In this document: piece after piece, positions 1 through 64,000 of the stretch
Position numbering within the stretch: position 1 is the first letter of the stretch
Layout of the letters: each line of letters begins with the position of its first letter
DNA from: Escherichia coli
Lineage (GTDB): Bacteria; Pseudomonadota; Gammaproteobacteria; Enterobacterales; Enterobacteriaceae
Length of the DNA: 64,000 nucleotides
Reading direction: 5' to 3' (one strand)
Assembly: GCF_030384885.1 (NCBI RefSeq)
Contig: NZ_CP128613.1
Position numbers and translations under genes: made by a program
Notes under the pieces: model-generated
The model's input: the letters and a program-made list of their open reading frames with translations, nothing else
What the model was told of the DNA's origin: nothing
Database searches by the model: none

Positions 1-99
1 TTGTCGCCTCTGAAAAACCTCCATTTTGCTCATCCTGGACTAATCATTATCATTCTCTACAAATTCTATGGCGTTAATTTTTCGTTGGAGTGAAAATTA

Positions 100-275
100 T
101 TGCGGTAAAGTTTGGTAGATTTTAGTGGGTATAGAGTTATCTAAAATATTTACTTTTTTAATCAATGGATTAAGTGTTCTTTAACATAATGGATGTGTTG
201 TTTGTGTGATCCTGTAAAGTTGGTAGATTGTGACTGGCTTAAAAAATCATTAATTAATAATAGGTTATGTTTAGA
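100..275 (+). promoter_or_regulatory. AT-rich CRISPR leader upstream of the first repeat of the 16-repeat array; contains the motif agttggtagattgt shared with the leader of the second array
   Basis: AT-rich, no ORF, directly abuts repeat 1; motif gtaaagtt(t)ggtagatt occurs twice here (about 105-121 and 222-238) and again at about 22183-22200. Confidence 0.6.
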
Positions 276-1219
276 GAGTTCCCCGCGCCAGCGGGGATAA
301 ACCGCAAAAACATGCCTCTAATCGCCTCATATCGCCGAGTTCCCCGCGCCAGCGGGGATAAACCGTGAATTCGCGGTCGTCGGTAGTTATTGTCACAGAG
401 TTCCCCGCGCCAGCGGGGATAAACCGTTTATATCCCCGATACGCACGACGCGGACCGGGAGTTCCCCGCGCCAGCGGGGATAAACCGCCCCGCCCTCCTG
501 CACCACGATCGCGCCCTCAGAGTTCCCCGCGCCAGCGGGGATAAACCGCCTTACGCCTGCAACCTCGTGCCACAGTTCATGAGTTCCCCGCGCCAGCGGG
601 GATAAACCGGTTTTCAGTCCAGCGGCAGCTACGAGGAATCGGAGTTCCCCGCGCCAGCGGGGATAAACCGGATGGTTGAGGGTTATATGATGCCAGTTTA
701 CGGAGTTCCCCGCGCCAGCGGGGATAAACCGGCAAAAACCGGGCAATCGCAAAAAGGCGTAATGAGTTCCCCGCGCCAGCGGGGATAAACCGACGCTGAT
801 TATTCCGTACCAGTATTGTGAGGCGAGTTCCCCGCGCCAGCGGGGATAAACCGGATGACTCTGTGGCCTGGGTGGTTACCTGTCTGAGTTCCCCGCGCCA
901 GCGGGGATAAACCGCCCTGCCCGTTTTGCGGGAGTTCCAATGTTGAGAGTTCCCCGCGCCAGCGGGGATAAACCGCATTATTTTTAGACGGTTGCGGGAT
1001 TGGATTAGAGTTCCCCGCGCCAGCGGGGATAAACCGCGGCCTGGTCGATATCTCGCTGCTAGCGTCAAGAGTTCCCCGCGCCAGCGGGGATAAACCGTAA
1101 GATGATCTCACGGAATTGAACGAACTACGGAGTTCCCCGCGCCAGCGGGGATAAACCGGACACAGAGCGCTGCTATAGCGCCTATGCCAAGAGTTCCCCG
1201 CACCAGCGGGAATAAACCA
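276..1219 (+). CRISPR. Type I-E CRISPR array: 16 repeats of 29 bp (GAGTTCCCCGCGCCAGCGGGGATAAACCG) and 15 spacers of 32 bp, 61-bp period; last repeat degenerate (gagttccccgcaccagcgggaataaacca)
   Basis: Repeat starts read at 276, 337, 398 ... 1191, every 61 bp; spacers all unique; partially palindromic repeat typical of E. coli I-E. Confidence 0.97.
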
Positions 1220-1691
1220 CCATATAACCCGTTATCTCTTTCTCAAGTTTTTATATTAGCAGTACTCGTATTAAGCAACATATCCACGTAACACCTCATG
1301 TTCAAAATAGCTCTCCATATATGAGAAGTTCACAATTATCGATACAAAAAATCAAATTTAATTAAAGTGTTAGTTGTATGATACTTAAATCATTAAGAAA
1401 TTATCATATATTATTTTTTTAATATTGAATTGATGTTTGTTAATTTTTTCTTTAGGATAATGGTTTGTTTTTTAAGCTTATTATTCATTGATTAAGTAAT
1501 AAATCTGGAAGTTTGTCTTTGTTTTGAGGCTAATGAGTGATTTTACATAATCGCCTCTATACGCTGTTGATGAATAGTTCTTATGAATAAAGATATCCAG
1601 TTCATACTTTAAGTGAAAATTGATAAAGTACGATTCGCATAGTCTTTTATTCTAAGGACATCGATTGTAGTTAATATTCCTTGTAAAAACA

Positions 1692-1762
1692 GGGATAAAC
1701 CGGACTTGTTATAATTCTTGATGTTGTCGAACTTATGTTCCCCGCGCCAGCGGGGATAACCA
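1692..1762 (+). repeat. CRISPR remnant: truncated repeat 3' half (gggataaaccg), one 32-bp spacer-like segment, one degenerate repeat (atgttccccgcgccagcggggataacc)
   Basis: Direct reading of sequence about 470 bp downstream of the main array, just upstream of the ygcE 3' end. Confidence 0.6.
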
Positions 1763-1808
1763 TTCAGGTATGTTCAGGCCGGGCATTTTCCCGCCCGGCC
1801 TTCCTCAC

Positions 1809-3287
1809 TTACGCATTCGACCAGCTCTGGATCGAATCTGCATTCCCCAACTCACCATGCATCACTTCATACGATTTTTTCAGGATCACATCAGTGTGTT
1901 TGGTTAGGTCTTTGAAAATGCCTTTATTCATCGCGTCGTAGCGTTTGGCATTGCTCTCAATCGGCATAAAGATATCTTTCACGCGAACCATTTTGTCGAC
2001 AGCCGTTGCGTAATCCGGGTATAGCCCCAGACCTACCGCCGTATTAATCGCTGCCCCCAGGCTTGCACAACCGTTAATGGCGTTACGTCGTGCCGGAAGG
2101 TTGAACACGTCGGCAAAAATTTGCATAAACAGATCGCTGTTCGAACCGCCGCCAGTAATGATCACATGTTTCGCAAAGTGATTCATTTCATGACACATAT
2201 TGTCGTAATTGTTCTTCAGCGTCAGCGCCACGCTTTCCAGTATCGAACGATATATCCATGCGTAATCCATGCTGGAATCAAAGCCGATCATAATCCCGCG
2301 TTTGTACGGTTCCCACGGATTGGTCAGCCAGTCCAGCACCGTCATCAGACCATTACAGCCAGGCGGCACACAAGAAGCTTTTTTGTTGAGCAAATCTTCC
2401 GGTGAAAGATCCTGTGCCCTGGCATCCTGAATTAACGACTCGCCTAACATGTCGCGAAGCCAGCTCACCGTCCACATGCCTTTGCGAATACCGTAACCTT
2501 CATACAGCAAGGTTTGCGGAATAGAAGACATAATCGGCCAGTACGCTACCGGATCTTTCGGCAGTACTTTGCCGTTCATCATCAACGCGATGTAAGTGCC
2601 AAGAGAAATTACCGCCGTTTCATCATCCAGTAACCCGGCTCCCAGTGCTTCTACCGGTTTATCACTGGTGGTACAAACAACTGGCAGCCCAGCCGGGAAA
2701 TGTGTCGCCAGCGCGGCTTGTGGTGTGATATGCCCAAGAACAGTGCCCGGCATTTGCACATCAAAAAGCATCTGTCGGGGAATATTAAACTTCTCCATTA
2801 CCGCGGTATCTTCGCTCCATGCCCAGGTCTTATAATCCACCGGCCACTGACCAAAATAGTTGGCGATATTGTCTTTAAACTCGCCGGTTAAACGGTGTGT
2901 CAGATAACCTGAAAAAGAGGTGGCATATGCCACATCAGGATTGGTGTGCTCGTAGGGACGTGTTACGCGTGCATCCTGCCAGCTAATCAACGGCGCAGCT
3001 GGCGTGCCATCGGCTTTCAATAACGCACGGCAGCAACGGATAGATCCCAGACCAATGCCGACAATATCTTCTTTATTCCCGGCAAACTGGCTCATCAAAT
3101 CGTGACCAGCAAAACATAATGATGCCCATAAATCATCGTCAGGATGTTCTGCGGTATCGGCATCTGGAGTGTGCATCGGTTGTAATAAGCCTTTGCCTTC
3201 GCAAACCACGTTACCTTCCAGATCGTACATCACCACTTTTGTGCTCTGACTTCCGCCATCAATCCCTATGATGTATTTTTTCGACAT
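1809..3287 (-). CDS. ygcE: FGGY-family carbohydrate kinase (492 aa)
   Basis: Full-length ORF; N-terminus MSKKYIIGIDGGSQSTK typical of the glycerol/xylulose kinase fold. Confidence 0.9.
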   Translation of the reverse strand: MSKKYIIGIDGGSQSTKVVMYDLEGNVVCEGKGLLQPMHTPDADTAEHPDDDLWASLCFAGHDLMSQFAGNKEDIVGIGLGSIRCCRALLKADGTPAAPLISWQDARVTRPYEHTNPDVAYATSFSGYLTHRLTGEFKDNIANYFGQWPVDYKTWAWSEDTAVMEKFNIPRQMLFDVQMPGTVLGHITPQAALATHFPAGLPVVCTTSDKPVEALGAGLLDDETAVISLGTYIALMMNGKVLPKDPVAYWPIMSSIPQTLLYEGYGIRKGMWTVSWLRDMLGESLIQDARAQDLSPEDLLNKKASCVPPGCNGLMTVLDWLTNPWEPYKRGIMIGFDSSMDYAWIYRSILESVALTLKNNYDNMCHEMNHFAKHVIITGGGSNSDLFMQIFADVFNLPARRNAINGCASLGAAINTAVGLGLYPDYATAVDKMVRVKDIFMPIESNAKRYDAMNKGIFKDLTKHTDVILKKSYEVMHGELGNADSIQSWSNA

Positions 3288-3313
3288 GATTTTTCTCCTG
3301 TAATTTTCCTGGC

Positions 3314-4591
3314 TTACTTGCTGCTAGCCATTGCGGGGGTGCTATCAGCAGTACGAATTTTTTGGAACAGCAAAAAGGTAAAGACGATCACCATGCCAAG
3401 CGCCGCCATGCCCATCAGCCACATATTGCGGTAGGCTTCTGCAGCGGGCAGGGTGTCTTGCCAGTAGCCGATAATTGGGTAAACGAAGACATCCGGCAGA
3501 AATCCAATCACCGAACAAATACCTACCGTGGTGCCCATAATGTAAGACGGTGTTCTCGCTTCGCCAGGGCAGGCCCAGTACAGCCCGCGTGAGGCGTAAC
3601 AGGTGAATCCCAGAAGTAAAATCAGACCAATCCCCATCGCGACCGATTGCGGGTTAGAGTTCGTGATGAGCAGGGCAGTTAACGCCAGCAGGCCGAGTAC
3701 GGAAAGTATTTGAATCACGCGGGTAGGGGATTTCACTTTGCTGTAGGTGGTGATAATGCCACCAAGTGGGCCGCACAGTGCGCGGAAGATTTTGTTGATC
3801 ACAATCCCCATGTAGCTCGCCGCCACCAGCGACATGCCGTACATTTCGGTCAGATAGTTGGTGGAGTAACTCAGAATGGCGTAGATGGTGAAGACGCCAA
3901 AAATCACCATGCTGCAGTACCATGTGGTGCTGATGCGCAAAACGGCCAGGATGTCGCTAAGCTGGAATGACTGTTTTTCTTCGTTATTGGCATTGCGCAG
4001 GTTGTTGTTATCGCTAACAAAAAACCAGCACAGAATCCCCAATAAAATGTAGACCACACTATAGATGATAATGACCGTTTTCAGGCTGGCGCTGTCATCC
4101 GGTGCAAAGCGAGAAAAGACCCACATGGTAAACACCGCCAGCGACATTACACCGACGCCGCGCAGCCCTTCCATCCAGCCCATAATTTTCCCCTGCTCGC
4201 TATGATCGCCAAGCAACGATGCGGCTTTAATCGACACCGACCACAGCATTAAAATCGTCGTTATCGCAAAGGCGACCTGAATACAGAGCATTACCCACAG
4301 CGGTGGATACGTTGCCATTAACAGACCCAGCAATCCGGTAATGATCATCGCGGAAGTAATCATTTTGCGATGCGAAAATTTATCGGCAATAACGCCGCTG
4401 GGGGCATAAAGAATAATAGCCGCAATACCAAAGGTACTCATTATTAAACCTATCTCGGTATTGCTGAATCCCATAAATTTAGCCATGGGAATTTGATAAA
4501 TATAACGTAAATAAGCCAGATCAAAACTAACGCCGCCACTAAAACTAATTATCGCGAGGGTTATCCAACGGCGATATGAGTTGTGTTGCAT
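3314..4591 (-). CDS. yqcE: MFS transporter (425 aa)
   Basis: Full-length hydrophobic ORF with multiple predicted TM segments. Confidence 0.88.
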   Translation of the reverse strand: MQHNSYRRWITLAIISFSGGVSFDLAYLRYIYQIPMAKFMGFSNTEIGLIMSTFGIAAIILYAPSGVIADKFSHRKMITSAMIITGLLGLLMATYPPLWVMLCIQVAFAITTILMLWSVSIKAASLLGDHSEQGKIMGWMEGLRGVGVMSLAVFTMWVFSRFAPDDSASLKTVIIIYSVVYILLGILCWFFVSDNNNLRNANNEEKQSFQLSDILAVLRISTTWYCSMVIFGVFTIYAILSYSTNYLTEMYGMSLVAASYMGIVINKIFRALCGPLGGIITTYSKVKSPTRVIQILSVLGLLALTALLITNSNPQSVAMGIGLILLLGFTCYASRGLYWACPGEARTPSYIMGTTVGICSVIGFLPDVFVYPIIGYWQDTLPAAEAYRNMWLMGMAALGMVIVFTFLLFQKIRTADSTPAMASSK

Positions 4592-4769
4592 ATCGTATTC
4601 CCATTTGTAATAGACAAAAAAAAGAGAAAAGTAAGCCGCCCTTTCAGGTGGATTACTTTTCTCAGGTCTCTAGTAATTGCAATAAGAAATAACATGGAAA
4701 GCAGGGGTGTTGTGTGAGAGTAGTCACGCTTCTGCTTTTTAAAATTATTTGACAATTCGAATATCACAC

Positions 4770-4785
4770 TGTGATTACGATCACA
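4770..4785. promoter_or_regulatory. Perfect CRP-type palindrome TGTGAttacgaTCACA in the yqcE/ygcW divergent intergenic region
   Basis: Sequence tgtgattacgatcaca matches the TGTGA-N6-TCACA consensus exactly; an overlapping palindrome atcacactgtgat lies immediately upstream. Confidence 0.55.
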
Positions 4786-4909
4786 TTAGCGCTTATGCCC
4801 TTATGCTAAAAATTATCTCCAGTTACCAGAGATAATGAGAAAGGTAACTTCCCTCTCGCGGGGGAAGTTACCTTTCTTTTTTTTTGCCTTACGGAAATTG
4901 GAGCTAACT

Positions 4910-5695
4910 ATGTCAATCGAATCTCTCAATGCGTTCTCAATGGATTTTTTCTCCCTGAAAGGTAAAACCGCAATTGTTACTGGTGGGAATAGCGGTTTAG
5001 GCCAGGCATTTGCCATGGCACTGGCAAAAGCAGGCGCAAATATCTTTATTCCTAGTTTCGTTAAAGATAATGGCGAAACAAAGGAAATGATTGAAAAACA
5101 GGGGGTTGAGGTGGGCTTCATGCAGGTGGATATCACCGCAGAAGGCGCGCCGCAGAAGATAATTGCCGCCTGTTGTGAACGTTTCGGCACCGTCGATATT
5201 CTGGTTAACAATGCCGGTATATGTAAGCTGAATAAGGTGCTGGATTTCGGTCGTGCCGACTGGGACCCGATGATTGACGTGAACCTGACCGCCGCATTCG
5301 AGTTAAGCTACGAAGCGGCAAAAATTATGATCCCGCAGAAAAGCGGTAAAATCATTAATATCTGTTCACTGTTTTCTTACTTAGGTGGTCAATGGTCTCC
5401 TGCTTATTCTGCCACTAAACACGCCCTTGCCGGATTTACCAAAGCCTATTGCGATGAATTAGGTCAATATAATATTCAGGTAAATGGTATTGCCCCAGGA
5501 TATTACGCTACCGATATCACCCTGGCGACACGCAGTAATCCAGAAACCAATCAGCGCGTTCTTGATCATATTCCAGCAAACCGTTGGGGCGATACTCAGG
5601 ATTTAATGGGCGCAGCCATATTTCTCGCAAGTCCGGCATCGAATTATGTCAACGGGCATTTATTAGTGGTTGATGGCGGTTATTTAGTGCGCTAA
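4910..5695 (+). CDS. ygcW: Short-chain dehydrogenase/reductase, KduD-like (261 aa)
   Basis: ATG at 4910 preceded by ggag; TGGNSGLG Rossmann motif; the longer track ORF from 4835 is rejected as an upstream in-frame extension. Confidence 0.88.
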   Translation: MSIESLNAFSMDFFSLKGKTAIVTGGNSGLGQAFAMALAKAGANIFIPSFVKDNGETKEMIEKQGVEVGFMQVDITAEGAPQKIIAACCERFGTVDILVNNAGICKLNKVLDFGRADWDPMIDVNLTAAFELSYEAAKIMIPQKSGKIINICSLFSYLGGQWSPAYSATKHALAGFTKAYCDELGQYNIQVNGIAPGYYATDITLATRSNPETNQRVLDHIPANRWGDTQDLMGAAIFLASPASNYVNGHLLVVDGGYLVR

Positions 5696-5764
5696 TCCAT
5701 AACGGTGGTTTCTGATTTCTTTTATTAATGACTATTCCATTTTTATTATCAGGAAGGAATTACT

Positions 5765-7219
5765 ATGTCTTTATCTCGCGCAGCGATTGTCGACCAGCTA
5801 AAGGAAATTGTTGGTGCAGATCGCGTAATTACCGATGAAACGGTATTGAAGAAAAACAGTATTGATCGTTTTCGTAAATTTCCGGATATTCATGGTATTT
5901 ATACTTTGCCTATTCCGGCAGCGGTCGTAAAACTCGGTTCCACTGAGCAAGTGTCCCGTGTGCTGAATTTTATGAATGCACACAAAATTAACGGCGTACC
6001 ACGTACCGGTGCTTCCGCTACCGAAGGCGGGCTGGAAACCGTTGTGGAAAACTCGGTGGTGCTTGATGGCTCTGCAATGAATCAAATCATTAATATTGAT
6101 ATAGAGAATATGCAGGCGACGGCGCAATGTGGCGTTCCGCTGGAAGTGCTGGAAAACGCGTTGCGTGAAAAAGGTTACACCACGGGGCACTCTCCGCAGT
6201 CAAAACCGTTGGCGCAGATGGGTGGACTGGTGGCGACCCGTAGTATTGGGCAGTTCTCCACACTCTACGGCGCAATCGAGGATATGGTCGTTGGCCTGGA
6301 AGCAGTACTGGCTGATGGCACCGTGACACGCATTAAAAACGTGCCACGACGCGCGGCGGGTCCGGACATTCGTCACATCATCATCGGCAACGAAGGCGCA
6401 TTGTGCTATATCACTGAAGTCACTGTGAAAATCTTTAAATTCACCCCGGAAAACAACCTCTTCTACGGCTATATCCTGGAAGACATGAAAACCGGCTTCA
6501 ACATCCTGCGTGAAATCATGGTGGAAGGATATCGTCCGTCGATCGCTCGTTTGTATGACGCTGAAGATGGCACCCAACACTTCACCCATTTTGCCGACGG
6601 AAAATGCGTGCTGATCTTTATGGCTGAAGGTAACCCTCGCATTGCGAAGGCGACGGGCGAAGGGATTGCTGAAATCGTGGCACGTTACCCGCAATGCCAG
6701 CGCGTGGACAGCAAGCTGATCGAAACCTGGTTTAACAACCTGAACTGGGGACCGGATAAAGTGGCTGCCGAACGTGTGCAGATCCTCAAAACCGGCAACA
6801 TGGGCTTTACCACCGAAGTGTCCGGCTGCTGGAGTTGCATACACGAAATCTACGAAAGCGTTATTAACCGTATTCGTACCGAGTTCGCGCACGCCGACGA
6901 CATCACCATGCTGGGCGGTCACTCCTCTCATAGCTATCAGAACGGCACCAACATGTACTTCGTCTACGACTACAACGTCGTTGACTGTAAGCCGGAAGAG
7001 GAAATCGACAAATACCACAATCCGCTCAACAAAATCATCTGCGAAGAAACCATTCGCCTCGGCGGTTCGATGGTACACCATCACGGTATCGGTAAACATC
7101 GTGTTCACTGGAGCAAACTGGAACACGGCAGCGCGTGGACATTGCTGGAAGGGCTGAAAAAACAGTTCGATCCTAACGGTATTATGAATACGGGTACTAT
7201 CTATCCGATTGAAAAATAA
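5765..7219 (+). CDS. ygcU: FAD-linked oxidoreductase, GlcD / alkyl-DHAP synthase-like (484 aa)
   Basis: Full-length ORF with FAD-binding PCMH-type architecture by composition and synteny. Confidence 0.85.
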   Translation: MSLSRAAIVDQLKEIVGADRVITDETVLKKNSIDRFRKFPDIHGIYTLPIPAAVVKLGSTEQVSRVLNFMNAHKINGVPRTGASATEGGLETVVENSVVLDGSAMNQIINIDIENMQATAQCGVPLEVLENALREKGYTTGHSPQSKPLAQMGGLVATRSIGQFSTLYGAIEDMVVGLEAVLADGTVTRIKNVPRRAAGPDIRHIIIGNEGALCYITEVTVKIFKFTPENNLFYGYILEDMKTGFNILREIMVEGYRPSIARLYDAEDGTQHFTHFADGKCVLIFMAEGNPRIAKATGEGIAEIVARYPQCQRVDSKLIETWFNNLNWGPDKVAAERVQILKTGNMGFTTEVSGCWSCIHEIYESVINRIRTEFAHADDITMLGGHSSHSYQNGTNMYFVYDYNVVDCKPEEEIDKYHNPLNKIICEETIRLGGSMVHHHGIGKHRVHWSKLEHGSAWTLLEGLKKQFDPNGIMNTGTIYPIEK

Positions 7220-7312
7220 TGTGTCAGGCAGCGTTTCGCGATGACGGGGCGTTGTCTTTTCGGCTTCTCAACCGGGAAGCCGTTCTTATTACCGGACAAT
7301 GAAGGGGTAAAG

Positions 7313-8650
7313 ATGAACACTTCACCGGTGCGAATGGATGATTTACCGCTTAACCGTTTTCACTGTCGAATTGCTGCGCTGACTTTCGGCGCACACCTGA
7401 CCGACGGTTATGTTCTCGGCGTCATTGGTTACGCCATAATTCAGCTTACTCCAGCCATGCAACTGACGCCGTTTATGGCGGGAATGATCGGCGGCTCGGC
7501 GCTACTTGGCCTGTTTATCGGCAGCCTGGTTTTGGGCTGGATCTCCGACCATATCGGGCGGCAAAAAATCTTCACCTTCAGCTTTATGCTGATTACGCTC
7601 GCCTCGTTCCTGCAATTTTTTGCCACCACGCCAGAGCATCTTATTGGACTACGCATTTTGATCGGCATTGGTCTGGGAGGCGACTATTCAGTAGGTCACA
7701 CCTTGCTGGCTGAATTTTCCCCGCGCCGCCATCGCGGTATTTTGCTAGGCGCTTTCAGCGTGGTGTGGACCGTAGGTTATGTGTTGGCAAGTCTTGCCGG
7801 ACATCACTTTATTAGCGAAAGCCCCGAAGCCTGGCGATGGTTACTTGCATCGGCGGCATTTCCTGCCCTGTTGATTACGTTGTTACGTTGGGGAACGCCA
7901 GAATCGCCACGCTGGCTACTGCGCCAGGGGCGTTTTGCAGAAGCTCACGCTATCGTGCATCGCTATTTTGGTCCCCATGTTTTACTGGGCGATGAAGTGG
8001 CAACGGCGACCCATAAACACATCAAAACCTTGTTCTCTTCGCGCTACTGGCGGCGCACGGCGTTTAACAGCGTCTTCTTTGTCTGCCTCGTAATCCCATG
8101 GTTTGTGATTTATACCTGGCTGCCAACTATCGCCCAAACTATTGGACTGGAAGATGCGCTGACTGCCAGCCTGATGCTTAATGCGTTGTTAATTGTGGGC
8201 GCGCTGCTGGGATTATTTCTGACGCACCTGCTGGCACATCGCAAATTTTTGCTGGGAAGTTTTTTGCTGCTGGCGGCAACGCTGGTAGTGATGGCCTGTT
8301 TGCCTTCTGGCAGTTCATTAACGCTGCTGCTTTTTGTTCTCTTCAGCACCACCATTTCGGCAGTCAGTAATCTGGTGGGCATTTTGCCTGCGGAAAGTTT
8401 TCCTACTGACATTCGCTCGCTGGGTGTCGGTTTTGCCACTGCCATGAGTCGGTTGGGGGCGGCGGTAAGTACTGGCCTGCTGCCGTGGGTGCTGGCGCAG
8501 TGGGGAATGCAAGTCACCTTATTGCTCCTGGCGGCAGTGTTGTTGGTTGGTTTTGTTGTGACCTGGCTATGGGCACCAGAAACCAAAGCACTCCCGCTGG
8601 TGGCGGCGGGAAATGTAGGAGGTACTAATGAACATTCTGTTAGCATTTAA
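7313..8650 (+). CDS. ygcS: MFS sugar-transporter-like protein (445 aa)
   Basis: Start ATG at 7313 after gaagggg SD; hydrophobic multi-TM ORF. Confidence 0.85.
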   Translation: MNTSPVRMDDLPLNRFHCRIAALTFGAHLTDGYVLGVIGYAIIQLTPAMQLTPFMAGMIGGSALLGLFIGSLVLGWISDHIGRQKIFTFSFMLITLASFLQFFATTPEHLIGLRILIGIGLGGDYSVGHTLLAEFSPRRHRGILLGAFSVVWTVGYVLASLAGHHFISESPEAWRWLLASAAFPALLITLLRWGTPESPRWLLRQGRFAEAHAIVHRYFGPHVLLGDEVATATHKHIKTLFSSRYWRRTAFNSVFFVCLVIPWFVIYTWLPTIAQTIGLEDALTASLMLNALLIVGALLGLFLTHLLAHRKFLLGSFLLLAATLVVMACLPSGSSLTLLLFVLFSTTISAVSNLVGILPAESFPTDIRSLGVGFATAMSRLGAAVSTGLLPWVLAQWGMQVTLLLLAAVLLVGFVVTWLWAPETKALPLVAAGNVGGTNEHSVSI

Positions 8651-9407
8651 AGCCGAACCGGATGCCGGAATGCTGGCGGAAAAAGAGTGGCAGGCAGCGG
8701 CTCAGGGTAATAGCGGACCGGATGTTTCGCTTCTGCGAAGTTTACTCGGTGCTGATGAACAGGCTGCCGCCGCGCTGCTGTTGGCGCAGAGAAAAAACGG
8801 TACGTCGATGTCTTTAACCGCGTTGAGCATGGGGGATGAACGGGCGTTGCACTGGCTGCGCTATCTCATGGCTCTTGGGTTTGAGGAAGCTGTATTGCTG
8901 GAGACGGCGGCAGATCTGCGCTTTGCGCCGGAATTTGTCGCTCGCCATATTGCCGAATGGCAGCGCCAGAATCCGCTGGATCTGATCATTACTGGCTGCC
9001 AGAGCAGCGAAGGGCAGAACGGGCAAACGCCATTTTTGCTGGCGGAAATGCTGACCTGGCCCTGTTTTACCCAGGTGGAGCGTTTTACTCTCGACGCACC
9101 GTTTATCTCGCTCGAACAGCGTACTGAACATGGATTACGCTGTTGTCGGGTTCGCTTGCCTGCGGTGATTGCCGTGCGCCAGTGTGGCGAGGTGGCCTTG
9201 CCAGTACCGGGAATGCGCCAGCGAATGGCTGCGGGGAAAGCTGAAATTATCCGCAAAACTGTTACTGCTGAATCGTCAGCGATGCAGTGCCGGCAACTGG
9301 AAAGGCCAGAGCAACGACGCGGTGCAACGCTTCTTGATGGGCAAACGGTAGCAGAAAAAGCGCAAAAGCTATGGCAGGACTATTTACGCCAAAGGATGCA
9401 GCCATGA
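8628..9407 (+). CDS. ygcR: Electron transfer flavoprotein beta-subunit-like (FixA-like) protein (259 aa)
   Basis: ORF overlaps the ygcS 3' end; ETF-beta-like sequence; synteny with ygcQ. Confidence 0.82.
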   Translation: MNILLAFKAEPDAGMLAEKEWQAAAQGNSGPDVSLLRSLLGADEQAAAALLLAQRKNGTSMSLTALSMGDERALHWLRYLMALGFEEAVLLETAADLRFAPEFVARHIAEWQRQNPLDLIITGCQSSEGQNGQTPFLLAEMLTWPCFTQVERFTLDAPFISLEQRTEHGLRCCRVRLPAVIAVRQCGEVALPVPGMRQRMAAGKAEIIRKTVTAESSAMQCRQLERPEQRRGATLLDGQTVAEKAQKLWQDYLRQRMQP

Positions 9408-10264
9408 ATATCGCCATTGTGACAATAAATCAGGAACATGCCGCAATAGCGGGCTGGCTGGCGGAGCAGGATTTCAGCGGCAGCACATTAACGCACTGGC
9501 AAATCGAGCCGCAGCCGATGGTCGCGGAACAGGTGCTGGATGCGCTGGTAGAACAGTGGCAGCGAACGCCTGCGGACGTTGTTCTCTTTCCGCCGGGAAC
9601 GTTTGGCGATGAACTGGCTACCCGCCTGTCCTGGCGTTTACATGGTGCCAGTATATGCCAGGTGACTTCATTAAATATTCCAACCGGAAGCGTACGCAAA
9701 TCCCACTGGGGAAATGCGCTAACGGCGACGCTGCAAACAGAAAAACGCCCGCTATGCCTTTCCCTTGCCCGCCAGGCGGGAGCAGTGAAAAATGCCACGT
9801 TGCCCTCTGGTATGCAGCAACTGAACATTGTCCCCGGCGCGCTTCCCGACTGGCTGGTTAGCACAGAGGATCTGAAAAATGTTACCCACGACCCATTAGC
9901 TGAGGCCAGACGGGTGCTGGTGGTGGGGCAGGGCGGAGAGGCAGATAACCAGGAAATCGCTATGCTGGCAGAAAAGCTGGGAGCCGAAGCGGGCTACAGT
10001 CGGGCGCGAGTAATGAACGGTGGCGTTGATGCCGAAAAAGTGATTGGTATTTCCGGACATCTGCTGGCACCTGAGGTGTGTATTGTTGTTGGCGCTTCCG
10101 GCGCAGCAGCGTTAATGGCGGGCGTCCGCAATAGCAAGTTTGTGGTGGCGATTAATCATGACGCCAGCGCGGCGGTATTTTCACAGGCAGATGTTGGCGT
10201 GGTTGATGACTGGAAAGCGGTGCTGGAGGCACTGGTGACAACCATTCACGCAGATTGCCAATAA
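9404..10264 (+). CDS. ygcQ: Electron transfer flavoprotein alpha-subunit-like (FixB-like) protein (286 aa)
   Basis: ATG at 9404 with AGGA SD, 4-bp overlap with ygcR; C-terminal ETF FAD-binding-like region. Confidence 0.82.
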   Translation: MNIAIVTINQEHAAIAGWLAEQDFSGSTLTHWQIEPQPMVAEQVLDALVEQWQRTPADVVLFPPGTFGDELATRLSWRLHGASICQVTSLNIPTGSVRKSHWGNALTATLQTEKRPLCLSLARQAGAVKNATLPSGMQQLNIVPGALPDWLVSTEDLKNVTHDPLAEARRVLVVGQGGEADNQEIAMLAEKLGAEAGYSRARVMNGGVDAEKVIGISGHLLAPEVCIVVGASGAAALMAGVRNSKFVVAINHDASAAVFSQADVGVVDDWKAVLEALVTTIHADCQ

Positions 10265-10307
10265 CGTGCTGCCGGATGATCCTGTCTACGGTTCTGGGCT
10301 GGGGACT

Positions 10308-10377
10308 GTAGGCCTGATAAGACGCGTCAAGCGTCGTATCAGGCGCTGAATGCCGGATTAGGCATGTGGCCTACAAA
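10308..10377. repeat. REP/BIME repetitive extragenic palindromes
   Basis: gtaggcctgataagacgcg...cgtcgtatcaggcg and gccggattaggcatgtggcctac inverted GC-rich palindromes typical of E. coli REP. Confidence 0.75.
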
Positions 10378-10409
10378 TCACACAAATTCAATTCGTTACG
10401 ATTATCTCG

Positions 10410-10985
10410 TCAAAGCAATTTTTTCGCTAACGTCCAGACCCCGGTATTCGTGGTAGAAAGCGCCACTACACCGGCGTTAATCGCATTACGCGCATCTTCT
10501 TCATCGCACACCAGCCCGCCAGCAATCAGCGGCTGGTGGATTTTCTCCGTTACCCAGCCCAGCACTTTAGGCATACAGCCTGGCAGAATTTCAATACAAT
10601 CAGGATTCGATTGCGCAACCTGCTTATCAATGTTGTGAAAAGAAATCGAGTCGACAATAAACAAGCGATGAATACAGAAAAAGCCTTCCGCTCTCGCCGC
10701 TTTTAGCATTGACGCTTTGGTACTGATAATGCCGTCCGCCTCGGTCACCAGTTTCAGAAACTGAATTACTACTTCTTTATTTGACGCGCCTTCCAGCAAA
10801 TCGACATGAATAAAAGCATATTTTCCGGCGTTCTTAATCTTTTTGACGATATGACTGATGGTGCAAATATTGCCGTATAACACGGAAATAAACTGGCATT
10901 CAGAATCGATTGCCAACTGCAGGCTGGCATTATCTTTAACGGCAGCAATCACCGGATTCTGGCGGAGCAGGTGTAAGAGGGGCAT
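10410..10985 (-). CDS. ygcP: GlpP-like glycerol-3-phosphate-responsive antiterminator family protein (191 aa)
   Basis: Full-length ORF; family assignment from memory. Confidence 0.8.
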   Translation of the reverse strand: MPLLHLLRQNPVIAAVKDNASLQLAIDSECQFISVLYGNICTISHIVKKIKNAGKYAFIHVDLLEGASNKEVVIQFLKLVTEADGIISTKASMLKAARAEGFFCIHRLFIVDSISFHNIDKQVAQSNPDCIEILPGCMPKVLGWVTEKIHQPLIAGGLVCDEEDARNAINAGVVALSTTNTGVWTLAKKLL

Positions 10986-11001
10986 AAATTATCCTTATTA
11001 T

Positions 11002-11262
11002 TTATCCAAAGCGGTAGGTGATGCCGAATCCGGAAGGCGGATAGCGCCACTGTTGTAGGTTTTTTTCATCACACAGTAAACGGCAGGTGCCACACTCCAG
11101 GCAGCCGCGATAATCAACGCGTAAGTCGCCTTCCGGCGTGAGCGAAAAAAGACCAGCCGGACAAGCGTTAATCAACCGTTCTGCCGTCTGGCGCTCAACG
11201 GAGTCTGCCGGAACAATATGTGGCGCATCAGCAGCGCGCCAGAGATTACGGGCTACAGACAT
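11002..11262 (-). CDS. ygcO: Ferredoxin-like protein, FixX-like (86 aa)
   Basis: Start at MSVARN with AGGAG SD; cysteine cluster CLECGTCRLLC. Confidence 0.8.
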   Translation of the reverse strand: MSVARNLWRAADAPHIVPADSVERQTAERLINACPAGLFSLTPEGDLRVDYRGCLECGTCRLLCDEKNLQQWRYPPSGFGITYRFG

Positions 11263-12524
11263 CGAATACTCCTGACAACATCGCCCGCCAGATGCCACAG
11301 GCCATGACGACGTAAATGACGCCAGAGCAACTGGCGCAGCGGCGGAACAGGTTTATCACCTTGATCCCATAAATCACGGGAAATATCCTGCATTAACGCA
11401 GGCCACTTACGGTACCAGCCCGGGCGTTGCAAAAGCGCCGGAACATGCTGATAACGCTGTAGAACATCCCACAACATGCTGTGCTCTACATTGTGATGAT
11501 AAAGCGGAAACAGATTTTGCGGCTCGCGGTGCTGACAGGCGCTTATCAGCGTGTGTGCCGCCGCCTGCGCGCCAGTCAGCGCCATATCCATGCCGCGCAC
11601 GGAAATTCCGGTATTGACGCAACTGCGCAACGTATCGCCCACCAGCAGCCAGCCGTTACCGCCATATTGCACCGGCATACTGTGCAGCCCACCTTCCGGC
11701 ACCAGATGCGCGCCATACTCCAGTGATTCCGTGTTTTTGATAAGCGGGCGCACTGCCGGATGCGTTTTAAAGCGAGCCAGCAGCTCGCTTGCCGGAACAC
11801 GACTTTGCGTAAGTGAAGAGAGCGGGCAAACAATCCCTAACGAGAGCGTTTGTTGATTAGTATAAAGAAATGCGCCGCCGGGTAAGTCATCACAGATTTC
11901 GCCGCTGAATAACAACGCTGCGCCTTCGTTATTCTCCAGATGAAAACGTTCTTCAATAGCGGATGTTTCCAGTGACAGAACTTCTTTAATCCCCAACGCC
12001 ATCACTTCGCCAGCAGGACGAGTCACTAACCCGTGACGCTCAGACAGGACGCTGTTGGCACCTTCTGCCAGCACCACATAACGGGCGCGGAGAATATCGT
12101 CACCACAAATAACGCCGCAAACTCTGCCTTTTTCTTCATACAGTGCATCCACCGTCGTACCGGGGATGCATTCGACACCTTCTTTTTCGGCTTCGGCAAC
12201 CAGCCACGGATCGAATCGCGCACGTAATACACTCCAGGATTCACCGTCGGGCTGTAAGCTGGAAAACGTCGTTGCGCCATCGGGCGTTAACAGAGAAAGG
12301 CTTTCGTGAGTGATGCGTCGTTCAAGGGGCGCGGTCAGGTGAAATTGAGGGAGGAGTTCCGCAAGTGCATGGGTATATAACCGCCCGCCGGAAAGATTTT
12401 TGCTGCCGGGAATTTCAGCGCGTTCCAGTAACAAAACGGATAAACCCGCTCGCGCGCAGCGTAACGCGCAAGCAGTGCCTGCAATACCGGCACCAATAAT
12501 AATAATGTCGCAGTCGTCTTCCAT
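11253..12524 (-). CDS. ygcN: FAD-dependent oxidoreductase, FixC / ETF-ubiquinone-oxidoreductase-like (423 aa)
   Basis: N-terminal DIIIIGAGIAG dinucleotide-binding motif; start taken at MEDDCD. Confidence 0.82.
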   Translation of the reverse strand: MEDDCDIIIIGAGIAGTACALRCARAGLSVLLLERAEIPGSKNLSGGRLYTHALAELLPQFHLTAPLERRITHESLSLLTPDGATTFSSLQPDGESWSVLRARFDPWLVAEAEKEGVECIPGTTVDALYEEKGRVCGVICGDDILRARYVVLAEGANSVLSERHGLVTRPAGEVMALGIKEVLSLETSAIEERFHLENNEGAALLFSGEICDDLPGGAFLYTNQQTLSLGIVCPLSSLTQSRVPASELLARFKTHPAVRPLIKNTESLEYGAHLVPEGGLHSMPVQYGGNGWLLVGDTLRSCVNTGISVRGMDMALTGAQAAAHTLISACQHREPQNLFPLYHHNVEHSMLWDVLQRYQHVPALLQRPGWYRKWPALMQDISRDLWDQGDKPVPPLRQLLWRHLRRHGLWHLAGDVVRSIRCL

Positions 12525-12601
12525 GTCATGCCCCAGATATCCAGAACACAACACCCTAACATAGCGTTACTTAAGGGAAATTGACCGCCGACACACTCTT
12601 A

Positions 12602-12967
12602 TCATTCGCCGCGATAGATACAACCTGCGGTGCAGGTTTCTTTTACCATCACCGCACTTAACAGCGGCACAACGGGTTTAACCTGATCCCAAATCCATTT
12701 TGCTAAAACTTCGCTGGTTGGGTTTTCCAGACCTGGAATATCATTGAGATAATGGTGATCGAGGCGCTCATAAGTTGGCTTAAACGCTGCTTTCAGTTCA
12801 GCGAAATCGATAATCCAGCCCGTATGCGGATCGACTTCCCCGGTAATTTCCAGTCGCACCATAAAGGAATGCCCGTGCAGGCGACCACATTTATGCCCTT
12901 CCGGGACGTGTGGTAAGCGGTGAGCGGCTTCGAAGGTGAAATCTTTAAATAACGTGGTGGACATCAT
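12602..12967 (-). CDS. queD: 6-carboxy-5,6,7,8-tetrahydropterin synthase (121 aa)
   Basis: [19 protein letters not shown]...GHSF motif pattern of the PTPS/QueD family. Confidence 0.88.
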
Positions 12968-13282
12968 AATTTCTCTACAGGACGATAAAACCGCCGTAGA
13001 GTACCGGAAAGGCTGTTTTTTCGCATTATCTAAAACGACTTTGTTGCGCAAAATCGCTGATTTATCTTAATGATTGGATAAATTCATTTGTTTTTCATTG
13101 GGTTGAGTAATCTATTTTGTTGTTAAAGACTATTGCTAAAACAGGTTAGTCGATTTGGTTATTAGTTATCGCTATCCCGTCTTTAATCCACACCGTTCAT
13201 CCCGTTAACCTTACCTTCTCTTCTGTTTTATGGGCGCTGACAGGGCGCAGAAACAGCTTTGCTTACTGGAACATAACGACGC

Positions 13283-15082
13283 ATGACGACACAGGTCCCA
13301 CCTTCCGCGTTGCTTCCGTTGAACCCGGAGCAACTGGCACGCCTTCAGGCGGCCACGACCGATTTAACTCCCACCCAGCTTGCCTGGGTTTCTGGCTATT
13401 TCTGGGGCGTGCTCAACCAGCAGCCTGCTGCGCTTACAGCGACGCCAGCGCCCGCCGCAGAAATGCCGGGTATAACTATTATCTCCGCTTCGCAAACCGG
13501 CAATGCGCGCCGGGTTGCTGAAACATTACGCGATGATTTATTAGCGGCAAAACTGAACGTTAAGCTGGTGAACGCGGGCGACTATAAATTCAAACAAATC
13601 GCCAGCGAAAAACTGCTCATCGTGGTGACGTCAACGCAAGGTGAAGGGGAACCGCCGGAAGAGGCCGTCGCGCTGCATAAGTTCCTGTTCTCCAAAAAAG
13701 CGCCGAAGCTGGAAAACACCGCGTTTGCCGTGTTTAGTCTCGGCGATAGCTCTTATGAATTTTTCTGCCAGTCCGGGAAAGATTTCGATAGCAAGCTGGC
13801 GGAACTGGGCGGTGAACGCCTGCTCGACCGTGTCGATGCCGACGTTGAATACCAGGCTGCTGCCAGCGAGTGGCGCGCCCGCGTGGTCGATGTTCTTAAA
13901 TCGCGCGCGCCTGTCGCAGCACCTTCACAATCCGTCGCTACTGGCGCGGTAAATGAAATCCACACCAGCCCGTACAGCAAAGACGCGCCGCTGGTGGCGA
14001 GCCTTTCGGTTAACCAGAAAATTACCGGGCGTAACTCTGAAAAAGACGTTCGCCATATCGAAATTGACTTAGGTGACTCTGGCCTGCGTTATCAGCCGGG
14101 TGACGCGCTGGGCGTCTGGTATCAGAACGATCCGGCACTGGTGAAAGAACTTGTCGAACTGCTGTGGCTGAAAGGTGATGAACCTGTCACCGTTGAGGGC
14201 AAAACCCTGCCGCTGAATGAGGCGCTACAGTGGCATTTTGAACTCACCGTCAACACCGCCAACATCGTTGAGAACTACGCCACGCTAACCCGCAGTGAAA
14301 CGCTGCTGCCGCTGGTGGGCGATAAATCGAAGTTACAGCATTACGCCGCGACGACGCCGATTGTCGACATGGTGCGTTTTTCTCCGGCACAGCTTGACGC
14401 TGAAGCCCTGATTAACTTGCTGCGCCCGCTGACGCCGCGCCTGTACTCCATCGCCTCCTCGCAGGCGGAAGTCGAGAACGAAGTACACGTCACCGTTGGC
14501 GTGGTGCGTTATGACGTGGAAGGCCGCGCCCGTGCTGGCGGTGCCTCCAGCTTCCTTGCGGACCGTGTGGAAGAAGAGGGCGAAGTCCGCGTATTTATCG
14601 AACATAACGACAACTTCCGCCTACCAGCCAACCCGGAAACGCCGGTGATTATGATTGGCCCGGGCACCGGCATCGCACCGTTCCGCGCCTTTATGCAGCA
14701 ACGTGCTGCTGACGAAGCGCCGGGTAAAAACTGGCTGTTCTTCGGCAACCCACACTTTACGGAAGATTTCCTCTACCAGGTGGAGTGGCAGCGCTACGTC
14801 AAAGAGGGCGTGCTGACACGTATCGATCTCGCCTGGTCGCGCGATCAAAAAGAAAAAATTTACGTACAAGACAAACTGCGCGAACAGGGCGCAGAGCTGT
14901 GGCGCTGGATCAATGACGGTGCCCACATTTATGTCTGCGGCGACGCTAATCGCATGGCGAAAGACGTTGAACAGGCACTTCTGGAAGTGATTGCCGAATT
15001 TGGTGGCATGGACACCGAAGCGGCGGATGAATTTTTAAGTGAGCTGCGCGTAGAGCGCCGTTATCAGCGAGATGTCTACTAA
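13283..15082 (+). CDS. cysJ: Sulfite reductase [NADPH] flavoprotein alpha component (599 aa)
   Basis: Flavodoxin-like plus FAD/NADPH reductase domains; synteny cysJIH. Confidence 0.95.
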
Positions 15083-16794
15083 TGAACGAAAAACATCCAG
15101 GGCCTTTAGTGGTCGAAGGAAAACTGACAGACGCCGAGCGCATGAAGCTTGAGAGCAACTACCTGCGCGGGACCATTGCGGAAGATTTAAACGACGGTCT
15201 GACCGGCGGCTTTAAGGGCGACAACTTCCTGCTGATCCGTTTCCACGGTATGTATCAGCAGGATGACCGCGATATCCGCGCCGAACGTGCTGAACAGAAG
15301 CTGGAACCGCGTCATGCGATGCTGCTGCGCTGCCGTCTGCCGGGTGGGGTGATCACCACTAAACAGTGGCAGGCAATTGATAAATTCGCCGGTGAAAACA
15401 CCATTTATGGCAGCATTCGCCTGACCAACCGCCAGACGTTCCAGTTCCACGGCATTCTGAAAAAGAACGTCAAACCGGTGCACCAGATGCTGCATTCGGT
15501 CGGTCTTGATGCGCTGGCGACCGCCAACGACATGAACCGTAATGTACTCTGCACCTCGAACCCATTTGAATCTCAGTTGCACGCGGAAGCGTATGAGTGG
15601 GCGAAGAAAATCTCTGAACATCTGCTGCCGCGTACCCGCGCCTACGCGGAGATCTGGCTCGATCAGGAGAAAGTCGCCACCACCGATGAAGAACCCATCC
15701 TCGGTCAGACCTACCTGCCGCGTAAATTCAAAACCACGGTAGTGATCCCGCCGCAGAACGATATCGATCTGCACGCCAACGACATGAACTTTGTGGCGAT
15801 CGCGGAAAACGGCAAGCTGGTGGGCTTCAACCTGCTGGTGGGCGGTGGGCTTTCTATCGAACACGGCAACAAGAAAACCTACGCCCGCACGGCGAGCGAG
15901 TTTGGCTATCTGCCACTGGAGCATACGCTGGCGGTGGCGGAAGCGGTCGTTACCACTCAGCGTGACTGGGGTAATCGTACTGACCGTAAAAACGCCAAAA
16001 CCAAATACACGCTGGAGCGCGTGGGTGTTGAGACGTTTAAAGCAGAAGTGGAACGTCGCGCGGGGATCAAATTTGAGCCGATCCGTCCTTATGAATTTAC
16101 CGGACGCGGCGATCGTATCGGCTGGGTAAAAGGGATCGATGACAAATGGCACCTGACGCTGTTTATCGAAAATGGCCGAATTCTTGATTATCCGGGGCGT
16201 CCGCTGAAAACCGGCCTGCTGGAGATCGCGAAGATCCACAAAGGTGATTTCCGCATTACGGCGAACCAGAATCTGATCATCGCCGGTGTACCGGAAAGCG
16301 AGAAAGCGAAGATTGAGAAGATCGCCAAAGAGAGCGGATTGATGAATGCCGTCACGCCGCAGCGCGAAAACTCAATGGCCTGCGTGTCATTCCCGACTTG
16401 CCCGTTGGCGATGGCGGAAGCGGAGCGTTTCCTGCCGTCGTTTATCGATAACATCGATAATTTAATGGCGAAACATGGTGTCAGCGATGAGCACATCGTG
16501 ATGCGTGTAACAGGCTGCCCGAACGGTTGTGGTCGCGCGATGCTGGCGGAAGTGGGCCTGGTGGGTAAAGCGCCGGGTCGCTACAACCTGCATCTTGGCG
16601 GCAACCGCATGGGAACGCGTATCCCACGGATGTATAAAGAAAACATCACCGAGCCGGAAATCCTGGCGACGCTTGATGAACTGATAGGGCGCTGGGCGAA
16701 AGAGCGTGAAGCGGGTGAAGGCTTCGGTGACTTTACGGTGCGTGCGGGCATCATTCGCCCGGTGCTCGATCCGGCGCGTGATTTGTGGGATTAA
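15082..16794 (+). CDS. cysI: Sulfite reductase [NADPH] hemoprotein beta component (570 aa)
   Basis: ATG overlaps the cysJ stop; siroheme/4Fe-4S sulfite reductase family sequence. Confidence 0.95.
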
Positions 16795-16814
16795 CCATCA
16801 GTCCAGTCTTGTAG

Positions 16815-16848
16815 GCCTGATAAGACGCGTAAGCGTCGCATCAGGCAA
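16815..16848. repeat. REP element between cysI and cysH
   Basis: gtaggcctgataagacgcgtaagcgtcgcatcaggc palindrome. Confidence 0.7.
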
Positions 16849-16867
16849 GGCAAACAGTGAGGAATCT

Positions 16868-17602
16868 ATGTCCAAACTCGATCTAAATGCCCTGAACGAA
16901 CTGCCGAAGGTAGATCGCATTCTGGCGCTGGCGGAAACTAACGCCGAGCTTGAAAAACTGGATGCTGAAGGCCGCGTTGCCTGGGCGCTGGAAAATCTGC
17001 CCGGTGAATATGTGCTTTCTTCCAGTTTCGGCATTCAGGCGGCGGTGAGCCTGCATCTGGTTAATCAGATTCGCCCGGATATCCCGGTGATCCTGACCGA
17101 TACGGGTTATCTGTTCCCGGAAACCTACCGCTTTATTGACGAGTTAACGGACAAACTCAAGCTCAACCTGAAAGTGTACCGCGCTACCGAAAGCGCCGCC
17201 TGGCAGGAAGCACGCTACGGCAAACTGTGGGAGCAGGGCGTTGAAGGCATTGAAAAGTACAACGATATCAACAAAGTCGAACCGATGAACCGGGCGCTGA
17301 AAGAACTGAACGCACAAACGTGGTTTGCTGGCCTGCGCCGTGAACAATCCGGCAGCCGCGCTAATTTACCGGTGTTGGCAATTCAACGTGGTGTATTTAA
17401 AGTGCTGCCGATTATCGACTGGGATAACCGAACTATTTATCAGTATCTGCAAAAACATGGCCTGAAATATCACCCATTATGGGACGAAGGATATTTATCG
17501 GTTGGTGATACACATACAACCCGTAAATGGGAACCCGGTATGGCGGAAGAAGAAACGCGTTTCTTTGGCTTAAAAAGGGAATGTGGGCTGCACGAAGGGT
17601 AA
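16868..17602 (+). CDS. cysH: Phosphoadenosine phosphosulfate (PAPS) reductase (244 aa)
   Basis: Start [14 protein letters not shown] at ATG 16868 with gagg SD; track ORF from 16706 rejected as in-frame extension. Confidence 0.93.
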
Positions 17603-17865
17603 ATATTGTCGGATAAAATAAACGCCTCTGTCAGAAATGATGGGGGTGTTTTTATTTTGCGAGCAGCATTCCGGCATTTAAACGTGAATATAGCAGGGGA
17701 AATCAACAGTTATAGAATGGCGTCGGGTGCTTGAGGCTGTCTGGCGTTAAGCATTCGCGAGGTTCCAGATGGACAAAAGCCCCAGGCGATATATCTATCA
17801 ACCTGAGGCTCGCGTTCGAACGTAGCAATTCGGATGTTAGTCTCTTCTTTGCAGGGAGGCAAGAC

Positions 17866-18018
17866 ATGCTGACAAAATATGCCCTTGTGGCAATCATCGT
17901 ACTGTGTTGTACAGTACTGGGATTCACGCTGATGGTAGGCGACTCGTTGTGTGAGTTGAGTATCAGAGAACGTGGTATGGAGTTTAAGGCAGTTCTCGCT
18001 TACGAATCGAAGAAGTAG
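17866..18018 (+). CDS. Hok/Gef-family type I toxin, HokE-like small membrane peptide (50 aa)
   Basis: ATG 17866 after GGGAGG; peptide [50 protein letters not shown] has one TM helix and the conserved Hok C-terminal pattern; 8-bp stem-loop 18024-18045 follows the stop. Confidence 0.75.
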
Positions 18019-18256
18019 CCACCACGCGGGGGTAAAACCCCGCGTATTGAATTGTGATGGTTTGGTCTCCTGCACCCTTTTTTTCATTTATATTGTTTTT
18101 GTGAATATTATGCCTGTGTTTATTATTTATATATATCACAGATGAAAATCATTGAATTATTCATAATGTGAATATTTTATTGAACGATATATATCACAGA
18201 TAATTTTTAATATATGCGTAAATATCCTTTAAGTTTTACTGAAGGATAAAAACATT

Positions 18257-19690
18257 GTGACTTTCTTTGATTTCTGGGGAAAAACCCGACGTGGCGAGAA
18301 AGAGGGTGGCGACGATTATCACCTTCTTTGCTGGCATTCGCTGGATGTAGCCGCGATAGGCTATTTAATGGTCAAAAACAACTGTTTCGGGCTGGCTGAC
18401 TATTTTCGTCAATTAGGTTTCGCTGACACGGATCAGGCAGCACAATTTTTCGCCTGGTTGTTGTGCTGGCACGATACTGGAAAATTTGCCCGCTCATTTC
18501 AGCAACTTTACCTGCACCCACAACTCAAGGTTCCGGAAGGCGCAAGAAAGAATTACGAAAAGATCTCTCATTCAACGCTGGGTTACTGGTTGTGGCATCA
18601 TTATTTAATTGAATGTGAAGAGTTGCTTCCTTCATCTTCACTCTCTTTGCGCAAACTTAAACGAGTAATAGATATGTGGATGCCCGTGACGACCGGGCAT
18701 CATGGTCGGCCTCCTGACCGTATCGATGAACTGGACAACTTTCTGCCTGAAGACAAAGCTGCCGCACGGGATTTTCTCCTTGAAATCAAGGTACTGTTTC
18801 CGCTCATCGAGATCCCTACATTCTGGGATGATGACGAGGGCGTTGAACTTATAAAACATTTTTCCTGGTATATCTCTGCAACCGTCGTACTCGCAGACTG
18901 GACGGGATCGTCAACGCGGTTTTTTCCACGCGTTGCACAGGCAATGGATATTAAAGATTACTGGCAGAAGGCTTTAGTTCAGGCTCAAAACGCATTAACC
19001 GTCTTTCCCCCAAAAGCAGAAAGCGCGCCTTTCACTGGAATTAATACGCTGTTTCCTTTTATTGAGAACCCAACACCGTTACAGCAAAAGGTGTTGGATC
19101 TGGATATCAGCCAGCCAGGACCACAGTTGTTTATTCTGGAAGATGTGACTGGCGCAGGTAAAACAGAAGCGGCGCTTATCCTGGCGCACAGGTTGATGTC
19201 TGCGGGGAAAGCACAGGGTTTGTTTTTTGGTTTGCCAACAATGGCAACGGCCAATGCCATGTACGATAGGCTGGTAAAAACCTGGCTTGCTTTCTATTCG
19301 CCACAATCCCGCCCCAGCCTGGTGCTGGCACACAGCGCTCGTTCGCTAATGGATCGCTTTAACGCATCGCTGTGGTCTGGTGATTTTGTGGGGTCAGAAG
19401 AACCGGATGAACAAGCGTTCAGTCAGGGATGTGCGGCCTGGTTTGCTGACAGTAACAAGAAGGCGTTGCTGGCTGAAATTGGCGTCGGCACGCTGGATCA
19501 GGCGATGATGGCGGTGATGCCGTTCAAACATAATAATCTGCGGCTTCTGGGGCTGAGTAACAAAATCCTGCTAGCCGATGAGATCCACGCCTGTGACGCT
19601 TATATGTCGTGCATTCTTGAAGGGCTGATCGAGCGGCAGGCGCGTGGCGGAAACAGCGTTATTTTGCTTTCTGCTACGTTGCCGGGGTAG
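18257..19690 (+). pseudogene. cas3: Truncated cas3: N-terminal HD nuclease plus start of helicase domain, about 477 codons of an expected roughly 890
   Basis: GTG start; HD-domain N-terminus (HLLCWHSLDVAA...WHDTGKF), Walker A GAGKT and LLSATLP motifs; ORF stops at 19690 and a cas5e fragment begins 57 bp later. Confidence 0.85.
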
Positions 19691-19746
19691 GGATACGGCG
19701 TGATGACACCGAATGCTTAAACGCGTTTAATCGCCACTATTCACTG

Positions 19747-20304
19747 GTGGTTTGCGCCAGCCGTAACCCGCGCTGGGCACGGGATTATCACACGGTCCAG
19801 ATGCCAAAAGAGGTGCGTAAAGCGCGTTATTTCAGCCGTCGCGAAGAGTTGAGCGCCCCTGATCTTCTAAGCGCGATTATCTCCCGGCGCGACTACTACA
19901 CCGATGCCTGGTGGATGGTGGCCGTGGCAACAACAGCTGATGCGCCTTACAGCCTCGAACAGTTGCAGGAAGGTTTACGCCATCCGGTTTTTCCGCTTTA
20001 TCTGGGGCGAAAAAGCCATCCGCTGGCATTACCCCTTGCGCCGTTACTGCTTGAAGGTAACGCGTCTGATGCCTTACGTAACGCATACCAACAGTATCAG
20101 GATCGTTTCCACGAACTGAAAGTCTCACTCCCGAAACTTCAGGATGAATGCTGGTGGGAAGGGGAGCACGATGGCCTGGTCTCGAGCAAAATATTACGCC
20201 GCCGGGATGTTCCTTTAAATCGTCAGCAGTGGCTGTTTGGGGAACGCACCGTCAATCAGGGGCCGTGGCTCAGCAAGGAGGAACCATGTACCTCTCAAGA
20301 ATAA
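19747..20304 (+). pseudogene. cas5: C-terminal fragment of cas5e (casD), N-terminal portion missing
   Basis: Contains RDYHTV and YLGRKSHPL-type Cas5e motifs; ends overlapping the cas6e start as in intact I-E loci; no SD before the first in-frame GTG. Confidence 0.7.
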
Positions 20305-20932
20305 CCTTACATACCGGCCAGCTTTCGCCTGCGCAGTTACTGCATCTGGTGGATCGCGGTGAATATGTGATGCATCAGTGGCTGTGGGATCTTTTTCCTG
20401 GCGGCAAAGAAAGGCAATTTCTTTATCGTCGGGAAGAACTCCAGGGCGCGTTTCGCTTTTTTGTCCTGTCGCAGGAACGCCCGGCGGAAAGTGAAATGTT
20501 CACCATCGAATGCCGGTCATTTGCGCCGGAGCTGCGTACCGGACAATCCCTTTGTTTCAACCTGCGGGCGAATCCAACAGTCTGTAAAGCGGGTAAGCGC
20601 CACGATCTGCTGATGGAGGCGAAACGGCAGGTGAGGGGGCAGGCGGAAGGAAGTGATGTCTGGTTGCATCAACAACAGGCGGCGCTGGGCTGGCTGGCTG
20701 CGCAGGGAGAGAGAAGTGGTTTTACACTGCTGGATACCTCGGTCGATGCCTACCGACAACAGCAACTGCGGCGGGAAAATGCCCGGCAACTGATCCAGTT
20801 CAGTAGCGTGGATTATACGGGGATGCTGACGGTCACCGAGCCAGGGTTATTTCTGCAACGTCTCTGCCTGGGGTATGGCAAAAGCCGGGCGTTCGGCTGT
20901 GGTCTGATGTTAATCAAACCCGGAGCAGAGGC

Positions 20933-20936
<4 letters not shown>
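20286..20936 (+). CDS. cas6e: CRISPR pre-crRNA endoribonuclease Cas6e / CasE (216 aa)
   Basis: ATG 20286 after strong SD aaggagg; N-terminus MYLSRITL typical of CasE; C-terminal glycine-rich loop GYGKSRAFGCGL. Confidence 0.88.
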
Positions 20937-22146
<1,210 letters not shown>

Positions 22147-22242
22147 GTTACCCGTTCTTTAAAAATAAGGAAATGTTTGAATTTAGTTGGTAGATTGTTG
22201 ATGTGGAATAAAATTGTTTAAAAACAGATACGTATGCTTAGT
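22147..22242 (+). promoter_or_regulatory. AT-rich CRISPR leader between cas2 and the first repeat
   Basis: AT-rich, contains agttggtagattgt shared with the other leader. Confidence 0.65.
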
Positions 22243-22576
22243 GTGTTCCCCGCGCCAGCGGGGATAAACCGAATACCCAGCGCTATTTCGAGCGCGAGAG
22301 AGTGTGTTCCCCGCGCCAGCGGGGATAAACCGGAAATTTCGGAAATTAAATCCGCTCGCGATCGGTGTTCCCCGCGCCAGCGGGGATAAACCCCATGGCA
22401 GGAAGAGCGGATGATTTAGGGGTAAGTGTTCCCCGCGCCAGCGGGGATAAACCGAAGCCGGATCACATTTTCTTAGCGGAGCTGACGTGTTCCCCGCGCC
22501 AGCGGGGATAAACCGCTCTCGGTTCTGGGGTACTGTTACCCATAACTGAGCTCCCCCGCGTCAGCGGGGGAACTCC
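22243..22576 (+). CRISPR. Type I-E CRISPR array next to cas2: 6 repeats (GTGTTCCCCGCGCCAGCGGGGATAAACCG; third ends in C; last degenerate) and 5 spacers of 32 bp
   Basis: Repeats read at 22243, 22304, 22365, 22426, 22487 and degenerate at 22548. Confidence 0.95.
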
Positions 22577-22597
22577 CAACTCCCATTTTCAAACGCC

Positions 22598-23635
22598 TCA
22601 TGACGCCTTCGCCAGTTCCTTCACCAGCGGTAGCATTATCCGCATAACGTCACGGCAGCGACGTTCTATTCTTCCAGGAAGCGCCTTATCAATATGCTGT
22701 TGATTATCAAGCCTTACATCATGCCAGCTATTTCCCGCCGGGAAGGCCGGTGTTTTTGCGCGTTGCTGATAACCATCCTTATTTCCAAGATTCCAGTTGG
22801 TCGCCTCCACCGAAAGTACCGCAATACCGGCTTTGTCGAAAACTTCTGCATCGTTACAACACCCAGTGCCTTTCGGATAGTTTTTATTCAAACCTGGATT
22901 TGTTGTCGCTGCAATCCCATGATTACGCGCAATTGCCAGCGCTCGATCACGGGTTAATTTCCTGACAGCCTCTGGTGTATTTACACCACTATTAAAATAC
23001 AATTTATCGCCAACAATTAAGTTATCGAGATTAATCACCAGCAGCGTATTTTTCTTTTCAGTATCGCTCATGCGCTTGAGTAAATTCTCAGCGCCTAATT
23101 TCCCTTCTTCTTCTCCACTGGTTGCCACAAAACGAATACCATACTCGGTAGGCGTATTTTTCAGACGTTCAGCCAGTTCCAGCATGACACCTAAACCTGC
23201 GGCGTTATCATCCATTCCTTGTAACGTCAGCCCGCCGAGATTGGCATCGGCGTCGGCATCGCTCAGTGGAGCGTACGTATCAAGATGCGCCATAATGATG
23301 ATCTGCTGCGGCGCTTTGCCTTCATGAGCGGCAATCACCGTACTTCCCGTCACGTTGTGCCAGTTTTTGCGGTTATCGCGGGCGGTGTAAATATATCGGC
23401 TATTAAATGTCCGAATATCACTGCGATAACCCATCTGTTGAAACTGTTGGCGAATATAATCGGCAGATAACATTTCTGCAGGAGTTCCGGTCATGCGTCC
23501 CGGAAAGAAAGTAGCAATATGTCGTGCCTGTGTATTAGCAAAATCACCAGGTTTAGGTGACGAGGCGTGTACGGGGAGAATAAAGCATACGCCGAGCGCC
23601 AGGGCAGCGGTACGGTGGCGCAATGCGGAAAACAT
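22598..23635 (-). CDS. iap: Alkaline phosphatase isozyme conversion aminopeptidase (345 aa)
   Basis: Full-length ORF with signal-peptide-like N-terminus; synteny cas2-CRISPR-iap-cysD. Confidence 0.9.
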   Translation of the reverse strand: MFSALRHRTAALALGVCFILPVHASSPKPGDFANTQARHIATFFPGRMTGTPAEMLSADYIRQQFQQMGYRSDIRTFNSRYIYTARDNRKNWHNVTGSTVIAAHEGKAPQQIIIMAHLDTYAPLSDADADANLGGLTLQGMDDNAAGLGVMLELAERLKNTPTEYGIRFVATSGEEEGKLGAENLLKRMSDTEKKNTLLVINLDNLIVGDKLYFNSGVNTPEAVRKLTRDRALAIARNHGIAATTNPGLNKNYPKGTGCCNDAEVFDKAGIAVLSVEATNWNLGNKDGYQQRAKTPAFPAGNSWHDVRLDNQQHIDKALPGRIERRCRDVMRIMLPLVKELAKAS

Positions 23636-23887
23636 AGTGAGTCCTTAAATACCATGCAAATTTTTTTACCGCCATAGTATGAAACTGCCGCTGCGCTAAA
23701 ACAATTTCAAATCTTCCTAAACGCCCGAAATCCGGTGCCTTAAGCACTTTTTGATATTAGCTTTGCCAAATCGTTATTCCGTTAAGGAACTACTCATTCT
23801 AATTGGTAATTTCATTCGTTCTCTTACGCTCCCTATAGTCGAAACATCTGATGGCAAGAAAAATAGCGGTATTGCAAAGGAACGGTT

Positions 23888-24796
23888 ATGGATCAAAAAC
23901 GACTTACTCACCTGCGGCAACTGGAGGCGGAAAGCATCCACATTATTCGCGAGGTGGCGGCAGAATTCTCAAATCCGGTGATGCTCTACTCTATCGGTAA
24001 AGATTCCAGCGTCATGCTGCATCTGGCGCGCAAGGCGTTTTATCCGGGTACGCTGCCTTTCCCTCTGCTGCATGTTGATACTGGCTGGAAATTCCGCGAG
24101 ATGTATGAGTTTCGTGATCGTACGGCTAAAGCCTATGGCTGCGAGTTGCTGGTGCATAAAAACCCGGAAGGCGTGGCGATGGGGATTAATCCATTCGTAC
24201 ACGGCAGCGCAAAACATACCGATATTATGAAAACCGAAGGTTTGAAGCAGGCGTTGAACAAGTACGGTTTTGATGCCGCCTTCGGTGGCGCACGTCGTGA
24301 CGAAGAGAAATCCCGCGCTAAGGAGCGAATCTACTCTTTCCGTGACCGCTTCCATCGCTGGGACCCGAAAAATCAGCGCCCGGAGCTGTGGCACAACTAC
24401 AACGGGCAAATTAACAAAGGCGAAAGTATCCGCGTTTTCCCGCTCTCTAACTGGACCGAGCAGGATATCTGGCAATACATCTGGCTGGAAAATATCGACA
24501 TTGTCCCGCTGTATCTCGCTGCTGAACGTCCGGTTCTGGAACGCGACGGTATGTTGATGATGATTGATGACAACCGTATCGACCTGCAACCGGGCGAAGT
24601 GATTAAAAAACGGATGGTGCGTTTCCGTACGCTGGGCTGCTGGCCGCTGACCGGCGCGGTGGAGTCAAATGCGCAAACACTGCCGGAAATCATCGAAGAG
24701 ATGCTGGTTTCCACCACCAGTGAACGTCAGGGGCGCGTGATTGACCGCGACCAGGCAGGTTCTATGGAGCTGAAAAAACGTCAGGGGTATTTTTAA
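23888..24796 (+). CDS. cysD: Sulfate adenylyltransferase subunit 2 (302 aa)
   Basis: PAPS-reductase-like ATP pyrophosphatase fold; synteny cysDNC. Confidence 0.95.
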
Positions 24797-24797
24797 G

Positions 24798-26225
24798 ATG
24801 AACACTGCACTTGCACAACAAATTGCCAATGAAGGCGGCGTTGAAGCCTGGATGATTGCGCAACAACATAAAAGTCTGCTGCGTTTTCTGACCTGTGGTA
24901 GCGTCGATGACGGCAAAAGTACCCTGATTGGTCGCCTGCTGCACGATACCCGCCAAATCTACGAAGATCAGCTCTCATCGCTGCATAACGACAGTAAGCG
25001 TCACGGCACCCAGGGCGAAAAGCTGGATCTGGCACTGCTGGTGGACGGCCTGCAAGCTGAGCGTGAACAGGGCATCACCATTGATGTGGCTTACCGCTAT
25101 TTCTCCACTGAGAAGCGTAAATTTATAATCGCCGATACCCCTGGGCACGAGCAGTACACCCGCAATATGGCGACTGGCGCATCGACATGCGAACTGGCGA
25201 TCTTACTGATCGATGCCCGTAAAGGCGTGCTCGATCAAACGCGTCGTCACAGTTTTATCTCCACACTGTTGGGGATCAAACATCTGATCGTGGCGATCAA
25301 CAAAATGGATCTGGTGGATTACAGCGAAGAGACGTTCACCCGCATTCGTGAAGATTATCTGACCTTTGCCGAGCAGCTGCCGGGTAATCTGGATATTCGC
25401 TTTGTGCCGCTCTCCGCGCTGGAAGGCGACAACGTGGCTTCGCAAAGTGAAAGCATGTCGTGGTACAGCGGTCCGACACTGCTCGAAGTGCTGGAAACCG
25501 TGGAAATCCAGCGAGTGGTGGATGCTCAGCCAATGCGCTTTCCGGTGCAGTACGTTAACCGCCCGAATCTCGATTTTCGTGGCTACGCCGGAACGCTGGC
25601 ATCCGGTCGCGTGGAAGTCGGGCAACGTGTCAAAGTGCTGCCCTCTGGTGTGGAATCAAACGTCGCGCGGATCGTGACCTTTGATGGCGATCGCGAAGAA
25701 GCCTTTGCCGGAGAAGCGATCACCCTGGTGCTGACGGATGAGATCGACATCAGCCGTGGCGATCTGCTGCTGGCGGCAGACGAAGCGTTACCGGCTGTGC
25801 AGAGCGCGTCGGTGGATGTGGTATGGATGGCGGAACAGCCGCTTTCCCCAGGCCAGAGTTACGACATCAAAATTGCCGGTAAGAAGACGCGTGCTCGTGT
25901 TGATGGCATTCGTTATCAGGTTGATATTAATAACCTTACTCAACGCGAAGTTGAAAATCTGCCGCTGAACGGCATCGGCCTGGTGGATCTCACTTTTGAC
26001 GAGCCACTGGTGTTAGATCGTTATCAGCAAAACCCGGTTACTGGTGGTCTGATTTTTATCGATCGCCTGAGCAATGTGACCGTGGGTGCCGGTATGGTGC
26101 ACGAGCCAGTTAGCCAGGCTACTGCTGCGCCATCTGAATTCAGTGCATTCGAACTGGAATTGAATGCCCTGGTTCGCCGCCATTTCCCGCACTGGGGTGC
26201 GCGCGATTTACTGGGAGATAAATAA
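24798..26225 (+). CDS. cysN: Sulfate adenylyltransferase subunit 1, GTPase (475 aa)
   Basis: GTPase motifs [10 protein letters not shown] and DTPGH. Confidence 0.95.
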
Positions 26226-26830
26226 TGGCGCTGCATGACGAAAACGTCGTCTGGCATAGCCACCCAGTAACTCCGCAACAACGCGAACAGCACCACGGTC
26301 ATCGTGGTGTTGTGCTGTGGTTTACCGGCCTCTCTGGTTCCGGTAAATCAACCGTCGCGGGGGCGCTGGAGGAGGCGTTACATAACCTTGGTGTCAGTAC
26401 GTATTTGCTGGATGGCGACAACGTCCGCCACGGCTTATGCAGCGATCTCGGTTTTAGCGATGCCGATCGTAAAGAGAATATCCGTCGCGTCGGTGAAGTG
26501 GCGAATTTAATGGTTGAAGCTGGACTGGTGGTGCTGACCGCTTTTATCTCGCCACACCGCGCCGAACGCCAGATGGTTCGCGAACGCGTAGGAGAAGGGC
26601 GTTTTATCGAAGTGTTTGTCGATACGCCGCTGGCGATTTGCGAGGCCCGCGATCCAAAAGGCTTATATAAGAAAGCACGTGCCGGTGAACTGCGTAACTT
26701 TACGGGAATAGATTCCGTTTACGAAGCACCTGAATCGGCAGAAATTCATCTCAATGGTGAACAATTAGTAACAAATTTGGTACAGCAATTATTAGATCTG
26801 TTGAGACAGAACGATATTATCAGATCCTGA
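26225..26830 (+). CDS. cysC: Adenylyl-sulfate kinase (201 aa)
   Basis: P-loop GLSGSGKST; start overlaps the cysN stop. Confidence 0.95.
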
Positions 26831-26879
26831 GACACCACCGGGTTTCCATGCCCGGTCCGTCAAAGTTACAGGATCAAAT

Positions 26880-27203
26880 ATGCGTAATAGCCATAACATT
26901 ACACTAACAAATAACGACAGCCTTACTGAGGATGAAGAAACCACATGGTCACTGCCAGGTGCTGTGGTTGGTTTTGTCTCCTGGTTATTTGCGCTGGCGA
27001 TGCCGATGTTGATTTATGGCTCTAACACGCTGTTCTTCTTTATCTACACCTGGCCTTTCTTTCTGGCACTGATGCCTGTCGCGGTGGTGGTGGGGATTGC
27101 GCTGCATTCATTGATGGACGGAAAGCTACGCTACAGTATTGTTTTCACCCTGGTGACAGTCGGCATTATGTTTGGCGCACTGTTTATGTGGCTACTGGGC
27201 TAA
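26880..27203 (+). CDS. ygbE: Small inner-membrane protein (107 aa)
   Basis: Hydrophobic ORF in conserved position between cysC and ftsB. Confidence 0.8.
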   Translation: MRNSHNITLTNNDSLTEDEETTWSLPGAVVGFVSWLFALAMPMLIYGSNTLFFFIYTWPFFLALMPVAVVVGIALHSLMDGKLRYSIVFTLVTVGIMFGALFMWLLG

Positions 27204-27396
27204 TTTGTACTTTCCCGTCTCCTCTGTTCATAATTCAAACCGTAACGAATAATGAGATTATGTTCTGCACGCCCTGGGTATACGTAACAATGGACAAATG
27301 TGGTACATTTGCCCGCGTTGTCGCGGTATCCCCAACAGAGGATGTAGAGTCGTCTTCGGATGCATGGGATGAAGATGCCGTTTTTCAGGGGGCAGG

Positions 27397-27708
27397 ATGG
27401 GTAAACTAACGCTGCTGTTGCTGGCTATTCTGGTCTGGCTACAGTATTCGCTGTGGTTCGGTAAGAACGGTATACATGACTATACCCGCGTCAATGATGA
27501 TGTGGCGGCACAGCAAGCTACAAACGCGAAACTTAAAGCGCGAAACGATCAACTTTTTGCCGAAATTGACGATCTCAATGGCGGCCAGGAGGCGCTCGAA
27601 GAGCGTGCGCGTAATGAACTTAGCATGACCAGGCCGGGCGAAACTTTTTATCGTCTGGTGCCTGACGCGTCGAAGCGCGCACAGTCTGCGGGGCAAAACA
27701 CTCGATAA
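27397..27708 (+). CDS. ftsB: Cell division protein FtsB (103 aa)
   Basis: N-terminal TM segment then coiled-coil; synteny with ispDF. Confidence 0.9.
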
Positions 27709-27726
27709 ATCAGCCCGGGAATTAAC

Positions 27727-28437
27727 ATGGCAACCACTCATTTGGATGTTTGCGCCGTGGTTCCGGCGGCCGGATTTGGCCGTCGAATGCAAACGGAATG
27801 TCCTAAGCAATATCTTTCAATCGGTAATCAAACCATTCTTGAACACTCGGTGCATGCGCTGCTGGCGCATCCCCGGGTGAAGCATGTCGTCATTGCCATA
27901 AGTCCTGGCGATAGCCGTTTTGCACAACTTCCTCTGGCGAATCATCCGCAAATCACCGTTGTAGATGGCGGTGATGAGCGTGCCGATTCGGTACTGGCAG
28001 GTCTGAAAGCCGCTGGCGATGCGCAGTGGGTATTGGTGCATGACGCCGCTCGTCCTTGTCTGCATCAGGATGACCTCGCGCGATTGTTGGCGTTGAGCGA
28101 AACCAGCCGCACGGGGGGGATCCTCGCCGCACCAGTGCGCGATACGATGAAACGTGCCGAACCGGGCAAAAATGCCATTGCTCATACCGTTGATCGCAAC
28201 GGCTTATGGCACGCGCTGACGCCGCAATTTTTCCCTCGTGAGCTGTTACATGACTGCCTGACGCGCGCTTTAAATGAAGGTGCGACTATTACCGACGAAG
28301 CCTCGGCGCTGGAATATTGCGGATTTCATCCGCAGTTGGTCGAAGGCCGCGCGGATAACATTAAAGTCACGCGCCCGGAAGATTTGGCACTGGCCGAGTT
28401 TTACCTCACCCGAACCATCCATCAGGAGAATACATAA
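27727..28437 (+). CDS. ispD: 2-C-methyl-D-erythritol 4-phosphate cytidylyltransferase (236 aa)
   Basis: Family sequence; synteny. Confidence 0.93.
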
Positions 28438-28916
28438 TGCGAATTGGACACGGTTTTGACGTACACGCCTTTGGCGGTGAAGGCCCAATTATCATTGGTG
28501 GCGTACGCATTCCTTACGAAAAAGGATTGCTGGCGCATTCTGATGGCGACGTGGCGCTCCATGCGTTGACCGATGCATTGCTTGGCGCGGCGGCGCTGGG
28601 GGATATCGGCAAACTGTTCCCGGATACCGATCCGGCATTTAAAGGTGCCGATAGCCGCGAGCTGCTACGCGAAGCCTGGCGTCGTATTCAGGCGAAGGGT
28701 TATACCCTTGGCAACGTCGATGTCACTATCATCGCTCAGGCACCGAAGATGTTGCCGCACATTCCACAAATGCGCGTGTTTATTGCCGAAGATCTCGGCT
28801 GCCATATGGATGATGTTAACGTGAAAGCCACTACTACGGAAAAACTGGGATTTACCGGACGTGGGGAAGGGATTGCCTGTGAAGCGGTGGCGCTACTCAT
28901 TAAGGCAACAAAATGA
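28437..28916 (+). CDS. ispF: 2-C-methyl-D-erythritol 2,4-cyclodiphosphate synthase (159 aa)
   Basis: Family sequence (GHGFDVH); start overlaps the ispD stop. Confidence 0.93.
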
Positions 28917-29942
28917 TTGAGTTTGATAATCTCACTTACCTCCACGGTAAACCGCAAGGTACCGGGCTGCTGAAAGCCAATCCGGAAGACTTTGTGGTGG
29001 TGGAAGATTTGGGCTTTGAGCCTGATGGTGAAGGTGAGCATATTCTGGTTAGAATCCTCAAAAACGGCTGTAATACCCGTTTTGTGGCGGATGCACTGGC
29101 GAAATTCCTGAAAATTCATGCCCGTGAAGTCAGCTTCGCTGGGCAAAAAGATAAACATGCTGTTACGGAACAGTGGTTTTGTGCACGAGTGCCAGGTAAA
29201 GAGATGCCGGATCTCAGTGCTTTTCAACTGGAAGGTTGTCAGGTGCTGGAGTATGCGCGACACAAGCGTAAGTTACGTTTAGGCGCGCTGAAAGGTAACG
29301 CCTTTACCCTGGTTCTGCGCGAAGTGAGCAATCGCGATGACGTTGAACAACGTCTGATCGATATTTGCGTAAAAGGTGTACCGAACTACTTCGGTGCCCA
29401 ACGTTTTGGGATTGGCGGTAGCAACTTGCAGGGCGCGCTGCGCTGGGCGCAAACCAATACTTCGGTGCGCGATCGCAATAAACGGAGTTTTTGGTTGTCG
29501 GCAGCCCGCAGTGCGTTGTTTAATCAGATTGTTGCTGAGCGCCTCAAAAAAGCAGACGTTAATCAAGTTGTTGACGGCGATGCGCTACAATTAGCCGGAC
29601 GTGGTAGCTGGTTTGTTGCAACCACCGAAGAACTGGCGGAATTACAGCGTCGCGTCAACGATAAAGAGCTAATGATAACCGCCGCATTGCCGGGCAGTGG
29701 CGAATGGGGAACTCAGCGTGAAGCGCTGGCATTCGAACAAGCAGCTGTCGCCGCAGAAACTGAATTACAAGCCTTACTGGTGCGCGAAAAAGTTGAAGCC
29801 GCGCGCAGAGCGATGCTGCTGTATCCGCAACAATTAAGCTGGAACTGGTGGGATGACGTCACCGTAGAAATCCGTTTCTGGCTTCCGGCGGGAAGTTTTG
29901 CAACCAGCGTTGTCAGGGAACTTATCAACACAACAGGTGATT

Positions 29943-29962
<20 letters not shown>
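28913..29962 (+). CDS. truD: tRNA pseudouridine(13) synthase (349 aa)
   Basis: Synteny ispF-truD-surE-pcm; full-length ORF. Confidence 0.9.
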
Positions 29963-31324
<1,362 letters not shown>

Positions 31325-31463
31325 AACGTGAGGAAATACCTGGATTTTTCCTGGTTATTTTGCCGCAGGTCAGCGTATCGTGAACATCTTTTCCAGTGTT
31401 CAGTATGGTGCCTTGCACGGTAATTATGTCACTGGTTATTAACCAATTTTTCCTGGGGGATAA

Positions 31464-32603
31464 ATGAGCGCGGGAAGCCCAAAATTCACCGTTCGCCGCA
31501 TTGCGGCTTTGTCACTGGTTTCGCTATGGCTGGCAGGCTGTTCTGACACTTCAAATCCACCGGCACCGGTCAGCTCCGTTAATGGCAATGCGTCTGCAAA
31601 CACCAATTCTGGTATGTTGATTACGCCGCCGCCGAAAATGGGTACGACGTCTACAACGCAGCAACCGCAAATTCAGCCGGTACAGCAGCCACAAATTCAA
31701 TCTGCACAACAACCGCAAATCCAGCCGGTGCAGCCAGTTGCTCAGCCGCCGGTACAGATGGAAAACGGACGCATCGTCTACAACCGTCAGTATGGGAACA
31801 TTCCGAAAGGCAGTTATAGCGGCAGTACATACACCGTGAAAAAAGGCGACACACTTTTCTATATCGCCTGGATTACTGGCAATGATTTCCGTGACCTTGC
31901 TCAGCGCAACAATATTCAGGCGCCATACGCGCTGAATGTAGGTCAGACCTTACAGGTGGGTAATGCTTCCGGTACGCCAATCACTGGCGGAAATGCCATT
32001 ACCCAGGCCGATGCAGCAGAGCAAGGAGTTGTGATCAAGCCTGCACAAAATTCCACCGTTGCTGTTGCGTCGCAACCGACAATTACGTATTCTGAGTCTT
32101 CGGGTGAACAGAGTGCTAACAAAATGTTGCCGAACAACAAGCCAACTGGGACCACGGTCACAGCGCCTGTAACGGTACCAACAGCAAGCACAACCGAGCC
32201 GACTGTCAGCAGTACATCAACCAGTGCGCCTATCTCCACCTGGCGCTGGCCGACTGAGGGCAAAGTGATCGAAACCTTTGGTGCTTCTGAGGGGGGCAAC
32301 AAGGGGATTGATATCGCAGGCAGCAAAGGACAGGCAATTATCGCGACCGCAGATGGCCGCGTTGTTTATGCCGGTAACGCGCTGCGCGGCTACGGTAATC
32401 TGATTATCATCAAACATAATGATGATTACCTGAGTGCCTACGCCCATAACGACACAATGCTGGTCCGGGAACAACAAGAAGTGAAGGCGGGGCAAAAAAT
32501 AGCAACCATGGGTAGCACCGGAACCAGTTCAACACGCTTGCATTTTGAAATTCGTTACAAGGGGAAATCCGTAAACCCGCTGCGTTATTTGCCGCAGCGA
32601 TAA
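31464..32603 (+). CDS. nlpD: Murein hydrolase activator lipoprotein NlpD (379 aa) with LysM and M23 peptidase-like domains and a Q/P-rich tandem repeat
   Basis: Lipobox LAGCS; QQPQIQ repeats at about 31660-31750; C-terminal M23-like region. Confidence 0.93.
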
Positions 32604-32665
32604 ATCGGCGGAACCAGGCTTTTGCTTGAATGTTCCGTCAAGGGATCACGGGTAGGAGCCACCTT

Positions 32666-33658
32666 ATGAGTCAGAATACGCTGAAAGTTCATGATTTAAA
32701 TGAAGATGCGGAATTTGATGAGAACGGAGTTGAGGTTTTTGACGAAAAGGCCTTAGTAGAAGAGGAACCCAGTGATAACGATTTGGCCGAAGAGGAACTG
32801 TTATCGCAAGGGGCCACACAGCGTGTGTTGGACGCGACTCAGCTTTACCTTGGTGAGATTGGTTATTCACCACTGTTAACGGCCGAAGAAGAAGTTTATT
32901 TTGCGCGTCGCGCACTGCGAGGAGATGTTGCCTCCCGCCGCCGGATGATCGAGAGTAACTTGCGTCTGGTGGTAAAAATTGCCCGCCGTTATGGCAATCG
33001 TGGTCTGGCTTTGCTGGATCTTATCGAAGAGGGCAACCTGGGGCTGATCCGCGCGGTAGAGAAGTTTGACCCGGAACGTGGTTTCCGCTTCTCAACATAC
33101 GCAACCTGGTGGATTCGCCAGACGATCGAACGGGCGATTATGAACCAAACCCGTACTATTCGTTTGCCGATTCACATCGTAAAGGAGCTGAACGTTTACC
33201 TGCGAACCGCACGTGAGTTGTCCCATAAGCTGGACCACGAACCAAGTGCGGAAGAGATCGCAGAGCAGCTGGATAAGCCAGTTGATGACGTCAGCCGTAT
33301 GCTTCGTCTTAACGAGCGCATTACCTCGGTAGACACCCCGCTGGGTGGAGATTCCGAAAAAGCGTTGCTGGACATCCTGGCCGATGAAAAAGAAAACGGC
33401 CCGGAAGACACCACGCAAGATGACGATATGAAACAAAGCATCGTCAAATGGCTGTTCGAACTGAACGCCAAGCAGCGTGAAGTGCTGGCACGTCGATTCG
33501 GTTTGCTGGGATACGAAGCGGCAACACTGGAAGATGTAGGTCGTGAAATTGGCCTCACCCGTGAACGTGTTCGCCAGATTCAGGTTGAAGGCCTGCGCCG
33601 TTTGCGCGAAATCCTGCAAACGCAGGGGCTGAATATCGAAGCGCTGTTCCGCGAATAA
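32666..33658 (+). CDS. rpoS: RNA polymerase sigma factor RpoS (330 aa)
   Basis: Start [14 protein letters not shown] at ATG 32666; sigma-70 family regions; codon 33 is GAG. Confidence 0.95.
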
Positions 33659-33673
33659 GTAAGCATCTGTCAG

Positions 33674-33710
33674 AAAGGCCAGTCTCTTATGAGGCTGGCC
33701 TTTTTCTTTT
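33674..33710 (+). terminator. Rho-independent terminator downstream of rpoS
   Basis: Stem aaaggccagtctc / gaggctggccttt followed by a T-run. Confidence 0.8.
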
Positions 33711-33778
33711 GTATGGGGAGTTGGTGTGTTTCGTCGCCTGGATAAGACACGTCAGCGTCCCATCCGGCAATCAACATC

Positions 33779-34186
33779 CTATTTGCTCATCATCTTGCGC
33801 ACCAGCTGCATAAACAGCTCCTGCTCTTCTCCACTCAAACGCCCCAAAAATTCCTCATCCACACTGTCGCCAATCGGTATCGCCGCAGCAAGTACCTTTT
33901 CTCCTTCGGCAGTCAGCCAGACAAAGCGTCGCCGCTTATCAGCGGTGTCATGTTCACGTCTGACTAAGCCACGATTTTCCATTCTTGCCAACATTTCTGC
34001 CAGCGTTGCTTTGGTGCTGACGGCTGCTTCCATCAGTGCCACCTGTTCGATACCAGGTTTATCAGCAATGGCGCGCATCACCGCGTACTGTGGTTTGGTC
34101 AGGTCAGGTAACTCGTGCTGCCAGCGGGCCGTATGCTGCTGAAAAAGCTGTCGTAACTGATGGAACGCTTTATTTCGTAACGCCAT
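33779..34186 (-). CDS. hosA: MarR/SlyA-family transcriptional regulator, HosA-like (135 aa)
   Basis: Winged-helix MarR-like ORF divergent from the decarboxylase operon. Confidence 0.8.
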   Translation of the reverse strand: MALRNKAFHQLRQLFQQHTARWQHELPDLTKPQYAVMRAIADKPGIEQVALMEAAVSTKATLAEMLARMENRGLVRREHDTADKRRRFVWLTAEGEKVLAAAIPIGDSVDEEFLGRLSGEEQELFMQLVRKMMSK

Positions 34187-34332
34187 GTAAACTCCGGGCT
34201 AATTCTCTGTCGCTATCATAGCGGTTTTTCAGTGACGAAGAAGATGTTGTTACTTTTCAATCCTTGCCGCTGTGGAAATGAAGGAGTATGTTAATAATAA
34301 CGTTCGTATACGAACAATTAAGAGAGTAAGCA

Positions 34333-34926
34333 ATGAAACTGATCGTCGGGATGACAGGGGCTACCGGTGCGCCTCTTGGTGTGGCATTACTGCAAGCGCT
34401 GCGGGAGATGCCGAATGTCGAGACTCATCTGGTGATGTCGAAGTGGGCGAAAACCACTATTGAACTGGAAACGCCTTACAGCGCTCGCGATGTTGCCGCC
34501 CTCGCTGACTTCAGCCATAACCCGGCAGATCAGGCTGCGACCATCTCTTCCGGCTCCTTTCGTACCGACGGCATGATCGTTATTCCATGCAGTATGAAAA
34601 CGCTCGCCGGTATCCGCGCTGGTTACGCCGATGGTCTCGTAGGGCGCGCGGCGGACGTCGTGCTCAAAGAAGGCCGCAAACTGGTGCTGGTGCCGCGTGA
34701 AATGCCGCTTAGCACCATCCATCTCGAAAATATGCTCGCACTTTCGCGCATGGGCGTGGCGATGGTGCCGCCGATGCCTGCCTTTTATAACCATCCCGAA
34801 ACGGTAGATGACATTGTCCACCACGTGGTAGCCCGCGTGCTGGATCAATTTGGCCTCGAACATCCTCACGCCAGGCGCTGGCAAGGGTTGCCGCAGGCCC
34901 GGAATTTTTCTCAGGAGAATGAATAA
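34333..34926 (+). CDS. ecdB: UbiX/Pad1-family flavin prenyltransferase (197 aa)
   Basis: N-terminus MKLIVGMTGATGA typical of UbiX. Confidence 0.85.
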   Translation: MKLIVGMTGATGAPLGVALLQALREMPNVETHLVMSKWAKTTIELETPYSARDVAALADFSHNPADQAATISSGSFRTDGMIVIPCSMKTLAGIRAGYADGLVGRAADVVLKEGRKLVLVPREMPLSTIHLENMLALSRMGVAMVPPMPAFYNHPETVDDIVHHVVARVLDQFGLEHPHARRWQGLPQARNFSQENE

Positions 34927-36353
34927 TGGCATTTGATGATTTACGCAGCTTCTTACAGGCGCTTGATGACCACGGCCAGTTACTGAAAATCAGCGAAGAG
35001 GTGAACGCGGAACCGGATCTGGCAGCCGCTGCCAACGCCACCGGGCGTATCGGCGACGGCGCGCCCGCGCTGTGGTTTGATAATATTCGCGGCTTTATCG
35101 ATGCCCGCGTTGCAATGAACACCATCGGTTCTTGGCAGAACCACGCAATTTCTCTCGGTCTGCCGCCAAACACCCCGGTTAAAAAACAGATTGATGAGTT
35201 TATCCGCCGCTGGGATAACTTCCCGATAGCCCCGGAGCGCCGTGCGAATCCTGCCTGGGCGCAGAACACCGTCGATGGCGACGAGATCAATTTGTTCAAT
35301 ATCCTGCCGCTGTTTCGTTTAAACGATGGCGATGGCGGTTTCTATCTCGACAAAGCGTGCGTGGTTTCCCGCGATCCGCTCGATCCGGATAACTTCGGCA
35401 AGCAGAACGTCGGCATCTATCGCATGGAAGTGAAGGGTAAGCGTAAGCTCGGCCTGCAACCGGTGCCGATGCACGATATCGCCCTGCATCTGCATAAAGC
35501 GGAAGAACGTGGTGAAGATTTGCCAATTGCCATCACGCTGGGTAACGATCCGATCATCACCCTGATGGGCGCCACCCCGCTGAAATATGATCAATCGGAG
35601 TACGAAATGGCGGGCGCGCTACGCGAAAGCCCGTACCCGATCGCCACCGCCCCGCTGACCGGTTTTGATGTGCCGTGGGGTTCAGAAGTGATCCTCGAAG
35701 GGGTTATCGAAAGCCGCAAACGTGAAATCGAAGGGCCGTTCGGTGAGTTTACCGGGCACTACTCCGGTGGGCGCAACATGACCGTAGTGCGCATCGATAA
35801 AGTCTCTTACCGCACCAAACCGATTTTTGAATCGCTCTATCTCGGCATGCCGTGGACCGAAATCGACTACCTGATGGGGCCTGCCACCTGCGTGCCGCTT
35901 TACCAGCAGTTGAAAGCCGAGTTCCCGGAAGTGCAGGCGGTGAACGCTATGTACACCCACGGCCTGCTGGCGATTATCTCCACCAAAAAACGCTATGGCG
36001 GCTTTGCCCGCGCAGTGGGCCTGCGTGCGATGACCACGCCGCACGGTCTGGGTTATGTGAAGATGGTGATTATGGTCGATGAAGACGTTGACCCGTTCAA
36101 CCTGCCGCAGGTGATGTGGGCGCTCTCGTCGAAAGTGAACCCGGCAGGCGATCTGGTGCAACTGCCAAATATGTCCGTGCTGGAACTCGACCCAGGCTCA
36201 AGCCCGGCGGGGATCACCGATAAGCTGATTATCGACGCCACCACGCCTGTCGCCCCGGACAACCGTGGTCACTACAGCCAGCCGGTGGTGGACTTACCGG
36301 AAACCAAAGCCTGGGCTGAAAAACTGACCGCTATGCTGGCCGCACGTAAATAA
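34926..36353 (+). CDS. ecdC: UbiD-family (prFMN-dependent) aromatic acid decarboxylase (475 aa)
   Basis: UbiD-like length and sequence; translationally coupled to the UbiX-like gene. Confidence 0.85.
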   Translation: MAFDDLRSFLQALDDHGQLLKISEEVNAEPDLAAAANATGRIGDGAPALWFDNIRGFIDARVAMNTIGSWQNHAISLGLPPNTPVKKQIDEFIRRWDNFPIAPERRANPAWAQNTVDGDEINLFNILPLFRLNDGDGGFYLDKACVVSRDPLDPDNFGKQNVGIYRMEVKGKRKLGLQPVPMHDIALHLHKAEERGEDLPIAITLGNDPIITLMGATPLKYDQSEYEMAGALRESPYPIATAPLTGFDVPWGSEVILEGVIESRKREIEGPFGEFTGHYSGGRNMTVVRIDKVSYRTKPIFESLYLGMPWTEIDYLMGPATCVPLYQQLKAEFPEVQAVNAMYTHGLLAIISTKKRYGGFARAVGLRAMTTPHGLGYVKMVIMVDEDVDPFNLPQVMWALSSKVNPAGDLVQLPNMSVLELDPGSSPAGITDKLIIDATTPVAPDNRGHYSQPVVDLPETKAWAEKLTAMLAARK

Positions 36354-36363
36354 GGAGAACAAG

Positions 36364-36600
36364 ATGATTTGTCCACGTTGTGCCGATGAACAGATTGAAG
36401 TGATGGCGAAATCGCCGGTGAAAAATGTCTGGACGGTCTACCAGTGCCAGCATTGCCTTTATACATGGCGCGATACTGAACCGCTACGTCGCACCAGCCG
36501 CGAACATTATCCCGAAGCCTTCCGTATGACGCAGAAAGATATTGATGACGCACCGATGGTGCCGAGCATTCCGCCGCTGCTGGCGGAAGGTAAGCGCTAA
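36364..36600 (+). CDS. ecdD: Small zinc-ribbon-like subunit of the decarboxylase (78 aa)
   Basis: CPRC...CQHC cysteine pairs; third gene of a three-gene operon. Confidence 0.75.
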   Translation: MICPRCADEQIEVMAKSPVKNVWTVYQCQHCLYTWRDTEPLRRTSREHYPEAFRMTQKDIDDAPMVPSIPPLLAEGKR

Positions 36601-36602
36601 AT

Positions 36603-36630
36603 AAAAGGTCCGATGCCCATCGGACCTTTT
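36603..36630. terminator. Bidirectional rho-independent terminator between ecdD and ygbN
   Basis: Perfect hairpin ggtccgatg / catcggacc flanked by an A-run upstream and T-run downstream. Confidence 0.8.
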
Positions 36631-36638
36631 TATTAAGG

Positions 36639-38003
36639 TCAAATTACCGCCCATACGCACCAGGTAATTAAGAATCCGGTAAAACCGAGAATGGTCGTTA
36701 ACACTGTCCAGGTTTTCAGACCGTCTGCTACCGACAACCCCAGATATTTGGTCACAATCCAGAACCCTGAGTCATTAATATGTGACGCGCCAAGCCCACC
36801 AAAGCAGGCTGCCAGCGTCACCAATACGCACTGAATCGGATTCAATCCCATCACAGCTTCTGAGAGTAACCCGCCGGTTGTCAGGATTGCTACGGTTGCT
36901 GACCCCTGCGATGCACGCAGCGCCAGTGAAATAATAAATGCGGCTGGTAACAGAGGCAGGTCAATCATTTGTAGCATGTTGGCAAGGGCTTTGCCGACGC
37001 CCGATTCCACCAGCACTTTGCCAAATACCCCTCCAGCACCAGTAACCAAAATCACTACCGCCGCAGTGGGAAGGGCTGAGCCCATAATGTCGCTGGTGTG
37101 TTGTAAGCTCCAGCCGCGACGTAAAGCCAATAACCAGAATGCCAGCACCAGCGCAATCATTAGAGCTACCATTGGTGAGCCGATCAGCTGTAGCGTACCA
37201 AGCAGGGGATGCGAAGGCGGCATCAGTGTTGCGGAAACCGTACCCGCCATGATAATCGCGATAGGAATAACAATTAGCGAGGTGACCAGCGCGACGCCCG
37301 GTGGATTTATTTTATCGCTTAATTTTGTCGCGCCTTCCTCACTGGCCGGAGCCAGTTGCATCTGTTCCAGTACTTCCACCGACATCGCATATTGGCGCTT
37401 ATTGATTATTTTCGCTGCAAAGTAGCCAACAATCCCTACGGGAATAGAAATCGCAATACCGATGATGGTTAGCCAGCCGATGTCTGCGTGGAGTAACCCC
37501 GCTGCGGCGACAGGGCCTGGATGCGGCGGTACCGCCACATGAACAGTTAGCATGATTCCAGCGACAGGCAGGCCAAATTTGAGTGGCGATATTTTGGCAA
37601 CCTTGGCAAAACCGTAAATGATTGGCGCAAGAATAATAAAGCCGACATCAAAGAAGACGGGAATACCGAGGAAGAACGCTGCCAGAGTCAGCGCAGCGAT
37701 AGTTCGTTTGTCACCTAACTTGCGACTGAAATAATTAGCCAGTGACTCTGCACCACCAGAGTGTTCGATCATACGCCCCAGCATAGCGCCCAGACCAATA
37801 ATAATAGTGACGGAACCAAGCACACCGCCCATCCCGGCGATCATCACTTTACCCACTTCGCCCGCCGGTATACCCGCCGCAAGTGCGACTAACAGGCTGA
37901 CGAGGAGCAGAGCAACGAATGGTTGTACCTTTGCCTTGATGACCAGCAGCAACAGCATGATTACGCCAGTTAACGCAATGCATAACAATGTAATTGTGGA
38001 CAT
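36639..38003 (-). CDS. ygbN: GntP-family permease (454 aa)
   Basis: Multi-TM ORF; synteny with ygbMLKJ. Confidence 0.88.
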   Translation of the reverse strand: MSTITLLCIALTGVIMLLLLVIKAKVQPFVALLLVSLLVALAAGIPAGEVGKVMIAGMGGVLGSVTIIIGLGAMLGRMIEHSGGAESLANYFSRKLGDKRTIAALTLAAFFLGIPVFFDVGFIILAPIIYGFAKVAKISPLKFGLPVAGIMLTVHVAVPPHPGPVAAAGLLHADIGWLTIIGIAISIPVGIVGYFAAKIINKRQYAMSVEVLEQMQLAPASEEGATKLSDKINPPGVALVTSLIVIPIAIIMAGTVSATLMPPSHPLLGTLQLIGSPMVALMIALVLAFWLLALRRGWSLQHTSDIMGSALPTAAVVILVTGAGGVFGKVLVESGVGKALANMLQMIDLPLLPAAFIISLALRASQGSATVAILTTGGLLSEAVMGLNPIQCVLVTLAACFGGLGASHINDSGFWIVTKYLGLSVADGLKTWTVLTTILGFTGFLITWCVWAVI

Positions 38004-38091
38004 GGGAAACCCTGTCTGAAAGTTATAGTTAACCTACCCCATCCGTAGATGGGGGGATGTATGGGTACGTTGTAATTAGGGATTTAACGAA

Positions 38092-38868
38092 TTAGCGCCA
38101 GGCGTCAAACCAGCCAAGCCCTTCTTCGGTGAGGCCACGAGGTTTATATTCACAACCGATCCAGCCCTGATATCCCACCTCATCGAACAGGCGGAACAGC
38201 CACGGATAGTTGATTTCTCCATCGTCCGGTTCATGTCGATCAGGTAGTCCGGCAATTTGTACGTGCGCATATTTCCCGGCGTAATCGCGGATTAAATGTG
38301 TCAGGTTGCCATCTACTTTTTGCGCATGGAAAGTATCTAGTTGAATAAACACGTTATCTCGCGCAACCTCTTCAACAATAGCCAGTGCCTGATACTGGCT
38401 GGAGAAGAGATAATGAGGCTTAACGCCGGGGCTGAGTGCTTCAACCAATATTCGCTTGCCGTGTGGCGCAAAGCGGTCGGCAGCGTAGCGGAGATTATCA
38501 ATAAATACTGCCCGGTACCGTTCAGCATCTTCGCCAGCGGGCACGACGCCTGCCATCACATGGACTTGTTCACAATTGAGCGCCAATGCATATTCCAGTG
38601 CCAGGTCGATGTCTGCGCGTGCTTCGTGCTCACGTCCAGGAAGGGCGGATAATCCCCATTCTCCCGCATTAATATCTCCGGGAGCGGTATTGAACAGCGC
38701 CAGTGTCAGATGGTTTTGCACCAGTTGCTTTTGGATTTGCAGGGGGGAGTAGTCATAGGGAAACAGAAATTCCACAGCATCGAACCCGGCTTTTCGCGCT
38801 GCGGCGAAGCGTTCAATAAAAGGCACTTCGGTGAACATCATGGATAAATTAGCTGCAAAACGAGGCAT
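38092..38868 (-). CDS. ygbM: Hydroxypyruvate-isomerase-like TIM-barrel protein, putative 2-oxo-tetronate isomerase (258 aa)
   Basis: Xylose-isomerase-like TIM barrel family; synteny. Confidence 0.85.
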
Positions 38869-38872
38869 TGCA

Positions 38873-39511
38873 TTAACTCCTTAATTCCGCAATTTCACCT
38901 GCGGTCAGATAACGGATCGGGCGGTCACCGAGAATAAAAATCAGCTTTGCCGTTTCCTCCAGCTCTTCCATATTGTTGGCGGCTTCTTGCAGGCTTTCAC
39001 CGCAAACCACTGGGCCATGATTTGCCAGTAAAAAAGCCTGATTGTCTGCTGCCAGTTCCGCCAGATCCTGTGCGATGCGTTTATCGCCCGGTCGGTAATA
39101 GGGCACCAGCGGGACATTACCCATCCGCATCACCACGTATGGTGTGAACGGCCGAATAACGTTATTGCTGTCCAGCCCTTCCAGGCAGGAAAGCGCCGTC
39201 GACCACGTACTGTGCAAATGCACTACCGCTTTACAGCGCGGATTGTTGCGATACAGCGCCAGATGAAAGAGCACCTCTTTCGAGGGTTTGTCACCACTTA
39301 ACCATTCGCCATCCACGGCGACTTTGGAAAGCCGCTGCGGATCGAGATTGCCCAGGCATGAACCTGTCGGTGTCGCCAGTAAATTCCCATCAGGTAAAAG
39401 CAGCGACAGATTGCCAGCCGAACCGGTTGCATAGCCGCGCTGAAAGAATGAACTGGCAATCCGCGTCATCTCCTCTCGCAAAGACTGCTCTACTTTTGCG
39501 AAATCGCTCAT
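38873..39511 (-). CDS. ygbL: Class II aldolase/adducin-family protein, putative 3-oxo-tetronate 4-phosphate decarboxylase (212 aa)
   Basis: Class II aldolase family; synteny. Confidence 0.85.
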
Positions 39512-40770
39512 GATAAAAACTCTCTTTGGGCTCGTGAAAAAAAGGCTTCATCACCGAAGTTGCCAGATTTAAGGGCGAGTGAGACAGGCTTATCCAGTGC
39601 GTTTACCCACGGCACGCCGGGGGAAATGGTTGGGCCAATATGAAACCCTTTTATTCCCAGGCTCTGTGTGACTACGCCGGAGGTCTCACCGCCTGCGACA
39701 ATAAAGCGTGTCACGCCTTCCGCTGCTAACTGCGCCGCTAGTTGAGAAAACAGTGTTTCTACTGCCTGACTGGCTTTTTGTGCACCGTATTGCTGTTGAA
39801 TTGCTGCCAATGCGTCAGTGCTGGCGGTGGCAAAAACCAGTGGAGCAAGTACACTTTCCTGGCCCAGAACCCACTCTGCCAGCTCGTGTGCATAAGCGGC
39901 CAGAGTTTCAATTGAGAGGCAGCGTGCAACATCAACTTCACGGGCTGGTGCAATTTGACGGTAATGTGCCACCTGGCGGTTGGTCATTTGAGAGCATGAA
40001 CCGGAGAGCACTACGCCGCGCCCTGCGAGCGGACGCCCTGCTTCGCGAGCCTGGTTACCATTTTCTTGCGCCCACTGCCGGGCCAGGCCAATTGCCAGAC
40101 CAGAACCGCCCGTTACCAGTGGGGCATCGCGCAAGGCTTCCCCCTGAATTTCCAGATGGTGTTCGGTCAGCGCATCAAGCACCGCGTAGCGATAGCCCTC
40201 TTGCTGTAAGCGAGCCAGCTCCTGACGAACGGCTTTCACACCTTGTTCGAAAACATGTGCTGAAACGACGCCGCAGCGCCCTGTGGATTGCGCTTCAACC
40301 AGACGGGGAAGATAGCTGTCGGTCATGGGATTTACCGGGTGATGGCGCATCCCGGATTCGGCCAGCAGTTGATTCATTACGAACAAATACCCCTGATAAA
40401 CCGTACGTCCGTTGACCGGCAGGGCCGGAGAGAAGACCGTAAACGGCGTGTCGAGAGCATCCATTAATGCATCGGTAACCGGGCCGATATTACCTTTCGC
40501 CGTACTGTCGAAAGTAGAGCAGTATTTGAAATAGATCTGTTTGCAACCTTGCTGTTGCAACCAGCTCAGAGCCGCCAGCGATTGCTGTGTGGCTTCAACC
40601 ACCGGACAGGAGCGCGTTTTCAGGCTGATCACCAGTGCGTCGATTGCTTCCGGCATTTTACCTGTTGGAACACCGTTAATTTGTACCGTTGGTAGACCGT
40701 TTTCCACCAGAAAACTGGCGATATCCGTCGCGCCGGTAAAATCATCGGCGATAACGCCAATCTTGATCAT
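39508..40770 (-). CDS. ygbK: DUF1537-family four-carbon acid-sugar kinase (420 aa)
   Basis: N-terminus MIKIGVIADDFTGATD typical of the family. Confidence 0.85.
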   Translation of the reverse strand: MIKIGVIADDFTGATDIASFLVENGLPTVQINGVPTGKMPEAIDALVISLKTRSCPVVEATQQSLAALSWLQQQGCKQIYFKYCSTFDSTAKGNIGPVTDALMDALDTPFTVFSPALPVNGRTVYQGYLFVMNQLLAESGMRHHPVNPMTDSYLPRLVEAQSTGRCGVVSAHVFEQGVKAVRQELARLQQEGYRYAVLDALTEHHLEIQGEALRDAPLVTGGSGLAIGLARQWAQENGNQAREAGRPLAGRGVVLSGSCSQMTNRQVAHYRQIAPAREVDVARCLSIETLAAYAHELAEWVLGQESVLAPLVFATASTDALAAIQQQYGAQKASQAVETLFSQLAAQLAAEGVTRFIVAGGETSGVVTQSLGIKGFHIGPTISPGVPWVNALDKPVSLALKSGNFGDEAFFSRAQREFLS

Positions 40771-41675
40771 GATTTCGCTCCCGGTAGAGTGATGCCAGAG
40801 AAAATCTTGATAACTGCGCTATCGTCTTCTTTCCCGTAACCCGCGTTACTGGCGCTGGTGAACATATTCAATGCTGTTGAGGCCAATGGCAGCGGAAAGT
40901 GCAGGGCTTTGGCTGTATCGGCAACCAGACCAAGATCCTTAACAAAAATATCGACGGCTGAATGCGGGGTGTAATCGCCATCCACCACATGACGCATCCG
41001 GTTTTCGAACATCCAGGAATTTCCGGCGGCATTGGTCACGACGTCATACATCACATCCAGCGGGATCCCCGCACGGGCTGCAAGTGCCATCGCTTCGGCT
41101 CCGGCAGCAATATGTACGCCCGCTAACAACTGGTGAATAATTTTTACGGTCGAACCTAGTCCCGGTTCTGCACCTATGCGATAAACTTTTCCGGCAACGG
41201 CTTCCAGCACGGGTGCCAGTCGTTCAAAGGCAATATCGCTACCGGAGGCCATGACAGTCATTTCACCGTTAGCGGCTTTTACTGCACCACCAGAAACTGG
41301 CGCATCCAGCATTTCCAGATCGAATCCAGCCAGAGCGGTAGCAATTTCTTGCGCATCAGCACTGGCGATAGTGGAAGAAACCATTACTGCCGTACCGGGT
41401 TTCAGATGTTGTGCAACGCCTGTTTCACCAAACAGCACCTGTTTAACCTGGGCCGCATTGACCACCAGCACCAGCAGAGCGTCCAGTTTTTCGGCAAACG
41501 TCGCGGCGTTATCAGAAACCCCGCAAGCACCTGCCTCTTTCAACGTAGCGCAGGCATTGCTGTTTAGGTCTGCGCCCCAGGTAGAAAGACCTGCGCGGAC
41601 ACATGACAGTGCTGCTCCCATTCCCATTGACCCTAAGCCAACGATACCGACATGAAACTCAGATCCCGTTTTCAT
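40767..41675 (-). CDS. ygbJ: NAD-dependent 3-hydroxyisobutyrate-dehydrogenase-like enzyme, putative L-threonate dehydrogenase (302 aa)
   Basis: N-terminal GxGxMG Rossmann motif (VGIVGLGSMG). Confidence 0.85.
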   Translation of the reverse strand: MKTGSEFHVGIVGLGSMGMGAALSCVRAGLSTWGADLNSNACATLKEAGACGVSDNAATFAEKLDALLVLVVNAAQVKQVLFGETGVAQHLKPGTAVMVSSTIASADAQEIATALAGFDLEMLDAPVSGGAVKAANGEMTVMASGSDIAFERLAPVLEAVAGKVYRIGAEPGLGSTVKIIHQLLAGVHIAAGAEAMALAARAGIPLDVMYDVVTNAAGNSWMFENRMRHVVDGDYTPHSAVDIFVKDLGLVADTAKALHFPLPLASTALNMFTSASNAGYGKEDDSAVIKIFSGITLPGAKS

Positions 41676-41870
41676 CTGCTCTCCTTGTTAATTTAAGTGA
41701 TATTTTGTTTGATAATGTGAATATAAGCGCTGGAAGATAACGATATGGTGAGCTGATTCACAAAAATTAACATTGTGTGTTATTTTATGTGAACTAAGCG
41801 TTAGTTGCGCCGCGCACGTTTCGCAGGCAAATAGCGTAGAATGTCAGCAGGACAAAGGAAGGAGCAAAAG

Positions 41871-42638
41871 TTGATACCCGTAGAGCGTCGCCAAATCATC
41901 CTTGAGATGGTAGCTGAAAAAGGCATTGTCAGTATTGCTGAACTAACGGACAGAATGAATGTGTCACATATGACCATTCGTCGGGATTTACAAAAACTGG
42001 AGCAGCAGGGAGCCGTTGTGCTGGTGTCCGGAGGCGTCCAGTCTCCGGGACGCGTGGCGCATGAACCTTCTCATCAGGTAAAAACTGCGCTGGCAATGAC
42101 GCAAAAAGCGGCTATTGGCAAGCTGGCGGCAAGTCTTGTTCAGCCGGGAAGTTGTATCTATCTGGATGCGGGAACGACCACGCTAGCGATAGCACAGCAT
42201 CTGATTCACATGGAGTCACTGACTGTGGTCACAAACGATTTCGTTATTGCGGACTACTTGCTCGACAACAGTAATTGCACAATTATTCACACTGGCGGTG
42301 CAGTATGTCGGGAAAACCGTTCCTGTGTCGGGGAAGCCGCTGCGACCATGCTGCGCAGCCTGATGATTGATCAGGCTTTTATTTCTGCATCGTCATGGAG
42401 TGTGCGGGGGATTTCTACGCCAGCGGAAGATAAAGTCACGGTGAAACGGGCGATTGCCAGTGCCAGCCGCCAGCGAGTTTTGGTCTGTGATGCGACGAAA
42501 TATGGTCAGGTGGCGACATGGCTGGCGTTACCATTAAGCGAGTTTGATCAGATTATTACAGACGACGGTTTGCCGGAGAGTGCCAGTCGCGCGCTGGCGA
42601 AGCAGGATCTCTCTTTGCTGGTAGCGAAAAATGAATAA
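41871..42638 (+). CDS. ygbI: DeoR-family transcriptional regulator (255 aa)
   Basis: Probable TTG start at 41871 with aaggaaggag SD; DeoR HTH N-terminus. Confidence 0.8.
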   Translation: MIPVERRQIILEMVAEKGIVSIAELTDRMNVSHMTIRRDLQKLEQQGAVVLVSGGVQSPGRVAHEPSHQVKTALAMTQKAAIGKLAASLVQPGSCIYLDAGTTTLAIAQHLIHMESLTVVTNDFVIADYLLDNSNCTIIHTGGAVCRENRSCVGEAAATMLRSLMIDQAFISASSWSVRGISTPAEDKVTVKRAIASASRQRVLVCDATKYGQVATWLALPLSEFDQIITDDGLPESASRALAKQDLSLLVAKNE

Positions 42639-42688
42639 TGGCCTGCAATAACACCGGGTTACTCATGCTTCACAGAAGAAGCATGAGA

Positions 42689-43345
42689 CTACTTTATTTT
42701 ATAAAATGACAGGCGCCCACTTTCCGGCGAACCGGTATCAATATAAACCTGGTTGGCGAATGTCTGGATGTTATCAAACATCATATGTCCGAAGATAAAG
42801 CAGTCGGCGCCGTTTATTTCCTGTAACTCGCCTTTGAGCGATTTCAGTACGCGATCAACAGGCCAGAGCAATTCTCTCTCCGCTATTTCTTTGCCAAAGA
42901 GATATTCATTCCCCGGATAATCTGCATGCGCGATGACATATTTTATTATGTCGTTAGTGATTTAAACAATATGCGGAAGATTATGAAAACGTAGCAACAG
43001 GTCTATTGCTTCTTTTTGTTCCGTATCACTTAACTCAAAGAACCAGTCGCCACCACTGGCAAGCCACATATTGCCATCGCCGGTCGCGAACGCATCCAAT
43101 GCCATCGCTTCATGGTTGCCTTTGACCGATGTAAACCAGGGCTGGTTTAGCAGGCGCAGCACGTTAAGACTCTCCGGCCCACGATCAATATTATCGCCGA
43201 CAGAAATAAGTAAGTCGGTTTCAGGGCAAAAAGAGAGTTGATGTAAGCGGGATTGTAATAATTGATAGTCACCATGAATATCACCAACGGCCCATATATG
43301 GCGATAGTGATGGGCATTAATTTTTTGATAGCGTGTAGATGGCAT
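42689..43345 (-). pseudogene. pphB: Serine/threonine protein phosphatase 2 (lambda-phosphatase-like PPP family) interrupted by an in-frame TAA at 42962-42964
   Basis: Track ORFs 42962..43345 and 42689..42871 are in the same frame; N-part carries GDIHG, GDNIDRG and GNHE motifs, C-part carries the remaining histidine motifs; total 219 codons. Confidence 0.8.
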
Positions 43346-43450
43346 GGTTTTACCCTGTAAAATAAGATTTCCTATTATACAGGGTATTTTTATTTGATTC
43401 GTCAGTTGTCGTTAATATTCCCGATAGCAAAAAACTATCGGGAATTGTTA

Positions 43451-46012
43451 TTACACCAGACTCTTCAAGCGATAAATCCATTCCAGCGCCTGACGCGGGG
43501 TAAGTGAATCCGGGTCAAGATTTTCCAGCGCTTCGACCGCTGGCGACGTTTCTTCTGGCACTGAAAGCAAAGACATTTGCGTACCATCCACTTGCGTAGC
43601 GGCGGCGTTCGGCGAAATGCTTTCCAGCTCACGCAGTTTTTGCCGTGCGCGCTTAATAACCTCTTTTGGTACGCCCGCCAGAGCTGCAACCGCCAGACCG
43701 TAGCTTTTGCTCGCCGCGCCATCCTGCACGCTGTGCATAAAGGCAATGGTGTCGCCGTGCTCCAGCGCATCAAGATGCACGTTGGCGACGCCTTCCATTT
43801 TCTCCGGCAGTTGAGTCAGTTCAAAGTAGTGGGTAGCAAACAACGTCAACGCTTTAATCTTATTCGCCAGATTTTCAGCGCACGCCCATGCCAGCGACAG
43901 ACCATCGTAAGTGGACGTTCCGCGCCCAATCTCATCCATCAACACCAGGCTGTACTCCGTGGCGTTATGCAGAATATTGGCGGTTTCGGTCATCTCCACC
44001 ATAAAGGTTGAACGCCCGGATGCCAGATCGTCAGCCGCGCCCACACGGGTAAAGATACGGTCAATCGGGCCAATCTCGACTTTTTGCGCCGGTACGTAGC
44101 TGCCGATATAGGCCATCAGCGCAATCAGTGCGGTCTGGCGCATATAGGTACTTTTACCGCCCATGTTCGGACCGGTGATGATCAACATGCGACGCTGCGG
44201 CGACAGGTTCAGCGGGTTAGCGATAAACGGCTCATTCAGTACCTGTTCAACCACCGGATGGCGACCTTCGGTAATGCGAATGCCCGGTTTATCAATGAAG
44301 GTCGGGCAGGTGTAGTTCAGGGTATAGGCCCGTTCCGCCAGGTTTACCAGTACGTCGAGTTCTGCCAGTGCGCTCGCGCTCTGTTGCAACGCTTCCAGAT
44401 GCGGCAACAGCAGGTCGAACAACTCTTCATAAAGCTGTTTTTCCAGTGCCAGCGCTTTACCTTTCGAGGTGAGTACTTTGTCTTCATACTCTTTTAGCTC
44501 TGGAATAATGTAGCGTTCGGCGTTTTTCAGCGTCTGGCGACGCATATAGTTGATGGGTGCGAGATGGCTTTGTCCACGGCTAATCTGAATGTAATAACCA
44601 TGCACCGCGTTAAAGCCAACTTTCAGCGTGTCCAGGCCGGTACGTTCACGCTCGCGAACTTCCAGACGCTCCAGATAATCTGTCGCGCCGTCAGCCAGCG
44701 CTCGCCACTCATCCAGCTCTTCGTTATAGCCTGATGCGATAACACCACCGTCGCGTACCAGCACCGGCGGTGTGTCGATGATTGCTCGCTCCAGCAGATC
44801 GCGCAGCTCTGCAAACTCGCCCATTTTCTCACGCAGCGCCTGTACCGGTGCACTAGCGACATTTTCTAACTGCGCACGCAGCTCCGGCAGTTGCTGGAAA
44901 GCGTGACGCATACGGGCCAGATCGCGTGGGCGGGCAGTCCGTAAAGCCAGACGTGCCAGAATACGTTCCAGGTCGCCGACCTGACGCAGTACCGGCTGCA
45001 GCTCAGCGGTGAAATCCTGCAATGCGCCAATAGTTTGCTGGCGCTCAAGCAACACGCGGGTATCGCGCACTGGCATATGCAGCCAGCGTTTCAGCATTCG
45101 ACTCCCCATCGGCGTTACAGTGCAATCGAGCACGGAAGCCAGCGTGTTTTCCGCACCGCCCGCCAGGTTCTGGGTAATTTCCAGGTTACGACGCGTCGCG
45201 GCATCCATAATGATGCTGTCCTGCTCACGTTCCATAGTGATAGAACGAATATGCGGCAGAGTCGTACGTTGAGTATCTTTCGCATACTGCAACAGACAAC
45301 CGGCGGCACAAAGTCCGCGCGGCGCGTTCTCGACGCCAAAACCGACCAGATCGCGAGTGCCAAATTGTAGATTCAACTGCTGGCGCGCGGTGTCGATTTC
45401 AAACTCCCACAGCGGGCGACGGCGCAAGCCGCGACGACCTTCAATCAGCGACATTTCAGCAAAATCTTCTGCATACAGCAGTTCCGCCGGATTAGTGCGT
45501 TGCAGTTCTGCCGCCATCGTTTCGCGGTCAGCCGGTTCACTCAGGCGAAAACGACCGGAACTGATATCCAGCGTCGCGTAGCCGAAACCTTTACTGTCCT
45601 GCCAGATAGCCGCCAGCAGGTTGTCCTGACGCTCCTGCAACAGCGCTTCATCGCTGATGGTGCCCGGCGTAACGATACGCACAACTTTGCGCTCAACCGG
45701 ACCTTTGCTGGTCGCCGGATCGCCAATTTGTTCGCAGATGGCAACGGACTCGCCCTGATTCACCAGTTTGGCGAGGTAGTTTTCCACCGCATGGTATGGA
45801 ATCCCCGCCATCGGGATCGGCTCTCCCGCTGAAGCGCCGCGTTTGGTCAGTGAAATATCCAGCAGTTGTGACGCACGTTTTGCGTCGTCATAAAACAGTT
45901 CGTAAAAGTCACCCATCCGGTAGAACAGCAGGATCTCGGGATGCTGGGCTTTCAGCTTGAGATACTGCTGCATCATTGGCGTGTGGGCGTCGAAATTTTC
46001 TATTGCACTCAT
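43451..46012 (-). CDS. mutS: DNA mismatch repair protein MutS (853 aa)
   Basis: Walker [10 protein letters not shown]; full-length. Confidence 0.97.
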
Positions 46013-46298
46013 GGAGTTATGTCCGGTTCCCTGATTTTAAATGGGGTGTGATGATTTTTATTTTCGTTGTAATCACATAAGGCGCACATGATACCGGAGT
46101 TAATCATTTCAGGGGAAGAAGCGAACGGCGAGTTCTTGATGTCGGTTCCGCGAAAAATGCTGCTTTGCAGCTTTTGCGTGATGCTTATGAAGCAAGTACG
46201 CAAAATTGTATCAGTTGGCGAACCCTTCTTCTTCAGAGACATAGTCCCCTTTAAAATTAAGTTGTAATATAAATGCACCTTAAGAGTATGGAGGCAGC

Positions 46299-46652
46299 AT
46301 GTCCGGCAAGCGTACCTCTCGTGAAAAACTGACGATTAAAAAAATGATCGATCTTTATCAAGCGAAATGCCCGCAGGCGTCAGCAGAGCCGGAGCATTAC
46401 GAAGCGCTGTTTGCCTACGCGCAAAAACGGCTGGATAAATGTGTGTTCGGCGAAGACAAACCCGCCTGTAAGCAGTGCCCGGTGCACTGTTACCAGTCTG
46501 CAAAGCGTGAAGAGATGAAACAGATTATGCGTTGGGCCGGGCCGCGCATGCTGTGGCGTCATCCGATCCTAACCGTACGCCATCTCATTGATGACAAGCG
46601 TCCGGTGCCGGAGTTGCCAGAAAAATATCGCCCGAAAAAACCTCGTGAATAG
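46299..46652 (+). CDS. ygbA: Nitrous-oxide-stimulated-promoter family Cys-rich protein (117 aa)
   Basis: Conserved position divergent from mutS; CxxC motifs. Confidence 0.8.
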   Translation: MSGKRTSREKLTIKKMIDLYQAKCPQASAEPEHYEALFAYAQKRLDKCVFGEDKPACKQCPVHCYQSAKREEMKQIMRWAGPRMLWRHPILTVRHLIDDKRPVPELPEKYRPKKPRE

Positions 46653-46690
46653 TATACCGGACAGGCAGATCTGTCCGGCACCTCATGCAG

Positions 46691-48769
46691 TTAAACCAAT
46701 GCCGATTTATCAATCCCCAGTCGTTTCATCCGTGATAGCAGTGTGGTGCGTTTTAGTCCCAGACGTTGCGCCGCGCCTTTCGGCCCGGCAACCACGCCGT
46801 TAGTCTCTTTTAATACACGCACAATTAGCTGATATTCATCTTCGCCCTCCTGAGCGACGACCGTTGCAGTCGGCGGCGTTTTAGGTTCCGGTAAAGCAAT
46901 ATCAGGCAATGACAGCTGCAGCACGTTGCCACGTGTCAGCAATACCGCGCGCTCAATGACGTTTTCCAGCTCGCGTACGTTACCTGGCCACTCCATATTG
47001 CTCAACGCGCGCAACGTTTCGGCAGGAATGCTGTCGATATTACGCCCCAGACGGCGGGCAATTTTAAAAGTAAAGGCTTTCGCCAGCAGCGGAATATCTT
47101 CCGGACGCTCGCGTAGTGGCGGCAGGTGGATCGGGAATACGTTCAGACGGTAATAGAGATCGCTACGGAACTCGCGGTCGGCAACCATTTTTTTCAGATC
47201 GCGGTTAGTCGCGGCAATTAAACGCACGTCCGTCTGTATAATTTTATTACTGCCGAGACGTTCAAACTCCTGTTCCTGTAATACACGCAGCAACTTCGGT
47301 TGTAACTCCAGCGGCATATCACCCACTTCATCGAGGAACAGGGAGCTTTTATCCGCCAGTTCAAAACGACCGATACGCTGGGCGCTGGCTCCGGTAAACG
47401 CACCACGCTCATGACCAAACAGATCGCTTTCTAACAATCCGGCAGGCATCGCCGCGCAGTTCATTTTTACCATGCGGCGATTATTACGCCCACTGAGATT
47501 ATGGATCGCGCGGGCAATCAGCTCTTTACCGGTGCCAGTTTCACCGAGGATCAGAACTGTACTGTCACTTTGTGCCACCATTTCAACTTGTTTAAGCACG
47601 CTGTACATGGCTTCACTGCGACCAATAATCTCTCCAAATTCACTATCAACATTGTTGAGCTGCTCGGTCAGGGCGAGATTTTCATCAACCAGTCGTTCTT
47701 TCAGACGATGAATTTCCTGATAGGCAAGGGCGTTATCGACAGCGATTGCCACACGTTCGGCAATCTGGCGCAGTAAATTCAGATTGGTCGTGGTAAACAC
47801 TTTCTCTTCGCATTGCGCCAGTTTCAGCACGCCCAGCATGGTGTCGCCAGACATCAGCGGTAACAGGCACAAGGTTTGAATCTGGTTGCCCCAGGTGTCG
47901 AACAACATGCGTTCGTAGGGGGCTAAATTATCTCGCTCGTGGAGATTAATCAGCAGCATCTCTTTGCTTTTAAACACGCGTTCGGTGAGGGTTCCAGCTT
48001 CATCGACTTCGCTCTGTTCGTGAGCGGGATGCTGTTTATCAAGATAGTGAGTGGAGTAGATGTTGAGTTTGTTTTTACGGTGGCTGCGTAAGACGATGCT
48101 TATATCGTCAATGTCGAAATAGTAATGGATTTCTTTGGCGACTTCGCTGACCAGTTCGTCCATATCCAGGCGAGAAAGCACCGCGTTGGTGATGGCAACC
48201 AGGATGCGGAAGTTATCGCGTTCCCGGCATAACAACTCATAGTCGACATTATTGACGACGCGGCTCTGGATTTGTTCGGTGACGACAGAAATGATCTGCG
48301 TAAAAGTTTGCAGGCGATTGAACTCTTTTTCACTCCACGGGCGATCGTCATAACGAATAAATTCACAGCCACCAAAAATATGCCCTTCCGCCGCCAGTGG
48401 CATCAGGCAATAGTGACCAAATTTGGGGTATAGCCCACCAGCGGCCAGCTGCGGCCAGGTTTCACAAAATTCTTCGTAACTGCAATGCAGTGTATCAGGG
48501 CGCGACAAAATGCTGCGCACCGGACCGTGTGCCAGAACAGTTTCGTCTTCATAATTTATGGGGGTGTCTTTTTCACGCGACGCGTAATAAGACGCACGTT
48601 GAGTCTGCGCTTGCCACAACACAATAGCTGCATTGTCGGCGAGCGCAGAACGCTTTACCAATTGCGAAAGAGCCTCACACAGCGAGGCCAGATCGGGCTG
48701 CTGCAATAGTGTCCGAGTGATGTCGAACAACCCTTGTTGTCCGAGATCACTCATCGGTGTATATGACAT
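46691..48769 (-). CDS. fhlA: Formate hydrogenlyase transcriptional activator, sigma54-dependent (692 aa)
   Basis: GETGTGKE Walker A, GAFTGA motif, C-terminal HTH; start at MSYTPMSDL. Confidence 0.95.
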   Translation of the reverse strand: MSYTPMSDLGQQGLFDITRTLLQQPDLASLCEALSQLVKRSALADNAAIVLWQAQTQRASYYASREKDTPINYEDETVLAHGPVRSILSRPDTLHCSYEEFCETWPQLAAGGLYPKFGHYCLMPLAAEGHIFGGCEFIRYDDRPWSEKEFNRLQTFTQIISVVTEQIQSRVVNNVDYELLCRERDNFRILVAITNAVLSRLDMDELVSEVAKEIHYYFDIDDISIVLRSHRKNKLNIYSTHYLDKQHPAHEQSEVDEAGTLTERVFKSKEMLLINLHERDNLAPYERMLFDTWGNQIQTLCLLPLMSGDTMLGVLKLAQCEEKVFTTTNLNLLRQIAERVAIAVDNALAYQEIHRLKERLVDENLALTEQLNNVDSEFGEIIGRSEAMYSVLKQVEMVAQSDSTVLILGETGTGKELIARAIHNLSGRNNRRMVKMNCAAMPAGLLESDLFGHERGAFTGASAQRIGRFELADKSSLFLDEVGDMPLELQPKLLRVLQEQEFERLGSNKIIQTDVRLIAATNRDLKKMVADREFRSDLYYRLNVFPIHLPPLRERPEDIPLLAKAFTFKIARRLGRNIDSIPAETLRALSNMEWPGNVRELENVIERAVLLTRGNVLQLSLPDIALPEPKTPPTATVVAQEGEDEYQLIVRVLKETNGVVAGPKGAAQRLGLKRTTLLSRMKRLGIDKSALV

Positions 48770-48842
48770 TTTGTTCTTCCAGGAAAGCACCGCAAAGCGG
48801 TGCAAAAGGTCATTGACTAACTATAGGAGATTTAGAATTTTA

Positions 48843-49853
48843 TTAGCATATACGCGGAAGCGGTTCGGCGTGTGGTAAATCGAGGGTTCGTTTCACGCCA
48901 TACAGACCGGCAAGACGAACACCTTTACGTTCCACCACTTCACCAATCAGCGCCGCGTCTTTCCCCAGTGGATGGGAATGTAACGCCGCCAGCACTTGCT
49001 CTGCTGCGTTGCGTTCAACGGCGATCACCAGTTTGCCTTCGTTGGCAAAGTTAAGGGCGTCCAGCCCCAGCAGTTCGCAAACGCCGCGCACGGCAGGTTT
49101 AACCGGCAGTGCCGCTTCTGAAATTTCAATACCACAACCGCAGGCTGCCGCGAACTCATGAACTACCGCGTTCACTCCACCACGGGTGGCGTCACGCAGT
49201 GCCTTCACACCGGGAATATCACGCAGCGTCTGGATGAGCGGCGTCAGCACTGCGCAGTCGCTGACCAGTTCGCCATCCAGCCCCAGTTGCTCGCGCAGAT
49301 TAAGAATAGTTGCTCCGTGGTCGCCGAGAGTTCCACTCACCAGCAGAACATCGCCTGCGGTTAGCGTCTGTGCGCCCCAGTGAATATTCGCCGGGATCGC
49401 GCCCATGCCAGCGGTGTTGATAAACAGTTTATCTGCCGCGCCGCGTTGCACCACTTTAGTGTCGCCAGTAACGATGGCAATGCCTGCCGCGCGGGCGGTT
49501 TCTGCCATGCTGGTCACCACGGCTTTTAGCGTCTCCATCGGCAATCCCTCTTCGAGGATAAAGCCACAAGAGAGATAGCGCGGAATAGCGCCACTGACCG
49601 CAACGTCATTCGCGGTGCCACAAATCGCCAGCTTGCCAATATTGCCACCAGGAAAGAACAGCGGGTCGATGACGTAGCTGTCGGTGGAGAACGCCAGCCG
49701 GTCGCCTTCTGCCACCAGCTGCGCCAGCTCAAGGCGCGCCTGGTCTTCCTGTTCTGCCAGCCACGGATTGGCAAAGGCTTCCATAAACAGGCTGTTGATT
49801 AATTGCTGCATCGCCTGGCCGCCGCTACCGTGGGCGAGTTGGATATTATTCAC
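48843..49853 (-). CDS. hypE: Hydrogenase maturation factor HypE (336 aa)
   Basis: Family sequence and synteny. Confidence 0.93.
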   Translation of the reverse strand: MNNIQLAHGSGGQAMQQLINSLFMEAFANPWLAEQEDQARLELAQLVAEGDRLAFSTDSYVIDPLFFPGGNIGKLAICGTANDVAVSGAIPRYLSCGFILEEGLPMETLKAVVTSMAETARAAGIAIVTGDTKVVQRGAADKLFINTAGMGAIPANIHWGAQTLTAGDVLLVSGTLGDHGATILNLREQLGLDGELVSDCAVLTPLIQTLRDIPGVKALRDATRGGVNAVVHEFAAACGCGIEISEAALPVKPAVRGVCELLGLDALNFANEGKLVIAVERNAAEQVLAALHSHPLGKDAALIGEVVERKGVRLAGLYGVKRTLDLPHAEPLPRIC

Positions 49854-50971
49854 GCTTCACTCTCCTGCTGACGATACTGATACCACGCGGCGCACGCTCC
49901 TTCGGAGGAAACCATCAGCGCACCAAACGCGGTTTGAGGATTACAGGTGTTACCAAACAGCGGGCATTGATGCGGCTTACATTTGCCCGTCAAGACTTCG
50001 CCACAACGCGCGCGCGGGTCATCGCAGACCTGCTGCGGTGCCGGGCGGAAATGCGCTTCGGCGTCAAATCGTTGATAATCCGGCGTCAGGTGTACACCAG
50101 AAGATTCAATCACGCCTAAGCCGCGCCATTCGCTGTCGCCGTTGACGCAGAAGACATCCGCAATCGCCTGTTGCGCCAGCAGGTTACCGGCATCCGGCAC
50201 CACCCGACGATACTGATTCTCCACCTTGCTGTGGGCCGCTATTTTCTGCTCCACCAGCATGACCACGCCTTGTAGTAGATCAAGCGGTTCGAATCCAGCA
50301 ACCACCAGAGGACGATGAAAATCACTGGCGATAAAATTATAGGCGTCGGTGCCGATAACCATACTGACGTGGCCCGGCGCGAGGAACGCATCGATACCGT
50401 TATCCGGCTGTTCCAGCAAACTGCGTAGCGTTGGGATCAGCGTAATATGCTGGCAGAAAAAGTAAAAATTTTGCACATCGCGGGCTTTCGCCTGTTGCAG
50501 AGTGATGGCCGTCGTCGGCATGGTGGTTTCAAACCCTAAGCCGAAGAACACCACTTTACGAGTTGGATTCTCCTGCGCCAGTTTTAACGCATCCATTGGC
50601 GAGTAAACGATGCGAACATCGGCACCGCGCGCTTTTGCCTGTAACAGCGACCCCTGTTTCCCCGGCACGCGCATGGCGTCGCCAAAGGTACAGAAGATGA
50701 CTTCCGGATGGCTGGCAATCTCCACGCAGGTGTCGATTCTTCCCATCGGCAGTACACATACCGGGCAACCCGGACCGTGGATAAACTCAACGTTTTCCGG
50801 CAGTAACTGGTCGAGGCCGAATTTAAAAATGGCGTGGGTATGACCGCCGCACACTTCCATAATCCGCAGAGGGCGTTCAGCGGTGTAAGAGAGATGTGAA
50901 GCACGTTCGCGTAGATGCTCAATTAACTGCATCACCTGTTCCGGCGCGCGATATTCATCAACAAAACGCAT
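49850..50971 (-). CDS. hypD: Hydrogenase maturation factor HypD (373 aa)
   Basis: Family sequence, CPVC motif. Confidence 0.93.
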   Translation of the reverse strand: MRFVDEYRAPEQVMQLIEHLRERASHLSYTAERPLRIMEVCGGHTHAIFKFGLDQLLPENVEFIHGPGCPVCVLPMGRIDTCVEIASHPEVIFCTFGDAMRVPGKQGSLLQAKARGADVRIVYSPMDALKLAQENPTRKVVFFGLGFETTMPTTAITLQQAKARDVQNFYFFCQHITLIPTLRSLLEQPDNGIDAFLAPGHVSMVIGTDAYNFIASDFHRPLVVAGFEPLDLLQGVVMLVEQKIAAHSKVENQYRRVVPDAGNLLAQQAIADVFCVNGDSEWRGLGVIESSGVHLTPDYQRFDAEAHFRPAPQQVCDDPRARCGEVLTGKCKPHQCPLFGNTCNPQTAFGALMVSSEGACAAWYQYRQQESEA

Positions 50972-51243
50972 TATTTTTCCTCGCCATACAACAGCGCGCC
51001 GACATCCGGCTCAACGTCAAACATGTTTTGTAAGGCGTCGAGGGTGTCGCGCGCTTCGGCTTCATTAATTACGCTCATGGCAAAGCCAACGTGAACCAGT
51101 ACCCACTGGCCCACGCGTGGCTGACCGTTTTCATCGCAGCTGCCGACTAACGTTAGATCGACGTCGCGCTGAATACCGCAGACGTCGACTTTCGCCTGGT
51201 TGCCGTCAATGGTGCGGATCTGGCCGGGAACGCCTATACACAT
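50971..51243 (-). CDS. hypC: Hydrogenase maturation chaperone HypC (90 aa)
   Basis: N-terminal MCIGVP motif. Confidence 0.93.
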
Positions 51244-52106
51244 CGCTGTGTCTCCAGCCAGTTCAGCCACTGGTCCATCCCTTCGCCGCTGGTGGCGGAA
51301 ATAAGGATGATTTCAATTTCTGGATTGACTTCGCGGGCGCAGGCGATGCACTTCTCAACGTCGAAATTGAGATACGGTAGCAGGTCAACTTTGTTGAGCA
51401 GCATCAGTGAGGCGGCGGCAAACATATGTGGATATTTCAGCGGTTTGTCTTCACCTTCGGTAACGGAAAGCACCGCCACTTTGTGTTTTTCACCAAGATC
51501 GAAGCTCGCCGGACATACGAGGTTGCCAACGTTTTCGATAAACAGAATACCGTTATCGTCCAGTGGCAGGCGCGGCGCGGCGTCGGCAATCATCTGTGCG
51601 TCAAGATGGCAACCTTTACCGGTATTCACCTGAATCGCTGGCGTGCCGGTAGCGCGAATGCGCGCGGCATCGTTCACGGTTTGCTGGTCACCTTCAATAA
51701 CTGCGCACGGAACGCTGTCTTTCAGGCGCATCAAGGTTTCCGTCAGCAGGGTGGTTTTACCGGAACCAGGGCTGGAAACCAGGTTGAGTACCAACTGATT
51801 GCGGGCAGCAAAGCGCGCTCGGTTGCGTTCAGCCAGACGGTTGTTTTTGTCTAGCACGTCAATTTCGACTTCCAGCATCCGACGCTGGCTCATGCCCGGC
51901 GCGTGAGTGCCCGCTTCGCCATGACCGTAATGCAGGTCGCCTTCTTCAGTCTGGCTGGGGGTAAATTCAGGCGCTTTAATGCCGGTGATTTTCATCTTCG
52001 GGCGTGCCGCCGGGGCAAATGGCGCGCTACGAAACGCGGAATGAGGGTTATGTTCATCACCCTCGATATACAGGTTGCCTTCACCGCAACCGCATGTTGT
52101 ACACAT
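51234..52106 (-). CDS. hypB: Hydrogenase nickel incorporation GTPase HypB (290 aa)
   Basis: P-loop GSPGSGKTT; N-terminal Cys/His metal-binding region. Confidence 0.93.
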
Positions 52107-52109
52107 CGC

Positions 52110-52460
52110 TCACTCCTGGTCTATTTCTATCCGCCGAATCTGTAAACCGTCGTCTGCCACAATTTGTAGCATGTCGCCATGACACTGTGGACAGCGCCGG
52201 ACGCGCTGGGTTAATAGCGTCACATATTGTTGGCATGTTTCGCACCAGCATTCGGCCTCTTGTTCTTCGAGGTGCAGTTTACAACCTTCCGCTACGCTGC
52301 CGCGGCAAACCAGATCAAAACAAAAGGCAAGAGAGCTGGTTTCGACACAAGAAAATGCGCCAATTTTGAGCCAGACCCCAGTTACGCGTTTTGCACCGTG
52401 TTTTGCGGCCTGCTGTTCGATCAATTCCAGTGCCCGTTGGCAGAGGGTTATTTCGTGCAT
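52110..52460 (-). CDS. hypA: Hydrogenase nickel insertion protein HypA (116 aa)
   Basis: Start MHEITLCQ; zinc-finger CxxC...CxxC. Confidence 0.93.
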   Translation of the reverse strand: MHEITLCQRALELIEQQAAKHGAKRVTGVWLKIGAFSCVETSSLAFCFDLVCRGSVAEGCKLHLEEQEAECWCETCQQYVTLLTQRVRRCPQCHGDMLQIVADDGLQIRRIEIDQE

Positions 52461-52492
52461 ATCGCCTCCCATTAACTATTGCCAGCTATAAG

Positions 52493-52507
52493 CAATAATT
52501 GTGCCAG
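52493..52507 (-). promoter_or_regulatory. Sigma54 (-24/-12) promoter for the hyp operon
   Basis: Minus-strand sequence TGGCACaattaTTGC (GG-N10-GC) about 35 bp upstream of hypA. Confidence 0.7.
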
Positions 52508-52618
52508 TGTTGATTATCCCTAAAGTGAATAATGTCGATGATGTCGAAATGACACGTCGACACGGCGACGAAATTCACCAGAATCATAAAAATCTCTTTT
52601 ATAACAATAAATTAAAAG

Positions 52619-52636
52619 TTGGCACAAAAAATGCTT
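52619..52636 (+). promoter_or_regulatory. Sigma54 (-24/-12) promoter for the hyc operon
   Basis: TTGGCACaaaaaATGCTT (GG-N10-GC) about 40 bp upstream of hycA. Confidence 0.7.
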
Positions 52637-52671
52637 AAAGCTGGCATCTCTGTTAAACGGGTAACCTGACA

Positions 52672-53133
52672 ATGACTATTTGGGAAATAAGCGAGAAAGC
52701 CGATTACATCGCACAGCGGCATCGTCGCCTACAGGACCAGTGGCATCTCTACTGCAATTCGCTGGTTCAGGGGATCACGTTATCGAAAGCGCGCCTGCAT
52801 CACGCCATGAGCTGTGCGCCAGACAAAGAACTCTGTTTCGTCCTTTTTGAACATTTTCGCATTTACGTCACCCTGGCGGATGGCTTTAACAGCCACACCA
52901 TCGAGTATTACGTCGAAACGAAAGAGGGTGAAGAAAAACAGCGGATTGCGCAGGCACAATTGAGCATTGACGGAATGATAGATGGCAAGGTCAACATCCG
53001 CGATCGCGAACAGGTACTGGAACACTATCTCGAAAAAATCGCTGGCGTTTACGACAGCTTATACACCGCCATTGAAAACAATGTACCGGTGAATTTAAGC
53101 CAACTGGTAAAGGGACAAAGCCCGGCGGCATGA
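52672..53133 (+). CDS. hycA: Formate hydrogenlyase regulatory protein HycA (153 aa)
   Basis: Synteny and sequence. Confidence 0.9.
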   Translation: MTIWEISEKADYIAQRHRRLQDQWHLYCNSLVQGITLSKARLHHAMSCAPDKELCFVLFEHFRIYVTLADGFNSHTIEYYVETKEGEEKQRIAQAQLSIDGMIDGKVNIRDREQVLEHYLEKIAGVYDSLYTAIENNVPVNLSQLVKGQSPAA

Positions 53134-53257
53134 GCTGAGGCTTTGCCCGTTTTGCAGGCGTTACGCCTGTTTGGGGATGGGCGTGTCGATGAGTGTCGAA
53201 AATAACATTTCATCGGCATGTTTTCGTCAAAAATGACAATCACCTGAGGAATGCCTG

Positions 53258-53869
53258 GTGAATCGTTTTGTAATTGCTGACTCCACGCTCTGTATCGGCT
53301 GCCACACCTGTGAGGCCGCCTGTTCAGAGACGCATCGCCAGCACGGCCTGCAATCAATGCCGCGCCTGCGAGTGATGCTAAATGAAAAAGAATCTGCGCC
53401 GCAGCTCTGTCACCACTGTGAAGATGCACCCTGTGCGGTGGTCTGCCCGGTTAACGCTATCACCCGCGTTGATGGGGCAGTGCAGCTGAATGAAAGCCTG
53501 TGCGTAAGCTGCAAACTGTGCGGCATCGCCTGCCCGTTTGGCGCAATCGAATTTTCCGGCAGCCGTCCGCTGGATATTCCGGCAAACGCCAATACCCCGA
53601 AAGCACCACCGGCACCGCCTGCTCCGGCGCGTGTCAGCACGTTGCTTGACTGGGTGCCGGGTATTCGCGCGATCGCCGTCAAATGTGACCTCTGTAGCTT
53701 TGATGAACAAGGTCCAGCCTGCGTGCGGATGTGCCCAACCAAAGCCCTGCATCTGGTGGATAACACCGATATCGCCCGCGTCAGCAAGCGTAAGCGTGAG
53801 CTGACCTTTAACACGGACTTTGGCGATCTCACCTTGTTTCAGCAGGCTCAAAGTGGAGAGGCTAAATGA
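53258..53869 (+). CDS. hycB: Formate hydrogenlyase 4Fe-4S ferredoxin subunit (203 aa)
   Basis: Several CxxCxxCxxxCP motifs. Confidence 0.93.
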   Translation: MNRFVIADSTLCIGCHTCEAACSETHRQHGLQSMPRLRVMLNEKESAPQLCHHCEDAPCAVVCPVNAITRVDGAVQLNESLCVSCKLCGIACPFGAIEFSGSRPLDIPANANTPKAPPAPPAPARVSTLLDWVPGIRAIAVKCDLCSFDEQGPACVRMCPTKALHLVDNTDIARVSKRKRELTFNTDFGDLTLFQQAQSGEAK

Positions 53870-55692
53870 GCGCAATTTCCCTGATCAATAGCGGCGTGGC
53901 GTGGTTTGTTGCCGCCGCTGTTCTGGCATTTCTCTTTTCTTTTCAAAAGGCGTTAAGCGGCTGGATTGCCGGAATTGGCGGCGCGGTGGGTAGCCTGTAT
54001 ACGGCAGCCGCAGGCTTCACTGTGCTGACTGGCGCGGTTGGCGTGAGCGGCGCGTTGTCGCTGGTAAGCTACAATGTGCAAATCTCTCCGCTTAATGCGA
54101 TTTGGCTGATTACCCTCGGCCTGTGCGGTCTGTTTGTCAGCCTTTACAACATTGACTGGCATCGCCATGCGCAGGTGAAATGCAACGGTTTGCAAATCAA
54201 TATGTTGATGGCTGCTGCCGTCTGTGCCGTCATTGCCAGCAATCTGGGCATGTTCGTAGTAATGGCAGAAATCATGGCCCTGTGTGCGGTGTTCCTCACC
54301 AGCAACAGCAAAGAGGGCAAACTGTGGTTTGCGCTGGGGCGTCTTGGCACTTTGCTGCTGGCGATTGCTTGCTGGCTGCTGTGGCAACGTTACGGCACGC
54401 TGGATCTGCGCCTGCTGGATATGCGCATGCAACAGCTGCCGCTTGGTTCCGATATCTGGCTGCTCGGTGTGATTGGTTTTGGCCTGCTGGCCGGGATTAT
54501 CCCGCTGCACGGCTGGGTGCCACAGGCTCATGCTAACGCCTCTGCGCCAGCTGCCGCGCTGTTTTCCACGGTGGTGATGAAAATTGGCCTGCTGGGTATT
54601 TTAACCCTGTCTCTGCTGGGCGGTAATGCGCCGCTGTGGTGGGGAATTGCACTTCTGGTACTCGGCATGATCACCGCGTTCGTCGGCGGTCTGTATGCGC
54701 TGATGGAGCACAACATTCAGCGTTTGCTGGCTTACCACACTCTGGAAAATATCGGCATCATCCTGCTGGGGCTGGGCGCTGGCGTAACGGGTATCGCGCT
54801 TGAACAACCGGCGCTGATTGCCCTTGGCCTGGTCGGTGGTCTGTACCATCTGCTTAACCATAGCCTGTTCAAGAGCGTACTGTTCCTCGGGGCTGGGAGC
54901 GTCTGGTTCCGTACCGGTCATCGCGATATCGAAAAACTCGGCGGTATTGGCAAAAAAATGCCGGTTATCTCCATCGCCATGTTGGTCGGTCTGATGGCAA
55001 TGGCTGCGCTGCCACCGCTGAACGGTTTTGCCGGGGAATGGGTTATCTATCAATCCTTCTTCAAACTGAGCAATAGTGGCGCGTTTGTTGCTCGTCTTCT
55101 CGGGCCGCTGCTCGCCGTGGGGCTGGCAATTACCGGTGCGCTGGCAGTGATGTGTATGGCGAAAGTTTATGGCGTTACTTTCCTTGGCGCGCCGCGTACC
55201 AAAGAAGCCGAAAACGCCACCTGTGCGCCGCTCCTGATGAGCGTAAGCGTAGTGGCACTGGCGATTTGCTGCGTGATTGGCGGTGTTGCTGCGCCGTGGC
55301 TGCTGCCGATGTTGTCTGCTGCCGTACCTCTGCCGCTGGAGCCTGCTAATACAACCGTTTCTCAACCAATGATCACGTTGCTGCTGATTGCCTGCCCGCT
55401 TCTGCCATTCATCATTATGGCGATTTGCAAAGGCGACCGTCTGCCGTCGCGTTCCCGCGGCGCTGCCTGGGTATGTGGCTACGACCATGAAAAATCAATG
55501 GTGATTACCGCTCACGGTTTTGCCATGCCGGTGAAACAGGCATTTGCGCCAGTGCTGAAACTGCGCAAATGGCTGAATCCGGTGTCGCTGGTACCAGGCT
55601 GGCAGTGCGAGGGGAGTGCGTTGCTGTTCCGCCGGATGGCGCTGGTTGAACTGGCGGTACTGGTGGTGATTATTGTTTCACGAGGAGCCTGA
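53866..55692 (+). CDS. hycC: Formate hydrogenlyase membrane subunit 3, NuoL/M-like (608 aa)
   Basis: Large polytopic membrane protein. Confidence 0.93.
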   Translation: MSAISLINSGVAWFVAAAVLAFLFSFQKALSGWIAGIGGAVGSLYTAAAGFTVLTGAVGVSGALSLVSYNVQISPLNAIWLITLGLCGLFVSLYNIDWHRHAQVKCNGLQINMLMAAAVCAVIASNLGMFVVMAEIMALCAVFLTSNSKEGKLWFALGRLGTLLLAIACWLLWQRYGTLDLRLLDMRMQQLPLGSDIWLLGVIGFGLLAGIIPLHGWVPQAHANASAPAAALFSTVVMKIGLLGILTLSLLGGNAPLWWGIALLVLGMITAFVGGLYALMEHNIQRLLAYHTLENIGIILLGLGAGVTGIALEQPALIALGLVGGLYHLLNHSLFKSVLFLGAGSVWFRTGHRDIEKLGGIGKKMPVISIAMLVGLMAMAALPPLNGFAGEWVIYQSFFKLSNSGAFVARLLGPLLAVGLAITGALAVMCMAKVYGVTFLGAPRTKEAENATCAPLLMSVSVVALAICCVIGGVAAPWLLPMLSAAVPLPLEPANTTVSQPMITLLLIACPLLPFIIMAICKGDRLPSRSRGAAWVCGYDHEKSMVITAHGFAMPVKQAFAPVLKLRKWLNPVSLVPGWQCEGSALLFRRMALVELAVLVVIIVSRGA

Positions 55693-55694
55693 GA

Positions 55695-56618
55695 ATGAGT
55701 GTTTTATATCCGTTAATTCAGGCGCTGGTGTTATTTGCCGTTGCGCCGCTGCTCTCCGGTATTACCCGCGTGGCGCGCGCCCGCTTGCATAACCGTCGCG
55801 GTCCGGGCGTGTTGCAGGAGTATCGCGACATTATCAAACTGCTGGGTCGTCAGAGCGTTGGTCCCGATGCCTCCGGCTGGGTGTTCCGCCTGACACCGTA
55901 CGTAATGGTTGGCGTCATGTTGACTATCGCTACCGCGCTGCCGGTAGTGACTGTCGGTTCTCCGCTGCCGCAACTGGGGGATTTGATCACTTTACTGTAT
56001 CTCTTCGCCATTGCGCGTTTCTTCTTTGCCATTTCTGGTCTGGATACCGGTAGTCCGTTTACTGCTATTGGCGCGAGCCGTGAAGCGATGCTGGGCGTGC
56101 TGGTTGAACCGATGCTGCTGCTTGGTCTGTGGGTCGCCGCGCAGGTGGCCGGTTCCACCAACATCAGCAACATCACCGACACCGTTTATCACTGGCCGCT
56201 GAGCCAGAGCATTCCGCTGGTGCTGGCGCTCTGTGCCTGCGCATTCGCCACCTTTATCGAAATGGGCAAACTGCCGTTCGACCTGGCGGAAGCCGAGCAG
56301 GAGCTGCAGGAAGGTCCGCTCTCTGAGTACAGCGGCAGCGGCTTTGGCGTCATGAAATGGGGTATCAGCCTGAAACAGCTGGTGGTGTTACAGATGTTCG
56401 TCGGGGTGTTTATTCCGTGGGGACAAATGGAAACCTTCACTGCCGGTGGGCTGCTGCTGGCGCTGGTGATTGCCATCGTCAAACTGGTGGTCGGCGTACT
56501 GGTTATCGCGCTGTTCGAAAACAGCATGGCCCGTCTGCGTCTTGATATTACACCACGCATTACCTGGGCTGGTTTTGGCTTTGCATTTTTAGCGTTCGTC
56601 TCCTTGCTGGCGGCGTGA
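55695..56618 (+). CDS. hycD: Formate hydrogenlyase membrane subunit 4, NuoH-like (307 aa)
   Basis: Polytopic membrane protein; synteny. Confidence 0.93.
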   Translation: MSVLYPLIQALVLFAVAPLLSGITRVARARLHNRRGPGVLQEYRDIIKLLGRQSVGPDASGWVFRLTPYVMVGVMLTIATALPVVTVGSPLPQLGDLITLLYLFAIARFFFAISGLDTGSPFTAIGASREAMLGVLVEPMLLLGLWVAAQVAGSTNISNITDTVYHWPLSQSIPLVLALCACAFATFIEMGKLPFDLAEAEQELQEGPLSEYSGSGFGVMKWGISLKQLVVLQMFVGVFIPWGQMETFTAGGLLLALVIAIVKLVVGVLVIALFENSMARLRLDITPRITWAGFGFAFLAFVSLLAA

Positions 56619-56635
56619 TTAAAGAGAGTTTGAGC

Positions 56636-58345
56636 ATGTCTGAAGAAAAATTAGGTCAACATTATCTCGCCGCGCTGAATGAGGCATTTCCGGGCGTCGT
56701 GCTGGACCACGCCTGGCAGACCAAAGATCAGCTGACTGTCACCGTGAAGGTGAACTATCTGCCGGAAGTGGTGGAGTTCCTCTACTACAAGCAGGGGGGC
56801 TGGCTGTCGGTGCTGTTTGGTAACGACGAACGCAAACTGAATGGTCATTACGCCGTTTATTACGTGCTGTCGATGGAGAAGGGCACCAAGTGTTGGATTA
56901 CGGTTCGCGTCGAAGTTGACGCCAACAAACCAGAATATCCGTCCGTGACGCCGCGCGTTCCGGCGGCGGTGTGGGGCGAGCGTGAAGTGCGCGATATGTA
57001 CGGTTTGATTCCGGTAGGGCTTCCGGATGAACGCCGTCTGGTGCTGCCGGATGACTGGCCGGATGAACTCTACCCGCTGCGTAAAGACAGCATGGATTAT
57101 CGTCAACGTCCGGCACCAACTACTGATGCTGAAACCTACGAGTTCATCAACGAACTGGGCGACAAGAAAAACAACGTCGTGCCGATTGGTCCACTGCACG
57201 TCACTTCTGATGAACCGGGCCACTTCCGTCTGTTCGTTGATGGCGAAAACATTATCGACGCCGACTACCGCCTGTTCTATGTCCATCGCGGCATGGAAAA
57301 ACTGGCGGAAACCCGCATGGGTTACAACGAAGTGACCTTCCTCTCTGACCGAGTTTGTGGGATCTGCGGCTTTGCCCACAGCACCGCTTACACCACGTCG
57401 GTGGAAAACGCGATGGGTATTCAGGTGCCAGAACGTGCGCAGATGATTCGCGCCATTTTGCTGGAAGTGGAACGCCTGCACTCGCATCTGCTCAACCTTG
57501 GCCTTGCCTGCCACTTCACTGGCTTTGACTCCGGTTTTATGCAGTTCTTCCGCGTGCGTGAAACCTCCATGAAAATGGCGGAGATCCTTACCGGTGCGCG
57601 TAAAACCTACGGCCTGAACCTGATCGGCGGGATTCGTCGCGATCTGCTGAAAGATGACATGATCCAGACCCGTCAACTGGCGCAGCAGATGCGTCGTGAA
57701 GTGCAGGAGCTGGTGGATGTGCTGCTGAGCACACCGAACATGGAACAGCGCACTGTCGGCATTGGTCGTCTGGACCCGGAAATTGCCCGCGACTTCAGTA
57801 ACGTCGGCCCGATGGTCCGCGCCAGCGGTCACGCCCGCGATACCCGTGCCGATCACCCGTTTGTTGGTTATGGCCTGCTGCCAATGGAAGTCCACAGCGA
57901 GCAGGGCTGCGACGTGATTTCCCGTCTGAAAGTGCGTATCAACGAAGTCTATACCGCGCTGAACATGATCGACTACGGTCTGGATAACCTGCCGGGTGGC
58001 CCGCTGATGGTGGAAGGCTTTACCTACATTCCGCACCGTTTTGCGCTGGGCTTTGCCGAAGCGCCGCGCGGTGATGATATTCACTGGAGCATGACCGGCG
58101 ACAACCAGAAGCTGTACCGCTGGCGCTGCCGTGCCGCGACCTACGCGAACTGGCCGACCTTGCGCTACATGCTGCGCGGCAACACCGTTTCTGATGCGCC
58201 GCTGATTATTGGTAGCCTGGACCCTTGCTACTCCTGTACCGACCGCATGACCGTGGTCGATGTGCGTAAGAAGAAGAGCAAAGTGGTGCCGTACAAAGAA
58301 CTTGAGCGCTACAGCATTGAGCGTAAAAACTCGCCGCTGAAATAA
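56636..58345 (+). CDS. hycE: Hydrogenase 3 [NiFe] large subunit (569 aa)
   Basis: Start MSEEKLGQHY; RVCGICGFAHS and C-terminal DPCYSCTDR Ni-binding motifs. Confidence 0.95.
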   Translation: MSEEKLGQHYLAALNEAFPGVVLDHAWQTKDQLTVTVKVNYLPEVVEFLYYKQGGWLSVLFGNDERKLNGHYAVYYVLSMEKGTKCWITVRVEVDANKPEYPSVTPRVPAAVWGEREVRDMYGLIPVGLPDERRLVLPDDWPDELYPLRKDSMDYRQRPAPTTDAETYEFINELGDKKNNVVPIGPLHVTSDEPGHFRLFVDGENIIDADYRLFYVHRGMEKLAETRMGYNEVTFLSDRVCGICGFAHSTAYTTSVENAMGIQVPERAQMIRAILLEVERLHSHLLNLGLACHFTGFDSGFMQFFRVRETSMKMAEILTGARKTYGLNLIGGIRRDLLKDDMIQTRQLAQQMRREVQELVDVLLSTPNMEQRTVGIGRLDPEIARDFSNVGPMVRASGHARDTRADHPFVGYGLLPMEVHSEQGCDVISRLKVRINEVYTALNMIDYGLDNLPGGPLMVEGFTYIPHRFALGFAEAPRGDDIHWSMTGDNQKLYRWRCRAATYANWPTLRYMLRGNTVSDAPLIIGSLDPCYSCTDRMTVVDVRKKKSKVVPYKELERYSIERKNSPLK

Positions 58346-58354
58346 GGAATCGCC

Positions 58355-58897
58355 ATGTTTACCTTTATCAAAAAAGTCATCAAAACCGGCACGGCGACCT
58401 CGTCTTACCCGCTGGAGCCGATTGCGGTTGATAAAAACTTCCGTGGTAAGCCAGAGCAGAACCCGCAGCAGTGCATCGGCTGTGCAGCCTGCGTCAATGC
58501 CTGCCCGTCAAACGCCTTAACGGTTGAAACTGACCTCGCCACCGGTGAGCTGGCGTGGGAGTTCAATCTTGGACGCTGCATCTTCTGTGGACGCTGCGAA
58601 GAAGTCTGCCCGACGGCGGCAATCAAACTGTCGCAAGAGTACGAACTGGCGGTGTGGAAGAAAGAAGATTTCCTGCAACAGTCCCGCTTCGCGCTGTGCA
58701 ACTGCCGCGTCTGCAATCGTCCTTTCGCCGTCCAGAAAGAGATCGACTACGCCATTGCGCTGCTTAAGCACAATGGTGACAACCGTGCGGAAAACCACCG
58801 CGAAAGCTTTGAGACTTGCCCGGAATGTAAGCGCCAGAAATGCCTGGTGCCGTCTGACCGTATTGAACTGACTCGCCATATGAAAGAGGCCATCTGA
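58355..58897 (+). CDS. hycF: Formate hydrogenlyase 4Fe-4S subunit (180 aa)
   Basis: [12 protein letters not shown] and [12 protein letters not shown] motifs. Confidence 0.93.
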
Positions 58898-59664
58898 TGA
58901 GCAATTTATTAGGCCCCCGTGACGCCAACGGCATTCCGGTCCCGATGACGGTGGATGAATCCATCGCCAGTATGAAGGCGTCGTTACTGAAAAAAATCAA
59001 ACGTTCTGCCTACGTTTACCGCGTGGACTGCGGCGGCTGCAACGGCTGCGAAATTGAAATTTTCGCTACCTTATCGCCGCTGTTCGATGCAGAACGCTTC
59101 GGCATTAAAGTTGTGCCGTCTCCGCGTCATGCGGATATTTTACTGTTTACCGGCGCGGTCACCCGTGCAATGCGATCCCCTGCGCTGCGTGCGTGGCAGT
59201 CTGCGCCGGACCCGAAAATCTGTATCTCCTACGGCGCCTGCGGTAACAGCGGCGGGATCTTCCACGATCTCTACTGCGTGTGGGGTGGTACGGATAAAAT
59301 CGTCCCGGTGGATGTCTACATTCCGGGGTGCCCGCCAACGCCTGCCGCCACGCTGTACGGCTTTGCAATGGCGCTTGGCCTGCTGGAGCAGAAAATTCAC
59401 GCCCGTGGGCCGGGTGAACTGGATGAACAACCAGCAGAGATCCTGCATGGCGATATGGTGCAGCCGCTGCGTGTAAAAGTAGATCGCGAAGCACGCCGCC
59501 TGGCGGGTTATCGTTACGGTCGCCAGATTGCCGATGATTTCCTGACGCAGTTAGGGCAGGGTGAAGAGCAGGTTGCACGCTGGCTGGAAGCGGAAAACGA
59601 TCCGCGTCTGAACGAGATTGTCAGCCATCTGAATCATGTTGTTGAAGAGGCGCGTATTCGATGA
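58897..59664 (+). CDS. hycG: Hydrogenase 3 small subunit, NuoB-like (255 aa)
   Basis: CGGCNGC and GCPP motifs. Confidence 0.93.
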
Positions 59665-60071
59665 GTGAAAAGGTGGTGTTCAGTCAACTGAGCCGTAAAT
59701 TTATTGATGAGAACGATGCCACGCCCGCCGAGGCGCAGCAGGTGGTCTATTACAGCCTGGCGATTGGTCACCACCTTGGGGTTATCGATTGCCTGGAAGC
59801 CGCGCTCACCTGCCCGTGGGATGAATATCTGGCATGGATTGCCACTCTGGAGGCGGGCAGTGAAGCCCGCCGTAAAATGGAAGGCGTGCCGAAATATGGT
59901 GAGATCGTTATCGACATTAACCATGTGCCGATGCTGGCCAACGCATTCGATAAAGCCCGGGCAACGCAAACTTCGCAGCAGAAAGAATGGAGTACCATGC
60001 TGTTAAGTATGCTGCATGATATTTATCAGGAAAATGCCATCTATTTGATGGTGAGGAGACTGCGTGACTGA
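59661..60071 (+). CDS. hycH: Formate hydrogenlyase maturation protein HycH (136 aa)
   Basis: Synteny and sequence. Confidence 0.9.
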
Positions 60072-60534
60072 CGTTTTACTCTGTGTTGGCAATAGCATGA
60101 TGGGCGATGATGGCGCAGGTCCGCTGCTGGCGGAAAAGTGCGCCGCCGCGCCGAAAGGTAACTGGGTGGTGATTGACGGCGGTAGCGCACCGGAAAACGA
60201 CATTGTCGCCATCCGCGAACTGCGCCCGACGCGACTGCTGATTGTCGACGCCACGGATATGGGGCTAAACCCCGGCGAGATCCGCATCATCGACCCGGAT
60301 GACATCGCTGAGATGTTTATGATGACTACCCATAACATGCCGCTGAACTACCTTATCGACCAGTTGAAAGAAGATATTGGTGAAGTGATTTTCCTCGGTA
60401 TCCAGCCGGATATCGTCGGTTTTTACTACCCGATGACCCAGCCGATTAAAGATGCGGTAGAAACCGTTTATCAACGACTTGAAGGCTGGGAAGGGAATGG
60501 TGGATTTGCGCAGTTAGCGGTGGAAGAAGAGTAG
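60064..60534 (+). CDS. hycI: Hydrogenase 3 maturation endopeptidase HycI (156 aa)
   Basis: Synteny and sequence. Confidence 0.9.
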   Translation: MTDVLLCVGNSMMGDDGAGPLLAEKCAAAPKGNWVVIDGGSAPENDIVAIRELRPTRLLIVDATDMGLNPGEIRIIDPDDIAEMFMMTTHNMPLNYLIDQLKEDIGEVIFLGIQPDIVGFYYPMTQPIKDAVETVYQRLEGWEGNGGFAQLAVEEE

Positions 60535-60701
60535 TTCGTAGACAAACATATTCACGTTTTTGAATCTGGACGTGCTATTGTGACGTTTAGACGGGTGTTT
60601 ACATATTGTGAATACTCGTGTGATCAACTACTATAGAAAAATAAAACCGAAGGAACGGGTAGTCCAGGCTTAGTCATTCAGGCGCTGATAAGGAAGTTAA
60701 A

Positions 60702-61013
60702 ATGCACATCATTTCGAAAGCGCCATTTGAAGAGTGCGCGCGCAAATATCCTAACGACGCTCTGGCTTTACACTCATTGTATCGGGTTATTAAGGAAACG
60801 GATTTTTCTACGCCAGAAGAAATGCGAACGGCGTTTCCCAACCTCGACAATTTTAAATATCGTAACAAATGGTACGTTCTGGATGTAGGCGGGAACAATC
60901 TTAGGGTTATTGCCTACATAAACTTTGTTAATAAGCGGTTCTTTGTGAAGCACATAACGAATCATGCCGAGTATGACAAACTGACACGTTACTACAGAGA
61001 GAACAGAGAATGA
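60702..61013 (+). CDS. HigB-family (RelE/ParE superfamily) toxin, mRNA interferase-like (103 aa)
   Basis: Pattern MHIISKA...AFPNLDNFKYRNKWYVLDVGGNNLRVIA...HAEYD resembles HigB; immediately followed by an overlapping antitoxin-like gene. Confidence 0.75.
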   Translation: MHIISKAPFEECARKYPNDALALHSLYRVIKETDFSTPEEMRTAFPNLDNFKYRNKWYVLDVGGNNLRVIAYINFVNKRFFVKHITNHAEYDKLTRYYRENRE

Positions 61014-61429
61014 CTGCTAATGCTGCACGCGCTGTTAAAGCAACAAGAGAACTGGTCAATGCAGTCCCCTTTCTGGGAGGCAGTGACTCAGAAGATGATT
61101 ATCGTGAAGCACTGGAACTGGTCGAATATTTGATTGAAGAAGATGACACCAATCCACTTATCGACTTTCTGGCGAGCCGCATTGCAGAGTATGAAAACAA
61201 CCACGAAAAGTTTGCAGAGTTCGACAAAGCCGTTGCTGCAATGCCGGTTGGCGTGGCGTTACTTCGCACGTTGATTGATCAACATAATCTGACCTATGCG
61301 GATTTGAAGAACGAAATCGGCTCTAAATCCCTGGTCAGTCAGATTTTGTCTGGACAAAGATCCCTGACGATATCCCACATTAAGGCACTTTCAGCCCGAT
61401 TTGGCGTTAAGCCGGAATGGTTTCTTTGA
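61010..61429 (+). CDS. HigA-family antitoxin with C-terminal XRE-type HTH (139 aa)
   Basis: Overlaps the toxin stop by 4 bp; C-terminal GSKSLVSQILSGQRSLTISHIKALSARFGV HTH resembles HigA. Confidence 0.75.
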   Translation: MTANAARAVKATRELVNAVPFLGGSDSEDDYREALELVEYLIEEDDTNPLIDFLASRIAEYENNHEKFAEFDKAVAAMPVGVALLRTLIDQHNLTYADLKNEIGSKSLVSQILSGQRSLTISHIKALSARFGVKPEWFL

Positions 61430-61459
61430 TTTTTGACAGATGCCAAACGCCAGATTGCC

Positions 61460-61537
61460 CGATGTGCTGCGCTTATCGGGCCTACATGTCGCACGAACTA
61501 TGTAGGCCGGATAAGGCGTTCACGCCGCATCCGGCAC
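61460..61537. repeat. REP/BIME repetitive extragenic palindromes
   Basis: gctgcgcttatcgggcctaca and tgtaggccggataaggcgttcacgccgcatccggca inverted REP units. Confidence 0.75.
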
Positions 61538-61543
61538 GTTTGC

Positions 61544-64000
<2,457 letters not shown>

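What the first reader, a model, noticed from the sequence alone, without database searches (positions are those of the whole stretch)
60535..61543. HigB/HigA-like toxin-antitoxin pair between the hyc operon and ascB
Two overlapping ORFs (103 aa and 139 aa, 4-bp overlap) resemble the E. coli HigB toxin and HigA antitoxin (toxin first, antitoxin second, C-terminal HTH in the antitoxin). They sit between hycI and a REP cluster before ascB, a position where I do not recall a TA module in the K-12 reference, so this looks like a strain-variable accessory insertion.
Basis: partly seen in the sequence, partly recalled or inferred. Interest (0 to 1): 0.5.

Follow-up and report, generated by a model that had tools for sequence, protein, structure and literature searches.

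The report
HigBA-type toxin-antitoxin pair, strain-variable
The two small overlapping genes between hycI and ascB are an intact toxin-antitoxin pair of the HigB/HigA family that public databases already annotate; only about one in five E. coli strains carries it, so it is real but ordinary.

Summary
The observation and the interpretation both hold. ORFs 60702-61013 (103 aa) and 61010-61429 (139 aa) overlap by 4 bp. The first matches Pfam HigB_toxin (E 4e-23) and solved E. coli K-12 HigB (38% identity). The second matches K-12 HigA (47%) and has a C-terminal HTH. K-12 has no such genes here: 51 bp there replace 902 bp of the window. Among 5,426 complete E. coli genomes, 1,091 carry higB, 2,508 carry higA (about 1,400 are toxin-less) and 2,767 have the K-12-like empty site. 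RefSeq already names the toxin "HigB family toxin".

New details:
- The closest characterised toxin is Salmonella SehA (57% identity). All eight SehA residues needed for toxicity are conserved here. SehA is reported to inhibit RNase III rather than cut mRNA.
- Orthologues at about 75-80% identity sit in unrelated chromosomal contexts in other enterobacteria, and toxin relatives at about 76-78% on plasmids, including a plasmid that encodes phage tail proteins.
- Those orthologues have two 17-bp palindromic operators. The window keeps only one, imperfect, copy at 60597-60613.

I found no paper on this locus. Interest is low.

The parts
60537..61438 (.). Strain-variable 902-bp segment that carries the module. 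K-12 has an unrelated 51 bp here.
   Evidence: blastn of the K-12 hycI-ascB region against the window. Homology stops 2 bp after the hycI stop codon and resumes at 61439, 10 bp after the higA stop codon.
60597..60613 (+). Candidate HigA operator O1, GTTTACA-TAT-TGTGAAT. It is an imperfect copy (2 mismatches) of the family palindrome GTTTACATATTGTAAAC.
   Evidence: It is the only strongly conserved block in the alignment of 14 upstream regions. The consensus pattern matches here and nowhere else in the window, although one match in 64 kb is not significant by itself (2.4 expected). The support comes from its homologous position.
60606..60634 (+). Putative sigma-70 promoter: -35 TTGTGA (60606-60611), a 17-nt spacer, and -10 TACTAT (60629-60634). 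The -35 lies inside O1.
   Evidence: Read from the sequence and by alignment with orthologues, which have TTGTAA, 17 nt, then TATAGT. The consensus scan did not call it. This is an inference.
60635..60649 (+). Degenerate remnant of the second operator O2 (AGAAAAATAAAACCG, where orthologues have GTTCACATAATGTAAAC). It is followed by a leader about 55 nt longer than in orthologues.
   Evidence: Alignment A4. The exact O1 and O2 pair, 38 bp apart, is present in 10 non-E. coli loci and in no E. coli locus.
60690..60694 (+). Shine-Dalgarno AAGGA for higB.
   Evidence: Sequence. It is conserved between E. coli locus variants.
60702..61013 (+). higB-like toxin gene, 103 aa, intact.
   Evidence: dN/dS is 0.03-0.22 against other E. 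coli alleles. It is identical to WP_000547556.1, 'HigB family toxin'.
61010..61429 (+). higA-like antitoxin and repressor gene, 139 aa. The N-terminal domain is homologous to the toxin-binding and dimerisation part of K-12 HigA. The C-terminal part is an Xre-type HTH (residues 85-138).
   Evidence: dN/dS is 0.04-0.10. The 4-bp ATGA overlap with higB suggests translational coupling.
61455..61537 (.). Pair of REP elements (BIME-like) shared with K-12. They form the right-hand border of the variable segment and lie between the convergent higA and ascB genes.
   Evidence: Inverted repeats I1 and I3. This stretch is repeated at a median of 37 places per genome. It is homologous to the K-12 intergenic sequence.

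Best explanation
This is an intact, chromosomally fixed type II toxin-antitoxin operon of the E. coli-type HigB/HigA family (Pfam PF09907 toxin, Xre-HTH antitoxin), with the toxin gene first. The proposed mechanism is as follows. A promoter at about 60606-60634 drives a bicistronic higB-higA mRNA, and higA is translationally coupled through the ATGA overlap. A HigA dimer binds HigB through its N-terminal domain and neutralises it. Through its C-terminal HTH, HigA also binds the 17-bp palindrome O1, which overlaps the -35, and represses the operon. When HigA is depleted, free HigB arrests growth by shutting down translation. For the toxin's target I favour the mechanism reported for its nearest characterised relative, Salmonella SehA: binding RNase III and blocking rRNA maturation (about 50%). 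Ribosome-dependent A-site mRNA cleavage, as shown for K-12 HigB, comes second (about 40%), and other mechanisms or an attenuated toxin make up about 10%. The module is accessory. It came from a pool of mobile HigBA modules carried on enterobacterial plasmids and phage-like plasmids. In E. coli it occupies a hotspot between hycI and the REP pair next to ascB, and it is often reduced to an orphan antitoxin. What is shown: homology, gene intactness, gene order, population distribution and operator conservation. What is inferred: toxicity, neutralisation, autoregulation and the toxin's target. The confidence of 0.8 applies to the toxin-antitoxin identity and architecture, not to the choice of toxin target.
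For: Homology: PF09907 at E 3.8e-23 and HTH_3 at 1.5e-9; full-length matches to solved K-12 HigB and HigA; 38% and 47% identity.

Similarity to SehA: 57% identity. All eight residues whose alanine substitution abolishes SehA toxicity (Y53, D61, H88, Y91, K93, T95, Y97, Y98; PMC12817084) are conserved here, against only 4 of 8 in K-12 HigB.

Selection: dN/dS is 0.03-0.22 for higB and 0.04-0.10 for higA.

Operator: one block is invariant across 14 upstream regions. In 10 non-E. coli loci it is a perfect 7-3-7 palindrome present twice, 38 bp apart, flanking a TATAGT -10. The sehAB upstream region has two palindromes of the same shape and spacing, and SehB is reported to bind two palindromes at the -35 and -10 boxes (PMC7160566).

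Accessory status: higB is in 1,091 and higA in 2,508 of 5,426 genomes, while 2,767 have the K-12-like empty site.

Mobility: toxin relatives at about 76-78% identity are on plasmids, on a plasmid that encodes phage tail and baseplate proteins, and in Cronobacter phage JK004. Orthologous pairs at about 72-82% identity lie in unrelated chromosomal contexts in Leclercia, Mangrovibacter, Kluyvera, Citrobacter, Phytobacter, Yokenella and Pluralibacter.
Against: There is no experimental evidence for this locus, and I found no paper on it. The regulatory region is decayed compared with orthologues. O1 has 2 mismatches in the window, O2 is lost, and the consensus scan called no sigma-70 promoter on the + strand. 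Autoregulation, and even expression, could therefore be weak. More than half of the E. coli genomes that carry higA have lost higB, which suggests the toxin is dispensable or costly. The RNase III mechanism rests on a single study of a 57%-identical protein whose authors call the inhibition mechanism 'as-yet-unclear'. K-12 HigB, from the same Pfam family, is reported to cleave translated mRNA (as cited in PMC12817084).
Confidence: 0.8

Rival explanations
1. The toxin-antitoxin architecture is the same, but the toxin is a ribosome-dependent mRNA interferase like K-12 HigB (YgjN). It would enter the ribosomal A site and cleave translated mRNAs.
For: It belongs to the same Pfam family and aligns over its full length with K-12 HigB 5IFG_A. 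Y53, K52, K56, R68, H88, Y91 and T95 are invariant across K-12 HigB, SehA and this protein. K-12 HigB is reported to cleave ribosome-bound mRNA (cited in PMC12817084).
Against: It is only 38% identical to K-12 HigB, against 57% to SehA. It shares D61, K93, Y97 and Y98 with SehA but not with K-12 HigB, and these residues are needed for SehA toxicity. SehA showed no mRNA cleavage signature in 5'-end sequencing.
Confidence: 0.4
2. The pair is a decaying remnant. The genes are intact, but the module no longer acts as an addiction or stress module and is on its way to toxin loss. The antitoxin would be the selected part, for example as anti-addiction immunity against related HigB toxins on incoming plasmids and phage-like plasmids, or as a repressor of their promoters.
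For: About 1,417 genomes keep higA without higB, and the orphan higA genes are still under purifying selection (L003 and L004, dN/dS 0.04-0.10). The orphan forms have lost the promoter, the operator and all but about 30 bp of higB. O2 is lost and O1 is imperfect in E. coli. Toxin loss recurs in Kluyvera georgiana and Serratia sp. DD3. Related toxins (about 78% identical), with an exact O1 and O2 pair in the one plasmid locus checked (L027), circulate on enterobacterial plasmids.
Against: In this window higB is intact. It has a good ribosome-binding site, all functionally important residues are conserved, and dN/dS is 0.03-0.22. 1,091 genomes retain it. Cross-neutralisation at about 78% identity has not been tested.
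Confidence: 0.2
3. The biological role of the pair is abortive-infection phage defence, related to the PD-lambda-2 system found in the E. coli pangenome.
For: In PADLOC the toxin matches PD-Lambda-2_A (E 1.2e-15, full length) and the antitoxin matches PD-Lambda-2_B (E 2.1e-14). PD-lambda-2 protects against lambda-vir (PMC9519451).
Against: PD-lambda-2 needs three components. Its B protein is an Xre-peptidase fusion of about 400 aa and is itself the toxic part, and its C protein is required for defence. Here the second protein has 139 aa and matches only profile positions 9-115 of 402, and there is no third gene: REP elements and ascB follow. The neighbourhood (hyc and asc operons) is not a defence island.
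Confidence: 0.1

Closest known systems
Salmonella Typhimurium SehA/SehB (STM4031/STM4030.S)
   Same: The toxin gene comes first, followed by an overlapping Xre-HTH antitoxin gene. The toxin has 103 aa and is 57% identical. All eight residues required for SehA toxicity are conserved (PMC12817084). The antitoxin is 45% identical. The operator has the same shape, a 7-3-7 palindrome of the form GTTnnCA-N3-TGnnAAC. In sehAB and in orthologues of this module, two copies lie 38 bp apart.
   Different: The genomic site differs (between yiiD and fdhE in Salmonella). The operator core differs (GTTTTCA against GTTTACA). The window has only one, imperfect, operator. RNase III dependence has not been tested here.
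E. coli K-12 HigB/HigA (YgjN/YgjM; PDB 5IFG, 6KML, 5YCL)
   Same: Same Pfam toxin family (PF09907), same two-domain HigA with a C-terminal HTH, same gene order and same 4-bp overlap. The alignments cover the full length.
   Different: It is a paralogue: 38% identity for the toxin and 47% for the antitoxin. The locus differs (fadH-rlmG), as does the operator (GTTGCCA-N3-TGGCAAC). K-12 HigB lacks four of the eight SehA-critical residues that this toxin retains. The CFT073 'higBA' deletion of Norton and Mulvey (PMC3464220) targets the K-12-type locus, not this one. The knockout primer translates to the K-12 HigB peptide CYIREVMTHKEYD, and the confirmation primer matches K-12 upstream sequence.
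HigBA modules on enterobacterial plasmids and phage-like plasmids (for example Enterobacter pJBIWA008_2, Cronobacter phage JK004, many Klebsiella plasmids)
   Same: The toxins are about 76-78% identical, with the same gene order and overlap. The O1 operator is shared.
   Different: These are on mobile replicons. The plasmid locus checked (L027) has both perfect operators and a short leader. The E. coli copy is chromosomal in all 1,091 genomes and has a decayed O2.
PD-lambda-2 anti-phage system
   Same: It has a HigB-like first gene and a HigA-like HTH at the start of the second.
   Different: Here there is no peptidase domain and no third gene. In PD-lambda-2 the toxic component is B, not A.
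Proteus vulgaris Rts1 HigB/HigA (the namesake system)
   Same: Toxin-first order and the name. The toxin belongs to the RelE superfamily.
   Different: No PDB match to P. vulgaris HigB or HigA at E <= 0.01. That toxin belongs to a different Pfam family (PF05015, from my own knowledge), and its HigA has an N-terminal HTH (PMC7984235).

Membership tests
HigB toxin, E. coli type (Pfam PF09907, RelE/ParE superfamily) | Sequence match to the family profile above the curated threshold | tested here: met
   82 bits against a gathering score of 27, E 3.8e-23, covering profile positions 4-73 of 74.
HigB toxin, E. coli type (Pfam PF09907, RelE/ParE superfamily) | Full-length homology to a structurally solved member | tested here: met
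   5IFG_A at E 7.9e-22, residues 1-100 aligned to 1-100; 38% identity.
HigB toxin, E. coli type (Pfam PF09907, RelE/ParE superfamily) | Toxin gene upstream of, and overlapping, an Xre-HTH antitoxin gene | tested here: met
   60702-61013 and 61010-61429 share a 4-bp overlap. Every orthologous locus that has a full-length toxin match has the same arrangement.
HigB toxin, E. coli type (Pfam PF09907, RelE/ParE superfamily) | Growth arrest on expression, neutralised by the cognate antitoxin | not testable with these tools
   This needs an induction and rescue assay.
HigB toxin, E. coli type (Pfam PF09907, RelE/ParE superfamily) | Ribosome-dependent mRNA cleavage | not testable with these tools
   Residues shared with K-12 HigB (Y53, K52, K56, R68, H88, Y91) are present. 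The nearest characterised relative, SehA, is reported not to cleave mRNA.
HigA antitoxin, E. coli type | C-terminal Xre-type HTH plus an N-terminal toxin-binding and dimerisation domain | tested here: met
   HTH_3 at residues 85-138. Residues 9-138 align with 5IFG_B at E 2.3e-35.
HigA antitoxin, E. coli type | Palindromic operator(s) overlapping its own promoter | tested here: inconclusive
   There is one imperfect 17-bp palindrome at 60597-60613, at the position where 10 orthologous loci have a perfect one. The second operator is degenerate. Binding has not been tested.
SehAB (Salmonella HigBA-like module) | Conservation of the eight residues required for SehA toxicity | tested here: met
   Y53, D61, H88, Y91, K93, T95, Y97 and Y98 are all present.
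SehAB (Salmonella HigBA-like module) | Toxicity depends on RNase III, and the toxin binds its dsRNA-binding domain | not testable with these tools
   This needs an rnc mutant and a pull-down assay.
SehAB (Salmonella HigBA-like module) | Orthology by synteny | tested here: not met
   sehAB lies between yiiD and fdhE, next to a second toxin-antitoxin pair. This module lies between hycI and ascB. It is a homologue, not a positional orthologue.
PD-lambda-2 defence system | Second component is an Xre-peptidase fusion of about 400 aa | tested here: not met
   The 139-aa protein matches only positions 9-115 of the 402-position profile.
PD-lambda-2 defence system | Third component (related to a P4 phage antitoxin) required for defence | tested here: not met
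   No ORF follows higA. REP elements and the convergent ascB gene come next.

The most novel reading that the evidence does not exclude
This 'HigB' may not be an mRNA interferase at all. Like Salmonella SehA, it may be an RNase III inhibitor that stalls rRNA maturation. If so, about 20% of E. coli strains (including EPEC E2348/69, Nissle-derived strains and O26/O111/O145 STEC) would carry a non-nucleolytic RelE-fold toxin alongside, or instead of, the classical K-12 HigB. The antitoxin, kept without its toxin in another 26% or so of strains, might act as chromosomal immunity against the roughly 78%-identical HigB toxins of plasmids and phage-like plasmids.
Probability: 0.35. Interest if true: 0.5.

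Novelty: already known. Interest (0 to 1): 0.2.

Why it matters
As it stands, this only confirms a database annotation. The pair is one more accessory HigBA-family module at a variable chromosomal site. It has modest value in three respects. It is a natural E. coli homologue for testing whether the recently reported RNase III-inhibiting mechanism of SehA extends beyond Salmonella. The population data (20% complete pair, 26% orphan antitoxin, 51% empty site) make it a clean case for studying toxin loss and antitoxin retention. Finally, sharing an operator with plasmid-borne and phage-plasmid-borne relatives suggests testable cross-regulation or anti-addiction effects.

Tried and rejected
- NCBIfam gave no family for the toxin and only a sub-threshold chance hit for the antitoxin.
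- The sigma-70 consensus scan found no + strand promoter in 60400-61700, and only a weak terminator-like site inside the 3' end of higA. The promoter I propose comes from alignment with orthologues.
- A generic repeat search in the leader found only trivial 6-bp palindromes. The operator became visible only through comparison with other genera.
- The operator consensus with up to 3 mismatches has one match in the window against 2.4 expected by chance. The pattern count alone is therefore not evidence.
- Rfam found no RNA family in or near the locus.
- Literature searches for higB plus hycI, for the four RefSeq protein accessions, and for orphan antitoxin plus HigA found nothing on this locus.
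- I checked whether the CFT073 'higBA' knockout of Norton and Mulvey was this locus. It is not. The knockout primer translates to the K-12 HigB peptide CYIREVMTHKEYD, and the confirmation primer matches K-12 upstream sequence.
- The AIEC toxin-antitoxin survey (PMC7232551) lists no toxin at this site in strain NRG857c.
- Membership of PD-lambda-2 was considered and rejected.
- Structure prediction was not run. Identity of 38-57% over the full length to solved or characterised proteins made it unnecessary.

Full report
**Observation.** The interval 60535-61543 is exactly the gap between the hycI stop codon (60534) and the stop codon of the convergent ascB gene (61544-61546). It contains two + strand ORFs, 60702-61013 (103 aa) and 61010-61429 (139 aa), which overlap by the 4 bases ATGA. 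An AAGGA ribosome-binding site lies 7 nt before the first ATG. Downstream, 61455-61537 holds two REP-type palindromes. That stretch alone matches a median of 37 places per E. coli genome.

**Identity.**
- The first protein matches Pfam PF09907 (HigB_toxin) at 82 bits, E 3.8e-23. The second carries an Xre-type HTH (HTH_3) at residues 85-138.
- Against all PDB sequences, the only hits are E. coli/Shigella HigB (5IFG_A, 6KML, 5YCL; E about 1e-21, residues 1-100) and HigA (5IFG_B; E 2.3e-35, residues 9-138).
- Identity to K-12 HigB is 38% and to K-12 HigA 47%.
- The K-12 higBA operon lies elsewhere, between fadH and rlmG. The window's pair is therefore a paralogue, not a relocated copy.
- RefSeq already annotates identical proteins in strain 2013C-4282 as 'type II toxin-antitoxin system HigB family toxin' (WP_000547556.1) and 'helix-turn-helix domain-containing protein' (WP_000126291.1). 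In some genomes the second is named 'HigA family antitoxin'.

**Absence from K-12 and borders.** MG1655 has a 158-bp hycI-ascB gap with no gene. In a blastn comparison, homology runs to 2 bp past the hycI stop codon and resumes at window 61439, 10 bp after the higA stop codon and at the start of the REP pair. K-12 has an unrelated 51 bp where the window has 902 bp, 60537-61438. I saw no flanking direct repeats or mobility genes.

**Population structure (5,426 complete E. coli genomes).**
- higB is present in 1,091 genomes and higA in 2,508. Each is always single-copy and chromosomal. About 1,417 genomes therefore carry higA without higB.
- A K-12-type empty junction is present in 2,767 genomes.
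- The site exists in several states:
  - hycI-higBA-REP-ascB, as in the window. This 154-bp leader occurs in 192 genomes.
  - hycI, a 251-aa ORF with no Pfam match, then higBA and ascB, as in O26:H11 11368. The ORF occurs in 1,463 genomes.
  - The same arrangement without higB.
  - Forms without the asc operon, in which a DUF4259 gene follows higA. These occur with higB in E2348/69 and without it.
- In the toxin-less forms, the promoter, the operator and all but about 30 bp of higB are gone. The junctions of the two forms lie within 6 bp of each other.
- Both genes evolve under purifying selection within E. coli: dN/dS 0.03-0.22 for higB and 0.04-0.10 for higA, orphan copies included. The substitution counts are small.

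**Relatives elsewhere.**
- One scan of species-representative genomes found complete orthologous pairs (72-82% identity, same 4-bp overlap) in Leclercia, Mangrovibacter, Kluyvera, Citrobacter, Phytobacter, Yokenella and Pluralibacter. None is flanked by hycI or ascB.
- Kluyvera georgiana has only higA, and Serratia sp. DD3 has a truncated higB.
- Toxin relatives at E <= 1e-5 occur on 1,041 plasmid records, 653 of them from Klebsiella. The closest, at about 78% identity, include an 88-kb Enterobacter plasmid on which the pair sits among phage tail and baseplate genes. The 94-kb Cronobacter phage JK004 carries a toxin at 76%.
- The module therefore belongs to a mobile pool, and the E. coli copy is a chromosomally fixed member of it.

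**Operator and promoter.**
- Within the window alone nothing convincing appears.
- Aligning 14 upstream regions (three E. coli variants and eleven other loci) shows one nearly invariant block, GTT(T/C)ACATATTGT(A/G)AA.
- In ten non-E. coli loci, including the plasmid locus L027, this block is the perfect 7-3-7 palindrome GTTYACATATTGTAAAC. A second copy, GTTYACATAATGTAAAC, lies exactly 38 bp downstream. The two flank a TATAGT -10, and the second ends 18 nt before the ATG.
- sehAB in Salmonella has the same design, with GTTTTCAACTTGAAAAC and a second palindrome 38 bp downstream. SehB is reported to bind two palindromes at the -35 and -10 boxes (PMC7160566).
- K-12 higBA has GTTGCCA-N3-TGGCAAC.
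- In the window, O1 survives as GTTTACATATTGTGAAT (60597-60613) with two mismatches. One of these, T at 60613, is unique to the window among the 14 aligned sequences.
- A plausible promoter overlaps O1: TTGTGA at 60606-60611, a 17-nt spacer, and TACTAT at 60629-60634.
- O2 is degenerate at 60635-60649, and the leader is about 55 nt longer than in orthologues.
- A window-wide pattern search finds only this site, but one hit is not above chance. The evidence is positional conservation, not the count.

**Mechanism.** The architecture points to a classical autoregulated type II module. HigA would neutralise HigB through its N-terminal domain and repress the promoter through the HTH. For the toxin's target, the closest characterised relative matters.
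- The toxin is 57% identical to Salmonella SehA (STM4031), against 38% to K-12 HigB.
- A 2026 Nucleic Acids Research paper (PMC12817084; preprint 10.1101/2024.07.09.602740) reports that SehA has no endoribonuclease activity. [quoted passage not shown]
- The same paper reports that Y53, D61, H88, Y91, K93, T95, Y97 and Y98 are required for toxicity.
- All eight residues are present in the window's toxin. K-12 HigB has four of them: Y53, H88, Y91 and T95.
- K-12 HigB is reported to cleave translated mRNAs (cited).
- I therefore put about 50% on an SehA-like mechanism, about 40% on A-site mRNA cleavage and about 10% on something else or an attenuated toxin. None of this is shown for the window's proteins.

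**Other roles considered.** PADLOC matches the pair to PD-lambda-2 components A and B. That system needs an Xre-peptidase fusion of about 400 aa and a third gene, and its toxic part is B (PMC9519451). Membership is rejected. The frequent retention of orphan higA, together with the operator shared with plasmid-borne relatives, fits an anti-addiction or cross-repression role for the antitoxin. That remains speculation.

**Literature.** I found no paper on the hycI-linked locus. The 'higBA' deletion in CFT073 (PMC3464220) targets the K-12-type locus. The knockout primer JPN150 translates to the K-12 HigB peptide CYIREVMTHKEYD, and the confirmation primer JPN152 matches the K-12 higB upstream sequence. 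The AIEC survey (PMC7232551) notes orphan higA genes at other sites but lists nothing here.

**Verdict.** The feature is an ordinary, already annotated but experimentally uncharacterised HigBA-family toxin-antitoxin module at a polymorphic chromosomal hotspot. Interest is low (0.2).

Noticed in passing
window about 19680 (junction); compare L029 15051-19678: Compared with the closest genome (2013C-4282, about 99.98% identical on both sides), the window lacks about 4.6 kb of the type I-E CRISPR-Cas operon: the 3' part of cas3, casA, casB, cas7e and the 5' part of cas5e. cas1e, cas2e and the CRISPR array remain. In 2013C-4282, cas3 is itself frameshifted.
   Followed up: partly
window 17725-17881 (+): A hok/sok type I toxin-antitoxin locus lies just downstream of cysH. 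Rfam matches sok (RF01794) at 104.5 bits over the full model. A Hok/Gef CDS is annotated at the equivalent place in 2013C-4282.
   Followed up: no
L002 2087-2842, L003 2209-2964, L008 2084-2827: A 251-aa hypothetical ORF with no Pfam match sits between hycI and higB (or orphan higA) in 1,463 complete E. coli genomes. Another 829 or so genomes match only part of it. In the sampled rows this is its first approximately 160 bp, and in L004 the remnant is annotated as a 61-aa ORF. Its function and its relation to the toxin-antitoxin module are unknown.
   Followed up: partly
L003 3001-3035 and L004 3001-3030 (equivalent to window about 60975-61010): About 1,417 E. coli genomes keep higA but have lost the promoter, the operator and all but the last 30 bp or so of higB. 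Two locus types have junctions within 6 bp of each other. What transcribes the orphan higA is unclear. Read-through from the 251-aa ORF or from the hyc operon is possible.
   Followed up: partly
L004 3541-3978, L007 3820-4248: In loci like those of E2348/69 and strain S9, the asc operon is absent. higA is followed by a DUF4259 gene and then by hydN or IS elements.
   Followed up: no
L009 (JAIJJM010000690.1) and L020 (DXKH01000019.1): Contigs labelled as 'Collinsella sp.' and 'Citrobacter sp.' metagenome-assembled genomes encode higA and ascB products 98-99% identical to the window's, and L009 also the end of hycI at 96%. They are probably E. coli contigs placed in the wrong genome bins.
   Followed up: no
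H121, NZ_CP134663.1 in the plasmid collection: A 4.9-Mb E. coli record listed in the plasmid database carries the toxin at 99% identity. By its size it is a chromosome filed as a plasmid, so it is not evidence for plasmid carriage in E. coli.
   Followed up: no
L026 666-1268: In Salmonella, sehAB sits about 1.2 kb from a second, divergently oriented RelE-family/Xre-family pair (the antitoxin is STM4033; the toxin next to it carries no LT2 tag in the record), between yiiD and fdhE. The AIEC survey describes a relE-1/yiaG-1 pair at the same yiiD-fdhE site in E. coli NRG857c and CFT073.
   Followed up: no
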